A DNA stretch of 64,000 bases, from NCBI GenBank assembly GCA_019422105.1, contig JAHZDZ010000001.1, forward strand, positions 3,491 to 67,490, given 5' to 3'. Below are positions 1 through 64,000 of this stretch, piece after piece. The notes under the pieces were generated by a model, which saw nothing but the letters and a program-made list of their open reading frames with translations, ran no database searches and was not told where the DNA came from. The position numbers and the translations under genes were made by a program. Numbering within the stretch: position 1 is the stretch's first letter; every line of letters begins with the position of its first letter. Source of the DNA: Bacillota bacterium (lineage in GTDB: Bacteria > Bacillota > Clostridia > Lachnospirales > Anaerotignaceae).

Positions 1-205
1 ACCATAAAATAAAGCTGGTATAAGAATTGCAAAACGCAAAAGTGAATAAGGTTAAATTCTTTGGGACTTTTTTCTAAGTCCCTGCAAGTCTTCACCTAAG
101 ACCTTAAAGAAAGCGTTTACGGCTTCTTAAAAAGTTAGTTCTCTACTCTTTTCGAAAAGTAAGTGAGCTTGGGCAAAACCCATATTTTAATCGTTATCTG
201 TATAT

Positions 206-236
206 AAAAAGGAGACGCAAAAAGCGTCTCCTTTTT
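206..236 (-). terminator. Rho-independent terminator-like hairpin downstream of punA (bidirectional shape)
   Basis: AAAAAGGAGACGC-AAAAA-GCGTCTCCTTTTT: GC-rich stem flanked by an A-run and a T-run, about 216 nt past the punA stop. Confidence 0.6.
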
Positions 237-453
237 ATATCGGAAAAATCAAAATTTCGGACGCTGCAAGCTCCGCACCTGCAGTCCCAAAAAGCTTGTC
301 AAAGCTTTGTTTTCCAATATTTCCTTGCTCTGCTTTAAAAAAACAGAATGGGCTTGAAAAAAGCCAGAGTAAAAATAGATTTATCTGCACCAACAAGGCA
401 TAAAGCTGCCTCTCTTTTTCATATCTGTTCTTAATCTGCCTCAAACTAATCGC

Positions 454-1278
454 TCATTTGCGATACTGTCTTTCCACCAGTGCCTCCACCAGTTTCATAA
501 ACACAGGCTTTACTCTCTCTCCTGTCTCCATGACCTCCTCATGACTCAAAGGCTCCCCTGTCACGCCGGATGCCATGTTTGTAATCAGCGATATCCCCAT
601 AACCTTCATGCCGCAGTGATCTGCGGTAATCACCTCCGGCACAGTTGACATGCCAACTGCATCCGCCCCCATGGTCCTCGCCATTTTGATTTCAGAGGGC
701 GTTTCAAAGCTCGGCCCTGAAAAAGCCATATAAACGCCTTTTTTCACCGCAATGCCAAGGGCCAAGGCTGTTTTTTCAATTTCTTCTCTTAGCTTCCTGT
801 CATAGGCATTGCTCATATCGGGAAAGCGGGGCCCAAAGGCATCCAAATTTTTTCCTCTCAATGGGTTAGCACCCATAAAATTAATATGATCCTCAATTAT
901 CATGAAATCGCCGCAGGAAAACTCACAGTTTACACCACCGGAAGCATTGGTGACAAGAAGCGTCTCAATGCCTATTTCTCTCATCACACGAATAGGAAAG
1001 GTAACCTCCTCCATGGAATAGCCCTCATAATAATGAAAACGTCCCTGCATACAAAGCACTTTTTCATTCACCGCAAACCTGCCCTTATGGCTTTGTACCG
1101 TAGAAACGGGAAAGTGAGGAATATCTTTATAATCAATGTACTGCGCTCCCTCCAGTAAATCTCCGTAATCTCCAAGCCCCGAACCAAGTATCACCGCCAT
1201 TTTGGGCCTAAAGGCACAGCTTTGTAATATAAATGCAGCCGCTTCCTTTATTTTGCTTATCAAATTTTCTTCATTCAT
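454..1278 (-). CDS. punA: Purine nucleoside phosphorylase (trimeric PNP/PunA type)
   Basis: 274-aa ORF with ILGSGLG, LLVTNASGGVN and GMSTVPE motifs typical of inosine/guanosine phosphorylases. Synteny with xerD and spoIIM matches Bacillus. Confidence 0.9.
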   Translation of the reverse strand: MNEENLISKIKEAAAFILQSCAFRPKMAVILGSGLGDYGDLLEGAQYIDYKDIPHFPVSTVQSHKGRFAVNEKVLCMQGRFHYYEGYSMEEVTFPIRVMREIGIETLLVTNASGGVNCEFSCGDFMIIEDHINFMGANPLRGKNLDAFGPRFPDMSNAYDRKLREEIEKTALALGIAVKKGVYMAFSGPSFETPSEIKMARTMGADAVGMSTVPEVITADHCGMKVMGISLITNMASGVTGEPLSHEEVMETGERVKPVFMKLVEALVERQYRK

Positions 1279-1418
1279 ATTTATCCCTCCTGCCTGTTCT
1301 CATTTTCTCATTATTGCCAAAACATATGCTCCATACACCGCATTTATTTTAGCGGAGATCAAAAAAACCGGTTTTTCAAGAATTTCTCTTCACCGGCTTT
1401 TTCTTTATCCCCAGTCAG

Positions 1419-2303
1419 CTAGGCCCGCGGATGAGCCTTTGCATAAACTTCTCTCAATTTGCTCTTATTGATTTTCGCATAAATTTGTGTTGTTGAAATA
1501 TCGGAATGACCCAGCATTTCCTGCACAGACTGTAAATCCGCACCGTTTTCTATCAGATGCACCGCAAAGGAGTGGCGCAGCATGTGAGGTGTGATATCCT
1601 CCTGAATCCCCGCCTTTTTCGCATAGGATTTAATAATCTTCCAAAAGCCCTGTCTTGTCATAGGCATACCATTGCAGTTGACAAAAAGCATTTCCTCCTT
1701 CGGCTCCCGTATCATGGCAAAGCGTACCTGGTTCATATAATCATCCAGCGCATCAACCGCTTTGGATCCCAGAGGAATAATCCGTGTTCTATCCTTGCCG
1801 CAGCATTTGATATATTCAAGCGAAAGGCTGATATCTGATGTTTTCAATGTTATAAGCTCCGTCACACGTATCCCTGTGGCATACAAAAGCTCCAGCATGG
1901 CCTTGTCCCTTATGCCCTTGGGATCTTTTCGGGAGGGCTGATCCAGCAGAAGCTCCACCTTATCAAGACTGAGTATTTCAGGGAATTTTTTTTCTACCTT
2001 CGGTACATCCAGACTCGCCGCGGGATTTTCCTCCACAATTCCCTTTTTGAGAAGAAACTGGAAATAAGCCCGCAAAGAGGCAATATTACGGGAGATGGTA
2101 GCAGCCGCTTTGTCACATTTTTGAAGGTTATAGATAAAAGACATCATGTTTGTTTTGTTTATCCTTGCTATTTTTGAAACGCCCGTAGTATCCATATAAT
2201 GATTAAAACACCGCAAATCCCTCTCATAAGATACAATCGTATTTTCCGATGCGTTCTTACTGTTTTTCAGGTAATCAGCAAAATCCGATATATACTCTTC
2301 CAT
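1419..2303 (-). CDS. xerD: Site-specific tyrosine recombinase XerD/XerC family
   Basis: 294 aa. N-terminal SAM-like core-binding region (NTIVSYERDLRCF). C-terminal HMLRHSFAVHLIENGADLQSVQEMLGHSDISTTQIYAKI carries the R-H-R-Y catalytic signature. Confidence 0.85.
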   Translation of the reverse strand: MEEYISDFADYLKNSKNASENTIVSYERDLRCFNHYMDTTGVSKIARINKTNMMSFIYNLQKCDKAAATISRNIASLRAYFQFLLKKGIVEENPAASLDVPKVEKKFPEILSLDKVELLLDQPSRKDPKGIRDKAMLELLYATGIRVTELITLKTSDISLSLEYIKCCGKDRTRIIPLGSKAVDALDDYMNQVRFAMIREPKEEMLFVNCNGMPMTRQGFWKIIKSYAKKAGIQEDITPHMLRHSFAVHLIENGADLQSVQEMLGHSDISTTQIYAKINKSKLREVYAKAHPRA

Positions 2304-2456
2304 AACTATGCCCCTTTAGTATTTTATAAAATCAATTATAAAATGTTTTGTAAGAAAAGTCGATATATTTCGGGAAAAAACACCTGTTTAGCACATAAAA
2401 CTGTCATATTTGTTTAAAAAAGCTCGCTTTTTTATATATCTCCCTCCACTTCCCCC

Positions 2457-3062
2457 CTAAACCGTAAGGAAAAACGGAATAACATACACCTCTACGGCGC
2501 TTGCCAAAGCTATCAATAATATGGCAGCAAGCAAAATAATGATATATTCCAGATTGACCTTCTGACTTTCCCTTTTCAGTCTTGCCTTCGGCGGGAGAGT
2601 CTTGTACTTTCTCAATATGTATTCCAACGCAAAATAGGCTATGCTGAGATAGACAGGAATCAGTATGATATTTTGCGGCAGATAGGAAACGGCGGCAAAG
2701 GAAATACCCGCTTTTCCGTATTGACGTACCAGTATAGCAGTTGTAAAGCCATAGGACGCCCCCTTAAAAAGCAGTATCAGTATCACAAATACAGCTCCCG
2801 GCGCAAAAAAAGCACAAAGCCACAGGAGTACAGCATATTTCCCGTATTTAACCATAACATCGGAAACAGAGGCGTTCTGTGTCAGGGAAGCATTTTTCAG
2901 CTCATTGATAAAGCCATTCAGATGCCCTCCCAGCTCGTTATATTGTATCTCATTCAAATGGTTCGCAAAAACTGCCCCCAGTATAATCCCAAACAACAAA
3001 GAAAGGCAAATAACCAGTAACACTATTTGCCTTCTGTTTTTCTCCGTATTCTTTTTTTTCAT
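2457..3062 (-). CDS. spoIIM: Stage II sporulation protein M (SpoIIM-like polytopic membrane protein)
   Basis: Basic N-terminus followed by about 5 TM helices. Its position between nudF and xerD matches Bacillus. The ORF track gives 2457..3098; I prefer the ATG at 3062, which follows AGGAGG (3069-3074). Confidence 0.65.
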   Translation of the reverse strand: MKKKNTEKNRRQIVLLVICLSLLFGIILGAVFANHLNEIQYNELGGHLNGFINELKNASLTQNASVSDVMVKYGKYAVLLWLCAFFAPGAVFVILILLFKGASYGFTTAILVRQYGKAGISFAAVSYLPQNIILIPVYLSIAYFALEYILRKYKTLPPKARLKRESQKVNLEYIIILLAAILLIALASAVEVYVIPFFLTV

Positions 3063-3142
3063 ATGCACCCTCCTAAGTAATTCTAAATACCAAGCCATTT
3101 ATAGAATTATATTCGGAGTTGTCCATAAAAATGATTGCCCTT

Positions 3143-3685
3143 TTATTTTTTCCTTTTCTCCAGTATCTCCTTGTAGGCCAGTATGCCCACCATTGTTTTG
3201 CTGTCTGTAATTCTGCCGTCAAAAACCATATGAATGGCCTCCTCCAGCGTACAGGTAAAAAGCTCTATAAACTCATCCGGATCAAAATGCTGCTGGCCGG
3301 GCACCAATTCCTCCGCCAAATAAATGAAAATTTCTTCTGTGCAAATGCCGACGGCTGAGTGCATGCTTGTAATGTATTTAAGACTTTCACATTTGAAGCC
3401 TATCTCCTCCTCAAGCTCCCTGTAGGCACAGTCCTTGGGATCTTCCCCCTCCTCCATCATACCGGCAGGTATCTCAATGGTAAAACCCTTTACAGGATGC
3501 CTGTACTGCTTGACCAATATTAAATTGCCCTGGCTATCCACAGGAATAATGGCTGCTGCGCCGCCGCCTCTCACCACATACTCTCTTGTGGCCACATTAC
3601 CGTTTGGCATCATCAGTTTATCACTGTACACCTCCATAATTTTGCCGTCATATTTTAATTCACTGTCCAGTACCTCATAGCTCAT
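3143..3685 (-). CDS. nudF: ADP-ribose pyrophosphatase (Nudix hydrolase)
   Basis: Nudix box GMMEEGEDPKDCAYRELEEEIGF. The ORF track starts at 3706; the ATG at 3685 follows AGGAGG. Confidence 0.8.
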   Translation of the reverse strand: MSYEVLDSELKYDGKIMEVYSDKLMMPNGNVATREYVVRGGGAAAIIPVDSQGNLILVKQYRHPVKGFTIEIPAGMMEEGEDPKDCAYRELEEEIGFKCESLKYITSMHSAVGICTEEIFIYLAEELVPGQQHFDPDEFIELFTCTLEEAIHMVFDGRITDSKTMVGILAYKEILEKRKK

Positions 3686-3781
3686 AAATAAAACCTCCTG
3701 CTGCATGTCAATATTTTCTTTGTCTCTTCAAATTCCATATATCACGAAAGCGTGAAATAATAGTATTCCACGCTTTCTGAT

Positions 3782-4978
3782 TTAACACAGCTTTTTTACA
3801 AACGCTTCTATTCTGTCCATTCCTTTTTTGATATTTTCCATACTGGTCGCATAGGAAAGCCTTACATAATCCGGCATGCCGAAATCAGCACAAGGCACAA
3901 TGGCCACCAGTTCCTTTTCCAATAACAAAGATGCAAATTCCGCAGCGGTCTGTATTTTCGTCCCGTCATAGGTCCTTCCAAAAAGTCCCGAAACGTCCAC
4001 AAACAGGTAAAAAGCGCCTTCCGGCTTTAATGCCGTTATATAGGGTATAGCCTCTTCCCGTTCAAATATATAATCTCTCCGCTCACCAAAAGCCTTCCGC
4101 ATTTCCTCCACACACTCCTGTGGGCCTGTCAATGCGCTGAGAGTTGCCTTTTGGGCAATCGTATTCGGATTTGAGGTCATATGGGACTGCAAAGACGCCA
4201 TTCTTTTTGCCAGCACAGCGTCACAGGCACAATAGCCAATTCTCCAGCCTGTCATGGCATAGCTTTTGGATACGCCGTTAATCACAATCGTTCTTTTATA
4301 TATTTCTTCATTTATGGAAGCAATGCTGATATGTTTCTTGCCCTCATCATAGATGAGATGCTCATAAATTTCATCTGAGATAACAAAAATATCATGGGTA
4401 ATCGCAAAATTCGCAATCATCTCCATTTTTTCCATTGGATACATCATTCCGGTGGGATTACTTGGGCTTGTCAGAACAATTGCTTTCGTCCTTTCGGTGT
4501 AAGCTGCCGCCAGCTCCTCTTTTGTCAGCATAAAGCCGTTTTCCTTTTTTGTATTGACAATAACCGGCACGCCGCCGGCTATTTTCACCATCTCTGAGTA
4601 ACTGAGCCAATAGGGCGCAGGTATGATAACCTCATCGCCGTCGTTGAGAAGAACCATAAAACTGTTCATAAGGGAATGCTTTGCACCGTTGCTGATAACA
4701 ATCTGTGTAAAATCATAGGTAAGGCCGTTTTCTTTTTTCAGTTTTTCACTCACAGCCTTCCGAAGCTCCACCGTTCCGGCAGCTGCCGTATATCTTGTAA
4801 ATCCATTTTCAATGGCCTCTATACCAGCCTGCTTGATATGAGCCGGCGTTTCAAAATCAGGTTCTCCTGCGCCAAAGCCTACAACATCAAATCCCTTTGC
4901 CTTTAATTCAGCTGCCTTTGCTGTGATTTCCAACGTGGAGGAAGGCTTAATGGCAGCCGCCTTTTTAGAAAGTTCCAT
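3782..4978 (-). CDS. Class I PLP-dependent aminotransferase (aspartate aminotransferase-like)
   Basis: 398 aa with the SKSYAMTGWRIGY lysine motif, plus GEPDF and SPSNPTG motifs. Confidence 0.85.
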   Translation of the reverse strand: MELSKKAAAIKPSSTLEITAKAAELKAKGFDVVGFGAGEPDFETPAHIKQAGIEAIENGFTRYTAAAGTVELRKAVSEKLKKENGLTYDFTQIVISNGAKHSLMNSFMVLLNDGDEVIIPAPYWLSYSEMVKIAGGVPVIVNTKKENGFMLTKEELAAAYTERTKAIVLTSPSNPTGMMYPMEKMEMIANFAITHDIFVISDEIYEHLIYDEGKKHISIASINEEIYKRTIVINGVSKSYAMTGWRIGYCACDAVLAKRMASLQSHMTSNPNTIAQKATLSALTGPQECVEEMRKAFGERRDYIFEREEAIPYITALKPEGAFYLFVDVSGLFGRTYDGTKIQTAAEFASLLLEKELVAIVPCADFGMPDYVRLSYATSMENIKKGMDRIEAFVKKLC

Positions 4979-5209
4979 AAATTCACCTCATCAAAATAAA
5001 ACAATACAAAAATCAGTTTTTCACTTTACGACTCATTTTATAACAATTAAGTTCATTTTGCAATAAAATGACAATAAATAAACTCTGCTGATTTATACTG
5101 TAAAAAATACAATGAATTTATACAAATTATATAAGCGCCTGCAATCCACACTTCCACCGCGCCCTCCTTCACTGTCAAGACTATACGTAAATTTACAAGC
5201 AAATTTACT

Positions 5210-5330
5210 CATAACCGACGGCATCTTTCGATGCCTTGTTATTCAGTGGGGGCATGTATCCCCCACTGAATAACATTAGTAAGTACCCCCCGCCTATAAA
5301 GGCGGGGGACTTTCTAATGTCGGTTAAATT
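5210..5330 (-). repeat. Structured repeat element, copy 1 (outer stem AACCGAC/GTCGGTT enclosing three hairpins)
   Basis: Outer stem 5213-5219 pairs with 5319-5325. Hairpins: GGCATC-TTTC-GATGCC (5220-5235), a 14-bp stem (5239-5252 / 5260-5273) and CCCCCGCC-TATAAA-GGCGGGGG (5286-5308). Homologous to 43071..43280 and partly to 30091..30190. Starts 2 nt after the dipeptidase stop codon. Confidence 0.75.
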
Positions 5331-5331
5331 G

Positions 5332-6258
5332 CTATCCCATAACCTCCCGCATCACTCTCAAAAAATTTCCCTCTTCCAATAAATATGCTGTACGGCTTCC
5401 AAACTCCTCCCGTACCTTATTAATCACCTTCTGCACCTGTGTAATATCACAGATACCTTGCGGCGTGACATCAATGCCGTCAAAATCACACCCAAGCCCT
5501 ATGCACTCTTCCCCCGCCAAGGCTATGATATGTCTGATATGCTTCATTACATCCTCCACATCAGCCCTGCCGCCAACAGACAAGAACGGCGGATACATAT
5601 TGATGCCAATGACGCCGCCTCTTTGCGCTATAATTTCTATCTGCCTGTCCGTCAGATTTCTCTCCGTATCACATAGGGCACGGCAATTGGAATGACTGGC
5701 AATAAAAGGCTTTTGCGTATATTTGACGACATCCAGGAATCCCGCATCACTCAGATGTGATACATCCACAAGCATCCCAAGCTGTTCCATTTTTTTGACA
5801 GTCTCTCTTCCAAAGCGCGTTAAACCGCCGCAGGTCTGCCCCTCCCCCGCGCCGTCAGCCAATTCATTGCGGTAGTTCCAGGTAAGGGTCAGCGCCCTTA
5901 CCCCTATCTTATAGTAAACCTCAAGCATGTCCAGACTCCCCTCCAGAGCTTCGCCGCCTTCCAGTGCCAGAAGGGCACTGATCCTCCCATTTTTTTTGTT
6001 CTTGTCTATATCCTGTATACAGTAAGCCGGAGCAATCCATTTTTTGTTCTTTTCCAATTCTTTTTCATAAAAAAGGATATATTCCATGGTTTTTCTCACC
6101 GCATGGCCATAATCCGTTTTTTTCAACCACAGAGCAAATAACTGCACCGGTGTTTTATATTGCATTAGTCTTTTTATATCAATGTGCCCGCTGTTTTCAT
6201 ACAGGTTTTCCCCCTTCTCATAAATTGCCGTTATGGTATCGCAATGGCAGTCAAGCAT
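5332..6258 (-). CDS. Membrane dipeptidase family (peptidase M19)
   Basis: MLDCHCDTI start, with DVSHLSD and ASHSNCRAL motifs of renal-dipeptidase-like enzymes. The ORF track extends to 6324; the ATG at 6258 has a GAGGA RBS. Confidence 0.8.
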   Translation of the reverse strand: MLDCHCDTITAIYEKGENLYENSGHIDIKRLMQYKTPVQLFALWLKKTDYGHAVRKTMEYILFYEKELEKNKKWIAPAYCIQDIDKNKKNGRISALLALEGGEALEGSLDMLEVYYKIGVRALTLTWNYRNELADGAGEGQTCGGLTRFGRETVKKMEQLGMLVDVSHLSDAGFLDVVKYTQKPFIASHSNCRALCDTERNLTDRQIEIIAQRGGVIGINMYPPFLSVGGRADVEDVMKHIRHIIALAGEECIGLGCDFDGIDVTPQGICDITQVQKVINKVREEFGSRTAYLLEEGNFLRVMREVMG

Positions 6259-6884
6259 TTCCTCAGCTCCTCTTTTCCTTTTATAAGAATTCCTATAACA
6301 TAAAACCTGTAGTTTCTTAAACAAAGTGCTTTTGAGGCATTGCCTCCAAACCTCTGCAATGGTTTGAACCTTGATACAAAGGGAAAATTTAATTTTCCGC
6401 GGAAGAAACCGATATATCTGAAAAATCAGACTGATGCATGGTCAGCACTTTTCTTTGCAAAACTGACGCTGCGGCTTTTGTTTCCTCTCCTACTTACACA
6501 TTCCATATGTTTGGCGTTTTCGCCGAAACCGCTACAAAATCCTTGGGCTGCGCTCTGGAAGGTTCCTCCTGTCGCTCATGCCTGCGGCGTCCGACTCTTT
6601 TCTGCCTGCTTCAAACTTTCCGCTGCCAGAGGCTAAGAGCCTTACACAAGCAACAGCAGGGAAGACACCCTCCGGGCTTTGCCCATTTTCCGTCTTTGAA
6701 TAACACCCCGTTCTTTTGGTACTTTTCTTGGAGAAAAGTACATAGATTTTCTCCTTAAATTAAGTCATAAAAATATCCGTTTAAAAATCTCTCCCTTTTT
6801 AAGCAAACATAGCCTTCTACCTTACCAAAATATGTGCCTCCGCACTGAAAAATCACTCAGCACAAGCTTTTCTCTCTCTTAAAT

Positions 6885-6916
6885 ATAAAAAACCGGCAGC
6901 TTATTAAGCTGCCGGT
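6885..6916 (-). terminator. Rho-independent terminator of rny
   Basis: Minus strand reads ACCGGCAGC-TTAATAA-GCTGCCGGT followed by TTTTTTAT, about 20 nt past the rny stop. Confidence 0.8.
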
Positions 6917-6937
6917 CTGTTTCCATTCATCCAATTT

Positions 6938-8500
6938 CTATTTTGCATATTCAATTGCTCTGGTTTCACGAATCAGATTGACTTTAATTTGTCCCGGATA
7001 TTCCAGTTCATCTTCAATCTTCTTAGCAATATCTCTTGCCAGAAGGGTCATACCCTCATCCGTGACATCCTCAGGCATAATGATAATCCGCAATTCACGG
7101 CCTGCCTGAATTGCAAATGATTTTTCAACACCTTTAAAGTTGTCCGCAATTTCTTCCAGCTTCTGCAGCCTCTTGATATATGATTCCAGGGTTTCTCTTC
7201 TGGCACCCGGCCTCGCCGCAGAAATTGCGTCGGCAGCCTGTACCAAAACTGCAATGATGGATTGCGGGTCAACATCGCCGTGATGTGCCTCTACGGCATT
7301 AATGACGATGCTTGATTCCTTATATTTTTTACACAGGCCCACTCCGATGCTGGCATGAGAGCCCTCCATTTCGTGGTCAACACTCTTGCCAATATCATGC
7401 AAAAGACCTGCCCTTTTGGCAATATTAACGTCAACGCCAAGCTCTGCCGCCATAAGACCTGTCAAATGGGCAACCTCAATGGAATGCTTCAATACGTTCT
7501 GACCATAGCTGGTTCTGTATTTCAGCTTTCCTAAAAGCCTTACAAGCTCTGGATGGAGTCCGTTTACACCTGTTTCAAAGGTAGCAGCCTCGCCCTCATC
7601 CCGAATGATGACTTCCACTTCTTTTTTCGCTTTCTCAACCATTTCCTCTATTCTGGATGGATGTACACGCCCATCTACAATGAGCTTTTCCAAAGCCAGC
7701 CTTGCGACTTCCCTTCTGATGGGGTCAAAACCGGATAATATAACCGCTTCCGGTGTGTCATCAATTATCAGATCGATTCCTGTCAGGGTTTCAAGGGCTC
7801 TGATATTGCGGCCTTCTCTTCCTATGATACGGCCCTTCATTTCGTCATTTGGAAGCTGCACCACGGATACCGTCGTTTCTGCCACATGGTCAACGGCACA
7901 TTTCTGAATTGCGTTAGCCACAATATCCTTCGCGCGCCTCTCCGCCTCCATCTTTGCCTTTGACTCAATATCCTTTATCATAATGGTCGCTTCATGCTTT
8001 ACTTCGTTTTCCACTGTGGCAAGAATATAATTCTTTGCCTCCTCGCTGGTCAATCCGGAAATGCGCTCAAGCTCCAATACCTCCTGAGTGTGAAGCTTCT
8101 CCACCTCTTCCTTCTGTTTTTCCAGCTCCTCCATCTTCTTTTGCAGCTGCTCCTCTTTCTTTTCGTAAGCGTCTGCTTTCCTGTCCAGAGACTCCTCTTT
8201 CTGAATCAGTCTTCTCTCATTTCTTTGAAGCTCATTTCTTCTCTCTCTTACTTCCCGTTCCAACTCATTTTTGGTTTTTAAACTTTCTTCTTTCGCCTCC
8301 AGAAGGATTTCCTTCTTTTTTGCCTCTGCATCTTTTTTTGCATCTTCAACTATTTTCTCAGCTCTTTGTTCCGCAACGCCGATTTTGCTCTCGGCAATCC
8401 GTTTTCTATAGTTAAAGCCTATCAATGCTCCAAGAAGCAAGCCTATTATTGTGCCCAATGCAATTGTTAAATAGTCTATCAAAAACACCTCCCATAACAT
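6938..8500 (-). CDS. rny: Ribonuclease Y
   Basis: N-terminal TM helix, long Glu/Lys coiled coil, KH domain ([11 protein letters not shown]) and HD domain (LLHDIGK). The ORF track starts at 8548; the ATG at 8500 or the TTG at 8482 after GGGAGG is more likely. Confidence 0.92.
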
Positions 8501-9044
8501 TTTTTTAATTTTCAAAGTCCCCTTAAAATCGTTGATAAACTGGCGCAAAATACACCTTTTTAATTGTATATCTTTTTTATTATGATGTCAAGAAGGATTT
8601 GCCTGAGACAAAACTGTCAATGGTTTGCCAAATTTCTCACCCGAAAATTGTTCAAAACAACCATGTTAAATGGATATTGGGGCAGTCAGACACTTTATTG
8701 TACCGCCTGCAATTTCTCATAAAAAAACTGCATTTTGAGATTGAAATAAAGCGTCAAAATCAATTTGCCTTCTATAAAGTAACACTTAAAATACCCCAAT
8801 AAAATGCCTGAAAAGTTCTTTTCGCTGTTCCACAAAAACAGCTGAAAAAAATTGATATTTTTCTGCAGCATTTTCCCTCAATATTTTTGGCGCTATTTCC
8901 TTTGAAGCCTGGCAAACCCTATTACATAAAAGGTTAGGCAGATCCTCCTGACAAACGGGCAAAATAAAAAGCAAACCTCCATACCTATTAACGGCACAAA
9001 AGGGCAGGAAAATCCGAATTATCAGCTTTTACCCGCCCTTACTA

Positions 9045-10484
9045 TTACCGTACTTCCGTTTTTTTCTCGCCTCGGGCCATTTTTCCTTCTACCTCAAAAT
9101 AGCCATAGGTCACCGTCTGAATTTCTTCTAATTCAATTATCTTACCGTATTTTTTCTCCAAGTCCCTCTGATATTCTCCGTTCTTTCCCGCAAAAGCGCT
9201 GAGAAACCTCTTATCCGCCCGCACAACAGCACAGCTGAATATCGTCTGTACAAATATATTTTCTACCTGCCTTCGGATATTCCCCACAACAAAGGAAAGA
9301 TTGGGAACTCTGCCGCTTCCCTGGCAGCATTTGCATTCTCCCGTCATCTGGTACAGTAAAGAAGGTCTGGTTTTTTTTCTGGTCAGCTGCATAAGTCCCA
9401 GCTCAGTCATACCAACAACCGTTGTTTTGATCCTGTCTTTTTTGACCGCCGCCTCCAAAAATCCAGCAAGCTCTCTTTTATCCTCTTCCTGCTTCATGTC
9501 AATAAAGTCAATAATAATGATACCGGAAAGATTTCTAAGGCGAAGCTGCCTGGCAATTTCCTCCGCCGCCTCCAGATTGGTCTTTAAAAAGGTTTCCCGC
9601 AGCTCTTTTTTCCCTGTATATTTTCCCGTATTTACATCAATGACAACACAGGCCTCCGTCTGCTCTATCATAAGAAAACCGCCGCTTTTCAGCCATATTT
9701 TACGGTGAAAGGCTTTTTCCGCCTGACTTTCCACAAAATAATTCTGAAACAGAGGTATGTTATCCTCATAAAAGCTGATTTTTTCCTTCTCAATACCATA
9801 AAGATCCGCCGCACGCAAAAGCATTTCCCAGTCCTCCCTGCTGTTTAGGACAATGCTTTCCACATCCTTCGTATAAAGCTCACGGGCTGCCTTTAAAACA
9901 GAGGAATCATCCTTATATAATACGGCAGGCGCCTTCACAAAGCGGGATTCCCTATCAACCCTCTCAGCCCTTTGAACCAGAGCAGAAATTTCCTTTTCAT
10001 ACTCTTCCTCTGTTTTGTCTGCGCCCTCCGTTCTGACAATCACGCTGTACCCTGCCGGTACCAGCTTTGCAATAATATCCCGTATCCGATCCCGTTTCTT
10101 GATATCCGTAATTTTTTTGGAAACCCCCGGCTGCCTCGCGTCGCCGGGAATCAAAACGATAAATTTTCCCGGAAAGGATACCTTCCGCGTTACAACCGGT
10201 CCCTTCGAACCGAAAGCATCCTTCTCCGCCTGTACCAGTATTTCATCTCCCGCCTTCGGGCGTACTTCCTCCTCTTCAAAATAGAGATACGCCTTTTTTG
10301 CCTCTCCGATTTCCACAAAGGCGGCATTCATTCCCCTCAAAACATTTTCCACTCTGCCGCAGTAGATATTTCCCACAATGCTTTCCGCATCCTTATTGTC
10401 ATAAATCAGCTCAATCAGTTCTCCATCCTCCATTAGCGCTACACGCGTCTGGTGAACAGAGGAATCTATCAGTATTCTTTTCAT
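9045..10484 (-). CDS. rng: Ribonuclease G/E family (Rng/CafA-like)
   Basis: S1 domain GNIYCGRVENVLRGMNAAFVEIG, then a DNase-I-like catalytic core (VIDVNTGK). The ATG at 10484 follows GGAG; the ORF track starts at 10499. Confidence 0.85.
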   Translation of the reverse strand: MKRILIDSSVHQTRVALMEDGELIELIYDNKDAESIVGNIYCGRVENVLRGMNAAFVEIGEAKKAYLYFEEEEVRPKAGDEILVQAEKDAFGSKGPVVTRKVSFPGKFIVLIPGDARQPGVSKKITDIKKRDRIRDIIAKLVPAGYSVIVRTEGADKTEEEYEKEISALVQRAERVDRESRFVKAPAVLYKDDSSVLKAARELYTKDVESIVLNSREDWEMLLRAADLYGIEKEKISFYEDNIPLFQNYFVESQAEKAFHRKIWLKSGGFLMIEQTEACVVIDVNTGKYTGKKELRETFLKTNLEAAEEIARQLRLRNLSGIIIIDFIDMKQEEDKRELAGFLEAAVKKDRIKTTVVGMTELGLMQLTRKKTRPSLLYQMTGECKCCQGSGRVPNLSFVVGNIRRQVENIFVQTIFSCAVVRADKRFLSAFAGKNGEYQRDLEKKYGKIIELEEIQTVTYGYFEVEGKMARGEKKTEVR

Positions 10485-10506
10485 AATCTGACGCTCCAAA
10501 TTTCTT

Positions 10507-11229
10507 CTACTCTATCCCCTCATTCAAGGGAATATATTTTTCATCCTTCAGTTGAAACAGATCATTTCTGTTATAGCGTATTTTATATTTTTCAAAGGGA
10601 AGTCCCATAAAATCATAGAAACAGCTCAGTACAAGCTCCGCCTTCACGTTGCGGCTGCTGCCCGCTGCCAAAAACAGATACAGGCGTGCCTGTCCGTTTT
10701 CTGAAATATCCCTGATTTCAAAAATATCTTCGCGTATATCTGTTTCCAAAAAGTTGTGTTTTGTCTTTTTCATAACCTTGATTTCCTCCCTGTCCAAAAA
10801 GGACGGGAGAAACCTTTCAATCATTTCCGGCGTAACCCTGTCATCCAGTACCGCCTCATAGGAAGCCGCCTCCACAGAGGCCATGGCGTTTTTACAGCCC
10901 TCTCGCATTGCTGAGGCGGAAAGGACTTTAACTCCGTCGGGCAGCACGCTGTTCAATCCTTCCACAATCGCCTCCGGCGTTACCTCGCCGGCCATTTCAA
11001 AATCACCATACTCCCCCGTGCTGGTCATGCCTAGAGAAAGGGGATTGGCAAAAGCCATCTGCTGATGGGGGTTAAAACCCTTTGAATAGGCAATAGGCAA
11101 AGACGCCCTTTTGACAGCCCTCTGAAAAAGCCGCATGACATCCAAATGGCCGATATATTTAACCTCCGCACCCTTTGTAAATTTCACCCTATACTTCATA
11201 GCAAATACCTCCGCCAAAACATTTTGCAC
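10507..11229 (-). CDS. Radical-SAM-associated protein (TIGR03936 / DUF2344 family as I recall it)
   Basis: About 230 aa starting MKYRVKFTKG..KYIGHLD, immediately downstream of and overlapping the B12-binding radical SAM gene. The likely true start at 11199 overlaps the upstream stop by 11 nt. Confidence 0.65.
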   Translation of the reverse strand: MQNVLAEVFAMKYRVKFTKGAEVKYIGHLDVMRLFQRAVKRASLPIAYSKGFNPHQQMAFANPLSLGMTSTGEYGDFEMAGEVTPEAIVEGLNSVLPDGVKVLSASAMREGCKNAMASVEAASYEAVLDDRVTPEMIERFLPSFLDREEIKVMKKTKHNFLETDIREDIFEIRDISENGQARLYLFLAAGSSRNVKAELVLSCFYDFMGLPFEKYKIRYNRNDLFQLKDEKYIPLNEGIE

Positions 11230-13036
11230 CGCAGGAGGAGCATTCCTGACGACAGTTGGGCGTTACAATGCCCTCCTCCGCTCTCCGCCTCTCCCGTATA
11301 AAAAAGTCCTTGGAAACGCCTACAGAAATATGATCCCAGGGCAGTATCTCGTCAAAGCTTCTTTTGCGGTTTGCATAAAACGCAGGATCTGCGCCCGCAT
11401 TCTCAAAAGCCTGCATCCATTTGTCAAATACAAAAATATCGTTCCAGCCGTCAAATATACACCCAAGCTTCCACGCCTCATAGAGTACCCTTCCAATACG
11501 CCTGTCCCCTCTGGCCACAACACCCTCCAGAAAGCTCAGCTTTGCGTCATGGTAAGTAAATTTAATCTGCTTTCTGGAAATAGCCTTTTTCACCATTCTG
11601 CCCTTGCGCTCAAATTCCTCAAAGGTATCCTGCGCATCCCATTGAAACGGCGTAAAAGGCTTGGGAACAAAACAGGAGCTTGAAGCAGCTACTGTAAGAG
11701 GGCGTTTTCTCATCTCCTTTGGCATTTTATAGTACTCGTCCACAATTTTTGCCGTCAAATCCGCAATGCCCAGCAAGTCCTCCTCTGTCTCTGTGGGGAG
11801 TCCTATCATAAAATAGAGCTTTACCCTGTCCCAGCCGCCCCCAAAGGCCAGCTTACAGCCGCTTAATATTTCTTCCTCAGAGAGGTTTTTATTGATAACG
11901 TCCCGAAGCCTCTGGGTTCCCGCCTCCGGCGCAAATGTCAGAGAGCTTTTGCGCACCTCCTGTATCTTCTGCATCAAATCCAGAGAAAAGGCGTCTATTC
12001 TCAGGGAGGGCAGAGAAAGGTTTACCTCCTGGCCCTTGAATTCATCCAAAAGAGAATTGGCTAAAACAGGAAAACAGGTATAATCACTGGTGCTGAGGGA
12101 AATTAACGATATTTCCTCATGCCCTGAGGCCCCGACCAGCTTCTTTGCCTGTTCCAATAAAGTTTCCGCTGTTTTTTCTCTGACAGGGCGGTAGACAAAG
12201 CCTGCCTGACAAAAACGGCAGCCTCGGATACAGCCCCTGAAAAGCTCCAATGTAACCCTGTCATGTACAATATCTATGAGCGGCACAAGCTGTTCCTCAG
12301 GATAAAATACACTGTCCACATCCTTGACAATAACCTTTTTCAATACTCTTCTGGCATTTTTGTGAGTTGGGGCAAAGGATGCAATCTCTCCGGTTTCCTT
12401 ATATGTCACCTCATAAAACTTCGGTATATAAATACCGTCAAACTGCAATAAAGCCTCCAAAAATTCCTCTTTCGTTTTTCCGTCCTTTTTAAAGGCCTTA
12501 TACATATCCAAAATCTCATCGTATAAAACCTCTCCCTCGCCCAGATAAAAGAAATCCACAAAATCTGCCAAAGGTTCCGGGTTATAGGCACAGGAACCAC
12601 CGCATATGACAAGGGGATCCTCCTCAGAACGCTCAGAGGCATACAGTGGAATTCCTGCCAGACTCAGCATATTTAATATGTTGGTATAGCACATTTCATA
12701 CTGCAAAGTAAACGCAACAAAATCAAAATCACGGACCGGGGACTGTGTTTCCAGAGAAAAAAGAGGAATGTGATTCTCCCTCATTTGCCTGTCCATGTCA
12801 ATCCACGGCGCAAATACCCTTTCACAGTAGGTATCCTTACGCCTGTTCAAAAAGAAATAGAGTATCTGAAGGCCCAGATGGGACATTCCCACCTCGTAGA
12901 CATCCGGAAAGCAAAAAGCAAAGCGGATGTCCATATCCTCCGGATTCTTTTTTACCATGTTTATCTCATTGCCTGTATACCGTGCAGGCTTCTCCACCTG
13001 CATGAGTATCTCATCAGGTACAATATTTTTTATCAT
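11189..13036 (-). CDS. B12-binding-domain radical SAM protein (TIGR03960-like)
   Basis: 615 aa with cluster motif FRGCIRGCRFCQAG and an N-terminal Rossmann-like B12-binding region. Conserved partner of the DUF2344 gene and rng. Confidence 0.75.
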   Translation of the reverse strand: MIKNIVPDEILMQVEKPARYTGNEINMVKKNPEDMDIRFAFCFPDVYEVGMSHLGLQILYFFLNRRKDTYCERVFAPWIDMDRQMRENHIPLFSLETQSPVRDFDFVAFTLQYEMCYTNILNMLSLAGIPLYASERSEEDPLVICGGSCAYNPEPLADFVDFFYLGEGEVLYDEILDMYKAFKKDGKTKEEFLEALLQFDGIYIPKFYEVTYKETGEIASFAPTHKNARRVLKKVIVKDVDSVFYPEEQLVPLIDIVHDRVTLELFRGCIRGCRFCQAGFVYRPVREKTAETLLEQAKKLVGASGHEEISLISLSTSDYTCFPVLANSLLDEFKGQEVNLSLPSLRIDAFSLDLMQKIQEVRKSSLTFAPEAGTQRLRDVINKNLSEEEILSGCKLAFGGGWDRVKLYFMIGLPTETEEDLLGIADLTAKIVDEYYKMPKEMRKRPLTVAASSSCFVPKPFTPFQWDAQDTFEEFERKGRMVKKAISRKQIKFTYHDAKLSFLEGVVARGDRRIGRVLYEAWKLGCIFDGWNDIFVFDKWMQAFENAGADPAFYANRKRSFDEILPWDHISVGVSKDFFIRERRRAEEGIVTPNCRQECSSCGAKCFGGGICYEV

Positions 13037-13212
13037 GTGTTTTCCTCCAAAAATGAAATCATCTATATACTGCTCAATCCAGATAACATGTCATTTCTCC
13101 GTATCTGAAAATTTCTTTTATTATCATAACCTAAAAAAGGAAGAATTGCACGGAAAATATGTTTTTTCCTTTTCTCTGATGTCTTCGGGTATACACACTA
13201 TTTTGAAAAAGA

Positions 13213-13241
13213 CAAAAAAGAAGAGGAGATTTTCCTCCTCT
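13213..13241 (-). terminator. Rho-independent terminator (minus strand) with no annotated gene directly upstream
   Basis: Minus strand reads AGAGGAG-GAAAAT-CTCCTCT followed by TCTTTTTTGTCTTTTT. It lies 640 nt downstream of the spoIVFB-like stop. Confidence 0.65.
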
Positions 13242-13405
13242 CAGACTGTCATAAAACGATAGGAACGCATACTCGAACACCCGCAAGACTCTAAAAAACG
13301 CTCGGCCTGAATTTTGCGAAAGTTAAAACAACGCTTGATTTTCCAAGGAAAACGCAATTTTCCGTTACGGGTCAAGGGCGGGTCCTTGTGAAAGCTTGAG
13401 GGGGG

Positions 13406-13449
13406 CTGAACGTCCAGTGGTCGTTTTCTTCGCACCGACCGAAGCGGAG
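13406..13449 (-). repeat. 44-nt hairpin repeat unit, diverged copy
   Basis: The reverse complement aligns with the units at 16599..16642 and 16651..16694 (CTCCGCTTCGGTCGG.GC.AAG..AACG.CCAC.GGACGTTCAG). Confidence 0.75.
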
Positions 13450-13876
13450 CGGAGACGGGCCCTCGAAGTCTTGACTTTTTTGAAGTTGACAAAAGCATGA
13501 AAAGATTTGTTCCATCGGCTATCCTAAAAATATAGAAAAGGCAGTATTCTGCTGTACAAAAGCGGTTTCAGCGGCTAAATTTTTCCCCTTTTCAGTGTTT
13601 ATCTCCTTCAAAAAACTTGCTAAAGTATAAGGCATATCCTTACCTCCTTTGCTTGAAAGGCCCTCCTCTTCTCAGCCCTTCATTCAAAAAAGCCGCAGGG
13701 GATTCGCTCCGACTTTATAAAAACCGCATATTTACCTTGTTTACTGAAATTTTTTGCCCCGCTTATTACAAACAGTAAATGAATCAGGGCAAAACTCAAG
13801 GTTTAAACTGTTATCGACAGTCTGAACCAAACAAGGCATGACTTTTATTTTTCAATTTTCATGAAATGTCAACGTC

Positions 13877-14707
13877 CTACTCATTGAGCCTTTTATTGAC
13901 GCCATCCTCCATTGCCATCTTGAGTATCTCGCTCTGCGTTATTTTTAATACTCTGCTGTTCTTGCAGTAATACACCACATAGTAATAGTTGACGCTGAAA
14001 CGCTTTATCACGTCAATAACCCGCTCCCCCTCCGGCACCAATATTTTTTTAATTTTCATGCACTTATCAATTTTATTGTCCCCTACCCTCAAAAGATTAT
14101 TGTAAAAGCCCAGAGCAATTTTTGTATACTCCCGCCGGTTACAGTCTATGACATAAATTCCTATTATCAAAAGACTGATGTTAAATGGGTAAAGAACAGC
14201 CTGCACCATGCCCAGAAAAATCATGCAAAAACCAAAAAGCCTGCTTAGCTTCACCAAAAAAGAAGCTGTATGCAGTGTTCCGAATCTGTTTTCCAGCAAT
14301 ACGAGACTTATCCGTCCCCCATCCAGCGGAAATACTGGCAGAAGATTGAAAAAACCAATACAGAAATTTATCTGCGCCGCCGCTAAGGAAGTGCTGTCCT
14401 CTTGAAAAAAAGTTACCAGCACCAAACCCAGGGTAATATTGGACAACGGACCAAGTATAAGGATTAAAAAACGCTTGAAGGAGCTGAGACGCTCCATATC
14501 TCTGATAACCGCTTTCTGTCCTACAGGCGTAATCACGATTTGGGACAGCTTTGCGCCCAAAAGGAGCGCCGAGGCCATGTGCATCAGCTCATGAAGTGTT
14601 ACAAACAAAAACGCCAGAAACAGATACATACCGTACCCGTAAAAAAAGCAAAACACAAACAGGACATATACCAGAGGGTGTACCACAATTTTCTTTTTGC
14701 TATTCAT
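13877..14707 (-). CDS. spoIVFB: Site-2 protease, M50 family (SpoIVFB-like)
   Basis: HELMH zinc motif in a TM helix, NLLPVFPLDGGR motif and a C-terminal CBS-like region. The ORF track starts at 14749; the ATG at 14707 overlaps the upstream stop (ATGAATAG), which implies translational coupling. Confidence 0.8.
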   Translation of the reverse strand: MNSKKKIVVHPLVYVLFVFCFFYGYGMYLFLAFLFVTLHELMHMASALLLGAKLSQIVITPVGQKAVIRDMERLSSFKRFLILILGPLSNITLGLVLVTFFQEDSTSLAAAQINFCIGFFNLLPVFPLDGGRISLVLLENRFGTLHTASFLVKLSRLFGFCMIFLGMVQAVLYPFNISLLIIGIYVIDCNRREYTKIALGFYNNLLRVGDNKIDKCMKIKKILVPEGERVIDVIKRFSVNYYYVVYYCKNSRVLKITQSEILKMAMEDGVNKRLNE

Positions 14708-15155
14708 GGAACTGTACTCCCCTCGTCGCATATTCTTCCACCACTTCATCGGTGTATTTCAAATCTACAAACTGCATCGGGTCAATGAGCATCTCACCCT
14801 TCATAACCTTATAATGCATATGAGGGCCGGTTGACAGTCCCGTATTTCCCGTCTTGGCTATAATTTCCCCCTGCTTGACCTCATCCCCTACCTTCACAAG
14901 GGATTTGTTCAGATGGGCATAGGTTATTATAAATCCATCCTCAGTCTGAAAGGTCAAAAGGGTTCCCAATGTTTTGGAATTGCGAACCTCCGTCACAACG
15001 CCGCTTCTCACCGCTCTGGCGCCTGTATTTTCCGCTACGGCAATATCCAGCCCGTCATGCAGCTCCATCTTTTTCAGTATTGGGTTCTCGCGCAGTCCAC
15101 AGGAGGATGTAATAATACCATCCACAGGGTTTAGCCATGCCTCTTCCTTTTTCAC
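14700..15155 (-). CDS. M23 (LytM) peptidase domain; C-terminal part of a split SpoIVFA-like gene
   Basis: HDGLDIA (HxxxD) and GPHMHYKV (HxH) motifs. It has no signal peptide or TM helix of its own. Its frame stays open upstream to 15227 and overlaps the end of the 15182..15688 ORF. Confidence 0.7.
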   Translation of the reverse strand: MKKEEAWLNPVDGIITSSCGLRENPILKKMELHDGLDIAVAENTGARAVRSGVVTEVRNSKTLGTLLTFQTEDGFIITYAHLNKSLVKVGDEVKQGEIIAKTGNTGLSTGPHMHYKVMKGEMLIDPMQFVDLKYTDEVVEEYATRGVQFHE

Positions 15156-15181
15156 ATTCGTATATTCATCATCCTGGCTAA

Positions 15182-15688
15182 TCAGCTTTCCGGCAAAATC
15201 ACTTCTGGCGGCTGCATATTTTTTATCTCACTGTCATCCTGGACGCTGCCGTCCTCTATGTAGACATTGCCCTGTCCGCTGTCCCCCTGATTTTTTTTAT
15301 CTTCCTCGATTTGCTTTTTGCCGTCCTGCTCCTTTTTGTTCTTTTCTTTTTCTCCCTTTACGCCCGCCATGAAATCGGAAGCTTTTTCTCCTATTGTGTG
15401 AAAGGCTGCTACTGAGCTGTTTTTTATATCCGACAGGCTATCCATGCTGATTTGTGTTTGTACCGCTGTTTTCAGTCTTTCCTCTATGGCGTTAGTGAAA
15501 TCTGTTTCTATGGCTGTAACAGCCAAAACAATAGCTATCATAATAGCACTGACACAGGCCTGAAGTAGAAGCCTCTCTCTGTTCTCCCCTGCGTTTTCCT
15601 CCTCCCGCCGCCCGGAAGGTCTTCTGTCATAGCTTCGGCCGCGCTTACTGTTTTTTCTTATCCTCTTCAGTCTTGTCCTGTTATCCAT
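15182..15688 (-). CDS. Basic N-terminus plus a single TM helix; N-terminal part of the split SpoIVFA-like gene
   Basis: 168 aa: Arg/Lys-rich N-terminus, TM helix LLLQACVSAIMIAIVLAVTAI, then a charged linker. It ends 27 nt upstream of the M23-domain ORF start, in the frame offset by one. Confidence 0.6.
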   Translation of the reverse strand: MDNRTRLKRIRKNSKRGRSYDRRPSGRREEENAGENRERLLLQACVSAIMIAIVLAVTAIETDFTNAIEERLKTAVQTQISMDSLSDIKNSSVAAFHTIGEKASDFMAGVKGEKEKNKKEQDGKKQIEEDKKNQGDSGQGNVYIEDGSVQDDSEIKNMQPPEVILPES

Positions 15689-15782
15689 AGTAGCCCCGCT
15701 TTCTATCTTATTCGATATTACAAATATATGGAGGCTTGTAATATTTTATGCCCAAAAACAGTTCTCAGACAGTAAGGTTTAC

Positions 15783-15811
15783 TTGACAGGCATATCAATT
15801 GCTGTTATTCT
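15783..15811 (+). promoter_or_regulatory. Sigma-A-like promoter for the HTH-def operon
   Basis: TTGACA (15783-15788), 17-nt spacer, TATTCT (15806-15811). Confidence 0.45.
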
Positions 15812-15829
15812 TTTTAAAGTAAGGTAAAC

Positions 15830-16114
15830 ATGACACCGGGAGATGTATCTATGAAAAATATAGTAAAAAAGCTGCGTGAGGCAATGGGGCTTACACAGGA
15901 GGAATTGGGCAGAGAGGTTGGCACCTCGCGGCAGGCCATCAACGCTATTGAGACGGAAAAAAACGAACCCTCCATATGGCTCGCCCATGATATTGCCCTG
16001 TTTTTTGGCAAATCCATAGAGGAAGTATTTTTATTTGAGACAAGCGCCCGCAAATCAAGGGCGCAGATGAGCAGAGGGGGTTCCTATGGCTGTCAGGAAT
16101 ATCAGAAAATATAA
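15830..16114 (+). CDS. XRE-family helix-turn-helix transcriptional regulator
   Basis: LTQEELGREVGTSRQAINAIETEKNEPS HTH motif. The alternative start at 15851 gives MKNIVKK. The 3' end overlaps def by 29 nt. Confidence 0.8.
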   Translation: MTPGDVSMKNIVKKLREAMGLTQEELGREVGTSRQAINAIETEKNEPSIWLAHDIALFFGKSIEEVFLFETSARKSRAQMSRGGSYGCQEYQKI

Positions 16115-16538
16115 GGATGAAATATTGAAAAAGCGCTGTAAGGAAGTAGAAACCGTTGATGAAAAAATAAGGACGCTTTTAAACGATATGGCAGAAACAA
16201 TGTATCATAACAACGGCGGCGGGTTGGCCGCATGCCAAATCGGCATTTTAAAAAGGCTTATTGTAGTGGATATGGGAGAAGGGCTTTTTAAACTGGTCAA
16301 TCCTGTTATTGTAGCGGAAGAAGGACAACAGCTTGAAGTGGAGGGCTGTCTGAGTTATCCCGGTATTTGGGGCATCGTCAAACGTCCGTTAAAAGTAACA
16401 GTAGAGGCGCTGAATGAAAACGGGGAAAAAATTGTTCTTCACGGAAAAGGACCTATGGCAAAATGCTTATGCCATGAAATAGACCATCTCGACGGCATTA
16501 CCTTTACAAAAAAGGTAAAGGAATTCGTGGAGGTGTAA
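16086..16538 (+). CDS. def: Peptide deformylase
   Basis: GGGLAACQIG, EGCLSYPG and HEIDHLDG motifs; 150 aa. Confidence 0.92.
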   Translation: MAVRNIRKYKDEILKKRCKEVETVDEKIRTLLNDMAETMYHNNGGGLAACQIGILKRLIVVDMGEGLFKLVNPVIVAEEGQQLEVEGCLSYPGIWGIVKRPLKVTVEALNENGEKIVLHGKGPMAKCLCHEIDHLDGITFTKKVKEFVEV

Positions 16539-16598
16539 CTGTATAAAAGTTAATCAATATCTTAGGGACTCCGTCCTTTAAACCTGTAAGGGATTTGT

Positions 16599-16694
16599 CT
16601 CCGCTTCGGTCGGCGCTAAGCGAACGTCCACAGGACGTTCAGTCTCTCCGCTCCGCTTCGGTCGGCGCTAAGCGAACGTCCACAGGACGTTCAG
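16599..16694 (+). repeat. Two tandem 44-nt hairpin repeat units (period 52 nt)
   Basis: CTCCGCTTCGGTCGGCGCTAAGCGAACGTCCACAGGACGTTCAG occurs at 16599-16642 and identically at 16651-16694. Each unit contains the perfect hairpin GAACGTCC-ACA-GGACGTTC. Confidence 0.9.
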
Positions 16695-17014
16695 CGCCCC
16701 TTGAACCAAATGGACTATAAAAAGTTAAAACTTTGAACTCTGTCTACATCTGCAAGCCTTCCAAAAGATTTGACCGAAATTTTGCGCAAAAGGAAACAAA
16801 TCTATATTTTGCAAAGAAAACGCAGTTATCCGAAAAAGTTTTTATTCCGCTTTTTTCAAAAAGCGGATGGGTTTGGGCCAGGGATTCCCACAAACTTTAT
16901 TCGTGGGAAACCGGCTATGCCCAAGGTTTTATTGCGGCATCTTAATAAGTTTTTGCTTTTTTCAAAAAGCGAGTGTGCTTCGACTACAGCATTAAGGCAG
17001 GTGTTTCCCCTCTC

Positions 17015-18130
17015 TTACAGCAAATCTACATTTTCAAACTGCTCTGCCAAGAGCATATGCTCATAAATCTGGCCGATTATTGTGCTTTGCATATTGGCAA
17101 CCTCATACTGTGCCTGCTTCACCTCAAGCTCTGTCGCCATATTCAGTTCATATTTTTTCTTCGTCGTCTCATATTTTGTTTTCAATATTTCCAGCTGGCT
17201 CAGATTATTACTGTAGTTAGATTCCAGTGTCATAATCTCATTATAGCAGCTTCTGATGCTGTTTTTTAAAGCCTCCTTCGCATCCTTCAAAGAAAGGCTG
17301 GCGTTTGTCACACTGTTTTCCAATGATGCGTAAGACGCTGAACCGTTGGCATAAAACATATCCAGCTGCTTTTCCGCCAACTCCAGATTGTTCTCCTTCT
17401 GCTTAATATTTGTACTGCTCGTAAGCTTTCTTGTGATATAGCTGTCAATGGAAGTATCCATCTGAAGAGGGGTAAAGTCCTCCTCCAAAACCAGCTTATA
17501 TCTTTTATCGGAATTTTCCCCAATCAATACATTGAAGGAAGCATATGCCTCTTCCAATGACTTTTCCTTTTCCGAAAGAGCTGCCTTACTCTTTAGATAA
17601 GACAACTCGCTCTCCGAAAGCTCCTGGGAGGAGATCATCCCAAGAGTCGCCTTTTTACGGCTGATAACCAGCTCTGCCTCGTCATTTTTTAATGCCATCT
17701 CCTCCAAAGCTAAGCTTCTCTCCGCATTTAAAAGCGTCACATAAGCACTTTTCATGGAATTTTCCACTGACGCCTTCTGCTGTTCATAGTTCATCAGAGA
17801 GTTGGCACGGTTAATATCGTATTTGATGATAGACAAAAGCTCCGAAAAGCCATCTGTTCCTTTATAAATAAAGTCGTTATATAAATCATCCCTCTCGTCC
17901 TCATTTAATTCCAGCTCCGCATTTGTCATTTTCAGATTCGTATTGTTTTTCAGCGCCTTTTCTATGGCAGTGTCCAGTGTGAGAACCTCCGTCTCACTGT
18001 TTTCCTGTATGCCCATAACGCTGTTAAATTCCTCATAATAGGCAGCACTTGCCGTCTCACCAGCCAAAGCAGGTGTAGCTTGCGCCGCAACGCTTAATAT
18101 CAACAGTATCGCCGCCGCTCTTTTTATCAT
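17015..18130 (-). CDS. Secreted TolC/outer-membrane-efflux-protein (OEP)-like coiled-coil protein
   Basis: Signal peptide MIKRAAAILLILSVAAQATPALA. LTLDTAIEKALKNNTNLK matches the typical OEP N-terminal motif, and there are two long helical repeats. It is the last gene of the efflux/TCS cluster. Confidence 0.6.
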   Translation of the reverse strand: MIKRAAAILLILSVAAQATPALAGETASAAYYEEFNSVMGIQENSETEVLTLDTAIEKALKNNTNLKMTNAELELNEDERDDLYNDFIYKGTDGFSELLSIIKYDINRANSLMNYEQQKASVENSMKSAYVTLLNAERSLALEEMALKNDEAELVISRKKATLGMISSQELSESELSYLKSKAALSEKEKSLEEAYASFNVLIGENSDKRYKLVLEEDFTPLQMDTSIDSYITRKLTSSTNIKQKENNLELAEKQLDMFYANGSASYASLENSVTNASLSLKDAKEALKNSIRSCYNEIMTLESNYSNNLSQLEILKTKYETTKKKYELNMATELEVKQAQYEVANMQSTIIGQIYEHMLLAEQFENVDLL

Positions 18131-18154
18131 ATCTCTATATCCTCCTTAAAAATC

Positions 18155-19678
18155 CTATTCCTTGAAAAGATGAAATTTACTGGTAAAGGAAGTCCCCTCT
18201 CCCAATGTACTGTTCACAATTATCTCTCCGTGATGGCTGTCCATAATCCATTTTGCTATGGAAAGTCCAAGTCCCGTGCCGGGTATCTCCTTATTCCTGG
18301 ATTTATCCGCTCTGTAAAACCGGTCAAAAATATGGGGCAAATCCTCAGCCTCCATGCCGGCGCCATTATCGGATACACTGATATAACCGTACTGTTTATC
18401 CTTCCAGACACAAAACAGTATTTCTCCTGTCTCCTGACTTGTATATTTCAGTGAATTTTCCGTATAAATCCACAACAGCTGCTTTAAAAGGTCAGGATCT
18501 GCATATACCTTTACCTCATCCTTTTCCTCCAGCTTTACCAGACGTCCGGTTTCCATTACCCTTAACTCTCTGGCAATATCCTGTGCCATCTGATTCAGAG
18601 TTATTTCCTGCTTTTGCAGATGGTTTTTATTCTGGTCGCTTTTCGCCAGAAAAAGAAGCTTCTTAATTAAGGTACTCATATGCTCCGTTTCCGCCAGTAT
18701 GGAATCAATGGACTCCTGCAATATCGTCGGATCGCTTTTGCCCCAGCGGTTGACTAAATTGGCATAGCCTTGAATCACAGAAATAGGTGTCCTCAGCTCA
18801 TGACTGGCATCAGAAATAAACTGTGTCTGCCTCTGAAAGGATTCCTCCAGCCTCTCAATCATGGAATTAAAGGTTATACTCAACTCCTTCATTTCATCGT
18901 CAGGCCCGCTCAGCTCTATTCTTTGGCTCAAATCCTCTATGCTGATCCTCTCCGCTGTCTGTCTTATATTCTCCACAGGCTTTAATATCAGGCGGCTGAT
19001 ATACTTTCCTATGAGAAAAGCGATTAAAATACCCACCGCGTCCAATATCAAAAGGCGCAGGGCAAATCCGTAAACGTAATACCTCTGCTCCGTAATCATC
19101 TTAAAGGCCTGAACAAAATAGATGTTTTCTCCGTAGGAAACAGTCCTCTCCACAAGCATAAACTCGTTGCCGCCGTCCCCCTGAATCATATATTCTCTTC
19201 CATCATTGCGGGGGCTTTTTTTCTCATTCTTAATGCTTTTCTCATCAGCGCCGGAAAAGCCGGGGAAACCCTCCTCCTCAGGCGGCAGCTGTGTCCTTCC
19301 CTCTATACCGCCGTCCTTCGCCGAATCCTGATGCCGGATCATGTTTTTCACCATTTCAGGCTGTATGACAAATGGGGGAAGCCCTCCTATGGCACTTTTG
19401 TAATAATCCCCCGTCTTCATATTCACTATCATAAATTCTACATACTTATTCTGCAGAAGTCCCTCCAACGCCTCGTCCGTTATTTCACTTCCCGATTCTA
19501 TGGCCTTCTGGATATTGTCAACAGACTGGATTACCTCCTGTCTTACAGAGCTTTCCCGAACCAAAACTGCGTTTCCCATGATAATTACGCTTATCACAAT
19601 AATGGTCAGGGAAAATATGCCGCCGTATAATATCGTAATTTTCTTTGCTATCTTCGTGTTCTTAAATTTTCCAAGCAT
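18155..19678 (-). CDS. Sensor histidine kinase (two TM helices, HAMP, HisKA, HATPase)
   Basis: H-box SHELRTPISVIQGY, N-box and G-boxes DNGAGM and GTGLGLSIAK. The ATG at 19678 follows GAGGA; the ORF track starts at 19702. Confidence 0.88.
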   Translation of the reverse strand: MLGKFKNTKIAKKITILYGGIFSLTIIVISVIIMGNAVLVRESSVRQEVIQSVDNIQKAIESGSEITDEALEGLLQNKYVEFMIVNMKTGDYYKSAIGGLPPFVIQPEMVKNMIRHQDSAKDGGIEGRTQLPPEEEGFPGFSGADEKSIKNEKKSPRNDGREYMIQGDGGNEFMLVERTVSYGENIYFVQAFKMITEQRYYVYGFALRLLILDAVGILIAFLIGKYISRLILKPVENIRQTAERISIEDLSQRIELSGPDDEMKELSITFNSMIERLEESFQRQTQFISDASHELRTPISVIQGYANLVNRWGKSDPTILQESIDSILAETEHMSTLIKKLLFLAKSDQNKNHLQKQEITLNQMAQDIARELRVMETGRLVKLEEKDEVKVYADPDLLKQLLWIYTENSLKYTSQETGEILFCVWKDKQYGYISVSDNGAGMEAEDLPHIFDRFYRADKSRNKEIPGTGLGLSIAKWIMDSHHGEIIVNSTLGEGTSFTSKFHLFKE

Positions 19679-19682
19679 ACTC

Positions 19683-20369
19683 TCATTCCTCATCCTTGAC
19701 AAAGTAGCCGACGCCTCTGATGGTATGAATATACTTTGTATTAAAATGCTCGTCTATCTTGGCGCGCAGATAACGGACATACACATCCACAACATTAGTC
19801 TCTCCTATATAATTGTAGCCCCACACCTGATTGAGAATCTGCTCTCTGCTCAAAACGATATTTTTATTCTGCACCATGTAAAGCAAAAGCTCATACTCCT
19901 TTTTGGTCAGCTCCACAGCCTCGTCCTTTACCTTGACAAAGCGCTTATCCATATCAATGGTCAAATCCTGTACCTGAAGAATATTTTTTTTATCACTGCG
20001 CTGCCTGTTCCTTTTCAGCGCAACCCTCATACGCGCCAAAAGCTCTTCTATGGCAAAGGGCTTCGTGATATAATCGTCGGCACCGCTGTCAAGCCCCGCC
20101 ACCTTATCCATCACCTCATCCTTTGCCGTAAGCATTATAATAGGGATATCGGAGGATTTGCGTATTCTTCTGCATATCTCTATGCCATTGAGCCCCGGAA
20201 GCATCAGATCAAGGAGCAGGAGATCAAACTCCCCCTCCAAAAAAGTATCAAGTCCTTCCCTGCCGTTATGGCAGATTGTCACCTGGTAACCCTCGTATTT
20301 CAGTTCCAGCTCAACAAACCTGGCAAGCTTGATTTCATCCTCAATAAGTAAAATTCTTCCGTTTTCCAT
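19683..20369 (-). CDS. OmpR/PhoB-family response regulator
   Basis: Receiver domain (LLLDLMLPGLNG, LTAKD) plus a winged-helix domain (TIRGVGYFV). Confidence 0.9.
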   Translation of the reverse strand: MENGRILLIEDEIKLARFVELELKYEGYQVTICHNGREGLDTFLEGEFDLLLLDLMLPGLNGIEICRRIRKSSDIPIIMLTAKDEVMDKVAGLDSGADDYITKPFAIEELLARMRVALKRNRQRSDKKNILQVQDLTIDMDKRFVKVKDEAVELTKKEYELLLYMVQNKNIVLSREQILNQVWGYNYIGETNVVDVYVRYLRAKIDEHFNTKYIHTIRGVGYFVKDEE

Positions 20370-20416
20370 GTTTTTCCGTCTCCTATCCTGATTTCCCTTT
20401 CTGCTTTACCTGACGA

Positions 20417-21634
20417 TTATTCAAAGCGCAGGGCTTCAATGGGGTCTAAAAGAGCCGCCTTATTGGCAGGCGCCACACCAAAAACAATGCCGATTGCCAT
20501 GGATATGCCCACAGCCCCCACAATAGAAATGAAAGACATGACCGGTGCAATTCCCGCAAAGCTGCCAATCACCAGTGCTCCCAGCCAGCCAAATAAGAGT
20601 CCCATAAAACCGCCGATACCGGTTAATATGATGGCTTCCGTGATAAACTGTGTCCTGATATCCTTATTTTTCGCCCCTATAGCCTTTCTGATACCGATTT
20701 CCTTTGTCCTCTCCGTCACTGTTACCATCATAATGTTCATAACACCGATACCGCCTACCAAAAGGGATATGGCAGCAACAAAGCCGATAAACAGCGTCAC
20801 ATAGGACAGTATGGAATTGATGGAATCCACAATTTCTGTGGTATCCTGTATATAATATTTGTCCTTATTTCCGTGAAAATCCGAGAGGGCGTTCAAAATT
20901 GCCGTCTTCATCTCCTCCGACTGACTGACGTCCTCCAATACAACGGATATGCCGCCCAGCGTAGAACCCGTAAAAATTTTCATGGCTGTGCCAATCGGCA
21001 TAATGACAGAGTCAGGATACTCATCACTGAACTCGCTTTCTGTGGAGGCATTCGCATTTTCTGTTATGCCCACAACCGTCAGCTTATTGGTGCCCTTCCA
21101 TGTCTTCAGGGATATCTTCTGCCCTATGACATCCTCCCCGCTCTCTCCAAACACCTTTAACGCCGTTGTGTCGTTGATGACACAGACGGAGCTTTTCAGC
21201 TGAGAGTCATTATTTGTAATATATCTTCCATATAACAGCTTGTCGTTATTGATATACTTATAATCTGACATTACGCCCGTAACAGAAGCATTATTTGTCT
21301 CCTGAGGATCAAGAAGCTTAATGACGGCATTATTTCCGCTGTAGGTAGGGGATATATACTGTATCCCCTCCATTTTTTTGAGCAGGTCGTAATCATCCAT
21401 GGTAAGTAAATCCCTTGTCTCAATATCTCTTGAAGAAACCATGCTGATTGTCAGAGAGCCTGTGCCGAAGGATTCAAATTCCTCCTCTATAGCCGCCTGG
21501 CTGCCGTTTCCGATGGACACTATCATAATCACCGAGCTGATACCAATAATTATACCAAGCATGGTCAGAAATGTCCTCAGTTTATTGGAAAATACATTTT
21601 GAAAGGATGATTTCAAGCATTCCAAAAAGTCCAC
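20417..21634 (-). CDS. ABC transporter permease, MacB/FtsX type
   Basis: 405 aa: one TM helix, a large extracytoplasmic domain, then three C-terminal TM helices (FtsX fold, ERTKEIGIRKAIGA motif). The GTG start lies 2 nt after the ATPase stop. Confidence 0.85.
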   Translation of the reverse strand: MDFLECLKSSFQNVFSNKLRTFLTMLGIIIGISSVIMIVSIGNGSQAAIEEEFESFGTGSLTISMVSSRDIETRDLLTMDDYDLLKKMEGIQYISPTYSGNNAVIKLLDPQETNNASVTGVMSDYKYINNDKLLYGRYITNNDSQLKSSVCVINDTTALKVFGESGEDVIGQKISLKTWKGTNKLTVVGITENANASTESEFSDEYPDSVIMPIGTAMKIFTGSTLGGISVVLEDVSQSEEMKTAILNALSDFHGNKDKYYIQDTTEIVDSINSILSYVTLFIGFVAAISLLVGGIGVMNIMMVTVTERTKEIGIRKAIGAKNKDIRTQFITEAIILTGIGGFMGLLFGWLGALVIGSFAGIAPVMSFISIVGAVGISMAIGIVFGVAPANKAALLDPIEALRFE

Positions 21635-21635
21635 C

Positions 21636-22358
21636 TTATGCCGCCCCCCCTGCTGTCTTTCTATCCATCACCGGACCGTCGTTTATAATATGTCCGTCCT
21701 TAAAGAGCACAATTCTTTTGGTAAACCGGGCTACATCCTCCTCATGGGTTACCATCACAACCGTAACACCGTCGTTATTCAGTTTTTGAAAAATCTCCAT
21801 TATCTCCACCGTTGAACGGCTGTCCAGATTTCCGGTTGGCTCATCCGCCATGATAATGGCCGGATCGTTTACCAGACTTCTGGCAATGGCCACCCTCTGC
21901 CTCTGTCCTCCGGACAGCTCGTTCGGCTTATGGTGCACTCTCTTTTCAAGTCCTACCTTTGCCAGAGCGTCCATTGCCCTTTCCCTTCTCGTCCTTCTGT
22001 CAAAGCCCGCGTATACCATCGGCAGCTCCACATTTTCCAGTGCGCTGAGCTTTGGCAGAAGATTGAAGGACTGAAAAACAAATCCTATCTTTCTGTTTCT
22101 GATTTCGGCAAGCTGGCCGTCTCTGAAATGAGCCACATTTTCACCCTCCAGAAAATACTCCCCGCTGCTTGGCGTATCCAGACACCCCAGAATATTCATC
22201 ATAGTGGATTTTCCCGACCCGCTGGTTCCCATAATAGAAACAAATTCACCCTGGCTCACGCTGAAATTAATATTTTCCAGGGCAAGCACTGCAAGCTCTC
22301 CCTGATTATACTGTTTACACAAATTTTCTAACCGAAGCAATTCCATTTTTCTCACCAT
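21636..22358 (-). CDS. ABC transporter ATP-binding protein (MacB/LolD-like)
   Basis: Walker A GTSGSGKST, signature LSGGQRQRVAIARSL, Walker B IIMADEPTGNLD. Alternative start at 22346. Confidence 0.92.
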   Translation of the reverse strand: MVRKMELLRLENLCKQYNQGELAVLALENINFSVSQGEFVSIMGTSGSGKSTMMNILGCLDTPSSGEYFLEGENVAHFRDGQLAEIRNRKIGFVFQSFNLLPKLSALENVELPMVYAGFDRRTRRERAMDALAKVGLEKRVHHKPNELSGGQRQRVAIARSLVNDPAIIMADEPTGNLDSRSTVEIMEIFQKLNNDGVTVVMVTHEEDVARFTKRIVLFKDGHIINDGPVMDRKTAGGAA

Positions 22359-22367
22359 CCCACTGTT

Positions 22368-23984
22368 TTATCGTGGCCCTCCGCCACCGCCGCCTGGCAT
22401 TCCGCCTCCGCCCTGCATACCGCCTGACGGCCTGCCGCTTCCCATGCCCCCGCCGGTTACGCTGTCCAAAATAGAGCCTTCCGCCGACTGCTTATTGCCG
22501 CTTTGCGCAGAAGTGCCTGTGGCATAGTCCATAAGACTTGCGCCGTCCTTTACCGTATCGTCGGGACTTGTCATAAACATATCCCCTTCACTCAATCCGC
22601 TTATAAGCTCTACATACATGTCGCTGTAGGTTCCAAGCTCCACCTCTGTCTTTTTCAATGTTCCTCCGTTTTCCACAACAAATACGCAGGTGCTGTCGTC
22701 CTCATCCACCACAACGGAAGATACCGGAATGTAAGTGACGTCCTTCAAATCTATCACAATTATCTCCATATCAAAGCTGAACCCCGGCTTTACCAGTTCA
22801 TCGGGATTATCCATATGTACCACGATGGGCACCGTCGTTTCCGATCCGCTTATGGTAGAACGGCTTTCCGCTGTAGGCTCTATTTTTGTCACAGTACCTG
22901 TATATATTTTGTCCTCTATGCCGTCTGAGGTCATTTCCACCTTCTGTCCGACCTGTATCTTGGCAATGTCATATTCGGAAACGTAGGCCTCCACATCCAG
23001 ATTTGTCAAATCCGCCACCTTCATCATAACAGTGCTGTCCGTCAGCATTTGCCCCTCCACGGCATTTGACTCAATAACGGTACCCGATATAGGGCTGTAA
23101 GTGGCCTCCGTCAGCTTATCCAGATTATTCTGAGCCGTTTCCACATTCATCTGGGCCGTCTTCACGGTATTTTGCTGCTTGACATAGCTGTTATAGGTTG
23201 ACTTGTCATTGAGCTTATTCTGGCCGTTTTCCAGATTCAGCTCCGCCTTCTCCAAAGCCAGCTCCAAAGCTTCAATGGATTGCTCCTTCGATTGAAGATT
23301 CTGTTTGGCCTCGTTTAAAGAGGAAACCGCGTTTTCATATTCCTCCACCGATTTGTCATAGTCCGACTGACTGACGCCTCCAATAGTCAAAAGCTCCTCA
23401 TTGTTTTCCATATCCGTTTGAGCATTTTTTAAGGCAGTTTCCGCCTGATTCGTCTTTGTTTTATAGGTTTCAATCTCTGCCTTGGCATCATCCAGACTCT
23501 TTTGAGCGGACACTACCTGACTTTTCAAGTCTATAAGCTCCGTGCCGCTTGCAGGCTCAGAGAGTTCATTCAGGGCAATTTGTGCATTTTGCAGACTGAT
23601 TTTTGCTTCCGCCAGCTTATTTTCCAGCTCCATTTTTGTATCCGCAATATCATAAGTAACCAGAAGCTGGCCTTCCTCCACTTTGTCGCCCACTTCCGCA
23701 TAAACCTTGTCAACCTCCTGGGACAGCTCAATAAAAATAGAGTATTCATCCGCCGCTACGGTTGTTCCGTCCGCGGATACCCTCTGGTCAAGGCTTCCCC
23801 TCTCTACCCCTGATGTGGAAGGCGGTACCGTCACCTCCTTAGGTGTGCCGCCAAATGTTCTGGCGGTAACAATAAACCCACAGACAGCCACAACAAGTAC
23901 ACCGCCCGTCAAAAAAATAGTTTTTCTGCTGATTTTCCCCTTCCATTTCTCCATATCGAAATTTACCTTACGCACAGCATTCAC
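22368..23984 (-). CDS. Efflux periplasmic-adaptor (HlyD/MacA-like membrane fusion protein) with a Gly/Met-rich C-terminal tail
   Basis: N-terminal TM anchor, lipoyl-like segments flanking a long coiled-coil hairpin, then beta-barrel regions. The tail is GGGMGSGRPSGGMQGGGGMPGGGGGGPR. Confidence 0.8.
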   Translation of the reverse strand: MNAVRKVNFDMEKWKGKISRKTIFLTGGVLVVAVCGFIVTARTFGGTPKEVTVPPSTSGVERGSLDQRVSADGTTVAADEYSIFIELSQEVDKVYAEVGDKVEEGQLLVTYDIADTKMELENKLAEAKISLQNAQIALNELSEPASGTELIDLKSQVVSAQKSLDDAKAEIETYKTKTNQAETALKNAQTDMENNEELLTIGGVSQSDYDKSVEEYENAVSSLNEAKQNLQSKEQSIEALELALEKAELNLENGQNKLNDKSTYNSYVKQQNTVKTAQMNVETAQNNLDKLTEATYSPISGTVIESNAVEGQMLTDSTVMMKVADLTNLDVEAYVSEYDIAKIQVGQKVEMTSDGIEDKIYTGTVTKIEPTAESRSTISGSETTVPIVVHMDNPDELVKPGFSFDMEIIVIDLKDVTYIPVSSVVVDEDDSTCVFVVENGGTLKKTEVELGTYSDMYVELISGLSEGDMFMTSPDDTVKDGASLMDYATGTSAQSGNKQSAEGSILDSVTGGGMGSGRPSGGMQGGGGMPGGGGGGPR

Positions 23985-24097
23985 TCCTCAATCCATTTTC
24001 TTTGCTATTGACAATAACAGTATAGGAAAGTCCTCTTAAAATGCTATTTGCCAATCATTAAAAAAACATTAGAAAAAAACAATGGAAAAGGTTCGAT

Positions 24098-24126
24098 TTG
24101 CATGTGAGACGGGTTTGTTATATAAT
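24098..24126 (+). promoter_or_regulatory. Sigma-A-like promoter for the lipoprotein gene
   Basis: TTGCAT (24098-24103), 17-nt spacer, TATAAT (24121-24126). Confidence 0.6.
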
Positions 24127-24185
24127 AAGGCGCATGTCAGAGAAATTTGCCTGAAAATTATATTATGCTTGGAGGTATTATTGCA

Positions 24186-25190
24186 ATGAAAAAAATACTG
24201 TCTATCGTTATCGCAGCAGTACTGTGCCTAGGACTTTTCAGCGGCTGCAACGCCAAAAAGGAAGAGGCCGATGACGGCAGAACCATTACCTACCCTGAAA
24301 TCGGCCTTAGCTTCCGCGCACCGGACAGCTGGAAGGAATACGAGGATACCAACCTGTACGCTGTGACAACGCAGGGCGATGGATATATCGCCAAAGTTAA
24401 ATACAGCTTCATTTCAGCAGAGGATAAGGCGGCCTTGGAGGACGGATCTGCTGATTTTGATCTGGAGGACGCATTAAAGGCAATCTGTGAATTTGTAGTT
24501 CTGGAAAAAGAAAACCTGGAAACTGTCGGCGTACAAAATCTTTTTTCTTCCTATTCCTCCGCCGAAGAAATCGGGAGCCATGAGAATGATATATACTACC
24601 TGCTCTCCGGCGCCTCCCCCAATCTGGACGGCCTCTCCGATGAGGACAGAAATGCGTATCAGACAATGGCTGACTCCGTTAGTGATATGAAAGCCACTGT
24701 CTCCGTTACGGGCGTAAACAGGGAAGCTTTGGAGGAAGCTGTGTACGGAGACGGAAATACCATAACTTTTATGACAAAAACATTGAAGGACGAGGACATA
24801 GACTCAACCGTCTTTGCCCCCTATGAGGTTACCATGATTAATTTCGGCGCAACCTATGCAGCCGATGAAAGTCCAGTGCTGGAAGAATTGAAAAAAAAGC
24901 TGGCGGATTACCCTGAGGTAAATTTAATTGCCGCCTATATCGATACGCCGGAAAACACGGCAAACCAGAAGGGACTTGAGATGCGCAATTCCGCCGGCGC
25001 AACCTTCCAAACGCTTGTGCTTGACGCTTCTCTTGCTCAATGGGTCACATCGAACCTGGAAGGCGTGCCAACCACCATATTTGTCAATAAGGACGGCGAT
25101 ATCATAGGCAACCAGATACAGGGAGCCCAAACGGCTGAGGACTATATGTCTAAAATACAGGATGCACTAACAATTGTGAGAAACAGTTAA
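24186..25190 (+). CDS. Lipoprotein with a C-terminal TlpA/ResA-like thioredoxin fold that lacks the CxxC active site
   Basis: Lipobox LGLFSGC. The C-terminal segment INFGATYAADE...GVPTTIFVNKDGDIIG aligns by eye to FWATWCGPC...GLPTTFLIDKDG of TlpA-like proteins, with YAAD replacing CxxC. GGAGG lies 10 nt before the ATG at 24186; the ORF track starts at 24147. Confidence 0.6.
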   Translation: MKKILSIVIAAVLCLGLFSGCNAKKEEADDGRTITYPEIGLSFRAPDSWKEYEDTNLYAVTTQGDGYIAKVKYSFISAEDKAALEDGSADFDLEDALKAICEFVVLEKENLETVGVQNLFSSYSSAEEIGSHENDIYYLLSGASPNLDGLSDEDRNAYQTMADSVSDMKATVSVTGVNREALEEAVYGDGNTITFMTKTLKDEDIDSTVFAPYEVTMINFGATYAADESPVLEELKKKLADYPEVNLIAAYIDTPENTANQKGLEMRNSAGATFQTLVLDASLAQWVTSNLEGVPTTIFVNKDGDIIGNQIQGAQTAEDYMSKIQDALTIVRNS

Positions 25191-25206
25191 AAAAGCTTTA
25201 ATGAAA

Positions 25207-25250
25207 CAAAGGCAGAATCAGATTTACCTGATTCCGCCTTTGTTTTTCTT
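25207..25250 (+). terminator. Rho-independent terminator of the lipoprotein gene
   Basis: AAAGGCAGAATCAG-ATTTAC-CTGATTCCGCCTTT followed by GTTTTTCTTT. Confidence 0.75.
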
Positions 25251-25371
25251 TCCCTATGGCACATTTCCCGCATTTTCAGCTTCATTTTAAAGGGCACAAA
25301 TCCATTGCCCTCCTGCCGCCCGCATTTTTTTGCCGTCCTCTCTCCGGCCTTGAAAAAAGGCTCTTTCCCTT

Positions 25372-26112
25372 TTAAAGCCCCTCCAAAAGATAACGGAGCA
25401 TGGTCTGATAATGGTTTAAAAAATCACGGGTCAGGGTATAGTGCTCCGTCTTTTCATATTCAGTTAGATGAAACCCTTCTTCATTAATTACATATATTTC
25501 CGCCCCCGGCAGACTCATGAGTATGGGAGAGTGGGTGGCAATCACAAATTGGGATCCCGCCTTTGCCAATTCATATATTCTCGCCAGCAAGGTCATCTGT
25601 CCTGACGGCGACAGGGCGGACTCAGGTTCATCTAAAATATAAAGTCCCTCTCCCCCAAAACGGTTCATTATCAATGACAAAAAGCTTTCCCCGTGAGATT
25701 GGCTGTGAAGGGATTTCCCTCCATAGGCATACTGCAAGGGTACTATCTCATCCAGCTTATCTATTTCCGTAGCCAGATTATAAAAGCTTTCCGCTCTGAG
25801 GAAAAAACCATCTTTCGGCGCATGAATTCCCTTGGATACTTTAATATATTGGAAAAAGGGAGAATGGGTTTCACAGGATGCAAAATTAAAGTTTCTGGAT
25901 CCGCCCTCCGCATTGAATCCCATATTGACGGCAATCGCCTCCAAAAGGGTCGATTTGCCGCAGCCATTTTCCCCTGCAAAAAAGGTGATATTGCTTTTAA
26001 AATTCAGTTCCTTCAAATTTTTCACCACTGGAAGCGAAAATATATAGTTGTCTCCCTCCCATAAGCAGTCATCTTTCTTTTTAATTCTGCACAAAAACAA
26101 ATCGCTGAACAA
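25372..26112 (-). CDS. Stand-alone AAA/ABC-like ATPase (COG3910-like predicted ATPase)
   Basis: Walker A GENGCGKSTLLEAI, Q-loop and signature-like SHGESF, Walker B LYILDEPESALSP. No TM region. Confidence 0.7.
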   Translation of the reverse strand: MFSDLFLCRIKKKDDCLWEGDNYIFSLPVVKNLKELNFKSNITFFAGENGCGKSTLLEAIAVNMGFNAEGGSRNFNFASCETHSPFFQYIKVSKGIHAPKDGFFLRAESFYNLATEIDKLDEIVPLQYAYGGKSLHSQSHGESFLSLIMNRFGGEGLYILDEPESALSPSGQMTLLARIYELAKAGSQFVIATHSPILMSLPGAEIYVINEEGFHLTEYEKTEHYTLTRDFLNHYQTMLRYLLEGL

Positions 26113-26542
26113 CGAAAAAACCTCCCTTTTTCGTCTTATACAAAAACGTTTCCTTTACCGCATTCTTATATTATAAAGATTCTCTTCACAAAAAGCAAAA
26201 AATATATTTTATCTGTTAATAATAATTATCAGTCACTTTATCTAAGAAAAGCATCACATATCATTATATTTAATAGCCAAAGGAAACCATTATTTGCATC
26301 TTATTTCTATATATTTCGTATACTGAAAATCCATATTTCAGCGAAAAACAAGTGTCTCCCCCACAAAGCATAACGTATACACAATACAAGGCAGAAGCAC
26401 AGCAGAACAATTTTAATAAAGCCACATTTATTTTCATCTAAAAAACGCACAATTACAGATATTATTTGTTAATATTTTATCAATTTGTATTAGTGCAGTG
26501 CATTATAACGTTCTCTCGTTTTTTTGTGTATCATATCCATTA

Positions 26543-26722
26543 TGCGATATATTGGTAAATATAGACAAAAAACTGTCTCAATTATTTACTATCGATTCGC
26601 AGTTTTTGAGTTGACTTTTATATTCTGTAATGATAATCTAAATTCATAAAAAAATTCGGTATATCAAATGCAATATATCGCATTTAACATTTGTTTCCTT
26701 TTATCAGGGTGTGCGATATATT
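26543..26722. promoter_or_regulatory. Three copies of the 11-mer TGCGATATATT (candidate operator sites)
   Basis: Copies at 26543-26553 (+), 26672-26682 (-) and 26712-26722 (+). The middle copy sits in the palindromic context ATGCAATATATCGCAT. Confidence 0.45.
26611..26639 (+). promoter_or_regulatory. Sigma-A-like promoter upstream of the membrane-protein/amidohydrolase operon
   Basis: TTGACT (26611-26616), 17-nt spacer, TAATCT (26634-26639). This implies a 5' leader of about 290 nt. Confidence 0.4.
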
Positions 26723-26936
26723 ACACATTATCTCACAATTAACGACACAAGCTTTCATTCCTTTCAGTTACATATCAAAAATATACCGAAAAGAATTTAT
26801 ATTATTGTAACCAAGTAAATAATAGGCAAGGAGGCGAATTAGGAATCAATCTGACAGCAATCATATTGTAATAATGAGTCAAAAAGGGAATAGGTCACAA
26901 AAAATGAAATTATAAATAAATTTGGAGGGATTTTGA

Positions 26937-27638
26937 ATGAACGAAGAACTTATGAAAATTGCAAACTCCCCTGTGGTGTGGGTAATGTGTTCCGTAGTTG
27001 TCATTGTCGCGATTGCACAGTCTGTGCTTTACACTAAAATATCGCAGAAAGCAGCAAAAGAAATAAACATGCCTCAGGAAACCTGTAAAAGAGCTTTTAA
27101 AAGCGGCCTGATAACGGCAATCGGCCCCAGTATCGGAATTTTCGTTGTCATGGTTGGTATGATGGCAGTCATCGGCGGCCCCCTGAGCTGGCAGAGGCTT
27201 TCCGTTATCGGCTCTGCTCCGCTGGAGCTGATGAACGCTCAGATTGGCGCAGAGGTCGCAGGTGTTACTTTCGGCGGTCCCGATTACAACCTTCACGCAT
27301 TGATGCTTTCCTGGATGACACTTGCTCTTGGCACACAGGGATGGATTTGGTTCGTTATACTCTTTGGAAACAAGCTTGGAAAGGTACGTAAAAAAATAGG
27401 CGGAAACGATTCCAAATGGCTGATTGCCCTGTCAACCGCGGCTATGATTGGTGTTTTCGGAAAATTGAGCACAGATAAAATGGTACTTGGCGGCGGAGAA
27501 TTAATCGCTTCTATCGCTGGACTCTTAATTATGGTAGTTATCAATAAGTTTATCGCATCCAAGCTTCCAATCGTGAAGGAATATGCCGTTGGCATCGCTA
27601 TGATTGGCGCTATGGTTATCGCAAGCGTTATGGTCTGA
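26937..27638 (+). CDS. Uncharacterised polytopic membrane protein (about 6 TM helices)
   Basis: 233 aa, hydrophobic throughout, with Gly-rich helices (GPSIGIFVVMVGMMAVIGGPLSW). GGAGGG RBS lies 7 nt upstream. I cannot assign a family with confidence; possibly a DUF5058-type protein. Confidence 0.6.
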   Translation: MNEELMKIANSPVVWVMCSVVVIVAIAQSVLYTKISQKAAKEINMPQETCKRAFKSGLITAIGPSIGIFVVMVGMMAVIGGPLSWQRLSVIGSAPLELMNAQIGAEVAGVTFGGPDYNLHALMLSWMTLALGTQGWIWFVILFGNKLGKVRKKIGGNDSKWLIALSTAAMIGVFGKLSTDKMVLGGGELIASIAGLLIMVVINKFIASKLPIVKEYAVGIAMIGAMVIASVMV

Positions 27639-27668
27639 TTAAAATAGAAAAGAAAGAGGTGTTTTCCT

Positions 27669-28379
27669 ATGAATGAAGAAATGAAAAGCACAGCTATGAG
27701 CGATGAGGAATATGCAAAAATATGGGATAAACCCATTGTCAGAATCGGTGTTATCACTATGATACTTGCATCTGTCACAGCTTTTTTGCCGGTTATCTAT
27801 CTCTGTATCAGCCAGGGCATTGTCCCTGACATCGGTGAAGTTATGAAATGCTGGGCCCTTTCCGCAGCAGCTTGGGGCGCGTTGTATGTTGTCGAGCCTA
27901 TCACCTACTATACCGTAGTCGGACTCTCCGGCACTTACGTAGCGTTCCTTACGGGCAATCTTGCAAACCTTCGTATCCCCTGCGCCGCTACTGCCCTTGA
28001 GGTGACAGGAATTGAGCCGGGAACAAGAGAGGGCGAAATTGTTTCCACTCTCGGCATAACAGGCTCCGCTATCACCAGTATATTCTTTACCACACTGGCC
28101 GCTTTTGTAGGTGCACAGCTTCTGGCAATATTGCCTGAGGTTGTTGTGACAGCCTTTAGCAATTATACTGTACCCGCAATATTTGGTGCAGTTCTTGGAC
28201 AATACGCTTTAAAGGAACCAAAAATCTGCCTTTTCAGTATTGCCCTGGCTTTAATCTTCCACTATGTATTACTGGTTCCATCCTATATTGCAATGCTTGC
28301 CTGCGTAGTGCTGTCTATTCTGTTCTCAAGACTTCTGTACAACCAGCAGAAGAAAAAAGGGAACAACGTAACAGCCTGA
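27669..28379 (+). CDS. Uncharacterised polytopic membrane protein, second subunit candidate
   Basis: 236 aa with about 6 TM helices and a basic tail QQKKKGNNVTA. AGAGGTG RBS. Starts 30 nt after the preceding gene. Confidence 0.6.
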   Translation: MNEEMKSTAMSDEEYAKIWDKPIVRIGVITMILASVTAFLPVIYLCISQGIVPDIGEVMKCWALSAAAWGALYVVEPITYYTVVGLSGTYVAFLTGNLANLRIPCAATALEVTGIEPGTREGEIVSTLGITGSAITSIFFTTLAAFVGAQLLAILPEVVVTAFSNYTVPAIFGAVLGQYALKEPKICLFSIALALIFHYVLLVPSYIAMLACVVLSILFSRLLYNQQKKKGNNVTA

Positions 28380-28509
28380 GAATAGCCGCAGGATAACTGG
28401 CAGAATGGTTCTTTGAACCATTCTTCTATAAAAAATATAAACCCGCAGCCCTTTTGGGCTGTGAAACATATAATTTTACTAAACCTATCAATAGAAAGAA
28501 GGATAAAAA

Positions 28510-29715
28510 ATGAGTTCAATTGCTGAGCAGTGCAAAGAAGCATCAGGCTATATTATTGAGACGAGAAGAAGACTCCATCAAATTCCGGAGCTGGGCATTC
28601 ATGTTCCCAAAACACAGGATTTAATCTGTGCTGAACTTGATAAAATGGGAATCCCATATAAAAGAAATACTGCAGAGTTAAACGGTGTTGTGGACAGCGG
28701 CGTTGTGGCGTTAATCGAAGGAAAAAATACAGATAAGGTAATGGCCCTTCGCGCTGATATTGACGCTCTTCCCGTAACAGAAAAAACGGGCTTTCCCTTT
28801 GCCTCCACCCATGAAAACCAAATGCATGCATGCGGTCACGATACCCATACGGCCATGCTTCTTGGCGCTGCAAAGGTTTTAAATGATAATAAAGATCAAT
28901 TAAACGGCTCTGTAAAATTGTTCTTCCAGTCCGGTGAGGAGGTTATTACCGGCGCTAAAATGCTGCTGGAAGGCGGCTGTATGGACAATCCGAAAGTAAC
29001 CGCATGCTTTGGTATGCACAGCTGGCCATTAGACCCCAACAAATATAAACCGGGTGAGGCTATCGTTATTCCCGGCTGCATGATGGCATCCGGCAACCGT
29101 TTTACAATTAAAGTAAGAGGCGTTGGCTGCCACGGCTCCTCCCCTCATCTTGGTATCGACCCGATTGTTGCAGGCTCCTACCTGATAGCGGCGCTTCAGG
29201 AAATTTCCTCCCGCGAGGTATTTGCCGGCGAGCCAAAGGTACTTTCTATCTGCCAGTTCCACGCGGGCACCTTCTGGAATGTCATTCCCGATGAGGTATG
29301 GATGGAGGGAACACTGCGCACCACTTCCGTTGAGACAAGAGCTTACTACATAAAGAGAATTGAGGAAATTGCCAAAGGCATCAGCTCCACCTTCCGCTGT
29401 GAATGCGTGGTTGACTGGGTTGACGGAACACCACCTGTTATGAACGACCCTGAAATTACAAAGATAGTTGCAGGCGCGGCAAAGAAGGTTCTGGGAGAAG
29501 AACTGGTATGCGAAGAGTTCAGTGCAGATATGGCAAATGAGGATTTCGCCTACTTCCAGGAAAGAGTACCCGGCACATTTATATTCCTTAACATTACCAA
29601 CAAAGAAAAGGATAACTTTATTCCTCTTCACAGTGCAGTATTCAATCCTGATGAAGAAGTGCTCTGGCACGGTACAGCTATCCACGTACAGACAGCATTG
29701 GATTACCTCTCATAA
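28510..29715 (+). CDS. M20D-family amidohydrolase (N-acyl-L-amino acid amidohydrolase / hippurate hydrolase-like)
   Basis: RRRLHQIPELG, MHACGHDTHTAMLLGAA and FQSGEE motifs; 401 aa. Confidence 0.88.
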   Translation: MSSIAEQCKEASGYIIETRRRLHQIPELGIHVPKTQDLICAELDKMGIPYKRNTAELNGVVDSGVVALIEGKNTDKVMALRADIDALPVTEKTGFPFASTHENQMHACGHDTHTAMLLGAAKVLNDNKDQLNGSVKLFFQSGEEVITGAKMLLEGGCMDNPKVTACFGMHSWPLDPNKYKPGEAIVIPGCMMASGNRFTIKVRGVGCHGSSPHLGIDPIVAGSYLIAALQEISSREVFAGEPKVLSICQFHAGTFWNVIPDEVWMEGTLRTTSVETRAYYIKRIEEIAKGISSTFRCECVVDWVDGTPPVMNDPEITKIVAGAAKKVLGEELVCEEFSADMANEDFAYFQERVPGTFIFLNITNKEKDNFIPLHSAVFNPDEEVLWHGTAIHVQTALDYLS

Positions 29716-29735
29716 TCCTTTACTTCAAACCCAAA

Positions 29736-29773
29736 AGAAGAGGAGGCTCCCCCAAACGGAAGCCTCCTCTTCT
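29736..29773 (+). terminator. Strong hairpin after the amidohydrolase gene (no canonical U-tract)
   Basis: AGAAGAGGAGGCT-12 nt-AGCCTCCTCTTCT, a 13-bp perfect stem starting 20 nt past the stop. The following sequence is GCGTATAAAAAAA. Confidence 0.5.
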
Positions 29774-30090
29774 GCGTATAAAAAAACCTGAGTTTATCTC
29801 ATACCCTCTCACCCATCAAAAAAATCAAGACAAAAATAACGGATAACCTGGTACCTGCGCAGCTTCTATCGTTGGCTAACCTTTTTCACTGTAAAAAATC
29901 TGTGACACAATGCCCCGAATGGAATCTCCACTGTGATCTGGCGGCAAGCAGTTCCAAAGAAAAGGAGTAAGTAAAAAGCCGCATTACTCTGGCAATTGTA
30001 TCCATCACCCGTGGTGTCAGAAATAGATACGGCGGGTAAAGACGTTTTCCCCAAAAAGGAAATATCATATAAGGTTGAAGCTTGGTTATC

Positions 30091-30190
30091 TGATGCCTTC
30101 CCCTCAAATAAGATTTGCGGGAGACCCCGGAGAAAAAAGAGCTTCATGTAACGCTCGCAGGCAAAGAATATGACACGCAGCGGTTAAATT
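30091..30190 (-). repeat. Structured repeat element, copy 3 (degenerate/truncated)
   Basis: Minus strand starts ATTTAACCGCTGCGTGTCA (copy 2 has ATTTAACCGATGTGTCA) and ends ...GGGGAAGGCATC (copies 1 and 2 have AACAAGGCATC). The terminal GTCGGTTAT half is missing. Confidence 0.5.
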
Positions 30191-30282
30191 CCGACCACTA
30201 TAATAGGGTTTTGCACAGCAAAATGCAGACTATGATTATAGAAAAACCGTCGAGACATATTTTTTTATTCCTCTGACTGATT

Positions 30283-30310
30283 TAAAAAAAGGCGCCGGTA
30301 AAATCGGCGC
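30283..30310 (-). terminator. Rho-independent terminator of the CBS-domain hemolysin-family gene
   Basis: Minus strand reads GGCGCCG-ATTTTAC-CGGCGCC followed by TTTTTTTAAATC. Confidence 0.85.
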
Positions 30311-30317
30311 CCCTCCA

Positions 30318-31574
30318 TCAGGTATATAACCTTAATTTCTCTATTCTGTTTTTATCTACTTCCTCAATGGTAATACGCAGGGCGTCGGTTTCAATCTTCT
30401 CCCCCTGCTCCGGAAAGCGTCCCAAAATACCAATGACATAACCGCCGATGGTATCGAAATCCTCCGATTCCAGATGCGTCCCTATCATTTCATTGACATC
30501 CTCAAGTCTGGTACTTCCGTCAATAACATATTCATCTTCCTTGATGACCTCAATATCCTCCTCGTCCTCATCGTACTCATCGGATATTTCCCCTACTATC
30601 TCCTCCACCAGGTCCTCTACCGTGACAAGGCCGCTGGTGCCGCCGTATTCGTCCAGAATAATAGCAACATTAATCCTGTTGTTTTTCATATCGGTAAAAA
30701 GCTCTGACGTACTCTTAGACTCATAGGTAAAATAAGGCTCTCTCATATATTTTTCTATGCTGAATTCATTCTTAGGTAAAAAAGCAAAATCCTTTAAGTG
30801 AAGAATACCAATAATATCATCCATATTATCATGGTATACAGGAATCCTGGAAAAACGCTCCTGGTTAAACATTTCCACAACCTCTTCATATGTAGCCGTA
30901 TCCTCAACCGCTACAATATCCGTTCTTGGCGTCATGACATCCTTGGCTTTGGTGTCGCCGAAATCAAAAACATTATTGATCATTTTTCTCTCGTCTACTT
31001 CCAAAACACCCTCTTCATGGCTTACATTCACCATTGTCTTCAGCTCTGCCTCCGTAATTAACGGCGACTCCTTCGTGCTGTCACCGCCTAAAAGCTTAAT
31101 CAAAAAGCCTGTGATGACATTCAAAACCGCGACAATAGGCGTAAAGAGAAAAACCACAAAAGAAACTGCTTTCACAACCATCAAAGAAATCTTCTCCGAA
31201 TTTCTGGCTGCAAAGGTTTTTGGCGTTATCTCACCAAAAATTAATATCACAATCGTCATGATGGCTGTCGCTATCCCAACACCCTTAGATGGACTGTAAA
31301 CAATCGCCAGAGCGGTGGCAATAGAGGATGCGCCGATATTGACCAGATTGTTTCCCACTAAAATGGCGCTTAAAAGCTTGTTTGGGTTATCAACCAGCTT
31401 GCTTATCTTATCCGCATTTTTCACATTTTCGTCCACCATATTCCGAAGGCGGATTTTACTGAGGCTTGTAAGCGCCGTTTCAGAAGCTGAAAAAAAAGCT
31501 GACAAACAAACAAGTATAATCAAAACTACAAACAACCACGAATTACCAGGTTGCGCCGGACTGCCAGGTTCCAC
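30318..31574 (-). CDS. Hemolysin-family / CNNM-type protein (DUF21, CBS pair, CorC_HlyC)
   Basis: 418 aa: four N-terminal TM helices with the ASETALTSL motif, tandem CBS domains, and a C-terminal transporter-associated domain. Confidence 0.85.
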   Translation of the reverse strand: MEPGSPAQPGNSWLFVVLIILVCLSAFFSASETALTSLSKIRLRNMVDENVKNADKISKLVDNPNKLLSAILVGNNLVNIGASSIATALAIVYSPSKGVGIATAIMTIVILIFGEITPKTFAARNSEKISLMVVKAVSFVVFLFTPIVAVLNVITGFLIKLLGGDSTKESPLITEAELKTMVNVSHEEGVLEVDERKMINNVFDFGDTKAKDVMTPRTDIVAVEDTATYEEVVEMFNQERFSRIPVYHDNMDDIIGILHLKDFAFLPKNEFSIEKYMREPYFTYESKSTSELFTDMKNNRINVAIILDEYGGTSGLVTVEDLVEEIVGEISDEYDEDEEDIEVIKEDEYVIDGSTRLEDVNEMIGTHLESEDFDTIGGYVIGILGRFPEQGEKIETDALRITIEEVDKNRIEKLRLYT

Positions 31575-31710
31575 TAAAAATCACTCTCCTAAAAAATTGA
31601 TATAAAAATCGACTGTAGAATTTATCATATCATAAATACAGAATAAATCAATACAATCTCCGCATTTTTTCCTGAATTAAGCTGGAAAACACCTTATTTT
31701 AACCTCTTTT

Positions 31711-32883
31711 TTACAGTCTGGATACGCCTGTTTTCTTCGCCGCAAGGGCTACCGCCGCCGCAATTGCAGGACACACTCTCTTGTCAAAGGCGGAAGGTAT
31801 CACATATTCTTCATTCAGCTTATCCTGCGGAATCAAATCCGCTATGGCATAGGCAGCCGCCAGCTTCATTTCCTCATTAATATCCGTTGCGCGTATATCC
31901 AACGCTCCCCTGAAAATACCGGGAAAAGAAAGAATATTATTGACCTGGTTAAAATAATCACTTCTGCCGCTTCCTACTACCCTTGCCCCTGCCGCCGCGG
32001 CCTCATCCGGCATAATTTCGGGAACAGGGTTTGCCATTGCAAACACAATAGCGTCCTTTGCCATAGACCGTACCATTTCCTTTGTCACAAGCCCTGCGGC
32101 CGATACGCCGATAAATACGTCCGCTCCCCGCAAAACGTCTGCTAAGGTACCCTTTTCATTGTTGGGGTTTGTTTCCTTCGCCAAAGCGCGGAACGCTTCG
32201 TTTTCATAGACCGTATCCCTGTTCAGTGCCCCCTGTCTGTCGCAGAGTATGATATTTTTCATTCCCGCCCTCATTAATAGCTTCGCAATAGCGCTTCCCG
32301 CGCTTCCGGCGCCTGAAATAACCGTTTTTGCTCTGTCAAGCTCCTTCCCGCATACGCGGAGAGCATTGATAATACCCGCCAAAACGACAACCGCCGTCCC
32401 ATGCTGATCATCATGAAAAACAGGAATATCCACCGCCTTTTTCAGCTTTTCCTCAATCTCAAAGCATCTTGGCGCAGAAATATCCTCCAAATTGATGCCG
32501 CCGAAGCTGCCGCTTATCAGACTTATTGTCCGCACAATCTCATCCGGATCCTTGGAACGGACACAAAGAGGAATAGCATCCACACCGCCAAAATGCTTGA
32601 ATAGAGCGCACTTCCCCTCCATAACCGGCATACCCGCCTCGGGACCAATATCCCCAAGACCCAAAACCGCTGTTCCGTCTGTGACAACTGCCACTGTATT
32701 CCACCTTCTGGTCAACTCAAAGGAAAGAGAAGGATCCTTTTGTATCGCCAGACATGGCTCCGCTACTCCCGGCGTATAGGCAAGGGATAAATCATCGCTG
32801 TTTTCCAGCGGTGCCCTGCATGTCATCTCAATTTTCCCCTTCCACTTTGCATGTGCTTCCATTGCCTTTTGTCTGTTATCCAT
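31711..32883 (-). CDS. NAD(P)-dependent malic enzyme (short form)
   Basis: LSLAYTPGVA, VVTDGTAVLGLGDIG and GAGSAGSAIA motifs; 390 aa. Confidence 0.9.
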   Translation of the reverse strand: MDNRQKAMEAHAKWKGKIEMTCRAPLENSDDLSLAYTPGVAEPCLAIQKDPSLSFELTRRWNTVAVVTDGTAVLGLGDIGPEAGMPVMEGKCALFKHFGGVDAIPLCVRSKDPDEIVRTISLISGSFGGINLEDISAPRCFEIEEKLKKAVDIPVFHDDQHGTAVVVLAGIINALRVCGKELDRAKTVISGAGSAGSAIAKLLMRAGMKNIILCDRQGALNRDTVYENEAFRALAKETNPNNEKGTLADVLRGADVFIGVSAAGLVTKEMVRSMAKDAIVFAMANPVPEIMPDEAAAAGARVVGSGRSDYFNQVNNILSFPGIFRGALDIRATDINEEMKLAAAYAIADLIPQDKLNEEYVIPSAFDKRVCPAIAAAVALAAKKTGVSRL

Positions 32884-32936
32884 TTCAATCCCCGTCCTTT
32901 ACTTGTATTTGGCAAAACTGTTATTACCAAATCATT

Positions 32937-33629
32937 TTATAATTTACGGCTGCCTCTGTCAATGAAGCCCCTGATTTCAGCGATAATATCAGCTTTTGGT
33001 CTTTTGGACAAAAGTTTCTCCTGTTTTTTCTCAAAGCACTGTATTTTATTCACAACCGAAAAGGGCAGTCCTGAAACAATCATGATTTCATCTGAAAAGG
33101 AAGCGGCTTCCTCTATATCATGAGTGACAAAAATACAGAGCTTGTTTTGAAACATCCCCTGTATTTGAGCTAGGATGTTTTCCTTTGCCGCAACGTCAAC
33201 CCCCTTGAATGGCTCGTCCATAAGATAAATATCCCCTCCATAGCATAGGCAGCGGGCCAGTGCGACTCTCCTGCACATGCCGCCGCTGAGCTCGAAGGGA
33301 TATTTGTTTTTATCCGCCGCCAAACCAAAGCAGTCCAATAACCTGTCCGCAAGCTTTTCATCCTCATTCACAGCCAAAACGTTTTCCCGTGCAGTAAGCC
33401 AGGGCAGAAGACGGTTTTCCTGAAATAAATAAGATATTTTTTTGCCTTGTGTACCATCTATCTCCCCTTTGAAATCACTGTCAAGTCCCGCAATAATATG
33501 TAACAGAGAAGTTTTGCCGCATCCCGACGGCCCAAAAAGGCAGACCACTCCTGTATCCGGAAACTCTATGCTAAAGCCATCCAACACCTTTCTGTCATAT
33601 TCCTTATATACATTTTTGACTCTAAGCAT
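32937..33629 (-). CDS. ABC transporter ATP-binding protein (NitT/TauT family)
   Basis: Walker A GPSGCGKTS, signature LSGGMCRRVALARCL, Walker B IYLMDEPFKG. The ATG at 33629 follows GGAGGAG; the ORF track starts at 33650. Confidence 0.88.
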   Translation of the reverse strand: MLRVKNVYKEYDRKVLDGFSIEFPDTGVVCLFGPSGCGKTSLLHIIAGLDSDFKGEIDGTQGKKISYLFQENRLLPWLTARENVLAVNEDEKLADRLLDCFGLAADKNKYPFELSGGMCRRVALARCLCYGGDIYLMDEPFKGVDVAAKENILAQIQGMFQNKLCIFVTHDIEEAASFSDEIMIVSGLPFSVVNKIQCFEKKQEKLLSKRPKADIIAEIRGFIDRGSRKL

Positions 33630-33643
33630 CGTGACTCCTCCAC

Positions 33644-34390
33644 CTAACACTCATATTTTGCCCCGGCTTTCCGTATAATCCTCTTTAACAGCTTCTCCAA
33701 AATTACGCTCAACACAATTACTACCGCCGTCCAGGCAAACAACTCCGGCGTTTCCAAATATATCTTTGAATTATATATCTGTCCTCCTATGGAAAATTTC
33801 GGTGTACAGATAACCTCCGCCGCGATCCCTGATTTCCAGGCCAAACCTATGGAGGTTGCTGCCGCTGCCGTAAAATAAGGCATGATGGAGGGAATATAGA
33901 TAAGCTTTATTTTTTTCCATTGTCCAAACCCATATATCTGTGCCATCTCCAACAGCTTTTTGTCTGTATTTTTCAGCCCCTCATAAAGGTTTGACCAGAT
34001 AAGGGGCAGCACCATAAGAAAGGAAATAAACAAAGGCACATTTCCCGTTTTAATCCATACCAGTGCCAGTATGATAAAGGACGCAATAGGCGTCGCCTGC
34101 ACCATAGAAATAACAGGATAAAAAAATTCGTAGAGCCCCGGTACCGTAAAGGTAACGCAGGCCAAAGCTGCCCCTATGACAAGCGCCAGAAAATAGCCTG
34201 TCATAATACGAAAAAGAGAGGTCAGCACTGTTTTCCAAAACGCAGGCAATACGCACAACTCCCATAATTTCTTTATCACGCCAAAAGGAGATACAAAAAG
34301 TATCTCCTGGTCTATCAGCATATAAAGAATCTGCCATAATATCAGCCAAACAGCGGAAATCAATATCAGGCGTACCTTTTTATTTTGCAT
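33644..34390 (-). CDS. ABC transporter permease (NitT/TauT family, BPD_transp_1)
   Basis: About 6 TM helices. The ATG at 34390 overlaps the upstream stop (ATGCAAAATAA); the ORF track starts at 34405. Confidence 0.85.
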   Translation of the reverse strand: MQNKKVRLILISAVWLILWQILYMLIDQEILFVSPFGVIKKLWELCVLPAFWKTVLTSLFRIMTGYFLALVIGAALACVTFTVPGLYEFFYPVISMVQATPIASFIILALVWIKTGNVPLFISFLMVLPLIWSNLYEGLKNTDKKLLEMAQIYGFGQWKKIKLIYIPSIMPYFTAAAATSIGLAWKSGIAAEVICTPKFSIGGQIYNSKIYLETPELFAWTAVVIVLSVILEKLLKRIIRKAGAKYEC

Positions 34391-35429
34391 AATAGAAATC
34401 TTCATCAGGCAGCTTGCCCCCTACGGATTTGTTATCAGCATGAAACAGCACATCAAAGAAATTTGTGATGGAATCCTTCATTTCCGCACCGTCAATATAA
34501 ACAATATTACAGTTTGGTATTGCCGCCTTTGCAGCCTCAGCTGATGCCATTATACCATATTTCTCCACCAAAACGGAAGCATCCTCCGTATCGCTGTTGA
34601 CAAAATCAATAGAATTTTTGTACTCCTCCAGGAAAGTATCAAAAGCCGCCTTGTTGTTTTCAATAAAATCCTTTCTGGCTATGATACAGCCCATTGCCAA
34701 AACACTGCCCTCTTTGTCAGTTCCCTTTACTGCACTCTCCCACTCCTGCGTTAAATCCAATGCAATTCTGATATCAGGATTTTTCATGGTGACAGCTGTC
34801 ACGTTGGGCTCGGGTAAAACGCCGAGAGAAACCTCACCGGAAGCAAGCGCTGTCGCCAGCTCCGCGTGCTCTGCCATATATTCCACTTCCACATTATCCA
34901 GTCCGTTTTGCTGCAAAATATAATTCAATACATATTCCGGCGTAGCGCCCTGTCCTGTGGAGTATACGGTTTTGCCGCTCAAGTCCTTCACAGACTGTAT
35001 GGTATCCCCATTTTCAAGCATATACAGCACGCCAAGGGTATTAATGGCAGCCATCTGCACATTTCCCTCCGTCTTATTGTAGAGGGTAGCGGCAAGATTT
35101 GTCGGAACGGCAGCTATGTCTATTTCTCCCGAAACAATTTTTCCAACAGCCTCGTCCGGCGCAGCCAGCACCTCAAAGGTATAATTATTTTTCGTGCTGC
35201 CCTCCTCCGCGTCACTCATCAGCTTCACGGCGCCTATTCCTGTAGGCCCCTTCAGCACGGCAATACTCATGTCAACTGGTTCTGTCTGTGCATTTTCATC
35301 CTCCTGCCCCTTCTCTTCCTCATTGGCGGGAAGCGTTGGCACCTCTTCCTTTTTCGTACAGCCTGCAAAGGCAGTTACCATCAACACCAAAGATAATAAT
35401 AGTGCAATTGATTTCAGCTTTTTCATCAT
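34380..35429 (-). CDS. ABC substrate-binding lipoprotein (NMT1/THI5- or sulfonate-binding-like)
   Basis: Lipobox TAFAGC, acidic linker, then a periplasmic-binding fold (VLKGPTGIGAVKL). First gene of the three-gene importer. Confidence 0.75.
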   Translation of the reverse strand: MMKKLKSIALLLSLVLMVTAFAGCTKKEEVPTLPANEEEKGQEDENAQTEPVDMSIAVLKGPTGIGAVKLMSDAEEGSTKNNYTFEVLAAPDEAVGKIVSGEIDIAAVPTNLAATLYNKTEGNVQMAAINTLGVLYMLENGDTIQSVKDLSGKTVYSTGQGATPEYVLNYILQQNGLDNVEVEYMAEHAELATALASGEVSLGVLPEPNVTAVTMKNPDIRIALDLTQEWESAVKGTDKEGSVLAMGCIIARKDFIENNKAAFDTFLEEYKNSIDFVNSDTEDASVLVEKYGIMASAEAAKAAIPNCNIVYIDGAEMKDSITNFFDVLFHADNKSVGGKLPDEDFYYAK

Positions 35430-35624
35430 TTCATTCTCCTTTATGCATTATTTATGAAAACAGCAGTCTGCTGTCAAAACTGTCAAAAAATCTATTGCAG
35501 GCCAATAGCCCAAGCTCATACGCTTTAAAAAAGCAAGATATAAAGATATATTTCAAAAACTTTCAGGTATGGCCAGCGTTCACAGCCTCGACCTTTTGAC
35601 ATACTGACAGTCGTTCACTGTCTC

Positions 35625-36380
35625 TTACAGATCTATTCTTTTCTGCAGCAATTCCCTGTTTAAAATAGTTATTTTTCTTCCTTCCCTTTTTAGCAGGCCG
35701 TTTTTCTCAAGCTCATCCAATGTCCTGTATAAGGATGCCCTGCCGATATTCAAAAATTCCGAAAGCTTTGTATAGCTGTATTCCAGCTCTACCTCTGAAA
35801 AGGCGCCTATGCCATTCCCATTGTTTAATAAAAACTGTATCACCTTCTCCTCCGTGTCTCCCTGGGCAAAGCCGTCAATGCGCCGGTTTAAAAACAGAAG
35901 GGATTTGGAGAGAAAAGAAATATAATTCACCGCTATTTGAATATCCTTCTCAAACAGTTCCAGTAATAACGGCTGGCTCATAAAAAACACTTCACATTTT
36001 TCTCTTGCGGTTATGGTTCCTATAAAAGCATTTTCGTCATGAAAAACTGCTGCACCTCCAAATATTTCCCCTTCATGCAGAGTATTCATAATTACTTTTC
36101 TGCCCTCTCTGTAATCCTTCTCCACAATAACGCTTCCCTTTATGACTAAGCCAATGCTTTTCCTGTAATGAAGCCTGTCATATACAGTATCCCCCTTTTG
36201 AAACTGTATAATCTCCGTCATTGGATTTTCAATGAGAGGCAATATTGACTCACTGGAAATTCCCTGAAACAAAAAGGTTTTCGATAGAATGGCAGCCAGT
36301 TTATCCGCTTTATTTGCTTTCAGTTCACACACCCTCTTTTTTGTATCATATGAGACAAATTTATTATAACACGTTTCCAT
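35625..36380 (-). CDS. Crp/Fnr-family transcriptional regulator
   Basis: cNMP-binding beta-roll (FQKGDTVYD...GEIFGG) plus a C-terminal HTH (LSEFLNIGRASLYRTLDELE). Confidence 0.8.
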   Translation of the reverse strand: METCYNKFVSYDTKKRVCELKANKADKLAAILSKTFLFQGISSESILPLIENPMTEIIQFQKGDTVYDRLHYRKSIGLVIKGSVIVEKDYREGRKVIMNTLHEGEIFGGAAVFHDENAFIGTITAREKCEVFFMSQPLLLELFEKDIQIAVNYISFLSKSLLFLNRRIDGFAQGDTEEKVIQFLLNNGNGIGAFSEVELEYSYTKLSEFLNIGRASLYRTLDELEKNGLLKREGRKITILNRELLQKRIDL

Positions 36381-36744
36381 ATAAAGTCAACAGAAAGAGA
36401 TTCTCATTAAAAAACAACTCTCCCCTGCCATTTAGTGCAATAAAAAACAGCCGCGGGCAGGCTTTACTACGAATTGAATGGTTTTATGTCCCATCCGTTT
36501 CCGAATTGTATTTTTTATTGCAGAGCAATAAAAAAAGCAGTATAAAATACTGCTTATATTGTCAAAAAATCATGTTCTTAGAATCACCGTCTCCGAAACC
36601 TTTGCAGGATTTCACTCTCAATCCTACAGAAACCGCGTATTTACGCGGTTTCCTAAAGTTTTGCCCCGCTTTTTTAAATGCGGGTGAATTAAGTTTAAAT
36701 GAATAAAATTAAATTGCGCCGCCCTAAACATTCCATTCCCGCAC

Positions 36745-38094
36745 CTACAACACAAATACCTGTGCCAGCTTGAAGAAAATAACAAGGGCAATAGAGTCAA
36801 CTACAGTTGTAATCAAAGGACCGGCCATAATTGCAGGGTCGAAATTTAATTTTTTAGCAGCCATAGGAAGAATACACCCAATGGTTTTTGCCACAACCAC
36901 AACCAAAAACATACTCATGGAGACAGTTAAATTAATCCACATATTTCCGTGTCCCAAAAGCATAAGCCGTCCAAAATTAACCGCCGCCAAAATGGCACCG
37001 CTTATCATGCCGACCCGTATTTCCTTCCACATAACCACCAAAATATCGCTTATTTCAATTTCACCCAAAGCCATGCCTCTTATGATAAGAGTGGAGGACT
37101 GAGAACCTGCATTTCCGCCTGTATCCATCAGTAAAGGGATAAAGGAGGATAATACAACCACAGACGCCAATATTTCCTCATAATGACCGATAATCGTGCC
37201 GGAAAAGGTACCCGAAATCATCAAAACCAAAAGCCATACGATTCTGTTTTTCGCCAGTGTAAAAACGCTGGTTTTCAGGTATTCATCCTCAGATGGAAGC
37301 AAAGCCGCCATTTTTTCAAAGTCTTCCGTGTTCTCTTCCTCAATGACGTCCACAATATCGTCAACTGTAATAATACCTACCAGACGCTCCTCGTTGTCAA
37401 CAACGGGCAGGGACATCAGACTGTACTTTTTGAACAGGTTTGCGACATCCTCCTGGTCGTCCAATGTCTGAACCGTGATAACCCTGTCCTCCATAATATC
37501 CTTGACCTTGGTGTCATCATCAGAAAGTATCAGCGTTCTTAGGGCAACAATACCCACCAGTACCCTGCTGGAATTTACAACATAGCAGGTATAAATGGTC
37601 TCCTTGTCAAGCCCTGTTCTTCTGAGCTGCTCCATAGCCTTCTTCACAGTCATCTCCTCATGAAACTGCACGAACTCTATGGTCATAATGCTTCCGGCGC
37701 TGTTGTCCGGATAGTTTAAAAACTGGTTAATCAGCTTGCGCTTTGTCTCATCCGTATTCTTCAAAACCCTGGTGACTACGTTTGCGGGCACCTCGCTCAA
37801 AAAGTCTACAGCGTCATCCAAAAACATCTCGTCAACAATGTTTCTGATCTCATTGTCCGTAATGGAATTGACAATATGCTCCTGGGTATCAGAATCCATA
37901 TAGGAAAAAACTTCTGCTGCCAAATCCTTTGTCAAAAGTCGGAAAACAAAAAGCTGCTTCTCCGCTGTCAGCTCCTCAAAAAATTCCGCTATATTCGCCG
38001 GATTCTGCTCGTTTAGCTCATATTTTAATTTAGAGTAATTTCCTTTTTCCAATAAATCCTTTAAATAGTCAAAAATCTGGTTCATTTCTTCCAT
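36745..38094 (-). CDS. mgtE: Magnesium transporter MgtE
   Basis: MgtE N-domain, CBS pair and five C-terminal TM helices with GNAGSQSST and DxxG motifs. The ATG at 38094 follows GAGGTGA; the ORF track starts at 38106. Confidence 0.92.
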   Translation of the reverse strand: MEEMNQIFDYLKDLLEKGNYSKLKYELNEQNPANIAEFFEELTAEKQLFVFRLLTKDLAAEVFSYMDSDTQEHIVNSITDNEIRNIVDEMFLDDAVDFLSEVPANVVTRVLKNTDETKRKLINQFLNYPDNSAGSIMTIEFVQFHEEMTVKKAMEQLRRTGLDKETIYTCYVVNSSRVLVGIVALRTLILSDDDTKVKDIMEDRVITVQTLDDQEDVANLFKKYSLMSLPVVDNEERLVGIITVDDIVDVIEEENTEDFEKMAALLPSEDEYLKTSVFTLAKNRIVWLLVLMISGTFSGTIIGHYEEILASVVVLSSFIPLLMDTGGNAGSQSSTLIIRGMALGEIEISDILVVMWKEIRVGMISGAILAAVNFGRLMLLGHGNMWINLTVSMSMFLVVVVAKTIGCILPMAAKKLNFDPAIMAGPLITTVVDSIALVIFFKLAQVFVL

Positions 38095-38394
38095 TTTCCA
38101 GCTCACCTCAATTTCTTATTTATTCTGTTTTTGGGCACAAAAACCCCTTGGTCGTAAAGGAGCGGCAAGCTATGCTCTTATAAAAAACAACAGGAAAATA
38201 AGCACAGAAAAGCAGGTTCTCTGGAAATTCAGAAAATTTATGCTGAAAAGACAAGGGAACCTGATATTTCGGCTTCTTTCAAATCATTTTGTACATATTC
38301 GCATAACGGTATGCCGTCGCTACTGACACTGCCTTCCATATAGGTTCACCTCCGTGTGGAATGTAATAATTTACTAGAACTGTTATCCTTTTAT

Positions 38395-38423
38395 AGTATA
38401 TTATTAATAAAAAAAATCGTCAA
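38395..38423 (-). promoter_or_regulatory. Sigma-A-like promoter for mgtE (implies a leader of about 290 nt)
   Basis: Minus strand reads TTGACG (38423-38418), 17-nt spacer, TATACT (38400-38395). Confidence 0.5.
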
Positions 38424-38586
38424 CTTTTTTTATGTATTTTATAAAAACTATTCTTCCCTTCGGCATTTATTTTTATGTAATAAATGAAATAACAGTAAAT
38501 ACTGTTTAAAACCGCTTCTCCTCTGTCAATACTCAAAATAGCGCTGTCAATAAGGAATAATTATAATAGAAAAGCAGGTGTTTTAT

Positions 38587-39210
38587 ATGAGAATCCCTAA
38601 CCATATTGGGGTTATACCCGACGGCAACCGCCGTTGGGCACAGCAAAAGGGCCTTACAAAGGAAAAAGGATACGGCGAAGGACTTTTCCCCGGCTTAGAA
38701 CTCTATCATATTTGTAAGGAATTGGGCGTAAAAGAGCTGACTTATTACGGCTTTACGGTAGATAATACCAAACGTCCTTCCATACAGCGGCTTTCCTTTA
38801 CAAAAGCCTGTGTGGACGCCGTGAGGATGCTTATGAAGGAGGATGCAGAGCTTTTGGTTCTGGGCAACACGGCTTCCAAAATGTTTCCGGAAGAATTGAA
38901 GCCTTTTACAACCCGCACCAAATTTGGCAGGGGCGGCATGAAAATTAATTTTCTGGTCAATTACAGCTGGGAATGGGACTTAAATATTGCACAAAAGGAA
39001 TATATCCCCTCCATCCATTCCAGCGATGTTTCCAGAGTTGACTTGGTTATCCGCTGGGGCGGACGGAAACGTCTTTCAGGATTTCTGCCCGTTCAAAGCG
39101 TATATTCCGATTTTTATTTCATCGAGGACTTTTGGCCTGACTTTAAAAAGGAGCATGTCATAGAGGCTGTGGATTGGTATAACAGACAGGATATTACTCT
39201 GGGAGGATGA
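38587..39210 (+). CDS. Short cis-prenyltransferase (UppS-family isoprenyl transferase paralog)
   Basis: GVIPDGNRRWA (canonical DGNxRWA) and IRWGGRKRLSGFLPVQSVYSDFYFIEDFWPDF (canonical RTSGExRxSNFLLWQ..Y.E..F....WPDF). About 207 aa, compared with about 250 aa for typical UppS. Confidence 0.75.
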   Translation: MRIPNHIGVIPDGNRRWAQQKGLTKEKGYGEGLFPGLELYHICKELGVKELTYYGFTVDNTKRPSIQRLSFTKACVDAVRMLMKEDAELLVLGNTASKMFPEELKPFTTRTKFGRGGMKINFLVNYSWEWDLNIAQKEYIPSIHSSDVSRVDLVIRWGGRKRLSGFLPVQSVYSDFYFIEDFWPDFKKEHVIEAVDWYNRQDITLGG

Positions 39211-39380
39211 AAAAAGCAGCGGGGATGGAGGCGGCAATCCTAATCAGATAAAGCCTCTCTCCCCGATCGTTTTTTTCTGCGCGCTTTTTTAATGCCCCCG
39301 AAAGCGCGAAATACCTATTTTCAACTGATAAAATTTCAGAAAAGTAAACCGCATCTTCAATTACAGCATTTCCCCCCATT

Positions 39381-39419
39381 AAAAAAAGAGTATGCAGGCT
39401 TATGCCGAATACTCTTTTT
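39381..39419. terminator. Bidirectional terminator between convergent genes
   Basis: AAAAAAAGAGTAT-GCAGGCTTATGCCGA-ATACTCTTTTT. Confidence 0.7.
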
Positions 39420-39522
39420 ATTGTCAGGCTAAAAATTGACTTATATGTTCATAGAAGCAAATCTATGTGAAGCGTTCTTACATAATTTCATTTTCAAAAG
39501 ATGTATCGCCTTCAGCGTTACT

Positions 39523-40452
39523 TTATTTCTCTTTCTCCTCTGTCAAAAGTTCCTTAAAGCTTGCGGCCAAGCCTGCAAGACTCTGGATTTCAGAGGGAAT
39601 AATGATTTTTGTCGCTTTGCCGTCAGCCGCTTTCTGAAACGCCTCCAGGCTCTTGATTGCGATAACACTCTGATTTGGTGAAGCCTCGTTGAGCATTTTA
39701 AGACCGGCCGCCGTTGCCTCCTGAACCTTGAGGATAGCCTCCGCTTCACCCTCTGCGCGTCTTATCTGGGATTCCTTATCAGCCTCCGCCTGCAGTATGG
39801 CGGCCGCCTTTTCCGCTTCTGCTCTTAATATGGCGGCTTCCTTCTCACCCTCTGCCACCAGCACAGCACTTCTCTTTTCACCCTCCGCCTGCAAAATCTT
39901 TTCTCTTCTCTCACGCTCCGCCTTCATCTGCTTCTCCATGGATGCCTGTATCTCCTGAGGCGGCATAATATTTTTCAACTCCACCCTATTTATCTTAATC
40001 CCCCACGCGTCCGTGGCCTCATCCAATATTACCCTCATTTTTGAGTTAATAATATCTCGGGAAGTCAGGGTTTGGTCAAGCTCCAAGTCTCCGATAATAT
40101 TTCTAAGCGTCGTTGCCGTCAAATTCTCAATGGCGCGCATGGGATTTTCCACACCATAGGTATATAGCTTTGCATCTGTGACCTGCAAGTAGATAACCGT
40201 GTCAATCTGCATAGTGACATTATCCTTTGTGATAACCGGCTGCGGAGGAAAATCGGCAACAAGCTCCTTCAGATTTATCTTTTTCGCAATGCGGTCAATG
40301 ACAGGTATTGCAACATGAAGACCTGTTCCCCACGTTCCCTTATATACGCCAAGCCTCTCCACCACATAGGAAAAAGACTGCGGCACAATTTTGATATTAA
40401 AAATAATAACCAGTAAAATAATGATGACGATTGGTATTAACAAATATCTCAT
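39523..40452 (-). CDS. SPFH/band-7 domain protein (stomatin/QmcA-like) with an Ala/Glu-rich repeat tail
   Basis: N-terminal TM helix, SPFH domain (VVERLG...TKDNV) and the repetitive coiled coil AEGEKEAAILRAEAEKAAAILQAEADK. Confidence 0.88.
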   Translation of the reverse strand: MRYLLIPIVIIILLVIIFNIKIVPQSFSYVVERLGVYKGTWGTGLHVAIPVIDRIAKKINLKELVADFPPQPVITKDNVTMQIDTVIYLQVTDAKLYTYGVENPMRAIENLTATTLRNIIGDLELDQTLTSRDIINSKMRVILDEATDAWGIKINRVELKNIMPPQEIQASMEKQMKAERERREKILQAEGEKRSAVLVAEGEKEAAILRAEAEKAAAILQAEADKESQIRRAEGEAEAILKVQEATAAGLKMLNEASPNQSVIAIKSLEAFQKAADGKATKIIIPSEIQSLAGLAASFKELLTEEKEK

Positions 40453-40467
40453 ACAAACACCCCTTTT

Positions 40468-40920
40468 TCACCCATTTTTTGTTATCTTCTGTACAATTAC
40501 CTTTACTCCTTGAATTTCAACAATAGAAACCTCACATCCGGCTTTGATAATTTCGTCTCCATCAAAGTTTCGGGCAGTCCATTCCTTTCCGTCTACCTTT
40601 ATAGCCCCCTTTCCCAGCAAGTTATCGATATCCTCTGTTACAATGCCTCTCATCTCCAATATCCTGTCCGCATTCGTTCTTTCTGCCTTAGACATAATAT
40701 ATTTATTCACAAGAGGCTTTGTTGCGGCGAGAAGAAATACGGATATCACAACAAAAACAACAAATTGCCCAAAAAATGACAGGCCGGCCGCCGCTGCCGC
40801 CATTGCTGCCAGAGATCCAAAACAAAACCATATGGAAACCAAAGGCCCTGCCGTCGCAATTTCAGCGATAACAAAAATAACAAACAGTACCAGCCATACA
40901 ATTTTCATATCAATAGGCAT
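40468..40920 (-). CDS. NfeD-family membrane protein (partner of the SPFH protein)
   Basis: Three TM helices plus a C-terminal OB-fold (GIVTEDIDNLLGKGAIKVDGKEWTA). Immediately upstream of the SPFH gene. Confidence 0.82.
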   Translation of the reverse strand: MPIDMKIVWLVLFVIFVIAEIATAGPLVSIWFCFGSLAAMAAAAAGLSFFGQFVVFVVISVFLLAATKPLVNKYIMSKAERTNADRILEMRGIVTEDIDNLLGKGAIKVDGKEWTARNFDGDEIIKAGCEVSIVEIQGVKVIVQKITKNG

Positions 40921-40967
40921 AGCCAAGCCTCCTTCCCGCGCTTATCTCCAATTTATGTAACCGTTTC

Positions 40968-41414
40968 TTAATCCATGACAATAAGTTCAATGCCCGCTTC
41001 CTTCAATATATTTAAGGAAAGCTCATCAGGATAGGCGCCTTTATATACAATTCTTTTAATACCGGCGTTCACACACATTTTCGCACAGATGACACAGGGC
41101 TGAAGAGTCACATAAAGGGTTGAATCCTTCGTGCTGATACCCAAATTAGCCGCCTGAATAATTGCATTTTGCTCCGCATGAAGCGCACGGCACAGCTCAT
41201 GTCTCTGCCCTGACGGAACCCCAAGCTTTTCTCTGTAGCATCCTCCCATCTCCGTACAGTGCATAAGGCCCGAAGGCGCACCGTTATAACCGGTTGTTAT
41301 AATACGGTTATCCTTTACAATTACCGCTCCCACTTCTCTTCTCAGACAGGTAGATCTTGTTTTCACTATTTCCGCTATCTTCATAAAATATTCGTCCCAG
41401 CTGTCTCTCATCAT
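40968..41414 (-). CDS. comEB: dCMP deaminase (ComEB-type)
   Basis: Zinc motifs HAEQNAI and PCVICAKM; 148 aa. Confidence 0.9.
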
Positions 41415-41981
41415 AATCCTCCTCTTAAAATGAAACAGGCAAATTGCATTCCTATCCTTTTATGATATTATAAATTAACACGGAGAATTGAGCAACCCAA
41501 GTTTGCAATGCTGTTTCACTCCTCAAAGCTTTTAAAAAAATACCCTTGGGTGAAAGCGGTCATACCGCTTTCTATAAAGTCTTTCTCCGCTGAAATTTAT
41601 CGTTATTATACCATAAAAGCGGAGAAAGCAGGCTGCACAGAAACAATACTGCAAGCTTGCTTGCAAGAGATTGTTTCGGGTGCAGACTATTTGCGCAGCA
41701 AATGTACTTCCAAAACCTTCGGTTTTGTCGGTCGCATTGCTCTACGAAGCCTCTTAAGATTAAATCCCTGCCTGTTTTGCAGTCTGGCTATTCTTTTTTC
41801 GGCTTCTCTCCGTTTTTTTCGCGAACATTATACCATAGAAACCGAACAAAAAATGGCCCATCTAGTAAAAAATACAGGATTTAAAAAACTTAAGAGAAAT
41901 TTTTGTTTTTTTAAATGTTTTTTAGAGAATTAACTGGTACTATAAATAGTAAGAAACACTTTGGGGCGGGTGAGGATAGAT

Positions 41982-42764
41982 ATGAACCGGGAAGAACGTG
42001 CAAGACTGGCCAGAAAAAAGATACGGCAAAAAAGGAAACGGCGGCGCAGAATGAGAATATTTGTATTCTGGGTCTTATTGCTTCTTCTCCTTTTTTACGG
42101 CATAAAATTTGTCTGGGGTGTATTTAAAAAGGAAGTTCCGCTGCCTATATTAAACAAAATTGAAGCGCTGAACCCTTTTTCCGACTCCTCTGCCGATGAA
42201 TGGTTCCTTATCCTTGTAAATCAGACACATGCTCTGGGAGAGGATTATAAACCGGAAACCGCGGAGCTATCAAATGGTCTTCTTGTAGACAAGAGAATTT
42301 ATGACGAATTGACAGAGATGATAAACGATGCAAAAAAAGACGGACTTACTTTAATTCCCTGCTCGGCCTACCGCAGCGTTGAGAGGCAAAAAGTGCTCTA
42401 TGTGCAGGAAACCCAAAAATGGATTTCACAGGGGTACTCCCAGGAGGAGGCTGCCGCAAAGGCCGCTACCATCGTCGCCCCTCCCGGACAGAGTGAGCAC
42501 AATCTTGGTCTGGCGGTTGATTTTGGTTCAGCGGAAAATCAAAGTTTGGAGGAGGATTTCAAGGACACCCCCGAGGGTGTATGGCTGAAGGAAAACTCCG
42601 CCAAATACGGCTTTGTGCTGCGTTATCCCGAGGATAAAAGCGATATTACAGGCATCATTTACGAGCCCTGGCATTACCGCTATGTCGGAAAAAAGAATGC
42701 CGAAAAAATGAATGAGCTTAGTATGTGTCTGGAGGAGTATGTGGAATATTTAGGGCAGTCATAA
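41982..42764 (+). CDS. D-alanyl-D-alanine carboxypeptidase, VanY / peptidase M15B family
   Basis: Basic N-terminus plus a TM anchor. SAYRS, SEHNLGLAVD and EPWHYRYVG motifs. The ATG at 41982 follows GGTGAGGA; the ORF track starts at 41961. Confidence 0.88.
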   Translation: MNREERARLARKKIRQKRKRRRRMRIFVFWVLLLLLLFYGIKFVWGVFKKEVPLPILNKIEALNPFSDSSADEWFLILVNQTHALGEDYKPETAELSNGLLVDKRIYDELTEMINDAKKDGLTLIPCSAYRSVERQKVLYVQETQKWISQGYSQEEAAAKAATIVAPPGQSEHNLGLAVDFGSAENQSLEEDFKDTPEGVWLKENSAKYGFVLRYPEDKSDITGIIYEPWHYRYVGKKNAEKMNELSMCLEEYVEYLGQS

Positions 42765-42981
42765 AAAAGAAGATTGTTTTAAAAACTCAGACTGTCAATA
42801 AGGATAATAACCCGCGTTTTTTCAAACTGCCACAAAGGCTGTGCCTTTGACTTGTAGCGGAAAATTTGTGTTATTCTTCAAAAGTCGGGCAGAGTCGGAG
42901 ATTTGTAAAAGCTAAGGTCAAGCTTTAAAAATGGCTTGACAGAATTTGAAGACAAAGTCTTTGATATTTTTAATCAGCGAA

Positions 42982-43007
42982 AGACAGTGGTTACACTGTC
43001 TTTTTTT
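42982..43007 (+). terminator. Rho-independent terminator (plus strand)
   Basis: AGACAGTG-GTTA-CACTGTCT followed by TTTTTT. Confidence 0.7.
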
Positions 43008-43016
43008 ATGCATAAA

Positions 43017-43042
43017 ACAGGCAGGCCCTGGGGCCTGCCTGT
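43017..43042 (-). terminator. GC-rich hairpin terminator closing the CoA-transferase transcript after the repeat element
   Basis: ACAGGCAGGCCC-CA-GGGCCTGCCTGT on the minus strand, followed by TTTTATGCAT. Confidence 0.6.
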
Positions 43043-43070
43043 AAACTATTTATTCTTAATCAATACTGTT

Positions 43071-43280
43071 CATAACCGACAGCATCATATGATGCCTTGT
43101 TCTTCAGTGATGAGCTGTGTCCCTCGCTGAACAGCGTTAGGAATTACCGAATTACCTCCGCCTGAGGCGGCTTGACTCAATGCATAAGGAAACAAAGCAG
43201 TGTGATTTTAATAAGCAAAGAAATTTTCTTATGACGCCGGCCATTATGGAGGCAGGGACTTCCTGACACATCGGTTAAAT
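43071..43280 (-). repeat. Structured repeat element, copy 2 (longer, with about 90 nt of internal extra sequence)
   Basis: Shares the termini CATAACCGAC...TCGGTTAAAT, hairpin 1 (GCATC..GATGC), hairpin 2 with base changes that keep pairing, and the CGCC..GGCG hairpin with copy 1. The TAA stop of the CoA-transferase gene (43275-43277) lies inside the terminal GGTTAAAT. Confidence 0.75.
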
Positions 43281-44585
43281 CATTAAGTTCATTTTCTTTG
43301 CTTCAAAGGTAAGCTCTTCCCTGAAATCAGGATGAGCAATAGAAATGAGAGCTTTAGCCCTCTGTCCCGCTGTCAGACCGCGAAGACGAACCATTCCAAA
43401 CTCTGTTACGATATAATCAACGTCGTTCTTTCCTGTTGTCACAGCAGCGCCCGGCGTCAAAACAGGTTTAATTTTTGACATGGTTCCTTTTTTCGCTGTT
43501 GCGCCAGTTGCGATAAAGCTCTTGCCGCCCTTGGAGATTTTACAGCCTCTTACAAAGTCAAGCTGACCGCCTGTACCGCTGAAATTTTTCGTGCCGATAG
43601 ACTCAGCGCAGACCTGTCCCAAAAGGTCAATCTCAAGGCAGGAGTTGATAGAAATGAAATTATCATGCTGTCCAATCACCGTTGGGTTATTGACATAATC
43701 AACCGGACGCATTTCTATAGAAACATTATCGTCCAGGAAATCATACATTCTTCTAGAGCCCCATGCAAAGGCTGCAACTGTTTTTCCCTGATTAATCGGT
43801 TTCTTTCCGTTTGTAACAGCGCCGCACTCTATCAAATCAATCATGCTGTCTGTAAACATTTCCGTGTGGATTCCCAAATCTGTTTTATCCTTTAAGCATG
43901 CGCCAACTGCATTGGGCACACCGCCGATACCAAATTGCAGTGTCGCGCCGTTTGGAATCAAATCAGCCATCATCTGGCCCATTTTAACATCATTTTCACT
44001 GATTGGCGCGGAGGCAAGTGTAGGCATATCATAATGGCTTTCACAAATTGCCGTAGCCTGTGAAATGTGCACAATATGTGTGCCGAAAACACGAGGCATA
44101 CTTTCGTTAACTTCCAGGAATATATATTTTGCCCTTGACATCTGTGCCAGATTCTCAGAAGCTGTCAGGCCGAATGAAAAATATCCGTGCTTATCCATAG
44201 GGGATACTACCGCATAGAATACATCGACTCTAGGCATATCCTCTCTCCACATATCCGGTATGTAGCTGTAGTTACATGGCATATAGTCAGCCTTTCCGGA
44301 CTGTATAATGCTTCTTGCCGGGCCTGTTGTAAACCAGGAAACATAGGTATATTTTCCGCTCAGCTCCGGATCAAGAAACGCCACATCCCCCTGTGGTGTA
44401 ATAATGCTGTGATGCTGTACCCCTTCAATCTCGTTCCTTCTTGCCCTTTCCCCAATGGCATTGCAGATGTCGCGAGGTTCGCTGGTAGCTGACGGAGCCG
44501 CACATACAAAACCGTTTTGTATGTAGCCTGCAATTTCATCAGCGGTTTTCAGTTTCTGTTTGTACATCTCTTCAAATTTGCTCAT
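43275..44585 (-). CDS. Acetyl-CoA hydrolase/transferase family protein (4-hydroxybutyrate / butyryl-CoA CoA-transferase-like)
   Basis: 436 aa. Family architecture with the GIGG.PNAV and GTGGQLDF motifs. Strong AGGAGG RBS. Confidence 0.8.
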   Translation of the reverse strand: MSKFEEMYKQKLKTADEIAGYIQNGFVCAAPSATSEPRDICNAIGERARRNEIEGVQHHSIITPQGDVAFLDPELSGKYTYVSWFTTGPARSIIQSGKADYMPCNYSYIPDMWREDMPRVDVFYAVVSPMDKHGYFSFGLTASENLAQMSRAKYIFLEVNESMPRVFGTHIVHISQATAICESHYDMPTLASAPISENDVKMGQMMADLIPNGATLQFGIGGVPNAVGACLKDKTDLGIHTEMFTDSMIDLIECGAVTNGKKPINQGKTVAAFAWGSRRMYDFLDDNVSIEMRPVDYVNNPTVIGQHDNFISINSCLEIDLLGQVCAESIGTKNFSGTGGQLDFVRGCKISKGGKSFIATGATAKKGTMSKIKPVLTPGAAVTTGKNDVDYIVTEFGMVRLRGLTAGQRAKALISIAHPDFREELTFEAKKMNLMI

Positions 44586-45080
44586 GATATCCTCCTTTTT
44601 TCGAATCCTAATAAAAGTTATACCTTCTATTAGAATTTATCACAAATAATTTAGTTTGTATATAAAATAATTTTTTATCAAAAATATTCGTATCCTTGCA
44701 TAAAAAAGGATGCCTGCTTTCCATTAATCCTACAAAAATCCTATGGTTTTCAATCTCCAACGGAATGCTGCCGTACTGTCTTTTGATAGAAAAAAAATAA
44801 ACAGCGTTCTTATGGTATTTTGTATATTGTACCACAAAAATACTGTTTGTAAATTTTTTTTATTCGTACATAGTTAATTTTTTGATAAATTTTACCGGTT
44901 TAACAAAGCATTTTCCCATTCTTTCCAATTTCTGCAGTAAATATTTTTGCAGAAGTCCACTTATTTCAAGGATTTCTCAGCAATACAAGGGGACAATAAT
45001 TTAATTAAAAAAATAACGAATTATTTTGTTACAAAATCTTTTATGCAGTTTTTGCTTCAAACACATAACGGGCTTTTTGC

Positions 45081-46028
45081 TTAAAAAAATCTGCTGACGC
45101 CGCTGCCTCCAAGATAACAGAAATCCTTTCCCTGATAAAATCCTTTATCTCTCATTTCGTACTCAATATCATCTCTTATCCTCCACCAGCTCAAGCCCCA
45201 GTTTGAAAAAAGGGTATTTTGCTCCGGCGCTCTGCCAATAATCCTCTCCACGGCAATATCAGGAGAAAGGGCACATAAAAATGCAATAACCCTTTTCTTG
45301 TATTCCTCCGCTGTACAGATGGTAAATTCTCCATTTTCGTACTGCTCCGCCATTTTTGTTCCCTTCTCTATATAGAGGGCATGAAGCTTGATATAGTCAC
45401 TTTTCAGCGCTGATACAATTTTAGCGCTCTCCACTGCATCTGTCATATCATCCCAAGGCAAATTCAGTATGAGATGAGTACATATTTGGAAACCATAGCC
45501 TTTACACAAAAGCATAGCCTCAATGTATTCCCCAAGGGTGTGCCCTCTGTTCACCTTGATTAAAGAATGGTAATTGGCACTTTGAAGGCCAAGCTCCACT
45601 GTTATATTGACAGCATATTTTTTCCTCATTTCAGATAAAATGTCAAGGTACTCCCTGCGGATACAATCAGGCCTTGTGGAAACAGAGATTTCCGCAACCC
45701 CCTCGGCGGCGGCCTCCTCCATAAAAAACCGAAACTGCTCCGGCGGCAGATAAGTATTTGTAAAATTTTGAAAATAGGCAATGAATTTTTGGGCCTTGTA
45801 CCGCTTTCCCATATATTCCCTGTTTCGGCCTATCTGCTCCCTAACAGAAAGGGTGCTGGATAAATTTTCAAATCCAGCACCCAAGCCTCCACAATAGGAA
45901 CATCCTTTTTTACCTCCCGTCCGATTGGGACAGGATACCGGTATATTTATAGGAAGTTTATACACCCTTTCCCCATACCTTTCTAAAAGATAGCGGGAAT
46001 AGCGGTAATAAATATCTTTTTCAATCAT
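45081..46028 (-). CDS. Radical SAM protein, TIGR01212 (YhcC-like) family
   Basis: CPNRTGGKKGCSYCG cluster region; 315 aa. The start codon overlaps the stop of the upstream P-loop gene (TAATG). Confidence 0.75.
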   Translation of the reverse strand: MIEKDIYYRYSRYLLERYGERVYKLPINIPVSCPNRTGGKKGCSYCGGLGAGFENLSSTLSVREQIGRNREYMGKRYKAQKFIAYFQNFTNTYLPPEQFRFFMEEAAAEGVAEISVSTRPDCIRREYLDILSEMRKKYAVNITVELGLQSANYHSLIKVNRGHTLGEYIEAMLLCKGYGFQICTHLILNLPWDDMTDAVESAKIVSALKSDYIKLHALYIEKGTKMAEQYENGEFTICTAEEYKKRVIAFLCALSPDIAVERIIGRAPEQNTLFSNWGLSWWRIRDDIEYEMRDKGFYQGKDFCYLGGSGVSRFF

Positions 46029-46441
46029 TAAATAAGGTATTTCTGTACTGTATCAGGGAGTGAATCAGCCTTCGCGCTAATGATCATGGCAAAATCAACA
46101 TTCATTTTGTTGGAAAGCTTATCCAAAGAACTCACAAAGCAGCTAAAGTCTTCAGGGCTTAACGCTTTTATAATATTATTGATGCCATCGATAAATATTT
46201 TTTCAATATCGCCGTCCTGAGATAGGATGCCGCAGATAAAACCAAAGAATACCTGCTGATCCTTCATAATAAAATCTGATGTTTCCACAAATCTGATATC
46301 ATAGTGCAAATCATACATATGTCTGTTGTCGTCATCAATAAATACAATATGTCCCTTCGCTGTTTTCGCTTCCTCGTTTGCCATCTGCAAGAGACGTTTT
46401 GTTTTTCCTTCACCTTTTTCGCCTGCTATAATCTGAATCAT
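46028..46441 (-). CDS. Small stand-alone P-loop NTPase (hypothetical)
   Basis: 137 aa with Walker A AGEKGEGKT and Walker-B-like HIVFIDDD. GGGGGAG RBS. Confidence 0.55.
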   Translation of the reverse strand: MIQIIAGEKGEGKTKRLLQMANEEAKTAKGHIVFIDDDNRHMYDLHYDIRFVETSDFIMKDQQVFFGFICGILSQDGDIEKIFIDGINNIIKALSPEDFSCFVSSLDKLSNKMNVDFAMIISAKADSLPDTVQKYLI

Positions 46442-46787
46442 TGCAATCTCCCCCTTTGGTATTGGATGTGATATACTTTTGATTTTTGATGTGCAATATT
46501 TTGTAACCGGTATATTAAAATAATTCTGCTTACAAAAACAAAATCCTCTTTTTTTTCACTTTTATTTTATAAAACAATTCGATTTATTACATATACCCAA
46601 AAACCACGAATGAAGTTTATACAGTATTGCAGTTGACACCCGAAAGAATTTCAAAAATACATATAGTTTCAATACAAGTTTCAAATCGTGAAATTATTAT
46701 TTCTCATCGGCGCTGACACAGCATAACAAAAAAGATTTCTCTGATAGAATTATTTGCAGAAATACAGAATTTCATCCACAAAAATCA

Positions 46788-47642
46788 TTATTTTTTTAAA
46801 GTCCATCCACAGCTTCTGCAAAAGCTCTCCACAACCTGTTTCTTCTGAAACCCCTCCTTCATTCCGGCAGCCCTTGGAGACGCCAATATGTCGCCTAAAT
46901 CCGTCTCAAATAAATTTCCGATTGCCAAATCGCCCTCACTGTCCAGACAACAGGGAACTACAGTGCCATCTGCAAGTATTCCTATGTGATCCCTCAATGC
47001 AAAGCAGCCTCCTGACAAAAACCTATCCTCCCCGTTTCTGTCCGGCCATATAAACTCCCTTTCCTGCTGTAAATAGACATAGGGCGCAAGGGTCATGCCG
47101 TTTCCGGGAATAAGTCCGGCCTCCAGCGGCTTCGGAAGCCGGAAAGCCCTTTCAAGGGCCTCCAGCACAAAGAGGTTTTTGTCTTCCCTGCCCTCCTTTA
47201 GATTCCAAAGTCTGAAACAGCTGTAAATGCCTTTTTGCTGCGCCCTACTGACAAAGGATATAATATCATTCAGATACTGCTCCCTGCTCTTTGGGCACAG
47301 GTTCACTTCAAAGGAATGCAGTGAAAAATTAATCTGGCGCAGCGACCGTTTTTCCGAAAGCACCTCACTCCACCTGTCAATGAGCACACCGTTTGTCGTG
47401 ATATTGGCCTTTATGCCAAACTCCTCACATATATCCAAAAATAAGTCCAGCTTCCTGTGCAGCAGAGGCTCTCCCATTACGTGGAGATAGATAAAATCCG
47501 TATAAGGTTTTATCCTTTGTATCACCTCACGGAATTCCCGCTCACTCATAAATCTTTTATCCCGCTTTGTTTTATGGCAGAAGGGACAGGAGAGATTACA
47601 CACATTTGTAATTTCTACATATATCTTCTTTAGCTTTTTCAA
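46788..47642 (-). CDS. Radical SAM protein with a C-terminal SPASM/twitch-like Cys cluster
   Basis: VEITNVCNLSCPFC (CxxxCxxC). The C-terminal region GCFALRDH..DGTVVPCCLD...CRSCGW suggests an auxiliary Fe-S domain. Starts 17 nt downstream of cysK. Confidence 0.75.
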   Translation of the reverse strand: MKKLKKIYVEITNVCNLSCPFCHKTKRDKRFMSEREFREVIQRIKPYTDFIYLHVMGEPLLHRKLDLFLDICEEFGIKANITTNGVLIDRWSEVLSEKRSLRQINFSLHSFEVNLCPKSREQYLNDIISFVSRAQQKGIYSCFRLWNLKEGREDKNLFVLEALERAFRLPKPLEAGLIPGNGMTLAPYVYLQQEREFIWPDRNGEDRFLSGGCFALRDHIGILADGTVVPCCLDSEGDLAIGNLFETDLGDILASPRAAGMKEGFQKKQVVESFCRSCGWTLKK

Positions 47643-47659
47643 ACCGCACCGCCTGTAGT

Positions 47660-48589
47660 TTAGTCAAACAGGGCTGTAGACAAATATCTTTCCCCTGTAT
47701 CAGGAAGAATAACCACTATGTTTTTGCCCTTGTTCATCTTTCTTCTGCTGAGCTTTTTTGCAGCACAGATAGCTGCGCCGGAGGATATCCCCACCAGCAG
47801 CCCGTCTGTTTTCGCTACCTCCTTCGCCGTATCAATGGCTTCATCATCTCTGATACGGATAACCTCGTCTATAACCTCCCGGTTCAGCGCCTCCGGTACA
47901 AAGCCGGCGCCAATCCCCTGTATTCCATGCGCAGCAGCCAGTCCGCCGGAAAGCACAGCTGATTTATCCGGCTCCACAGCAATTATACTGATCTGCGGGT
48001 TATACTCCTTCAAAGCCTCACCAACGCCCGACAGCGTTCCTCCGCTGCCAACCCCCGCCACGAAGAAATCGATATTGCCGTCTGTATCCCTTATAATCTC
48101 CTGCGCCGTTGTCCGTTTATGTATGGCCGGGTTTGCCGGGTTTGAGAATTGATTCGGCATAAAAGAGCCCTCATTCTCCTTTAAAATTTCGTTTGCCTTG
48201 TCTATAGCGCCCTGCATGCCAAGTCTACCCGGCGTAAGCACAATATGCGCACCCAAGGCGGCAAGAAGCTTCCTCCTTTCAATACTCATAGTATCAGGCA
48301 TCGTCAGTATCAGCTTATACCCCTTTATGGCGGAAATAAATGCCAGTCCGACTCCCGTATTGCCGCTTGTCGGCTCTACAATAACAGAGCCCTCCTTCAA
48401 TATTCCTCTCTTTTCCGCATCCTCAATCATGCCGAGAGCCGCTCTGTCCTTCACAGATCCCAAGGGATTGAAATACTCCGGTTTTGCCAGAATATTAGCC
48501 TCAATATTGTTTTGTCTGCTGTAGTTTCCCAGTTTCACTAAAGGTGTGTTTCCAATTAAATCAATCAAGCTTTCTGCTATCCTTGCCAT
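47660..48589 (-). CDS. cysK: Cysteine synthase A (O-acetylserine sulfhydrylase)
   Basis: PLP-lysine motif GSVKDRAA, PTSGNTGVGLA and GVGSGGTLSG; 309 aa. Confidence 0.92.
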   Translation of the reverse strand: MARIAESLIDLIGNTPLVKLGNYSRQNNIEANILAKPEYFNPLGSVKDRAALGMIEDAEKRGILKEGSVIVEPTSGNTGVGLAFISAIKGYKLILTMPDTMSIERRKLLAALGAHIVLTPGRLGMQGAIDKANEILKENEGSFMPNQFSNPANPAIHKRTTAQEIIRDTDGNIDFFVAGVGSGGTLSGVGEALKEYNPQISIIAVEPDKSAVLSGGLAAAHGIQGIGAGFVPEALNREVIDEVIRIRDDEAIDTAKEVAKTDGLLVGISSGAAICAAKKLSRRKMNKGKNIVVILPDTGERYLSTALFD

Positions 48590-48678
48590 GTTAAAACCTC
48601 CCTTTGAATCGTTAATACTGTCTTTTTTATATGTTCATTATATTCTTTCCCATATGAAAAATCCACCGAAACCAATAG

Positions 48679-48704
48679 AAAAAGGAGATGCCGGAAACAT
48701 CTCC
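48679..48704 (-). terminator. Rho-independent terminator between the protease gene and cysK
   Basis: Minus strand reads GGAGATG-TTTCCGG-CATCTCC followed by TTTTTCTATT. Confidence 0.75.
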
Positions 48705-48933
48705 CCGATATATCAGAAAAATCAATGCCTTGTGGGCTCTGCCCTCCTTTCCCGCAGGGGGGCACCCCGACCCTTACAAAACCGCGCACTCGAACACTTT
48801 TAAATGTTTCTGCCCATCTTTTTTTTAAAAATCGGACAGACCATTCCATGCTCGCTGTTCCATAAACTTTTTCTCACAGCACTCTGAGAAAAAGCATCAT
48901 ACCTCTTCCCCTTCTGCAATGTGCACAAATTTC

Positions 48934-50241
48934 TTACACCTCACCGCCAAAGGATACATACAAGGGATCGCTCAAAGGAGATTCCACTCCGTCCTTCACT
49001 GAGGAAACCCTGTAATAATACATATGCTTTCCCTTAGCCGATAAACCAAAACAGCTTGGGTAGCCCCAATACCAGTTTATGGTGTCATTGCCCGGGTTTT
49101 GCATCCGTATATATTCTCCGTCCTTTTCCTTGCTTCTGTAGACATAATAATTATCGATGCCGTAAATATTATCCCAGCTGATATACGCCTTTCCGTCTGC
49201 ATAATCGACCCGCAGATTCTGCACCTTAACAGGAAGAGGCGTCAGCACGGAGGTTTCCTTCAGGGTATAGCCTCCGTTTGTACGGAGGGCATTCAGCTTA
49301 TTGACAGGCACAGAGAAATATTTTCCATCGGAATCATAGGAGGAACAGATGCCAATCAACTCCCCCTTTTCGTTAAAGAGACCTCCTCCGCTGCTTCCAT
49401 GCTCTATTTTCGCTGTTGAATAAATAATACTTTCCGTGAAGCTTTGGACAGTGCCCGTCGTAACCGCATTTTTTATTCCCTGAGGTGAGCTGATTGCCGT
49501 TACGGGTTGACCGGCTGTAAGACCTTTGGCATCTCCCATTTTTGCGGGACTGAGATTTTTAGCGTCTATTTTCAGGACAGCCAAATCATTTGCCATATCA
49601 TAGCCCTCCACTGTCACATCTCCGGTATATATTCTTCCGTTGTCAAACAAAACAGATACTGTAGTAGCACCCTCTATCACATGAAAGTTTGTGGCAATAA
49701 GCCCATCCTTAGACAATATAACGCCGCTGCCCTGCATTTTGTTTGTTGTCACCATGACAACGGCATCGGACAGAGATGTTTCACGGTTTAGAAACTGCTT
49801 TGAGGTAATATGGACTATCCTTGTTTCCTCGTTCCAGTCCACCTGGGCCTTAGCCGATTCCGCAACAAAACGAAGCGGCACCATCGTCCTTTGAGACAGT
49901 ATTTCAGGAGCCGCCTCAAGCTCCAGCACCTCTCCGTTTCGGTAGGCATCAGTCTGCCCTATGGTCAGCTTTATTTCCGTTTCTCCATCATTTCCCGTAA
50001 CCGTCTTCGATGCCTCGTCCCAGGTTACCCGAAAGCCCATTTCCTCAAAAATATCCCGCATTCCAACCATTGTCCTGCCATTTTTTATAACAGGCTGTAC
50101 ATCAAAAAGCACTTTTTCATTGTCCACAAACACTGTTATGCCGCTCTGGGCAAAAACCGCGGCAGATAGAACAATACAAAGCGCTGTCACTGATAATAGC
50201 GCTGTCACTGATAATAATATACTTTTCCATTTCGATAACAT
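48934..50241 (-). CDS. Secreted trypsin-like serine protease (S1C) with a copper-amine-oxidase-N-like stalk domain and a C-terminal Fn3-like domain
   Basis: Signal/TM segment. The stalk domain (NGRTMVGMRDIFEEMGFRVTWD, RTMVPLRFVAE) is followed by the catalytic triad contexts TNFHVIEG, NDLAVLKI and GSSGGGLF. The ATG at 50241 follows GAAGGTG; the ORF track starts at 50310. Confidence 0.8.
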   Translation of the reverse strand: MLSKWKSILLSVTALLSVTALCIVLSAAVFAQSGITVFVDNEKVLFDVQPVIKNGRTMVGMRDIFEEMGFRVTWDEASKTVTGNDGETEIKLTIGQTDAYRNGEVLELEAAPEILSQRTMVPLRFVAESAKAQVDWNEETRIVHITSKQFLNRETSLSDAVVMVTTNKMQGSGVILSKDGLIATNFHVIEGATTVSVLFDNGRIYTGDVTVEGYDMANDLAVLKIDAKNLSPAKMGDAKGLTAGQPVTAISSPQGIKNAVTTGTVQSFTESIIYSTAKIEHGSSGGGLFNEKGELIGICSSYDSDGKYFSVPVNKLNALRTNGGYTLKETSVLTPLPVKVQNLRVDYADGKAYISWDNIYGIDNYYVYRSKEKDGEYIRMQNPGNDTINWYWGYPSCFGLSAKGKHMYYYRVSSVKDGVESPLSDPLYVSFGGEV

Positions 50242-50525
50242 ATCCGCACCTTCTTTTTGTATGCTGTCATTATACCGTAAAAATAAAAAAAAGAAAGGTT
50301 TATTGCTCATTTTTAATACGATTGTAACATGATGGCCGCCTCTTTCTCTTCATGTACAAAACAAAAAAATGTGTATGCCAAAGGCCTATTTTTAAATAGC
50401 GCACTTTTCCCGAATTTTTAGCGCATAACCTTCATACAATGTAACAGCGCACAATCACAGGTTTTATCTCCCTCCTAAATAAAAAAGCGATTCTACTACA
50501 TACCTGAAAAAGGAGTAAAACCCAC

Positions 50526-50750
50526 ATGACATTAAATGATTTGAGAACCGGTGAAAAATGCAGGGTGCTGGAAGTAGGTTCACAGGGAGCCGTCAGAAGA
50601 CGCCTTTTTGATATGGGAATCACACCCGGTACAATAATCAAACTGCGTAAGAAAGCCCCCTTCGGCGATCCCCTGCTCTTAGCACTTCGAGGCTATCAGC
50701 TCAGCATTCGAAAAAAAGAAGCAAAAGAAATTAAAATAGAAAAACTATAG
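50526..50750 (+). CDS. feoA: FeoA-family iron transport protein
   Basis: 74 aa, SH3-like (LRTGEKCRVLEV...RRRLFDMGITPGT). Directly upstream of feoB. Confidence 0.88.
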   Translation: MTLNDLRTGEKCRVLEVGSQGAVRRRLFDMGITPGTIIKLRKKAPFGDPLLLALRGYQLSIRKKEAKEIKIEKL

Positions 50751-50771
50751 AATACAAAGGAGTGGTCTCTT

Positions 50772-52844
50772 ATGCTTACTATCGGCCTGGCAGGAAATCC
50801 AAACTGCGGAAAAACTACACTTTTTAATATGCTCACGAAAAGCAACGCTCATGTGGGAAACTGGCCCGGCGTCACTGTAGACAGGAAGGAGGGCATTTAC
50901 CAGAATCAAGAAGGGAAAAACGCCGGCATCATAGATCTCCCCGGTATTTATTCCCTCTCACCCTATACGCCGGAAGAAATTATCGCCAGAAGCTTTTTGC
51001 TGGAGGACACCCCAAGCATCATTATAAATATTGTTGACGCGACAAACATAGAGCGAAATCTCTATCTGACAACACAGCTGATGGAGCTTGACTGCCCTCT
51101 TGTCATAGCGCTCAATATGATTGATTTGGTGGAAAAAGAGGGAGGATATGTTGATGCAGACGGATTATCCCGCCTTCTTCATGTACCCGTTATTCCCATC
51201 TCCGCCGCAAGCGGTATGGGTGTGGACAAGCTTATGGAAACCGCCTTCCAAACCGCCTTCCGCCGGCGGCAGGGATATAGTATATTACATAAAACGATGC
51301 TTTCACCCTTTATCAGTGAAATAAACAGACAGCTTCTAGATGTCCCCCTCCGCCATAAGCTGTTTTACAGTATTAAAATTCTTGAAAATGACAGTATGAC
51401 AATGAAAACTGAGGCTTTGAGCCCGCTAAGCGCCCCCATACAGTCCGTACGCCAAAAGGCATGCGCTTCTGAGCGATATGGAGATATGGAAGCGGCCGTA
51501 GCCGATTTGCGGTACCAGTATATTACGTCTAACTGCACCGCCTTTCTCTTAAAGGGGCAGAAAACGGAAGAAATAAACCGTTCCGAAAAATGGGACAGGC
51601 TTTTTACCAACCGTATCGCGGGAATTCCTATTTTTTTGCTGCTCATGTTCTTTGTGTTCCATTTTACATTCAGCAAAAGCCTCTTTGGCATTGAGGGTCT
51701 TCCCTCCCCCGGTGTTTTTTTGCAGGAGCTGACCCTTAAGCTTATGTCATATGCGGAAAATGCCATTCTTCTGCTTCTTGATAAAATGAATGCCTCCCCC
51801 TGGACCTACGGTCTCATCATAGACGGCATCATAGGAGGCGTAGGCTCTGTTCTTTCTTTCATTCCGCAGATACTGTGCCTTTTCCTGTTCCTATCCATAC
51901 TGGAGGACAGCGGATATATGGCAAGAGCCGCATTTTTGATGGATCAGCTTTTACGCAAGGCAGGGCTTTCCGGCAGGGCCTTCCTGCCGCTTTTAATGGG
52001 CTTTGGCTGCAGCGTTCCTGCCATTATGGCAGCCAGAACGCTGGAAAACGAAAAGGACAGGCGCATAACCATGATGATTATCCCCTACATGTCCTGCGGC
52101 GCCAAACTTCCGATTTATGCCATGTTTGCTGCGGCGCTGTTTCGTGATAACGCGGATACAGTTATTTTCGGCATGTATTTTATCGGCATTATCGCCGCGA
52201 TAGCCTCCGCCCTTGTGCTGAAAAACACATTGTTCCAAAAGGATGAAGCCCCCTTTATACTGGAGCTTCCAGCCTACCATAAGCCCTCCGCGGGAAGTCT
52301 CGCCTCCCTGCTGTGGGAAAAGCTGAAGGATTACCTGTCCAGAGCCGGTACAATTATTTTATTTTCAACACTCGTCATATGGATGATGTCAAATTTTAAC
52401 TTTTCACTTCATATGGTGGAGGCAAACAGCAGCCAGAGTATGCTCGGCATTGTCGGAACCGTACTGACTCCTCTCTTCCGTCCTCTTGGCTTTATTGCAG
52501 ATGCAGAAGGATGGAAACCTATTGTGGCCATATTGACAGGCTTAATCGCCAAAGAGGCTGTCGTCTCCACCATAGGCATACTATACGCTCCCGCCGGTAT
52601 GGCATCCGCAGCAGGTTCGAATCAGGCTTTGTTTTCCGTGCTGTCTGCTGTCTTTACCCCCTTAAGCGCCGTTTCCTTTATGGCCTTTAACCTGCTTTGT
52701 ATTCCCTGTATTGCGGCCGTATCCGCATTAAAAACAGAGATGGCTTCCCTAAAGTGGACATGTATTACCTTTATTTTTTGGATTTCCACCGCCTACCTTG
52801 TCTCCTTTTCCATTTACCGCCTGGGAACCCTTCTCGGTTTTTGA
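50772..52844 (+). CDS. feoB: Ferrous iron transporter FeoB
   Basis: N-terminal G-domain GNPNCGKTTLFN, DLPG and NMID, followed by a polytopic membrane domain; 690 aa. Confidence 0.93.
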   Translation: MLTIGLAGNPNCGKTTLFNMLTKSNAHVGNWPGVTVDRKEGIYQNQEGKNAGIIDLPGIYSLSPYTPEEIIARSFLLEDTPSIIINIVDATNIERNLYLTTQLMELDCPLVIALNMIDLVEKEGGYVDADGLSRLLHVPVIPISAASGMGVDKLMETAFQTAFRRRQGYSILHKTMLSPFISEINRQLLDVPLRHKLFYSIKILENDSMTMKTEALSPLSAPIQSVRQKACASERYGDMEAAVADLRYQYITSNCTAFLLKGQKTEEINRSEKWDRLFTNRIAGIPIFLLLMFFVFHFTFSKSLFGIEGLPSPGVFLQELTLKLMSYAENAILLLLDKMNASPWTYGLIIDGIIGGVGSVLSFIPQILCLFLFLSILEDSGYMARAAFLMDQLLRKAGLSGRAFLPLLMGFGCSVPAIMAARTLENEKDRRITMMIIPYMSCGAKLPIYAMFAAALFRDNADTVIFGMYFIGIIAAIASALVLKNTLFQKDEAPFILELPAYHKPSAGSLASLLWEKLKDYLSRAGTIILFSTLVIWMMSNFNFSLHMVEANSSQSMLGIVGTVLTPLFRPLGFIADAEGWKPIVAILTGLIAKEAVVSTIGILYAPAGMASAAGSNQALFSVLSAVFTPLSAVSFMAFNLLCIPCIAAVSALKTEMASLKWTCITFIFWISTAYLVSFSIYRLGTLLGF

Positions 52845-52854
52845 CCGAAATGAA

Positions 52855-52883
52855 TTGCGGCCTAACTTTTTTCTGGGTATAAT
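52855..52883 (+). promoter_or_regulatory. Sigma-A-like promoter for glcK
   Basis: TTGCGG (52855-52860), 17-nt spacer ending TGG, TATAAT (52878-52883). Confidence 0.55.
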
Positions 52884-52921
52884 AGAGATACTGAACTGAT
52901 AGAAAAAGGAGGCCTGCGGCC

Positions 52922-53866
52922 ATGTCTCAAAAAATATGCTTCGGCGCCGATATGGGCGGCACTACGATTAAAATAGGATACTTTACAGCAGAGGGCGAAT
53001 TGCTGGAAAAATGGGAGATAAAAACCCGCAAGGAAAAGAATGGTGATTATATACTGGGGGATTTAGCAGACTCCATATTCAATAAAATGAGAGAAAAAAA
53101 AATAAATCCTGACAACGTAATCGGTATCGGCCTTGGCGTTCCCGGCCCTGTATTGGAAGACGGCACCGTTAATATTTGTGTAAACGTGGGATGGGGTGTT
53201 TTCAACGTTGAAAGAGAGCTGTCAGAGCTCACCGGAATGAAAACCAGGGTAAATAATGACGCAAATGTAGCTGCGCTGGGTGAAATGTGGCAGGGAGGCG
53301 GCAAGGGTTTTCAAAGCATTGTGATGATTACCCTCGGTACCGGCGTAGGCGGCGGCCTGATTATTAACGGAGAAATCGTATCGGGAAATAATGGCGCCGC
53401 CGGAGAAATCGGCCATATGACCATAAACCCGAAAGAAAAGGATACCTGTAACTGCGGCAAACACGGCTGTCTGGAACAATATGCATCCGCTACAGGTATA
53501 GTGAGGGTTGCAAGGCAGCACGCCAGGCTTTATACCGGAAGCTCCATGTTAAAGGATAAGCCTATCTTCTCCGCCAAGGATGTTCTGGATGCGGCTAAAG
53601 CAGGTGACGCTTTGGCCTGCGAAATCATGGATGAGGTATGTGAGTATCTTGGCCTTGCACTTGCCAATGTCAGCGCCGTGTCAGACCCGGAGGCCTATGT
53701 GATAGGCGGCGGCGTTTCCAAAGCAGGAGAGTATCTAATAAAGCAGATTGAGAAATACTACAAAAAATACGCCTTCCACGCCAGCCGCAATACTGTATTC
53801 AAACTGGCGACCCTGGGAAATAACGCGGGTATTTACGGAAGCGCCAAGATGATGCTGGGCAAATAG
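52922..53866 (+). CDS. glcK: ROK-family glucokinase
   Basis: GADMGGTTIK ATP motif, LGTGVGGG and the zinc motif GHMTI..KDTCNCGKHGCLEQYAS. Confidence 0.88.
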   Translation: MSQKICFGADMGGTTIKIGYFTAEGELLEKWEIKTRKEKNGDYILGDLADSIFNKMREKKINPDNVIGIGLGVPGPVLEDGTVNICVNVGWGVFNVERELSELTGMKTRVNNDANVAALGEMWQGGGKGFQSIVMITLGTGVGGGLIINGEIVSGNNGAAGEIGHMTINPKEKDTCNCGKHGCLEQYASATGIVRVARQHARLYTGSSMLKDKPIFSAKDVLDAAKAGDALACEIMDEVCEYLGLALANVSAVSDPEAYVIGGGVSKAGEYLIKQIEKYYKKYAFHASRNTVFKLATLGNNAGIYGSAKMMLGK

Positions 53867-54145
53867 CAAAGCATACTTCTATTGACAGCTCTGCTTTCTC
53901 GCCATCTCTCTTCTAAATGGGGTAACAAAACGTGCCCCCTGTGCATATACTGTATAGAAACAGCAAAAAATGTTAGTGTTGACACACCGCGGTCATAAAA
54001 GCTATCATCCATAAAATAATATTTTTTCCAGTGACATAAATCAGGATAATCTTATCCGGGCTTAATCAAGCAGCAGAAGACCAACTGCGGGACAATTTAT
54101 TGCCCCGCTTTTTTAATGAATCTCAATCATAAAGGAGTAACAGAT

Positions 54146-55045
54146 ATGGATAACAACCTGTCAGACAATACAGACTCCATACGGCTTAGGGAGGCAAACA
54201 AAGTGGAGTATACCACGCTTGCCGCCAATATGATACTTTCCGTCATCAAGGTAACAGTCGGATTTTTGGCGTCAAGTGCCGCCATGATAGCCGATGGTAT
54301 TCACACGGTAAGCGATGTGATTACCACTGTTGCCGTAATCGTGGGCATGAAGTTTTCTTCCCTGCCTGATGATGAAGAGCATCCCTACGGTCATGAAAAA
54401 ATAGAATCTGTCGTCGCAAAAATGCTCTCCCTTGTCCTTATGGCAACCGCTCTTTTTATCGGCTATTCCGGCATCCGCACAATACTCAGGCACCAATATA
54501 CAAGGCCTGGAATTATGGCTGTTGCCGCCGCTGTACTCTCCATAGCGGTAAAGGAAATCATGTACCGATACACTATCAAAGCCGCAGACAAACTCAACAG
54601 TGCCGCCTTGAAGGCAGATGCCTGGCATCACCGTTCCGACGCTTTTTCCTCCGTTGGCACATTAATTGGCATAGCAGGCGCCCGTATTGGATTCCCCGTA
54701 TTGGACCCTCTGGCCGCAATAGTTGTCTGCTTTATGATTATTAAGGTCGGCTGTTCTATTTTCATACAATCCTTCAATGAACTTATCGACCGCGCAGCTG
54801 ACAGGGAAACCAATGAAAAAATGAAAAACACCATAAGGCAAATCAATGGCGTGAGAAAAATTGATATGCTGAAAACCCGAATCCACGGCTCTAAAATCTA
54901 TGTGGATGTCGAAATTGCTGTCGACGCTCAATGCTCTGTCAAAGAAGGACATATCATCGCGGAAGAGGTGCATGATAATATTGAGGAAAGCTTTTCCAAC
55001 GTAAAACATTGTATGGTTCATGTCAATCCATATACTGCAAAATAA
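54146..55045 (+). CDS. Cation diffusion facilitator (CDF) family transporter
   Basis: Six TM helices with the HTVSD and HHRSD metal-site motifs and a C-terminal cytoplasmic domain. The ATG at 54146 follows AAGGAG; the ORF track starts at 54116. Confidence 0.88.
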   Translation: MDNNLSDNTDSIRLREANKVEYTTLAANMILSVIKVTVGFLASSAAMIADGIHTVSDVITTVAVIVGMKFSSLPDDEEHPYGHEKIESVVAKMLSLVLMATALFIGYSGIRTILRHQYTRPGIMAVAAAVLSIAVKEIMYRYTIKAADKLNSAALKADAWHHRSDAFSSVGTLIGIAGARIGFPVLDPLAAIVVCFMIIKVGCSIFIQSFNELIDRAADRETNEKMKNTIRQINGVRKIDMLKTRIHGSKIYVDVEIAVDAQCSVKEGHIIAEEVHDNIEESFSNVKHCMVHVNPYTAK

Positions 55046-55135
55046 CTGACGCCATTAAAATTCCACCGGAGCATTTTATGAAATATCTATGAAACGGCGT
55101 GGGGAGCTCAAGGAAACATTTCCTTGACAAAAAAA

Positions 55136-55170
55136 GAGAAGGAAGCCTTATTTTTCAGGCCTTCCCTCTC
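55136..55170 (-). terminator. Imperfect hairpin terminator after the DUF1847-like gene
   Basis: Minus strand reads GAGAGGGAAGGCC-loop-GGCTTCCTTCTC followed by TTTTTTTGTC. Confidence 0.55.
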
Positions 55171-55266
55171 CGAAGTGTCAACATATGGCACTCATTTTCT
55201 GCGCCCTTTTTTCGTGAAGGACATGCCTTCGTTTACCTACGGCATGAACTTTTCACCCTCTATCCC

Positions 55267-55926
55267 TTAAACATTTTCCTCTTCCTGAGGGATTAATAAT
55301 TTTTTATAGTATCCCTCTGTCATATAAAGAGGCTGTGCGGGACAGTGTCCCGTCACCCTGTCCTTTGCAAGAAGCACTGAGCTCGGCGCCTCCGCATATT
55401 TAAAAAACAGAGAGTCATGCCCTACACAAAGTCCAATCACCACATTAAAATCCGTTTTCTCCTCATTGAGTATTTTTGCCTGCAAAATGGGATTGCACAT
55501 GGATTCATGGCTGCCCGGCTGAATTTTATCACTTTCTGGCAGATCAAGAAAAGTTTTGTCAACGCTGCCCACCTTGCAAACCACGCCCCTTGGCTCAAAC
55601 CCATTGATCCGCAGTATTTTCGCAAAGGTTCTGGCCTCCGCAAGTGTGCCCACACAGGTTGCGATGCCAACTCTCCTGGCGCCTATTTTTTTCATCAGGC
55701 GTATTGTCTCCTCCACCCTTGTAAGTTTACAATAGTAGTGTGCCTCTATCTGGGCTGACGCTCTTGAAATCTTATAGTTCATTTCATCTTCCCGGTAGAG
55801 CTTCATTGTCTCATCCAAAAATCCCGGATCCATTTCCGCCGTCCTGCACCCCTTTGGATAAGGGCCGTTTCTTTTGCTGCACGTTTTTACTGCACAATCA
55901 CTGCACGTAAAGTCTTTTAAATCCAT
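55267..55926 (-). CDS. Cys-rich metal-binding protein (DUF1847-like as I recall the family)
   Basis: 219 aa with an N-terminal CSDCAVKTC..GC cluster, MCNPILQAKILN and GLCVGHDSLF motifs. Confidence 0.55.
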   Translation of the reverse strand: MDLKDFTCSDCAVKTCSKRNGPYPKGCRTAEMDPGFLDETMKLYREDEMNYKISRASAQIEAHYYCKLTRVEETIRLMKKIGARRVGIATCVGTLAEARTFAKILRINGFEPRGVVCKVGSVDKTFLDLPESDKIQPGSHESMCNPILQAKILNEEKTDFNVVIGLCVGHDSLFFKYAEAPSSVLLAKDRVTGHCPAQPLYMTEGYYKKLLIPQEEENV

Positions 55927-55944
55927 TTTTAATCCCCCCTGAAA

Positions 55945-58368
55945 TCACCAAATTTCAATCCTGTCCTTAGAAGGTATATACATGCCATCTCCTTCCTCTA
56001 TTCCATAGGTATTATAAAAGAAATCAAACATATTTACCATATTGTTGACCCGGACAATTCCGGGACTGTGTTCGTCATAGTGCAAATCAAAGCGTATGCT
56101 TTCCTCCCCTTCCTTACAGGCAAAGGCCCTCGCATAGGTTTCAAAGAACGCCTCTGCATTATAGCTGTCCATATCCCTCAAAACATCAATGGCACAGGCC
56201 AGCCCACCCAAATCTGCAATGTTTTCCCGAAGCGTCTGGCTGCCATCCACCCGCTCCCCAGGCATTACCTCTACTTTGGAATAATAGGAGGCTATTTTTT
56301 CCGCCAATTTCTGAAAATGACTGAAATCACTGTCACTCCACCAGATATTATAGTTCCCCCTGTTGTCGTAATAAGCGCCCCTGTCGTCAAAGGCGTGGGA
56401 TATTTCATGGCCTACAATGACACCGATACCGCCAAGCTTCTTCTCCTTTGTCCAGGCAGGGTCATAAAAATATCCCTGCAAAATACCGGCCGGTATGGTA
56501 ATCTCATTGCGCAACAAATCATAATAGGCATTGACACTGTAACAGTCAATCACCCATTTCCCCTCCACAGGACTTTTATATCTCTTCGTCAGCTTTGACA
56601 GCTTATCCTGAAAAAACGCCCTGTAGGTGTCAAATATATTTCCGCTCTCGTTATAGGTTTTAATGGAAACACCGCTGTAATCTTCCCATTTTGCCGGATA
56701 ACCTATTTTTATTGTCATACGGCTAAGCTTGATCAGGGCCATCTCCTTGGCACTTTCAGAAAGCCAGCTGTTATTTTTCAGTCTTTCCTTATACTTTCCG
56801 ATAATCTCCTCTGTTAAATCAAATACATCCTTTTTATCAATATCCGAAAAATACTTTTCAATATAAATCCTGCCAAGGGCATCACCCATCAAAGCATTTA
56901 CAAAAGCTTTGGCGTCCGTTGTAATATTGATTGTCACGTTTGTGCCCAAAACCTCATTATACATGTCCAGATAAATTTGCCTAAGCTCCTCAGAGGCCAT
57001 GCTTGAAAGCTCCATAACCATTGTCACAGTGAGATAATCCTTTAAAAATTCCAGCGTTTCGTTTTGAAACGCCTTGTCCGTCATCACAAGGGAATCCAGA
57101 TTTCTTGTGACCACACGGTTTACATTCTCAAAGCCGATATCGTGTATCACATCGCCGATTTTTAAATTGGGCATCAGCTTCTCAATTTCATCCAGAGAAT
57201 ATTCCTGATATGCAATGCTTTCCTCCCGTATCCTTGACTGGGCAATATTCCTCTCAAAGGTTAGAATTTCCTCAGCCCGCAGCTTTGCCTCATTTTCATT
57301 TTTTCCAAGCAGCATTAAATACTTCGCAAGATATTTTTTATAAACATTTCTTGCGTTGACACTTGCCTCATCATTTTCTGTGTAGAAGCTCGCCTCATCA
57401 AACAGCCCAAGCTTCAAAGGATTCAGGTAAAAACTGTTTGACCTGTTATCCTGCTTCCCAGGCGCAATTTCATACTGGAAAAGACCATTTACACCGCAGT
57501 CCTTCGCGTTATAGATAATCGCCTGCCTCAATTCATTTTTGGATGCCGCATCTGTTATTGCGCCTAAATTCTCATTCAGAGGGACAAGTCCCTGCCAGTT
57601 ACGGTATGTTGTGTCAATAAATTGTTTGTAAATCTCGCCTATTTTCCATTCATCGGAATTTCTGTCATAAATATTTTGATTATTGACACAATTACCGATA
57701 ATGCCGGCAATTTTGTTGTTTACCTGTGCTTCTACAGTGCTGAAGGAGGTAGTCTTTGTAGTACCCCACCCAAAGCCTGTATTCACCAGCCAGGGATTGT
57801 TGACATAAGTAAAAAAATTATCCTTTAAGCTGACCTGTTTCACACTGTAAGGATTGTCCTTCCCCAGATACTGGGCATTTTTAATCTTCCCGATTACCTC
57901 ATAGACATCAGATTCCGTCATATAGGCTGTAAGATTTTGCTGTTTTGTATATATTCCCAAGTATTGCAAAATATCCACATATGGTGCTGCCCATTCAAGT
58001 GCCGCGCCATATTTCTCGGTATTATCCACGTAGGGAGCCGTATTCCATCCCAAAAGCTTAACAAATATGACAGCACCCTGCGCCCATGTTATTCTCCCCT
58101 CCGGATTTGCGGCCCCGTAATTGTCGCCGGACAGATATCCTGCTTTCCTGGCAATAAGCATATCCTTGTACTTTACGTTATCTGTATCAATATCAGCAAA
58201 GGAAGCATCCTCAAAATCTGTATATTCAAAAGCCCTGTTTACAATACCGCACAGAGCCAGTCTGGTTATAAAGGGGTCTGTCTCCTCCGCGGCTGCCAAA
58301 ACCGTATTCCCGAATGTCAGAAAAACAGCCAGCCATATGGCAATGCACTTTCTTATCCACCTTCTCAT
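55945..58368 (-). CDS. M13 (neprilysin/PepO) family metalloendopeptidase with signal peptide and an SLH-like N-terminal module
   Basis: VIVGHEISHAFD (HExxH) and ENIADLGG motifs. The N-terminal segment FADIDTDNVKYKDMLIARKAGYLSG...NPEGRITWAQGAVIFVKLL resembles an S-layer-homology repeat. The ATG at 58368 follows GGAGG; the ORF track starts at 58431. Confidence 0.82.
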   Translation of the reverse strand: MRRWIRKCIAIWLAVFLTFGNTVLAAAEETDPFITRLALCGIVNRAFEYTDFEDASFADIDTDNVKYKDMLIARKAGYLSGDNYGAANPEGRITWAQGAVIFVKLLGWNTAPYVDNTEKYGAALEWAAPYVDILQYLGIYTKQQNLTAYMTESDVYEVIGKIKNAQYLGKDNPYSVKQVSLKDNFFTYVNNPWLVNTGFGWGTTKTTSFSTVEAQVNNKIAGIIGNCVNNQNIYDRNSDEWKIGEIYKQFIDTTYRNWQGLVPLNENLGAITDAASKNELRQAIIYNAKDCGVNGLFQYEIAPGKQDNRSNSFYLNPLKLGLFDEASFYTENDEASVNARNVYKKYLAKYLMLLGKNENEAKLRAEEILTFERNIAQSRIREESIAYQEYSLDEIEKLMPNLKIGDVIHDIGFENVNRVVTRNLDSLVMTDKAFQNETLEFLKDYLTVTMVMELSSMASEELRQIYLDMYNEVLGTNVTINITTDAKAFVNALMGDALGRIYIEKYFSDIDKKDVFDLTEEIIGKYKERLKNNSWLSESAKEMALIKLSRMTIKIGYPAKWEDYSGVSIKTYNESGNIFDTYRAFFQDKLSKLTKRYKSPVEGKWVIDCYSVNAYYDLLRNEITIPAGILQGYFYDPAWTKEKKLGGIGVIVGHEISHAFDDRGAYYDNRGNYNIWWSDSDFSHFQKLAEKIASYYSKVEVMPGERVDGSQTLRENIADLGGLACAIDVLRDMDSYNAEAFFETYARAFACKEGEESIRFDLHYDEHSPGIVRVNNMVNMFDFFYNTYGIEEGDGMYIPSKDRIEIW

Positions 58369-58567
58369 AATTCTGCCTCCATGATGCGTTTTGCCGTATA
58401 AAAAAGAGGGCGCATAGACAGGATAATACACAATATCCCTTCTCTATGCACCCCTTTTCCTCAGAATTTACGCATTGCCAGAGAATGCGGTTGACACCGT
58501 ATGCTTCTCCATCTGCGTACTATTAATACTATAATACAATCTGAGGCAGAAAACTATTAATTTTCTA

Positions 58568-59704
58568 TTAAAATATACTTCCGCTTATAATCATACGCTG
58601 TATTTCATTGGTTCCCTCATAAATCTGTGTTATCTTGGAGTCACGGAACATTCTCTCCACATGCTGTTCCCTCATGTAGCCTGCGCCGCCCATAGACTGA
58701 ACACATTCCGTTGTCACCCTCATTGCCAGGTTGCTGCACGCAAGCTTCGCTTTACATGCCGCTACAGCAAAGTCCATTCCTTCCTGCTGCTCCCAAACAC
58801 CTCTGTATAAAAGCCATTTTGCCATATCAATTTCCGTTCTTAAATCAGCCATACGGAAAGCCATGTACTGATTTTTGCAGATTGGTTTGCCAAACTGCTC
58901 TCTTTCCTTCATATAATCTCTGGCTATATCAAAAGCACCCTCTGCAAGTCCCAGGCCCTGCGCCGCTACGCCAAGTCTGCCTGCATTTAAAGCCGTCAAA
59001 GCATAACGGAAGCCTTTTCCTTCTACGCCAACCATTCTGCTTGCGGGAATTACAGCATCCTCAAAGAGGATTTCCGCTACTCTTGCGCTGCGGATACCGC
59101 ACTTGTTCTCAATATGACCGATACGAACACCCGGCGTTTTCTTTAAATCCACAAGGAACGCTGTCAAGCCCTTGGGGCCCTTTGATAAATCGGTATTCGC
59201 AATCAGCATACAATAATCTGCAACCACACTGTTTGTAATATAGTGCTTGCTGCCGTTAATGATATAGTTGTCGCCATCCCGCACGGCCGTTGTTTTTGCC
59301 GAACCTGCGTCAGAACCTGCGTCGGGCTCTGTCAAAGCAAAACATCCAATAGAATCGCCGCTGAATAAATGCGGCAGGCAGTGCATTTTTTGCTCCTCAT
59401 TTGCAAATGTAAAAATGCCTGTTGTAAAGGTAGAGGAAATTGCATAGGCAATCGCAAAAGAAGAATCCACTTTGCTTAGCTCCTCAACCACAAGAATAAA
59501 GGACAGATAGTCATCGCCCTGGCCGCCGTATTCCTTCGGAAACTGAATGCCGATTAATTTTTCGTCTCCCAGCTTCTTTAAAAGATCCATTGGAAATACT
59601 TCAGCATTATCTCTTTCAATAACGCCTTCGCGAAGCTCTCTCTCAGCAAACGCCCTTGCTTTGTCCCGATACATTTTCTGCTTTTCTGTTAAACTAAAAT
59701 CCAT
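58568..59704 (-). CDS. Acyl-CoA dehydrogenase (short-chain/butyryl-CoA dehydrogenase-like)
   Basis: 378 aa with GCFALTEPDAGSD and the C-terminal YEGTNEIQRMIISG catalytic-Glu context. AGAGGAGG RBS. Confidence 0.9.
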   Translation of the reverse strand: MDFSLTEKQKMYRDKARAFAERELREGVIERDNAEVFPMDLLKKLGDEKLIGIQFPKEYGGQGDDYLSFILVVEELSKVDSSFAIAYAISSTFTTGIFTFANEEQKMHCLPHLFSGDSIGCFALTEPDAGSDAGSAKTTAVRDGDNYIINGSKHYITNSVVADYCMLIANTDLSKGPKGLTAFLVDLKKTPGVRIGHIENKCGIRSARVAEILFEDAVIPASRMVGVEGKGFRYALTALNAGRLGVAAQGLGLAEGAFDIARDYMKEREQFGKPICKNQYMAFRMADLRTEIDMAKWLLYRGVWEQQEGMDFAVAACKAKLACSNLAMRVTTECVQSMGGAGYMREQHVERMFRDSKITQIYEGTNEIQRMIISGSIF

Positions 59705-60139
59705 TCAAAATACCTCCTCTTTTTTCCAAAAACCAAACTATTTTTCCCCAATCTCAATTTAACAGATACTATCGGTGTAAAGTCAACCCAAAGAAAAAAA
59801 TTTTAATTTTTCTTTTTTTATGTATTTTTATGAAAACTCTCCTATAGGCAAGCATAGAGCTATGAGGACAGTCTCAGCTGCCGGAAAATACCATTATTTT
59901 TCTCCAAGCTTCCCCTAACGTAAACCTTTTGCCGCCGGTCTCTCTGCCAAGCCCTTCCTCACTCGAAATTCCCATGCTGCCGCTTGTAATTTAGGTACTG
60001 TGGAGTACTGTCACAGGTCATTTCAAGCCGTTTCATTGTATCCTTGCAGTATGTCTCCCATTATGCACACATCAAAAAACTTTGCTGCTTTTTATTGCCG
60101 CCGATCCGTGTCTGCCTGAATCCCCATTGCTGTACGCCG

Positions 60140-61228
60140 TTACAGCATATTTATATCAATCACCTTTTTTGTAAGCGCCAAAACCAGTTTTTCAATGGCA
60201 ACACAGTCGTCTAGGCACAAAACCTCCGTCGGAGAATGGGAATACCTCCTTGGAAGGGCAATACACATGGTGGCGTTGCCTTTTCCCGCATTCACAGAGC
60301 CGGAACCGTTATTGGAATAAAATGCGCCAACAAACGCAAACTCCTGCACAGGGATATTTTCAGCAGCCGCTGTCTTTCTGGTGGCCTCAAGAAGCTTTGG
60401 ATGGGCAACCGCATAATTAAATGCTCGCAAATTATGCTGTACCAGCATCAAAGCAGCGCCGCCGCCGATTTTCAGAGGATTGTCAATCTCGCTGGAATCC
60501 GGCACGTCTCCCGTTGGCACCGTATCAAAAAGGAAGCAGTAATCCGGATTAATATGAAGGATTGCCGGCTGTATTCCCCTGACTGTAACCTCCTCCAATG
60601 TGGTAAAGGTAAAATAGTGCGAACCTCTGATGGCATTTTTGTCTATCCTCTTTATCACATCCACAAGTATAGCGCAAAGCGCACGGCAGTCCGCCGCTCT
60701 TGTCACCAGAAAATTGGGATCGGCAAGCTCTGTACAGGGACTGTCTATTACCATCTGGCATCCCGGCCGCACTCCCATCTCCAGCGCCTTTTCTCTGCTT
60801 CCGGCACAGATATCCACATAGGATACTTTCGCGGTCTGCATTTTTTTCAGCTCCTCCTCCGAGAGCATATGGGTAGAACGTGTTCCAATCACTCCCGGAA
60901 TAACTCCCTTTTCCGTCTTTATTAATACCCTGCGGCTTGGAAGAACCGCATCGGAGGAACCGCCCACCTTTCCAAAATATAAAAATCCTTTTTCGTCTAT
61001 ACTTCTGATAACATAGCCAACCTCGTCCAAATGAGCGTCATAGAGAACCTTTGGTCCGTCCTGTGCCCCCTTCACCGTCACAATCAAATTTCCGTTGGCC
61101 AGCATCTCTATGTTGTCAGCATAATCCTTTACCTCATTGGCAATGTATTTCGCTATGTCCCACTCATATCCGCAAACGCCGATGAGACTTGTCAGTGCTT
61201 TGATTTCCTTTCTCAATGCTTCCTTCAT
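60140..61228 (-). CDS. M42-family metallopeptidase (TET/FrvX/YsdC-like aminopeptidase)
   Basis: About 362 aa with the AHLDEVGYVI metal-ligand motif, a PDZ-like insert and a C-terminal HSPTE motif. Confidence 0.8.
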   Translation of the reverse strand: MKEALRKEIKALTSLIGVCGYEWDIAKYIANEVKDYADNIEMLANGNLIVTVKGAQDGPKVLYDAHLDEVGYVIRSIDEKGFLYFGKVGGSSDAVLPSRRVLIKTEKGVIPGVIGTRSTHMLSEEELKKMQTAKVSYVDICAGSREKALEMGVRPGCQMVIDSPCTELADPNFLVTRAADCRALCAILVDVIKRIDKNAIRGSHYFTFTTLEEVTVRGIQPAILHINPDYCFLFDTVPTGDVPDSSEIDNPLKIGGGAALMLVQHNLRAFNYAVAHPKLLEATRKTAAAENIPVQEFAFVGAFYSNNGSGSVNAGKGNATMCIALPRRYSHSPTEVLCLDDCVAIEKLVLALTKKVIDINML

Positions 61229-61374
61229 ACGAATCACTCCATTCTGCGCATTCTATGAACCATAACGTATTTTCTTTTTGCTTCATGTAAACAGGAGCTG
61301 CACTGCGGGCAAATGTGCATCTCACCTCAGTAAGATTCCTCCCCCTTCGGCAAACAGCCTTCTTCTGTTTTTCA

Positions 61375-61758
61375 TTAGACAGCTCTGGGCAGCTCATAGA
61401 CAGCAGTCATCACCATAACAAGAACAGGATCGGCAATGATGTCTGCAGAGCTCTCAAAGGGAGCGTTTTCCGGCAGGCACCCGACCTTAAAGCATCTGGT
61501 CTCCAGCGTAACCCGCCTGCCTTCAGCCTGCAGTACACGTGCGTGATATTCCATATAGTCTCCCGCGTAGCAGGGACAAAACATACGGTTTTTCGTCACC
61601 TTTACACATCGGCCCATATTGCCGAATTCTTTGGCCATAAGGCGGTTGGCACAGTCGCCCATCAGGGTAACGTTCCTGGCGCCGTTGACAAGACCTCCTC
61701 CATAATAACAGTCTTTTTGTGATAATCTGCTGCGCATGCATATTGTACGGTCACTCAT
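61375..61758 (-). CDS. Hotdog-fold protein, beta-aminoacyl-CoA ammonia-lyase (Acl/Kal)-like paralog B
   Basis: 127 aa. KDCYYGGGLVNGARNVTLMGDCA and YAGDYMEYHARV resemble the AHY.G.LV.GA....GD and VYVGDFMEYHG segments that I recall from beta-alanyl-CoA and 3-aminobutyryl-CoA ammonia-lyases. Confidence 0.55.
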   Translation of the reverse strand: MSDRTICMRSRLSQKDCYYGGGLVNGARNVTLMGDCANRLMAKEFGNMGRCVKVTKNRMFCPCYAGDYMEYHARVLQAEGRRVTLETRCFKVGCLPENAPFESSADIIADPVLVMVMTAVYELPRAV

Positions 61759-61784
61759 AACATATTCTCCTTTCCCGGTTATTT

Positions 61785-62234
61785 TTAGCAGTCAATTTCC
61801 ATCCATGGATTTTTTACAATGCCGTCCGGCTGTATGCCTCGCTGAAGCTCCTTTTTCACTACTAGGATACACTCAAATGTCGCAATCAGCCTGGGCTCTT
61901 CAAACCATACCATATCTCCCTCAAGCGCATCATCTATTCCCGCGCGGCGGGCAGGCGTTGCCAGCTTGTATACAGAACAGGAGGTGGTGCGGGATGTGTT
62001 GCCCACCTTATCCAAAGACGCCCTGAACTGAATCATATCCCCAACATATATATCCTCCATAATTTCTACATCCGGATAGCCGAGGGCCAGTGACTCGTCT
62101 CCGTCATTGAGAATAAGAACCTCCGTCTCTGCATCACCCGCAATATCAAAAAGTCTTCCATAGTGAACCACCCCATCCGCCGTACTGGCGTCTACGGAGC
62201 TGAGGTTCCGATCTAAAAAGGATACTGTTCTCAT
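61785..62234 (-). CDS. Hotdog-fold protein, beta-aminoacyl-CoA ammonia-lyase (Acl/Kal)-like paralog A
   Basis: 149 aa. DGDESLALGYPDVEIMEDIYVGDMIQFRASLDKVGNTSRT matches the DGD..L.LGY..IEF...VYVGD......I.KVGN.S pattern that I recall for Acl/Kal. Confidence 0.55.
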   Translation of the reverse strand: MRTVSFLDRNLSSVDASTADGVVHYGRLFDIAGDAETEVLILNDGDESLALGYPDVEIMEDIYVGDMIQFRASLDKVGNTSRTTSCSVYKLATPARRAGIDDALEGDMVWFEEPRLIATFECILVVKKELQRGIQPDGIVKNPWMEIDC

Positions 62235-62282
62235 AATTCATTCCTCCATTTTCTAATATTTGACCCTATGCGGGTAATTGAT

Positions 62283-63461
62283 TTACATAATGCCCTCCAT
62301 TTTGAACTGTTCCAGCTGTTCCACTGTCAGACCAAACACTGATAAATTATCCTGTCCCAGCAGCGGCGACGCCTGTTCAACGCTTCCAGGCGTCCGTGAA
62401 AGCTTCATAACACAGCCCTGAAGCTTCATATCCCCCGCCAAGGGATGTCTGCATGGAACTACCATCTCACGCGCTTTAATATGGGAAGACTCAATAATTT
62501 CCTTCATATTAAGCAGTGGGCCGCAGGGAATACTGGCCTCGGCCATAATGGCTTCCACCTCTTTTTTTGTCCTTTCGCTGCACCAGTCATTTATAACCTT
62601 CTGCAAATCAGGAATATAGTTCTCATGACGCAGACTGTTTGTTTTATACCGCGGGTCCTCTTTCAGCCACGGACGGCCGATTACATCACAGAAAACCCCA
62701 AACTGCCGATCATTGCCAACTCCGATTGTTATGTAGCCGTCCCTGCATTCATATACATCAAAGGGCGCTATAATCATGTCCACATTACCACTGCGCTTTG
62801 CAATTTCGCCGTTCATGGTATAATCCACAACAGCGCTCTCCAAAATACTGAAAATTGTGTCTACCATAGAAACATCGACCTGCTGTCCTTCCCCTGTCAT
62901 GGCCCTGTGGTAAAGGGCAAGAAGTATCCCCGTGGCAAGATAGATGCCGGAGACATGGTCAGCGACGGAAGGGCCGACCTTAACCGGCTTGCCGTCAGGA
63001 TAACCGGTCAAATTCAGTATGCCGCCCATAGCCTGTGCTATAGAATCAAAACAGGGGCGTTCTGCCAGAGGGCCATACTGTCCAAAGCCGGACCCGGAAG
63101 CGTAGATGATTTTGGGATTAATTTTATAGAGCGTCTCATAATCAATTTGCAGCCTTTTGGTAACACCGCCCTTATAGTTTTCAACCACCACATCAGCATT
63201 CCTTACCATTTCATAAAAAAATTGGCGGGCTTTTTCATTTTTCAAATTTAACGTCACACCTTTTTTGTTTCGGTTCCAGTTGCAAAAGCAGCCGCTCTCT
63301 CCGCTTTTGGGGTCAATGGGAACAAGCCCTCTTCCCATTTCACCGCCCGGCGGTTCAATTTTCAATACATCAGCCCCATAATCGGCTAAAATCATGGTAC
63401 AAAAAGGACCGCTGAGAGCAGAAGTCAAATCCAGAACCTTGAGACCCTGTAATGCTTTCAT
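62283..63461 (-). CDS. Class III CoA-transferase (CaiB/BaiF family)
   Basis: LQGLKVLDLTSALSGPFCTMILADYGADVLKIEPP is the family N-terminal signature. The catalytic-Asp region is GPSVADHVSG. The ATG at 63461 follows AAGAGGT; the ORF track starts at 63485. Confidence 0.88.
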   Translation of the reverse strand: MKALQGLKVLDLTSALSGPFCTMILADYGADVLKIEPPGGEMGRGLVPIDPKSGESGCFCNWNRNKKGVTLNLKNEKARQFFYEMVRNADVVVENYKGGVTKRLQIDYETLYKINPKIIYASGSGFGQYGPLAERPCFDSIAQAMGGILNLTGYPDGKPVKVGPSVADHVSGIYLATGILLALYHRAMTGEGQQVDVSMVDTIFSILESAVVDYTMNGEIAKRSGNVDMIIAPFDVYECRDGYITIGVGNDRQFGVFCDVIGRPWLKEDPRYKTNSLRHENYIPDLQKVINDWCSERTKKEVEAIMAEASIPCGPLLNMKEIIESSHIKAREMVVPCRHPLAGDMKLQGCVMKLSRTPGSVEQASPLLGQDNLSVFGLTVEQLEQFKMEGIM

Positions 63462-63644
63462 TTTCAATACCTCTTTTCCAGTCACAGTCTAGCTTGATAC
63501 CTGTTTCATATTTTTATGGTAACAATTCCAGCCGCGTGAATGTCAACAGGTACTTGCATTTTTTATGAACTGCCCGGTTAGGAAAAGTCCCAAAAGGTTC
63601 CCCTTAGGGGAATACCAAAAGAGCATATTCCTTTATGAACGCAA

Positions 63645-63668
63645 ACAAAAAAGCCGCAGCGCGGCCTT
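63645..63668 (-). terminator. Terminator-like hairpin upstream of the CoA-transferase promoter region
   Basis: Minus strand reads AAGGCCGC-GCT-GCGGCTT followed by TTTTGTTTG. Confidence 0.55.
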
Positions 63669-63965
63669 CCTGTTCTGATCTGTTCTGATCTCTTCAGATC
63701 AAACTATTTTTTGTGTGAAATCTAATTTAGAAATCAGGACTTGTGAATAAAATTGGTGAAATAAAAAAATACTATTTTCCGAAACCTTGATGTCAAACCA
63801 TTTTTAGCTATCCTTTTTTCGTTTACTGTGAAACCCCTCTTATTCAGCATAAAATTTTACGTTTTCCTTTTTATTTTTACGCTGTTTTAGCCACAACACC
63901 GACATATACATATATACAAATTTAATCTTCCTCTAATATTCTGTGCCATTAGAAAATTTCAAAAT

Positions 63966-63995
63966 AAAGAAAGCTTGATTAATCAAGCTTTCTTT
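63966..63995. terminator. Perfect 30-nt palindrome (hairpin) at the window edge
   Basis: AAAGAAAGCTTGATT|AATCAAGCTTTCTTT. Confidence 0.45.
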
Positions 63996-64000
63996 GCTTA

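Follow-up and report, generated by a model that had tools for sequence, protein, structure and literature searches.

Results

Five co-directional genes were found on the minus strand of the window, by which we mean the whole 64,000-nt stretch of DNA analysed here. Each has many conserved homologs, so they are real genes rather than chance ORFs. They encode a class III (CaiB/BaiF-type) CoA-transferase of 392 aa (62283..63461), two putative lyase subunits, namely the large hotdog protein L of 149 aa (61785..62234) and the small hotdog protein S of 127 aa (61375..61758), an M42 metallo-aminopeptidase (60140..61237), and an acyl-CoA dehydrogenase (ACAD) of the Bcd/AcrC type with 378 aa (58568..59704). 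An earlier note on this DNA had described this arrangement with gaps of 48, 26 and 137 nt, and the ORF coordinates bore it out; the gap between the M42 and ACAD genes is 435 nt. The CoA-transferase start at ATG 63461 is preceded by an AAAGAGG ribosome-binding site, and GTG 63485 starts its longest ORF. Public gene calls place the M42 start at ATG 61228.

Ahead of the CoA-transferase gene, the best-scoring promoter-like site is at 63769..63796 on the minus strand (TTGACA, 16 nt, TAGTAT; 10/12 matches). The leader of the CoA-transferase operon, about 300 nt in length, is strongly folded (z = -4.4; 0/100 shuffles equally stable) and matches no Rfam family. Within it, the sequence at 63644..63674 (minus strand) contains a 14-bp hairpin followed by a U-run, a candidate attenuator. 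The TTGACT reported ahead of the ACAD gene was found at 59786-59781 on the minus strand, where it forms a weak sigma-70-like promoter candidate (59757..59786) with an 18-nt spacer and the weak -10 element TTAAAT. The consensus scan did not list this candidate among the sites with at least 9 of 12 matches.

Both small proteins had been assigned to the family of beta-alanyl-CoA ammonia-lyase (Acl) and 3-aminobutyryl-CoA ammonia-lyase (Kal), and the homology searches agree. Acl2 (PDB 4mtu) was the sole significant PDB match for L (E 2.7e-14; 1.6e-27 with the family profile) and for S (E 4.8e-11; 8e-19). Among NCBIfam models, only the Kal model (NF052388) and its fusion variant matched, both under cutoff; the Kal model gave 63 bits for L and 64 bits for S against a cutoff of 160. 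L matched no Pfam family, and neither protein matched those of thioesterases and MaoC dehydratases. L and S are related to each other (hhalign E 1.5e-10 at 17% identity; identity range about 17-22%), and each of them is nearer to Acl2 than to the other. In Anaerostipes hadrus and Peptoniphilus, canonical single-gene Acl-type lyases share clusters with L/S, and the canonical Acl of A. hadrus is 80% identical to Acl2.

The statement that each small protein carries the whole Acl/Kal pattern was half right, because each lacks the motifs of the other. L in the window has GD.ETE, DGDESL.LGY, KVGNTS (GNTSR) and QRG.QP without the VNGAR loop, and S has Y.GG.VNGAR and AGDYMEY (AGDYME) without the four L motifs. 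The same partition was seen in the homologs: the VNGAR loop occurs in 0/78 L and 82/84 S proteins, whereas GD.ETE, DGD.SL..GY and QRG.Q occur in 78/78 L and 0/84 S proteins. Acl2, which is homomeric and single-chained, and the canonical paralogs have all six motifs together. Four of these are therefore L-only and two S-only, and the pair keeps all six.

We surveyed 79 species-representative genomes. L (~149 aa) and S (~127 aa) co-occur in all of them, and S almost always follows L immediately downstream (gaps 15-148 nt). Natural L-to-S fusions of 279-284 aa (~281) were found in 30 of the 79 genomes, and such fusions also make up more than 20 protein clusters, including one present on 57 contigs. 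Fusions of S with the CoA-transferase occur in 9 genomes and also in P0175. The constant pairing, the fusions and the clean motif split exclude the idea that L and S are two ordinary paralogs. They strongly support the guess of the earlier note that the two proteins form a hetero-oligomer, and they indicate that L/S is probably an obligate heteromeric double-hotdog lyase with a single composite active site.

An AF2 model of an L-S fusion contains two hotdog domains, although its inter-domain geometry is of low confidence (pTM 0.55). Its best single-domain PDB match was Acl (4mtu; TM 0.70), and its best full-length matches were double-hotdog thioesterases. A precomputed match to PF03061 (4HBT) is annotated for some fusions, and the homology searches gave weak acyl-CoA hydrolase matches (E ~0.003-0.3). 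These observations would suit another hotdog activity, either that of an acyl-CoA thioesterase or that of a 3-hydroxyacyl-CoA dehydratase whose product the ACAD would use (e.g. 3-hydroxypropionyl-CoA to acryloyl-CoA). We regard such an activity as very improbable, since Acl2 and Kal are the sole statistically strong relatives, the L+S pair retains the complete Acl2 motif set, the window proteins lack thioesterase and MaoC matches in Pfam, and the pair is found directly downstream of enzymes producing beta-amino acids.

The CoA-transferase matched Pfam CoA_transf_3 over its full length (432 bits) but fell under every NCBIfam equivalog cutoff, the best being succinyl-CoA:mesaconate transferase (319 vs 700). 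Three Pfam ACAD domains were found in the ACAD, whose best NCBIfam model was the acryloyl-CoA reductase AcrC (421 bits; cutoff 640). The earlier family calls of these two proteins and of the M42 enzyme thus agree with Pfam. The window ACAD is 74-76% identical to ACADs inside the L/S clusters of L025, L026, L049 and L086, to which it is orthologous.

In the representative loci, the CoA-transferase gene adjoins L/S in 75/79, and an ACAD gene lies within 10 kb in 66/79. EtfB was found in 55/79, EtfA in 54/79 and a MerR/GyrI-type regulator in 56/79. The conserved module is composed of the CoA-transferase, L, S, ACAD, EtfBA and the MerR/GyrI-type regulator. Of the five genes previously proposed as one unit, all but the M42 gene therefore belong to it; no linkage of the M42 gene was seen (0/79 loci). 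A complete reductive pyrimidine pathway is contiguous with the module in about 25/79 genomes (Pyd genes within 10 kb: 21-25/79). In Lachnoanaerobaculum, genes for a PreT-like protein, PreA (586 > 335), dihydropyrimidinase (462 > 393) and an M20 carbamoylase-type amidase (482 > 399) are located directly upstream of L-S-CoA-transferase-ACAD-EtfBA. This set was the only recurrent group of substrate-supplying genes in the 79 neighbourhoods. No lysine-fermentation family recurred there, and no unlabelled family was present in more than 10 loci.

In the earlier note, the genes were also read as a self-contained unit, with the M42 enzyme perhaps cleaving a beta-alanyl or other dipeptide to provide the beta-amino acid that the CoA-transferase, lyase and ACAD then use. 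The M42 gene is flanked by S and ACAD, all three on one strand, a search for a terminator-like site between S and M42 found none, and the active site is intact: Pfam Peptidase_M42 scores 226 bits, and the metal ligands and catalytic EE are conserved in comparison with YsdC (1vhe). In other genomes, a different clan-MH amidohydrolase, of the M20 carbamoylase type, holds a comparable place just upstream of L, so non-orthologous replacement by M42 is conceivable. However, the gene is missing beside the module in the closest relatives (80%, 78% and 65% L identity), none of its 80 nearest metagenomic homologs (<=35% identity) has L/S or a CoA-transferase as a neighbour, and M42 enzymes are known as alpha-aminopeptidases. 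The M42 protein is a lineage-specific neighbour, not a conserved component of the module. The dipeptide-feeding idea is therefore unsupported and improbable, and the comparative context suggests that the beta-amino acid usually comes from reductive pyrimidine degradation. Nor is the route self-contained in the window, because EtfAB is absent there; only a C-terminal EtfA fragment was found upstream.

Discussion

We consider that the locus encodes the central enzymes of a module for the reductive fermentation of beta-amino acids, with a heteromeric L/S lyase that most likely acts on a pyrimidine-derived substrate, and we give this reading a probability of roughly two in three. The CoA-transferase, L/S and ACAD together would probably convert a beta-amino acid to a short-chain acyl-CoA. 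We propose that the class III CoA-transferase is a beta-amino acid:acyl-CoA CoA-transferase, which would put the free beta-amino acid on CoA with the end-product acyl-CoA of the same pathway as donor. The L + S lyase would then remove ammonia to yield a 2-enoyl-CoA. The Bcd/AcrC-type ACAD is proposed to be the enoyl-CoA reductase, forming the saturated acyl-CoA with an Etf partner encoded elsewhere in the genome.

In Clostridium (Anaerotignum) propionicum, a CoA-transferase acts first, followed by the lyase and then acryloyl-CoA reductase, an AcrC-like ACAD with Etf. The step order proposed for the L/S module follows the same logic. Acl1/Acl2 (PDB 4mtu/4mzq) belong to the same hotdog family, are the only solved relatives of L and S, and have the same six motifs when these are counted over both proteins. 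However, Acl is a single-gene homo-oligomer with all motifs in one chain, whereas L/S comprises two obligatorily paired or fused polypeptides. From its sequence, L/S appears to be the known Acl/Kal ammonia-lyase in a form divided over two subunits; neither Pfam nor NCBIfam has a model of this form, and we found it described nowhere in the literature searched. Both subunits probably derive from a homomeric Acl-like ancestor whose active-site motifs were shared out between them. Since the motifs are divided, the pair should form one composite active site, in which S would supply the helix N-terminal VNGAR loop and L the acidic GD.ETE / DGDES motifs and the QRG.QP tail. Two diverged hotdog units also make one functional unit in the mycobacterial HadAB/HadBC dehydratases and the ACOT7/ACOT12 thioesterases, where catalytic elements are retained asymmetrically and split and fused forms are both natural. 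These belong to other hotdog subfamilies with dehydration or hydrolysis chemistry, and their sequence relationship to L/S is undetectable beyond the fold.

L/S could alternatively be a Kal-type 3-aminobutyryl-CoA ammonia-lyase, in a pyrimidine-independent route from 3-aminobutyrate through crotonyl-CoA to butyryl-CoA/butyrate via a Bcd/Etf-type reductase. Kal, the best HMM match of both proteins, shares with L/S the proposed beta-elimination of ammonia from a beta-aminoacyl-CoA, JGI pipelines label many homologs as 3-aminobutyryl-CoA ammonia-lyase, and ACAD-EtfB-EtfA is the classical butyryl-CoA dehydrogenase order. A canonical Acl also accompanies L/S in some Pyd clusters and in A. hadrus, so L/S is not simply the same enzyme, and its substrate may differ from beta-alanyl-CoA. 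We nevertheless think this alternative unlikely. Kal is single-chained, L/S scores far under its equivalog cutoff, and AcrC is the best model for the ACAD. The genomes examined have no kamA, kamDE, kdd or kce nearby, which agrees with the absence of lysine-pathway genes already pointed out for the window, and the recurrent pyrimidine set yields beta-alanine or 3-aminoisobutyrate, not 3-aminobutyrate.

The contiguous pyrimidine pathway points to beta-alanine and/or 3-aminoisobutyrate as the substrate of the L/S module. Pyrimidine-derived beta-alanine is most likely, and would be converted through acryloyl-CoA to propionyl-CoA; 3-aminoisobutyrate would pass through methacrylyl-CoA to isobutyryl-CoA. 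Neither Pyd nor Etf genes were found in the window, so here the module may rely on genes located far away or have undergone partial decay. The closest relatives have differing partners, namely a methylmalonyl-CoA-epimerase-like gene, a MaoC hydratase with a TRAP transporter, or an Fe-ADH with an acylating aldehyde dehydrogenase; therefore, specificity in this clade is uncertain.

Extended reductive pyrimidine degradation comprises PydA-C and a PydD/PydE aminotransferase branch that transaminates beta-alanine to malonic semialdehyde (PMC7332683). Like the L/S module, it disposes of the beta-alanine formed by PreTA, dihydropyrimidinase and carbamoylase through genes in the same cluster. The L/S route, in contrast, would be CoA-dependent and reductive (beta-alanyl-CoA to acryloyl-CoA to propionyl-CoA), an extension of which we found no description in the literature searched. 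Its net reaction would be beta-amino acid + 2[H] -> fatty acid + NH4+, which would act as an electron sink.

Results

Five co-directional ORFs were found on the minus strand, as the earlier note had described: the class III CoA-transferase (CoAT; 62283-63461), the 149-aa large hotdog protein (L; 61785-62234), the 127-aa small hotdog protein (S; 61375-61758), an M42 peptidase gene (60140-61237; Peptidase_M42 PF05343, 226 bits) and an acyl-CoA dehydrogenase (ACAD; 58568-59704; three ACAD Pfam domains). They are separated by gaps of 48, 26, 137 and 435 nt. CoAT starts at an ATG with an AAAGAGG ribosome-binding site, and its longest ORF begins at GTG 63485. The TTGACT of the promoter that had been proposed for ACAD is there 5' of the gene, but its -10 element is weak and the consensus scan left the site unrated. 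The leader of CoAT (63462-63796, minus strand) contains a promoter-like site, a hairpin and a repeat. The best promoter-like site (TTGACA, 16 nt, TAGTAT) lies ~300 nt upstream of the CoAT start, the leader is unusually folded (z = -4.4), and the tandem repeat GATCAGAACA precedes a 14-bp hairpin (63644-63674, minus strand) that is followed by a U-run. A known riboswitch was ruled out by zero Rfam matches at gathering thresholds or E <= 1; the structured leader may be an attenuator or a novel riboswitch.

The earlier recognition of both small proteins as relatives of Acl and Kal was correct, because Acl2 and the Kal models were their sole significant matches. Among all PDB sequences, Acl2 (PDB 4mtu), a single-gene beta-alanyl-CoA ammonia-lyase, was the only significant match for L (E 2.7e-14; 1.6e-27 with the family profile) and for S (E 4.8e-11; 8e-19 with the family profile), and thioesterase matches were marginal (E >= 0.003). 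Among NCBIfam models, L and S matched only the Kal model NF052388 (E ~1e-17) and a Kal-fusion variant. Their scores with the Kal model were 62.7 and 64.3 bits, respectively, against an equivalog cutoff of 160, and neither protein is a Kal equivalog. Searches of Pfam gave zero matches for L and zero for S. In the window, L and S are 22% identical (17% in a profile-profile comparison, E 1.5e-10), so that Acl2 is closer to each of them than they are to one another. The Acl/Kal lyase family is very small: an exhaustive HMMER scan of 1.84 billion representatives (E <= 1e-3) yielded 168 clusters at 50% identity for the whole superfamily. Some L or S proteins are labelled Acl or Kal by automated pipelines.

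Through an alignment of L homologs, 79 species-representative loci were fetched. Nearly all are from Clostridia, including Anaerostipes, Lachnoanaerobaculum, Johnsonella, Eubacterium barkeri and E. aggregans, Peptoniphilus, Pseudoramibacter, many Clostridium species and Oscillospiraceae; one Desulfovibrio MAG and Absicoccus complete the set. An S homolog was found by tblastn in all 79 L loci, nearly always directly 3' of L with a gap of 15-148 nt; the order S-CoAT-L was seen in three. L and S form a single ORF of 279-284 aa, invariably L then S, in 30 of the 79 loci. With a fusion as query, more than 20 independent protein clusters at 90% identity were also found to be L-S fusions, among them the cluster P0121, which occurs on 57 contigs, one of them a 1.3-Mb NCBI contig. 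A word-indexed search with S as query returned 23 close relatives only. In nine loci of Lachnoanaerobaculum and Johnsonella (L023:10475-12031; also L019, L024, L029, L030, L031, L034, L059 and L062), S is fused through a Lys-rich linker to the N-terminus of CoAT, and P0175, a 478-aa metagenomic protein, has the same architecture. These S-CoAT fusions imply a lyase-transferase complex, and fusions in both directions are a classical sign that L, S and the transferase work in physical association. L and S thus appear to form an obligate pair.

In six loci of several unrelated genera (L037, L038, L056, L065, L069 and L088), the order is L-S-CoAT-L-S. Divergent specificities of the two pairs were ruled out, since the copies are 95-100% identical within a genome; this suggests gene conversion or a recent duplication for dosage.

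We aligned 78 distinct L and 84 distinct S sequences with Acl2 and five canonical single-gene paralogs from some of the clusters. Six motifs that co-occur in Acl2 and in the canonical paralogs are divided between the two proteins. Four belong to L and occur in 0/84 S sequences: GD.[GE]TE, [DH]GD.SL..GY and QRG.Q (each in 78/78 L sequences) and G[NG].S (73/78). The other two, the Y.G..V.G[AS][RH] loop (82/84) and GD[FYW][ML]E[YF] (73/84), belong to S and occur in 0/78 L sequences. The Acl/Kal pattern that had been read in both small proteins is therefore complete across L and S together, but not in either chain, whereas Acl2 carries the full set in one chain, as would be expected of a homo-oligomeric enzyme. 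Together with the invariable pairing and the L-S fusions, this partition strongly supports the guess that the two proteins form a hetero-oligomer.

The AF2 model of the L-S fusion P0121 (pLDDT 80.6) consists of two hotdog units of helix plus antiparallel sheet, one per half; the packing between the domains is unreliable (pTM 0.55). The VNGAR loop of the S half is at the N-terminus of a long central helix (residues 183-201). In hotdog enzymes generally, this end of the central helix polarises the thioester carbonyl, and the active sites are located where subunits meet. Foldseek matched one domain of the model to 4mtu (TM 0.70), and its full-length matches were the double-hotdog thioesterases ACOT12, ACOT7 and 2gvh. 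It is plausible that L/S descends from a homodimeric Acl-like protein with two equivalent sites at its interface, and that duplication followed by subfunctionalisation left a heterodimer in which one site is complete.

CoAT matches PF02515 (CoA_transf_3) with 432 bits over profile positions 1-366 of 366. Its seven NCBIfam matches are all under cutoff (best 319 versus 700), and it does not seem to be an equivalog of a transferase of known specificity. The best NCBIfam model for ACAD is the acryloyl-CoA reductase AcrC (421.5 bits versus a cutoff of 640); the next model, at 278, is 144 bits behind. The window ACAD is also 74-76% identical to the ACADs inside the L/S clusters of four other loci (L025, L026, L049 and L086). 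For these two reasons ACAD belongs to the module despite the intervening M42 gene. An M13 (PepO-like) metalloendopeptidase gene, whose product has an N-terminal hydrophobic segment, and a gene for a DUF1847 protein lie directly downstream of ACAD (55267-58431, minus strand).

Neighbours were counted up to 10 kb away in each of the 79 loci; many of these loci are on truncated contigs. The core of CoAT, L/S and ACAD proved to be co-conserved, with CoAT in 75 loci and ACAD in 66. A MerR-HTH/GyrI-like regulator was found in 56 loci, EtfB in 55, EtfA in 54, dihydropyrimidinase in 25, an M20 carbamoylase-type amidase in 24, a PreT-like protein in 23, PreA in 21, DUF1097 (YcdZ-like) in 20 and a BrnQ-type carrier in 17. 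The commonest orders are ACAD-EtfB-EtfA-CoAT-L-S and L-S-CoAT-ACAD-EtfB-EtfA. Ten loci (L060:10917-12116 and nine others), all from one clade of uncultured Bacillota, have a ~400-aa protein with a weak VWA/CoxE-like domain between fused L-S and the MerR regulator.

Neither EtfB nor EtfA is adjacent to ACAD or elsewhere in the 64-kb window, which therefore does not hold the self-contained unit that had been proposed, and the reductase must use Etf encoded elsewhere. Another contig, L002, matches the window at 100% identity across a 539-nt overlap (same strain) and carries, upstream of the window end, a MerR/GyrI-like regulator, an EtfA fragment and Fe-ADH. The fragment, a 160-aa ORF between Fe-ADH and the regulator (L002:1684-2166), corresponds to the C-terminal part of EtfA only (AcrA-like, 89 bits). 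It is probably a remnant of an ancestral ACAD-EtfB-EtfA order, which suggests that the module of the window lineage was rearranged.

The M42 protein keeps all metal ligands and the catalytic Glu (HLDEVG, the D in AADCR, EE, D and H align with YsdC, 1vhe). However, the M42 gene was found within 10 kb of the module in 0/79 loci, and it is missing from the L/S loci of relatives at 80%, 78% and 65% L identity, which carry Fe-ADH with an acylating aldehyde dehydrogenase, a methylmalonyl-CoA-epimerase-like gene, or MaoC with a TRAP transporter. The closest homologs of M42 itself share no more than 35% identity with it, and their loci are without L/S. M42 as a conserved module member is ruled out by these findings, and the five-gene unit in which it might release the substrate from a dipeptide is not supported. 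A lineage-specific insertion is the best reading, since relatives' L/S loci are without M42 and its homologs are unlinked. The M13 gene was likewise linked in 0/79 loci; the two peptidase genes lie around the module in the window lineage only.

Clustering of all other neighbours revealed no further family in more than 10 of the 79 loci, so lysine-fermentation genes do not accompany L/S. None of kamA, kamDE, kdd and kce was found in the Pfam-annotated contexts, and none recurred among the unlabelled neighbours of the 79 loci. The absence of these genes, first noted for the window, was thereby borne out, and a classical lysine fermentation cluster was ruled out. The main rival for the substrate of L/S is 3-aminobutyryl-CoA, the substrate of Kal, whose model both proteins match well below its cutoff.

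Genes of reductive pyrimidine degradation are absent from the 64-kb window and occur in 21-25 of the 79 related loci within 10 kb. Models of these genes are above cutoff in L023 and L052. In L023 (Lachnoanaerobaculum), the order is DUF1097, PreT-like, PreA, dihydropyrimidinase, M20 amidase, L, S-CoAT, ACAD, EtfB and EtfA, with scores of 586 > 335 for PreA (NF006183), 462 > 393 for dihydropyrimidinase (TIGR02033) and 482 > 399 for the M20 hydantoinase/carbamoylase-family amidase (NF006771). By these assignments L023 encodes a complete reductive pyrimidine pathway to beta-alanine (from uracil) or 3-aminoisobutyrate (from thymine), with the module directly after it. In C. botulinum, a dihydropyrimidinase-like gene, DUF1097 and an M20 gene are ahead of CoAT-L-S; C. 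tetanomorphum has the order BrnQ-CoAT-L-S-ACAD-EtfBA. In L052, from an Anaerostipes hadrus MAG, an M20 amidase gene and a canonical Acl gene (12110-13366, minus strand, and 19535-19945, plus strand) are beside ycdZ-preT-preA-hydA. The 418-aa product of the former passes M20 hydantoinase/carbamoylase-family models (NF006771, 471 > 399). A paper on 5-fluorouracil in A. hadrus described only ycdZ-preT-preA-hydA and reported no beta-ureidopropionase homolog in the species (PMC11036815); its account ends at dihydropyrimidinase, whereas we found the M20 amidase gene adjacent.

The canonical Acl of A. hadrus is 80% identical to C. propionicum Acl2 and stands alongside L/S-CoAT-ACAD. In Peptoniphilus stercorisuis, two canonical copies, identical to each other, lie between CoAT and L-S. 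The presence of canonical Acl beside L/S in these organisms suggests that the specificity of L/S may differ from that of Acl.

Discussion

Of the pathway that had been proposed for the window, CoAT, a heteromeric lyase and ACAD are supported by conserved synteny as its putative core, but the peptidase link and the self-contained unit are not. In the route we propose, CoAT would shift CoA from the product acyl-CoA onto a beta-amino acid, L/S would remove NH3 to give an enoyl-CoA, and ACAD with Etf would reduce the latter; the saturated acyl-CoA would then return to the first step, freeing the fatty acid. NH3 elimination from beta-aminoacyl-CoA is the activity predicted for L/S by homology. Such a route would be an electron sink without ATP need, and would mirror the beta-alanine branch of C. 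propionicum fermentation, reportedly described by Herrmann et al. 2005. In the window organism, import or synthesis elsewhere is the probable source of the beta-amino acid.

As substrates, pyrimidine-derived beta-alanine and/or 3-aminoisobutyrate fit the synteny best, and the module's physiological role is probably reductive disposal of pyrimidine-derived beta-amino acids. 3-Aminoisobutyryl-CoA is an attractive candidate for the substrate of L/S. In the clade closest to the window (L089-L092, 78% L identity), a methylmalonyl-CoA-epimerase-like gene of the glyoxalase fold (L089:10862-11254, also in L090-L092; 97 bits versus a cutoff of 115) and the end of S overlap by 4 nt, without an adjacent CoAT. 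This overlap may hint at 2-methyl-branched CoA substrates in that clade.

Taken together, we tentatively propose, with a probability of about 0.3, that L and S would constitute an obligate, often fused, heterodimeric double-hotdog lyase that docks on CoAT, as the natural S-CoAT fusions suggest, and channels reactive beta-aminoacyl- and acryloyl-type CoA esters. For Clostridia of the gut and mouth, this assembly would supply the missing last stage of pyrimidine catabolism, a reductive and CoA-dependent one, and would yield propionate and isobutyrate from uracil and thymine, and possibly from beta-amino acids derived from fluoropyrimidines. Its specificity would be unlike that of canonical Acl, e.g. 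for 3-aminoisobutyryl-CoA.

To our knowledge, Acl/Kal lyases are known only as single-gene homo-oligomers. Pfam and NCBIfam have no model capturing L/S or the split/fused double-hotdog architecture. In the searchable non-subscription literature, we found no description of a two-subunit or fused Acl/Kal enzyme or of a CoA-dependent continuation of pyrimidine degradation, and nothing relevant on beta-alanyl-CoA with pyrimidine degradation or on 3-aminoisobutyryl-CoA. Judged from its sequences, L/S appears to represent a known kind of enzyme in a new architecture, encoded within a module that is widely conserved.

A widespread split/fused double-hotdog lyase with a clean motif partition would be a textbook case of subfunctionalisation. 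A second natural type of the enzyme, possibly with another specificity, is of practical interest, since Acl is employed in engineered pathways of acrylate, 3-hydroxypropionate and beta-alanine. The recurrent linkage with PreTA, dihydropyrimidinase and carbamoylase genes suggests how abundant gut and oral Clostridia, such as Anaerostipes, Lachnoanaerobaculum, Eubacterium, Peptoniphilus, Clostridium botulinum and others, may convert pyrimidines to short-chain fatty acids and ammonia, a route that bears on bacterial 5-fluorouracil metabolism.
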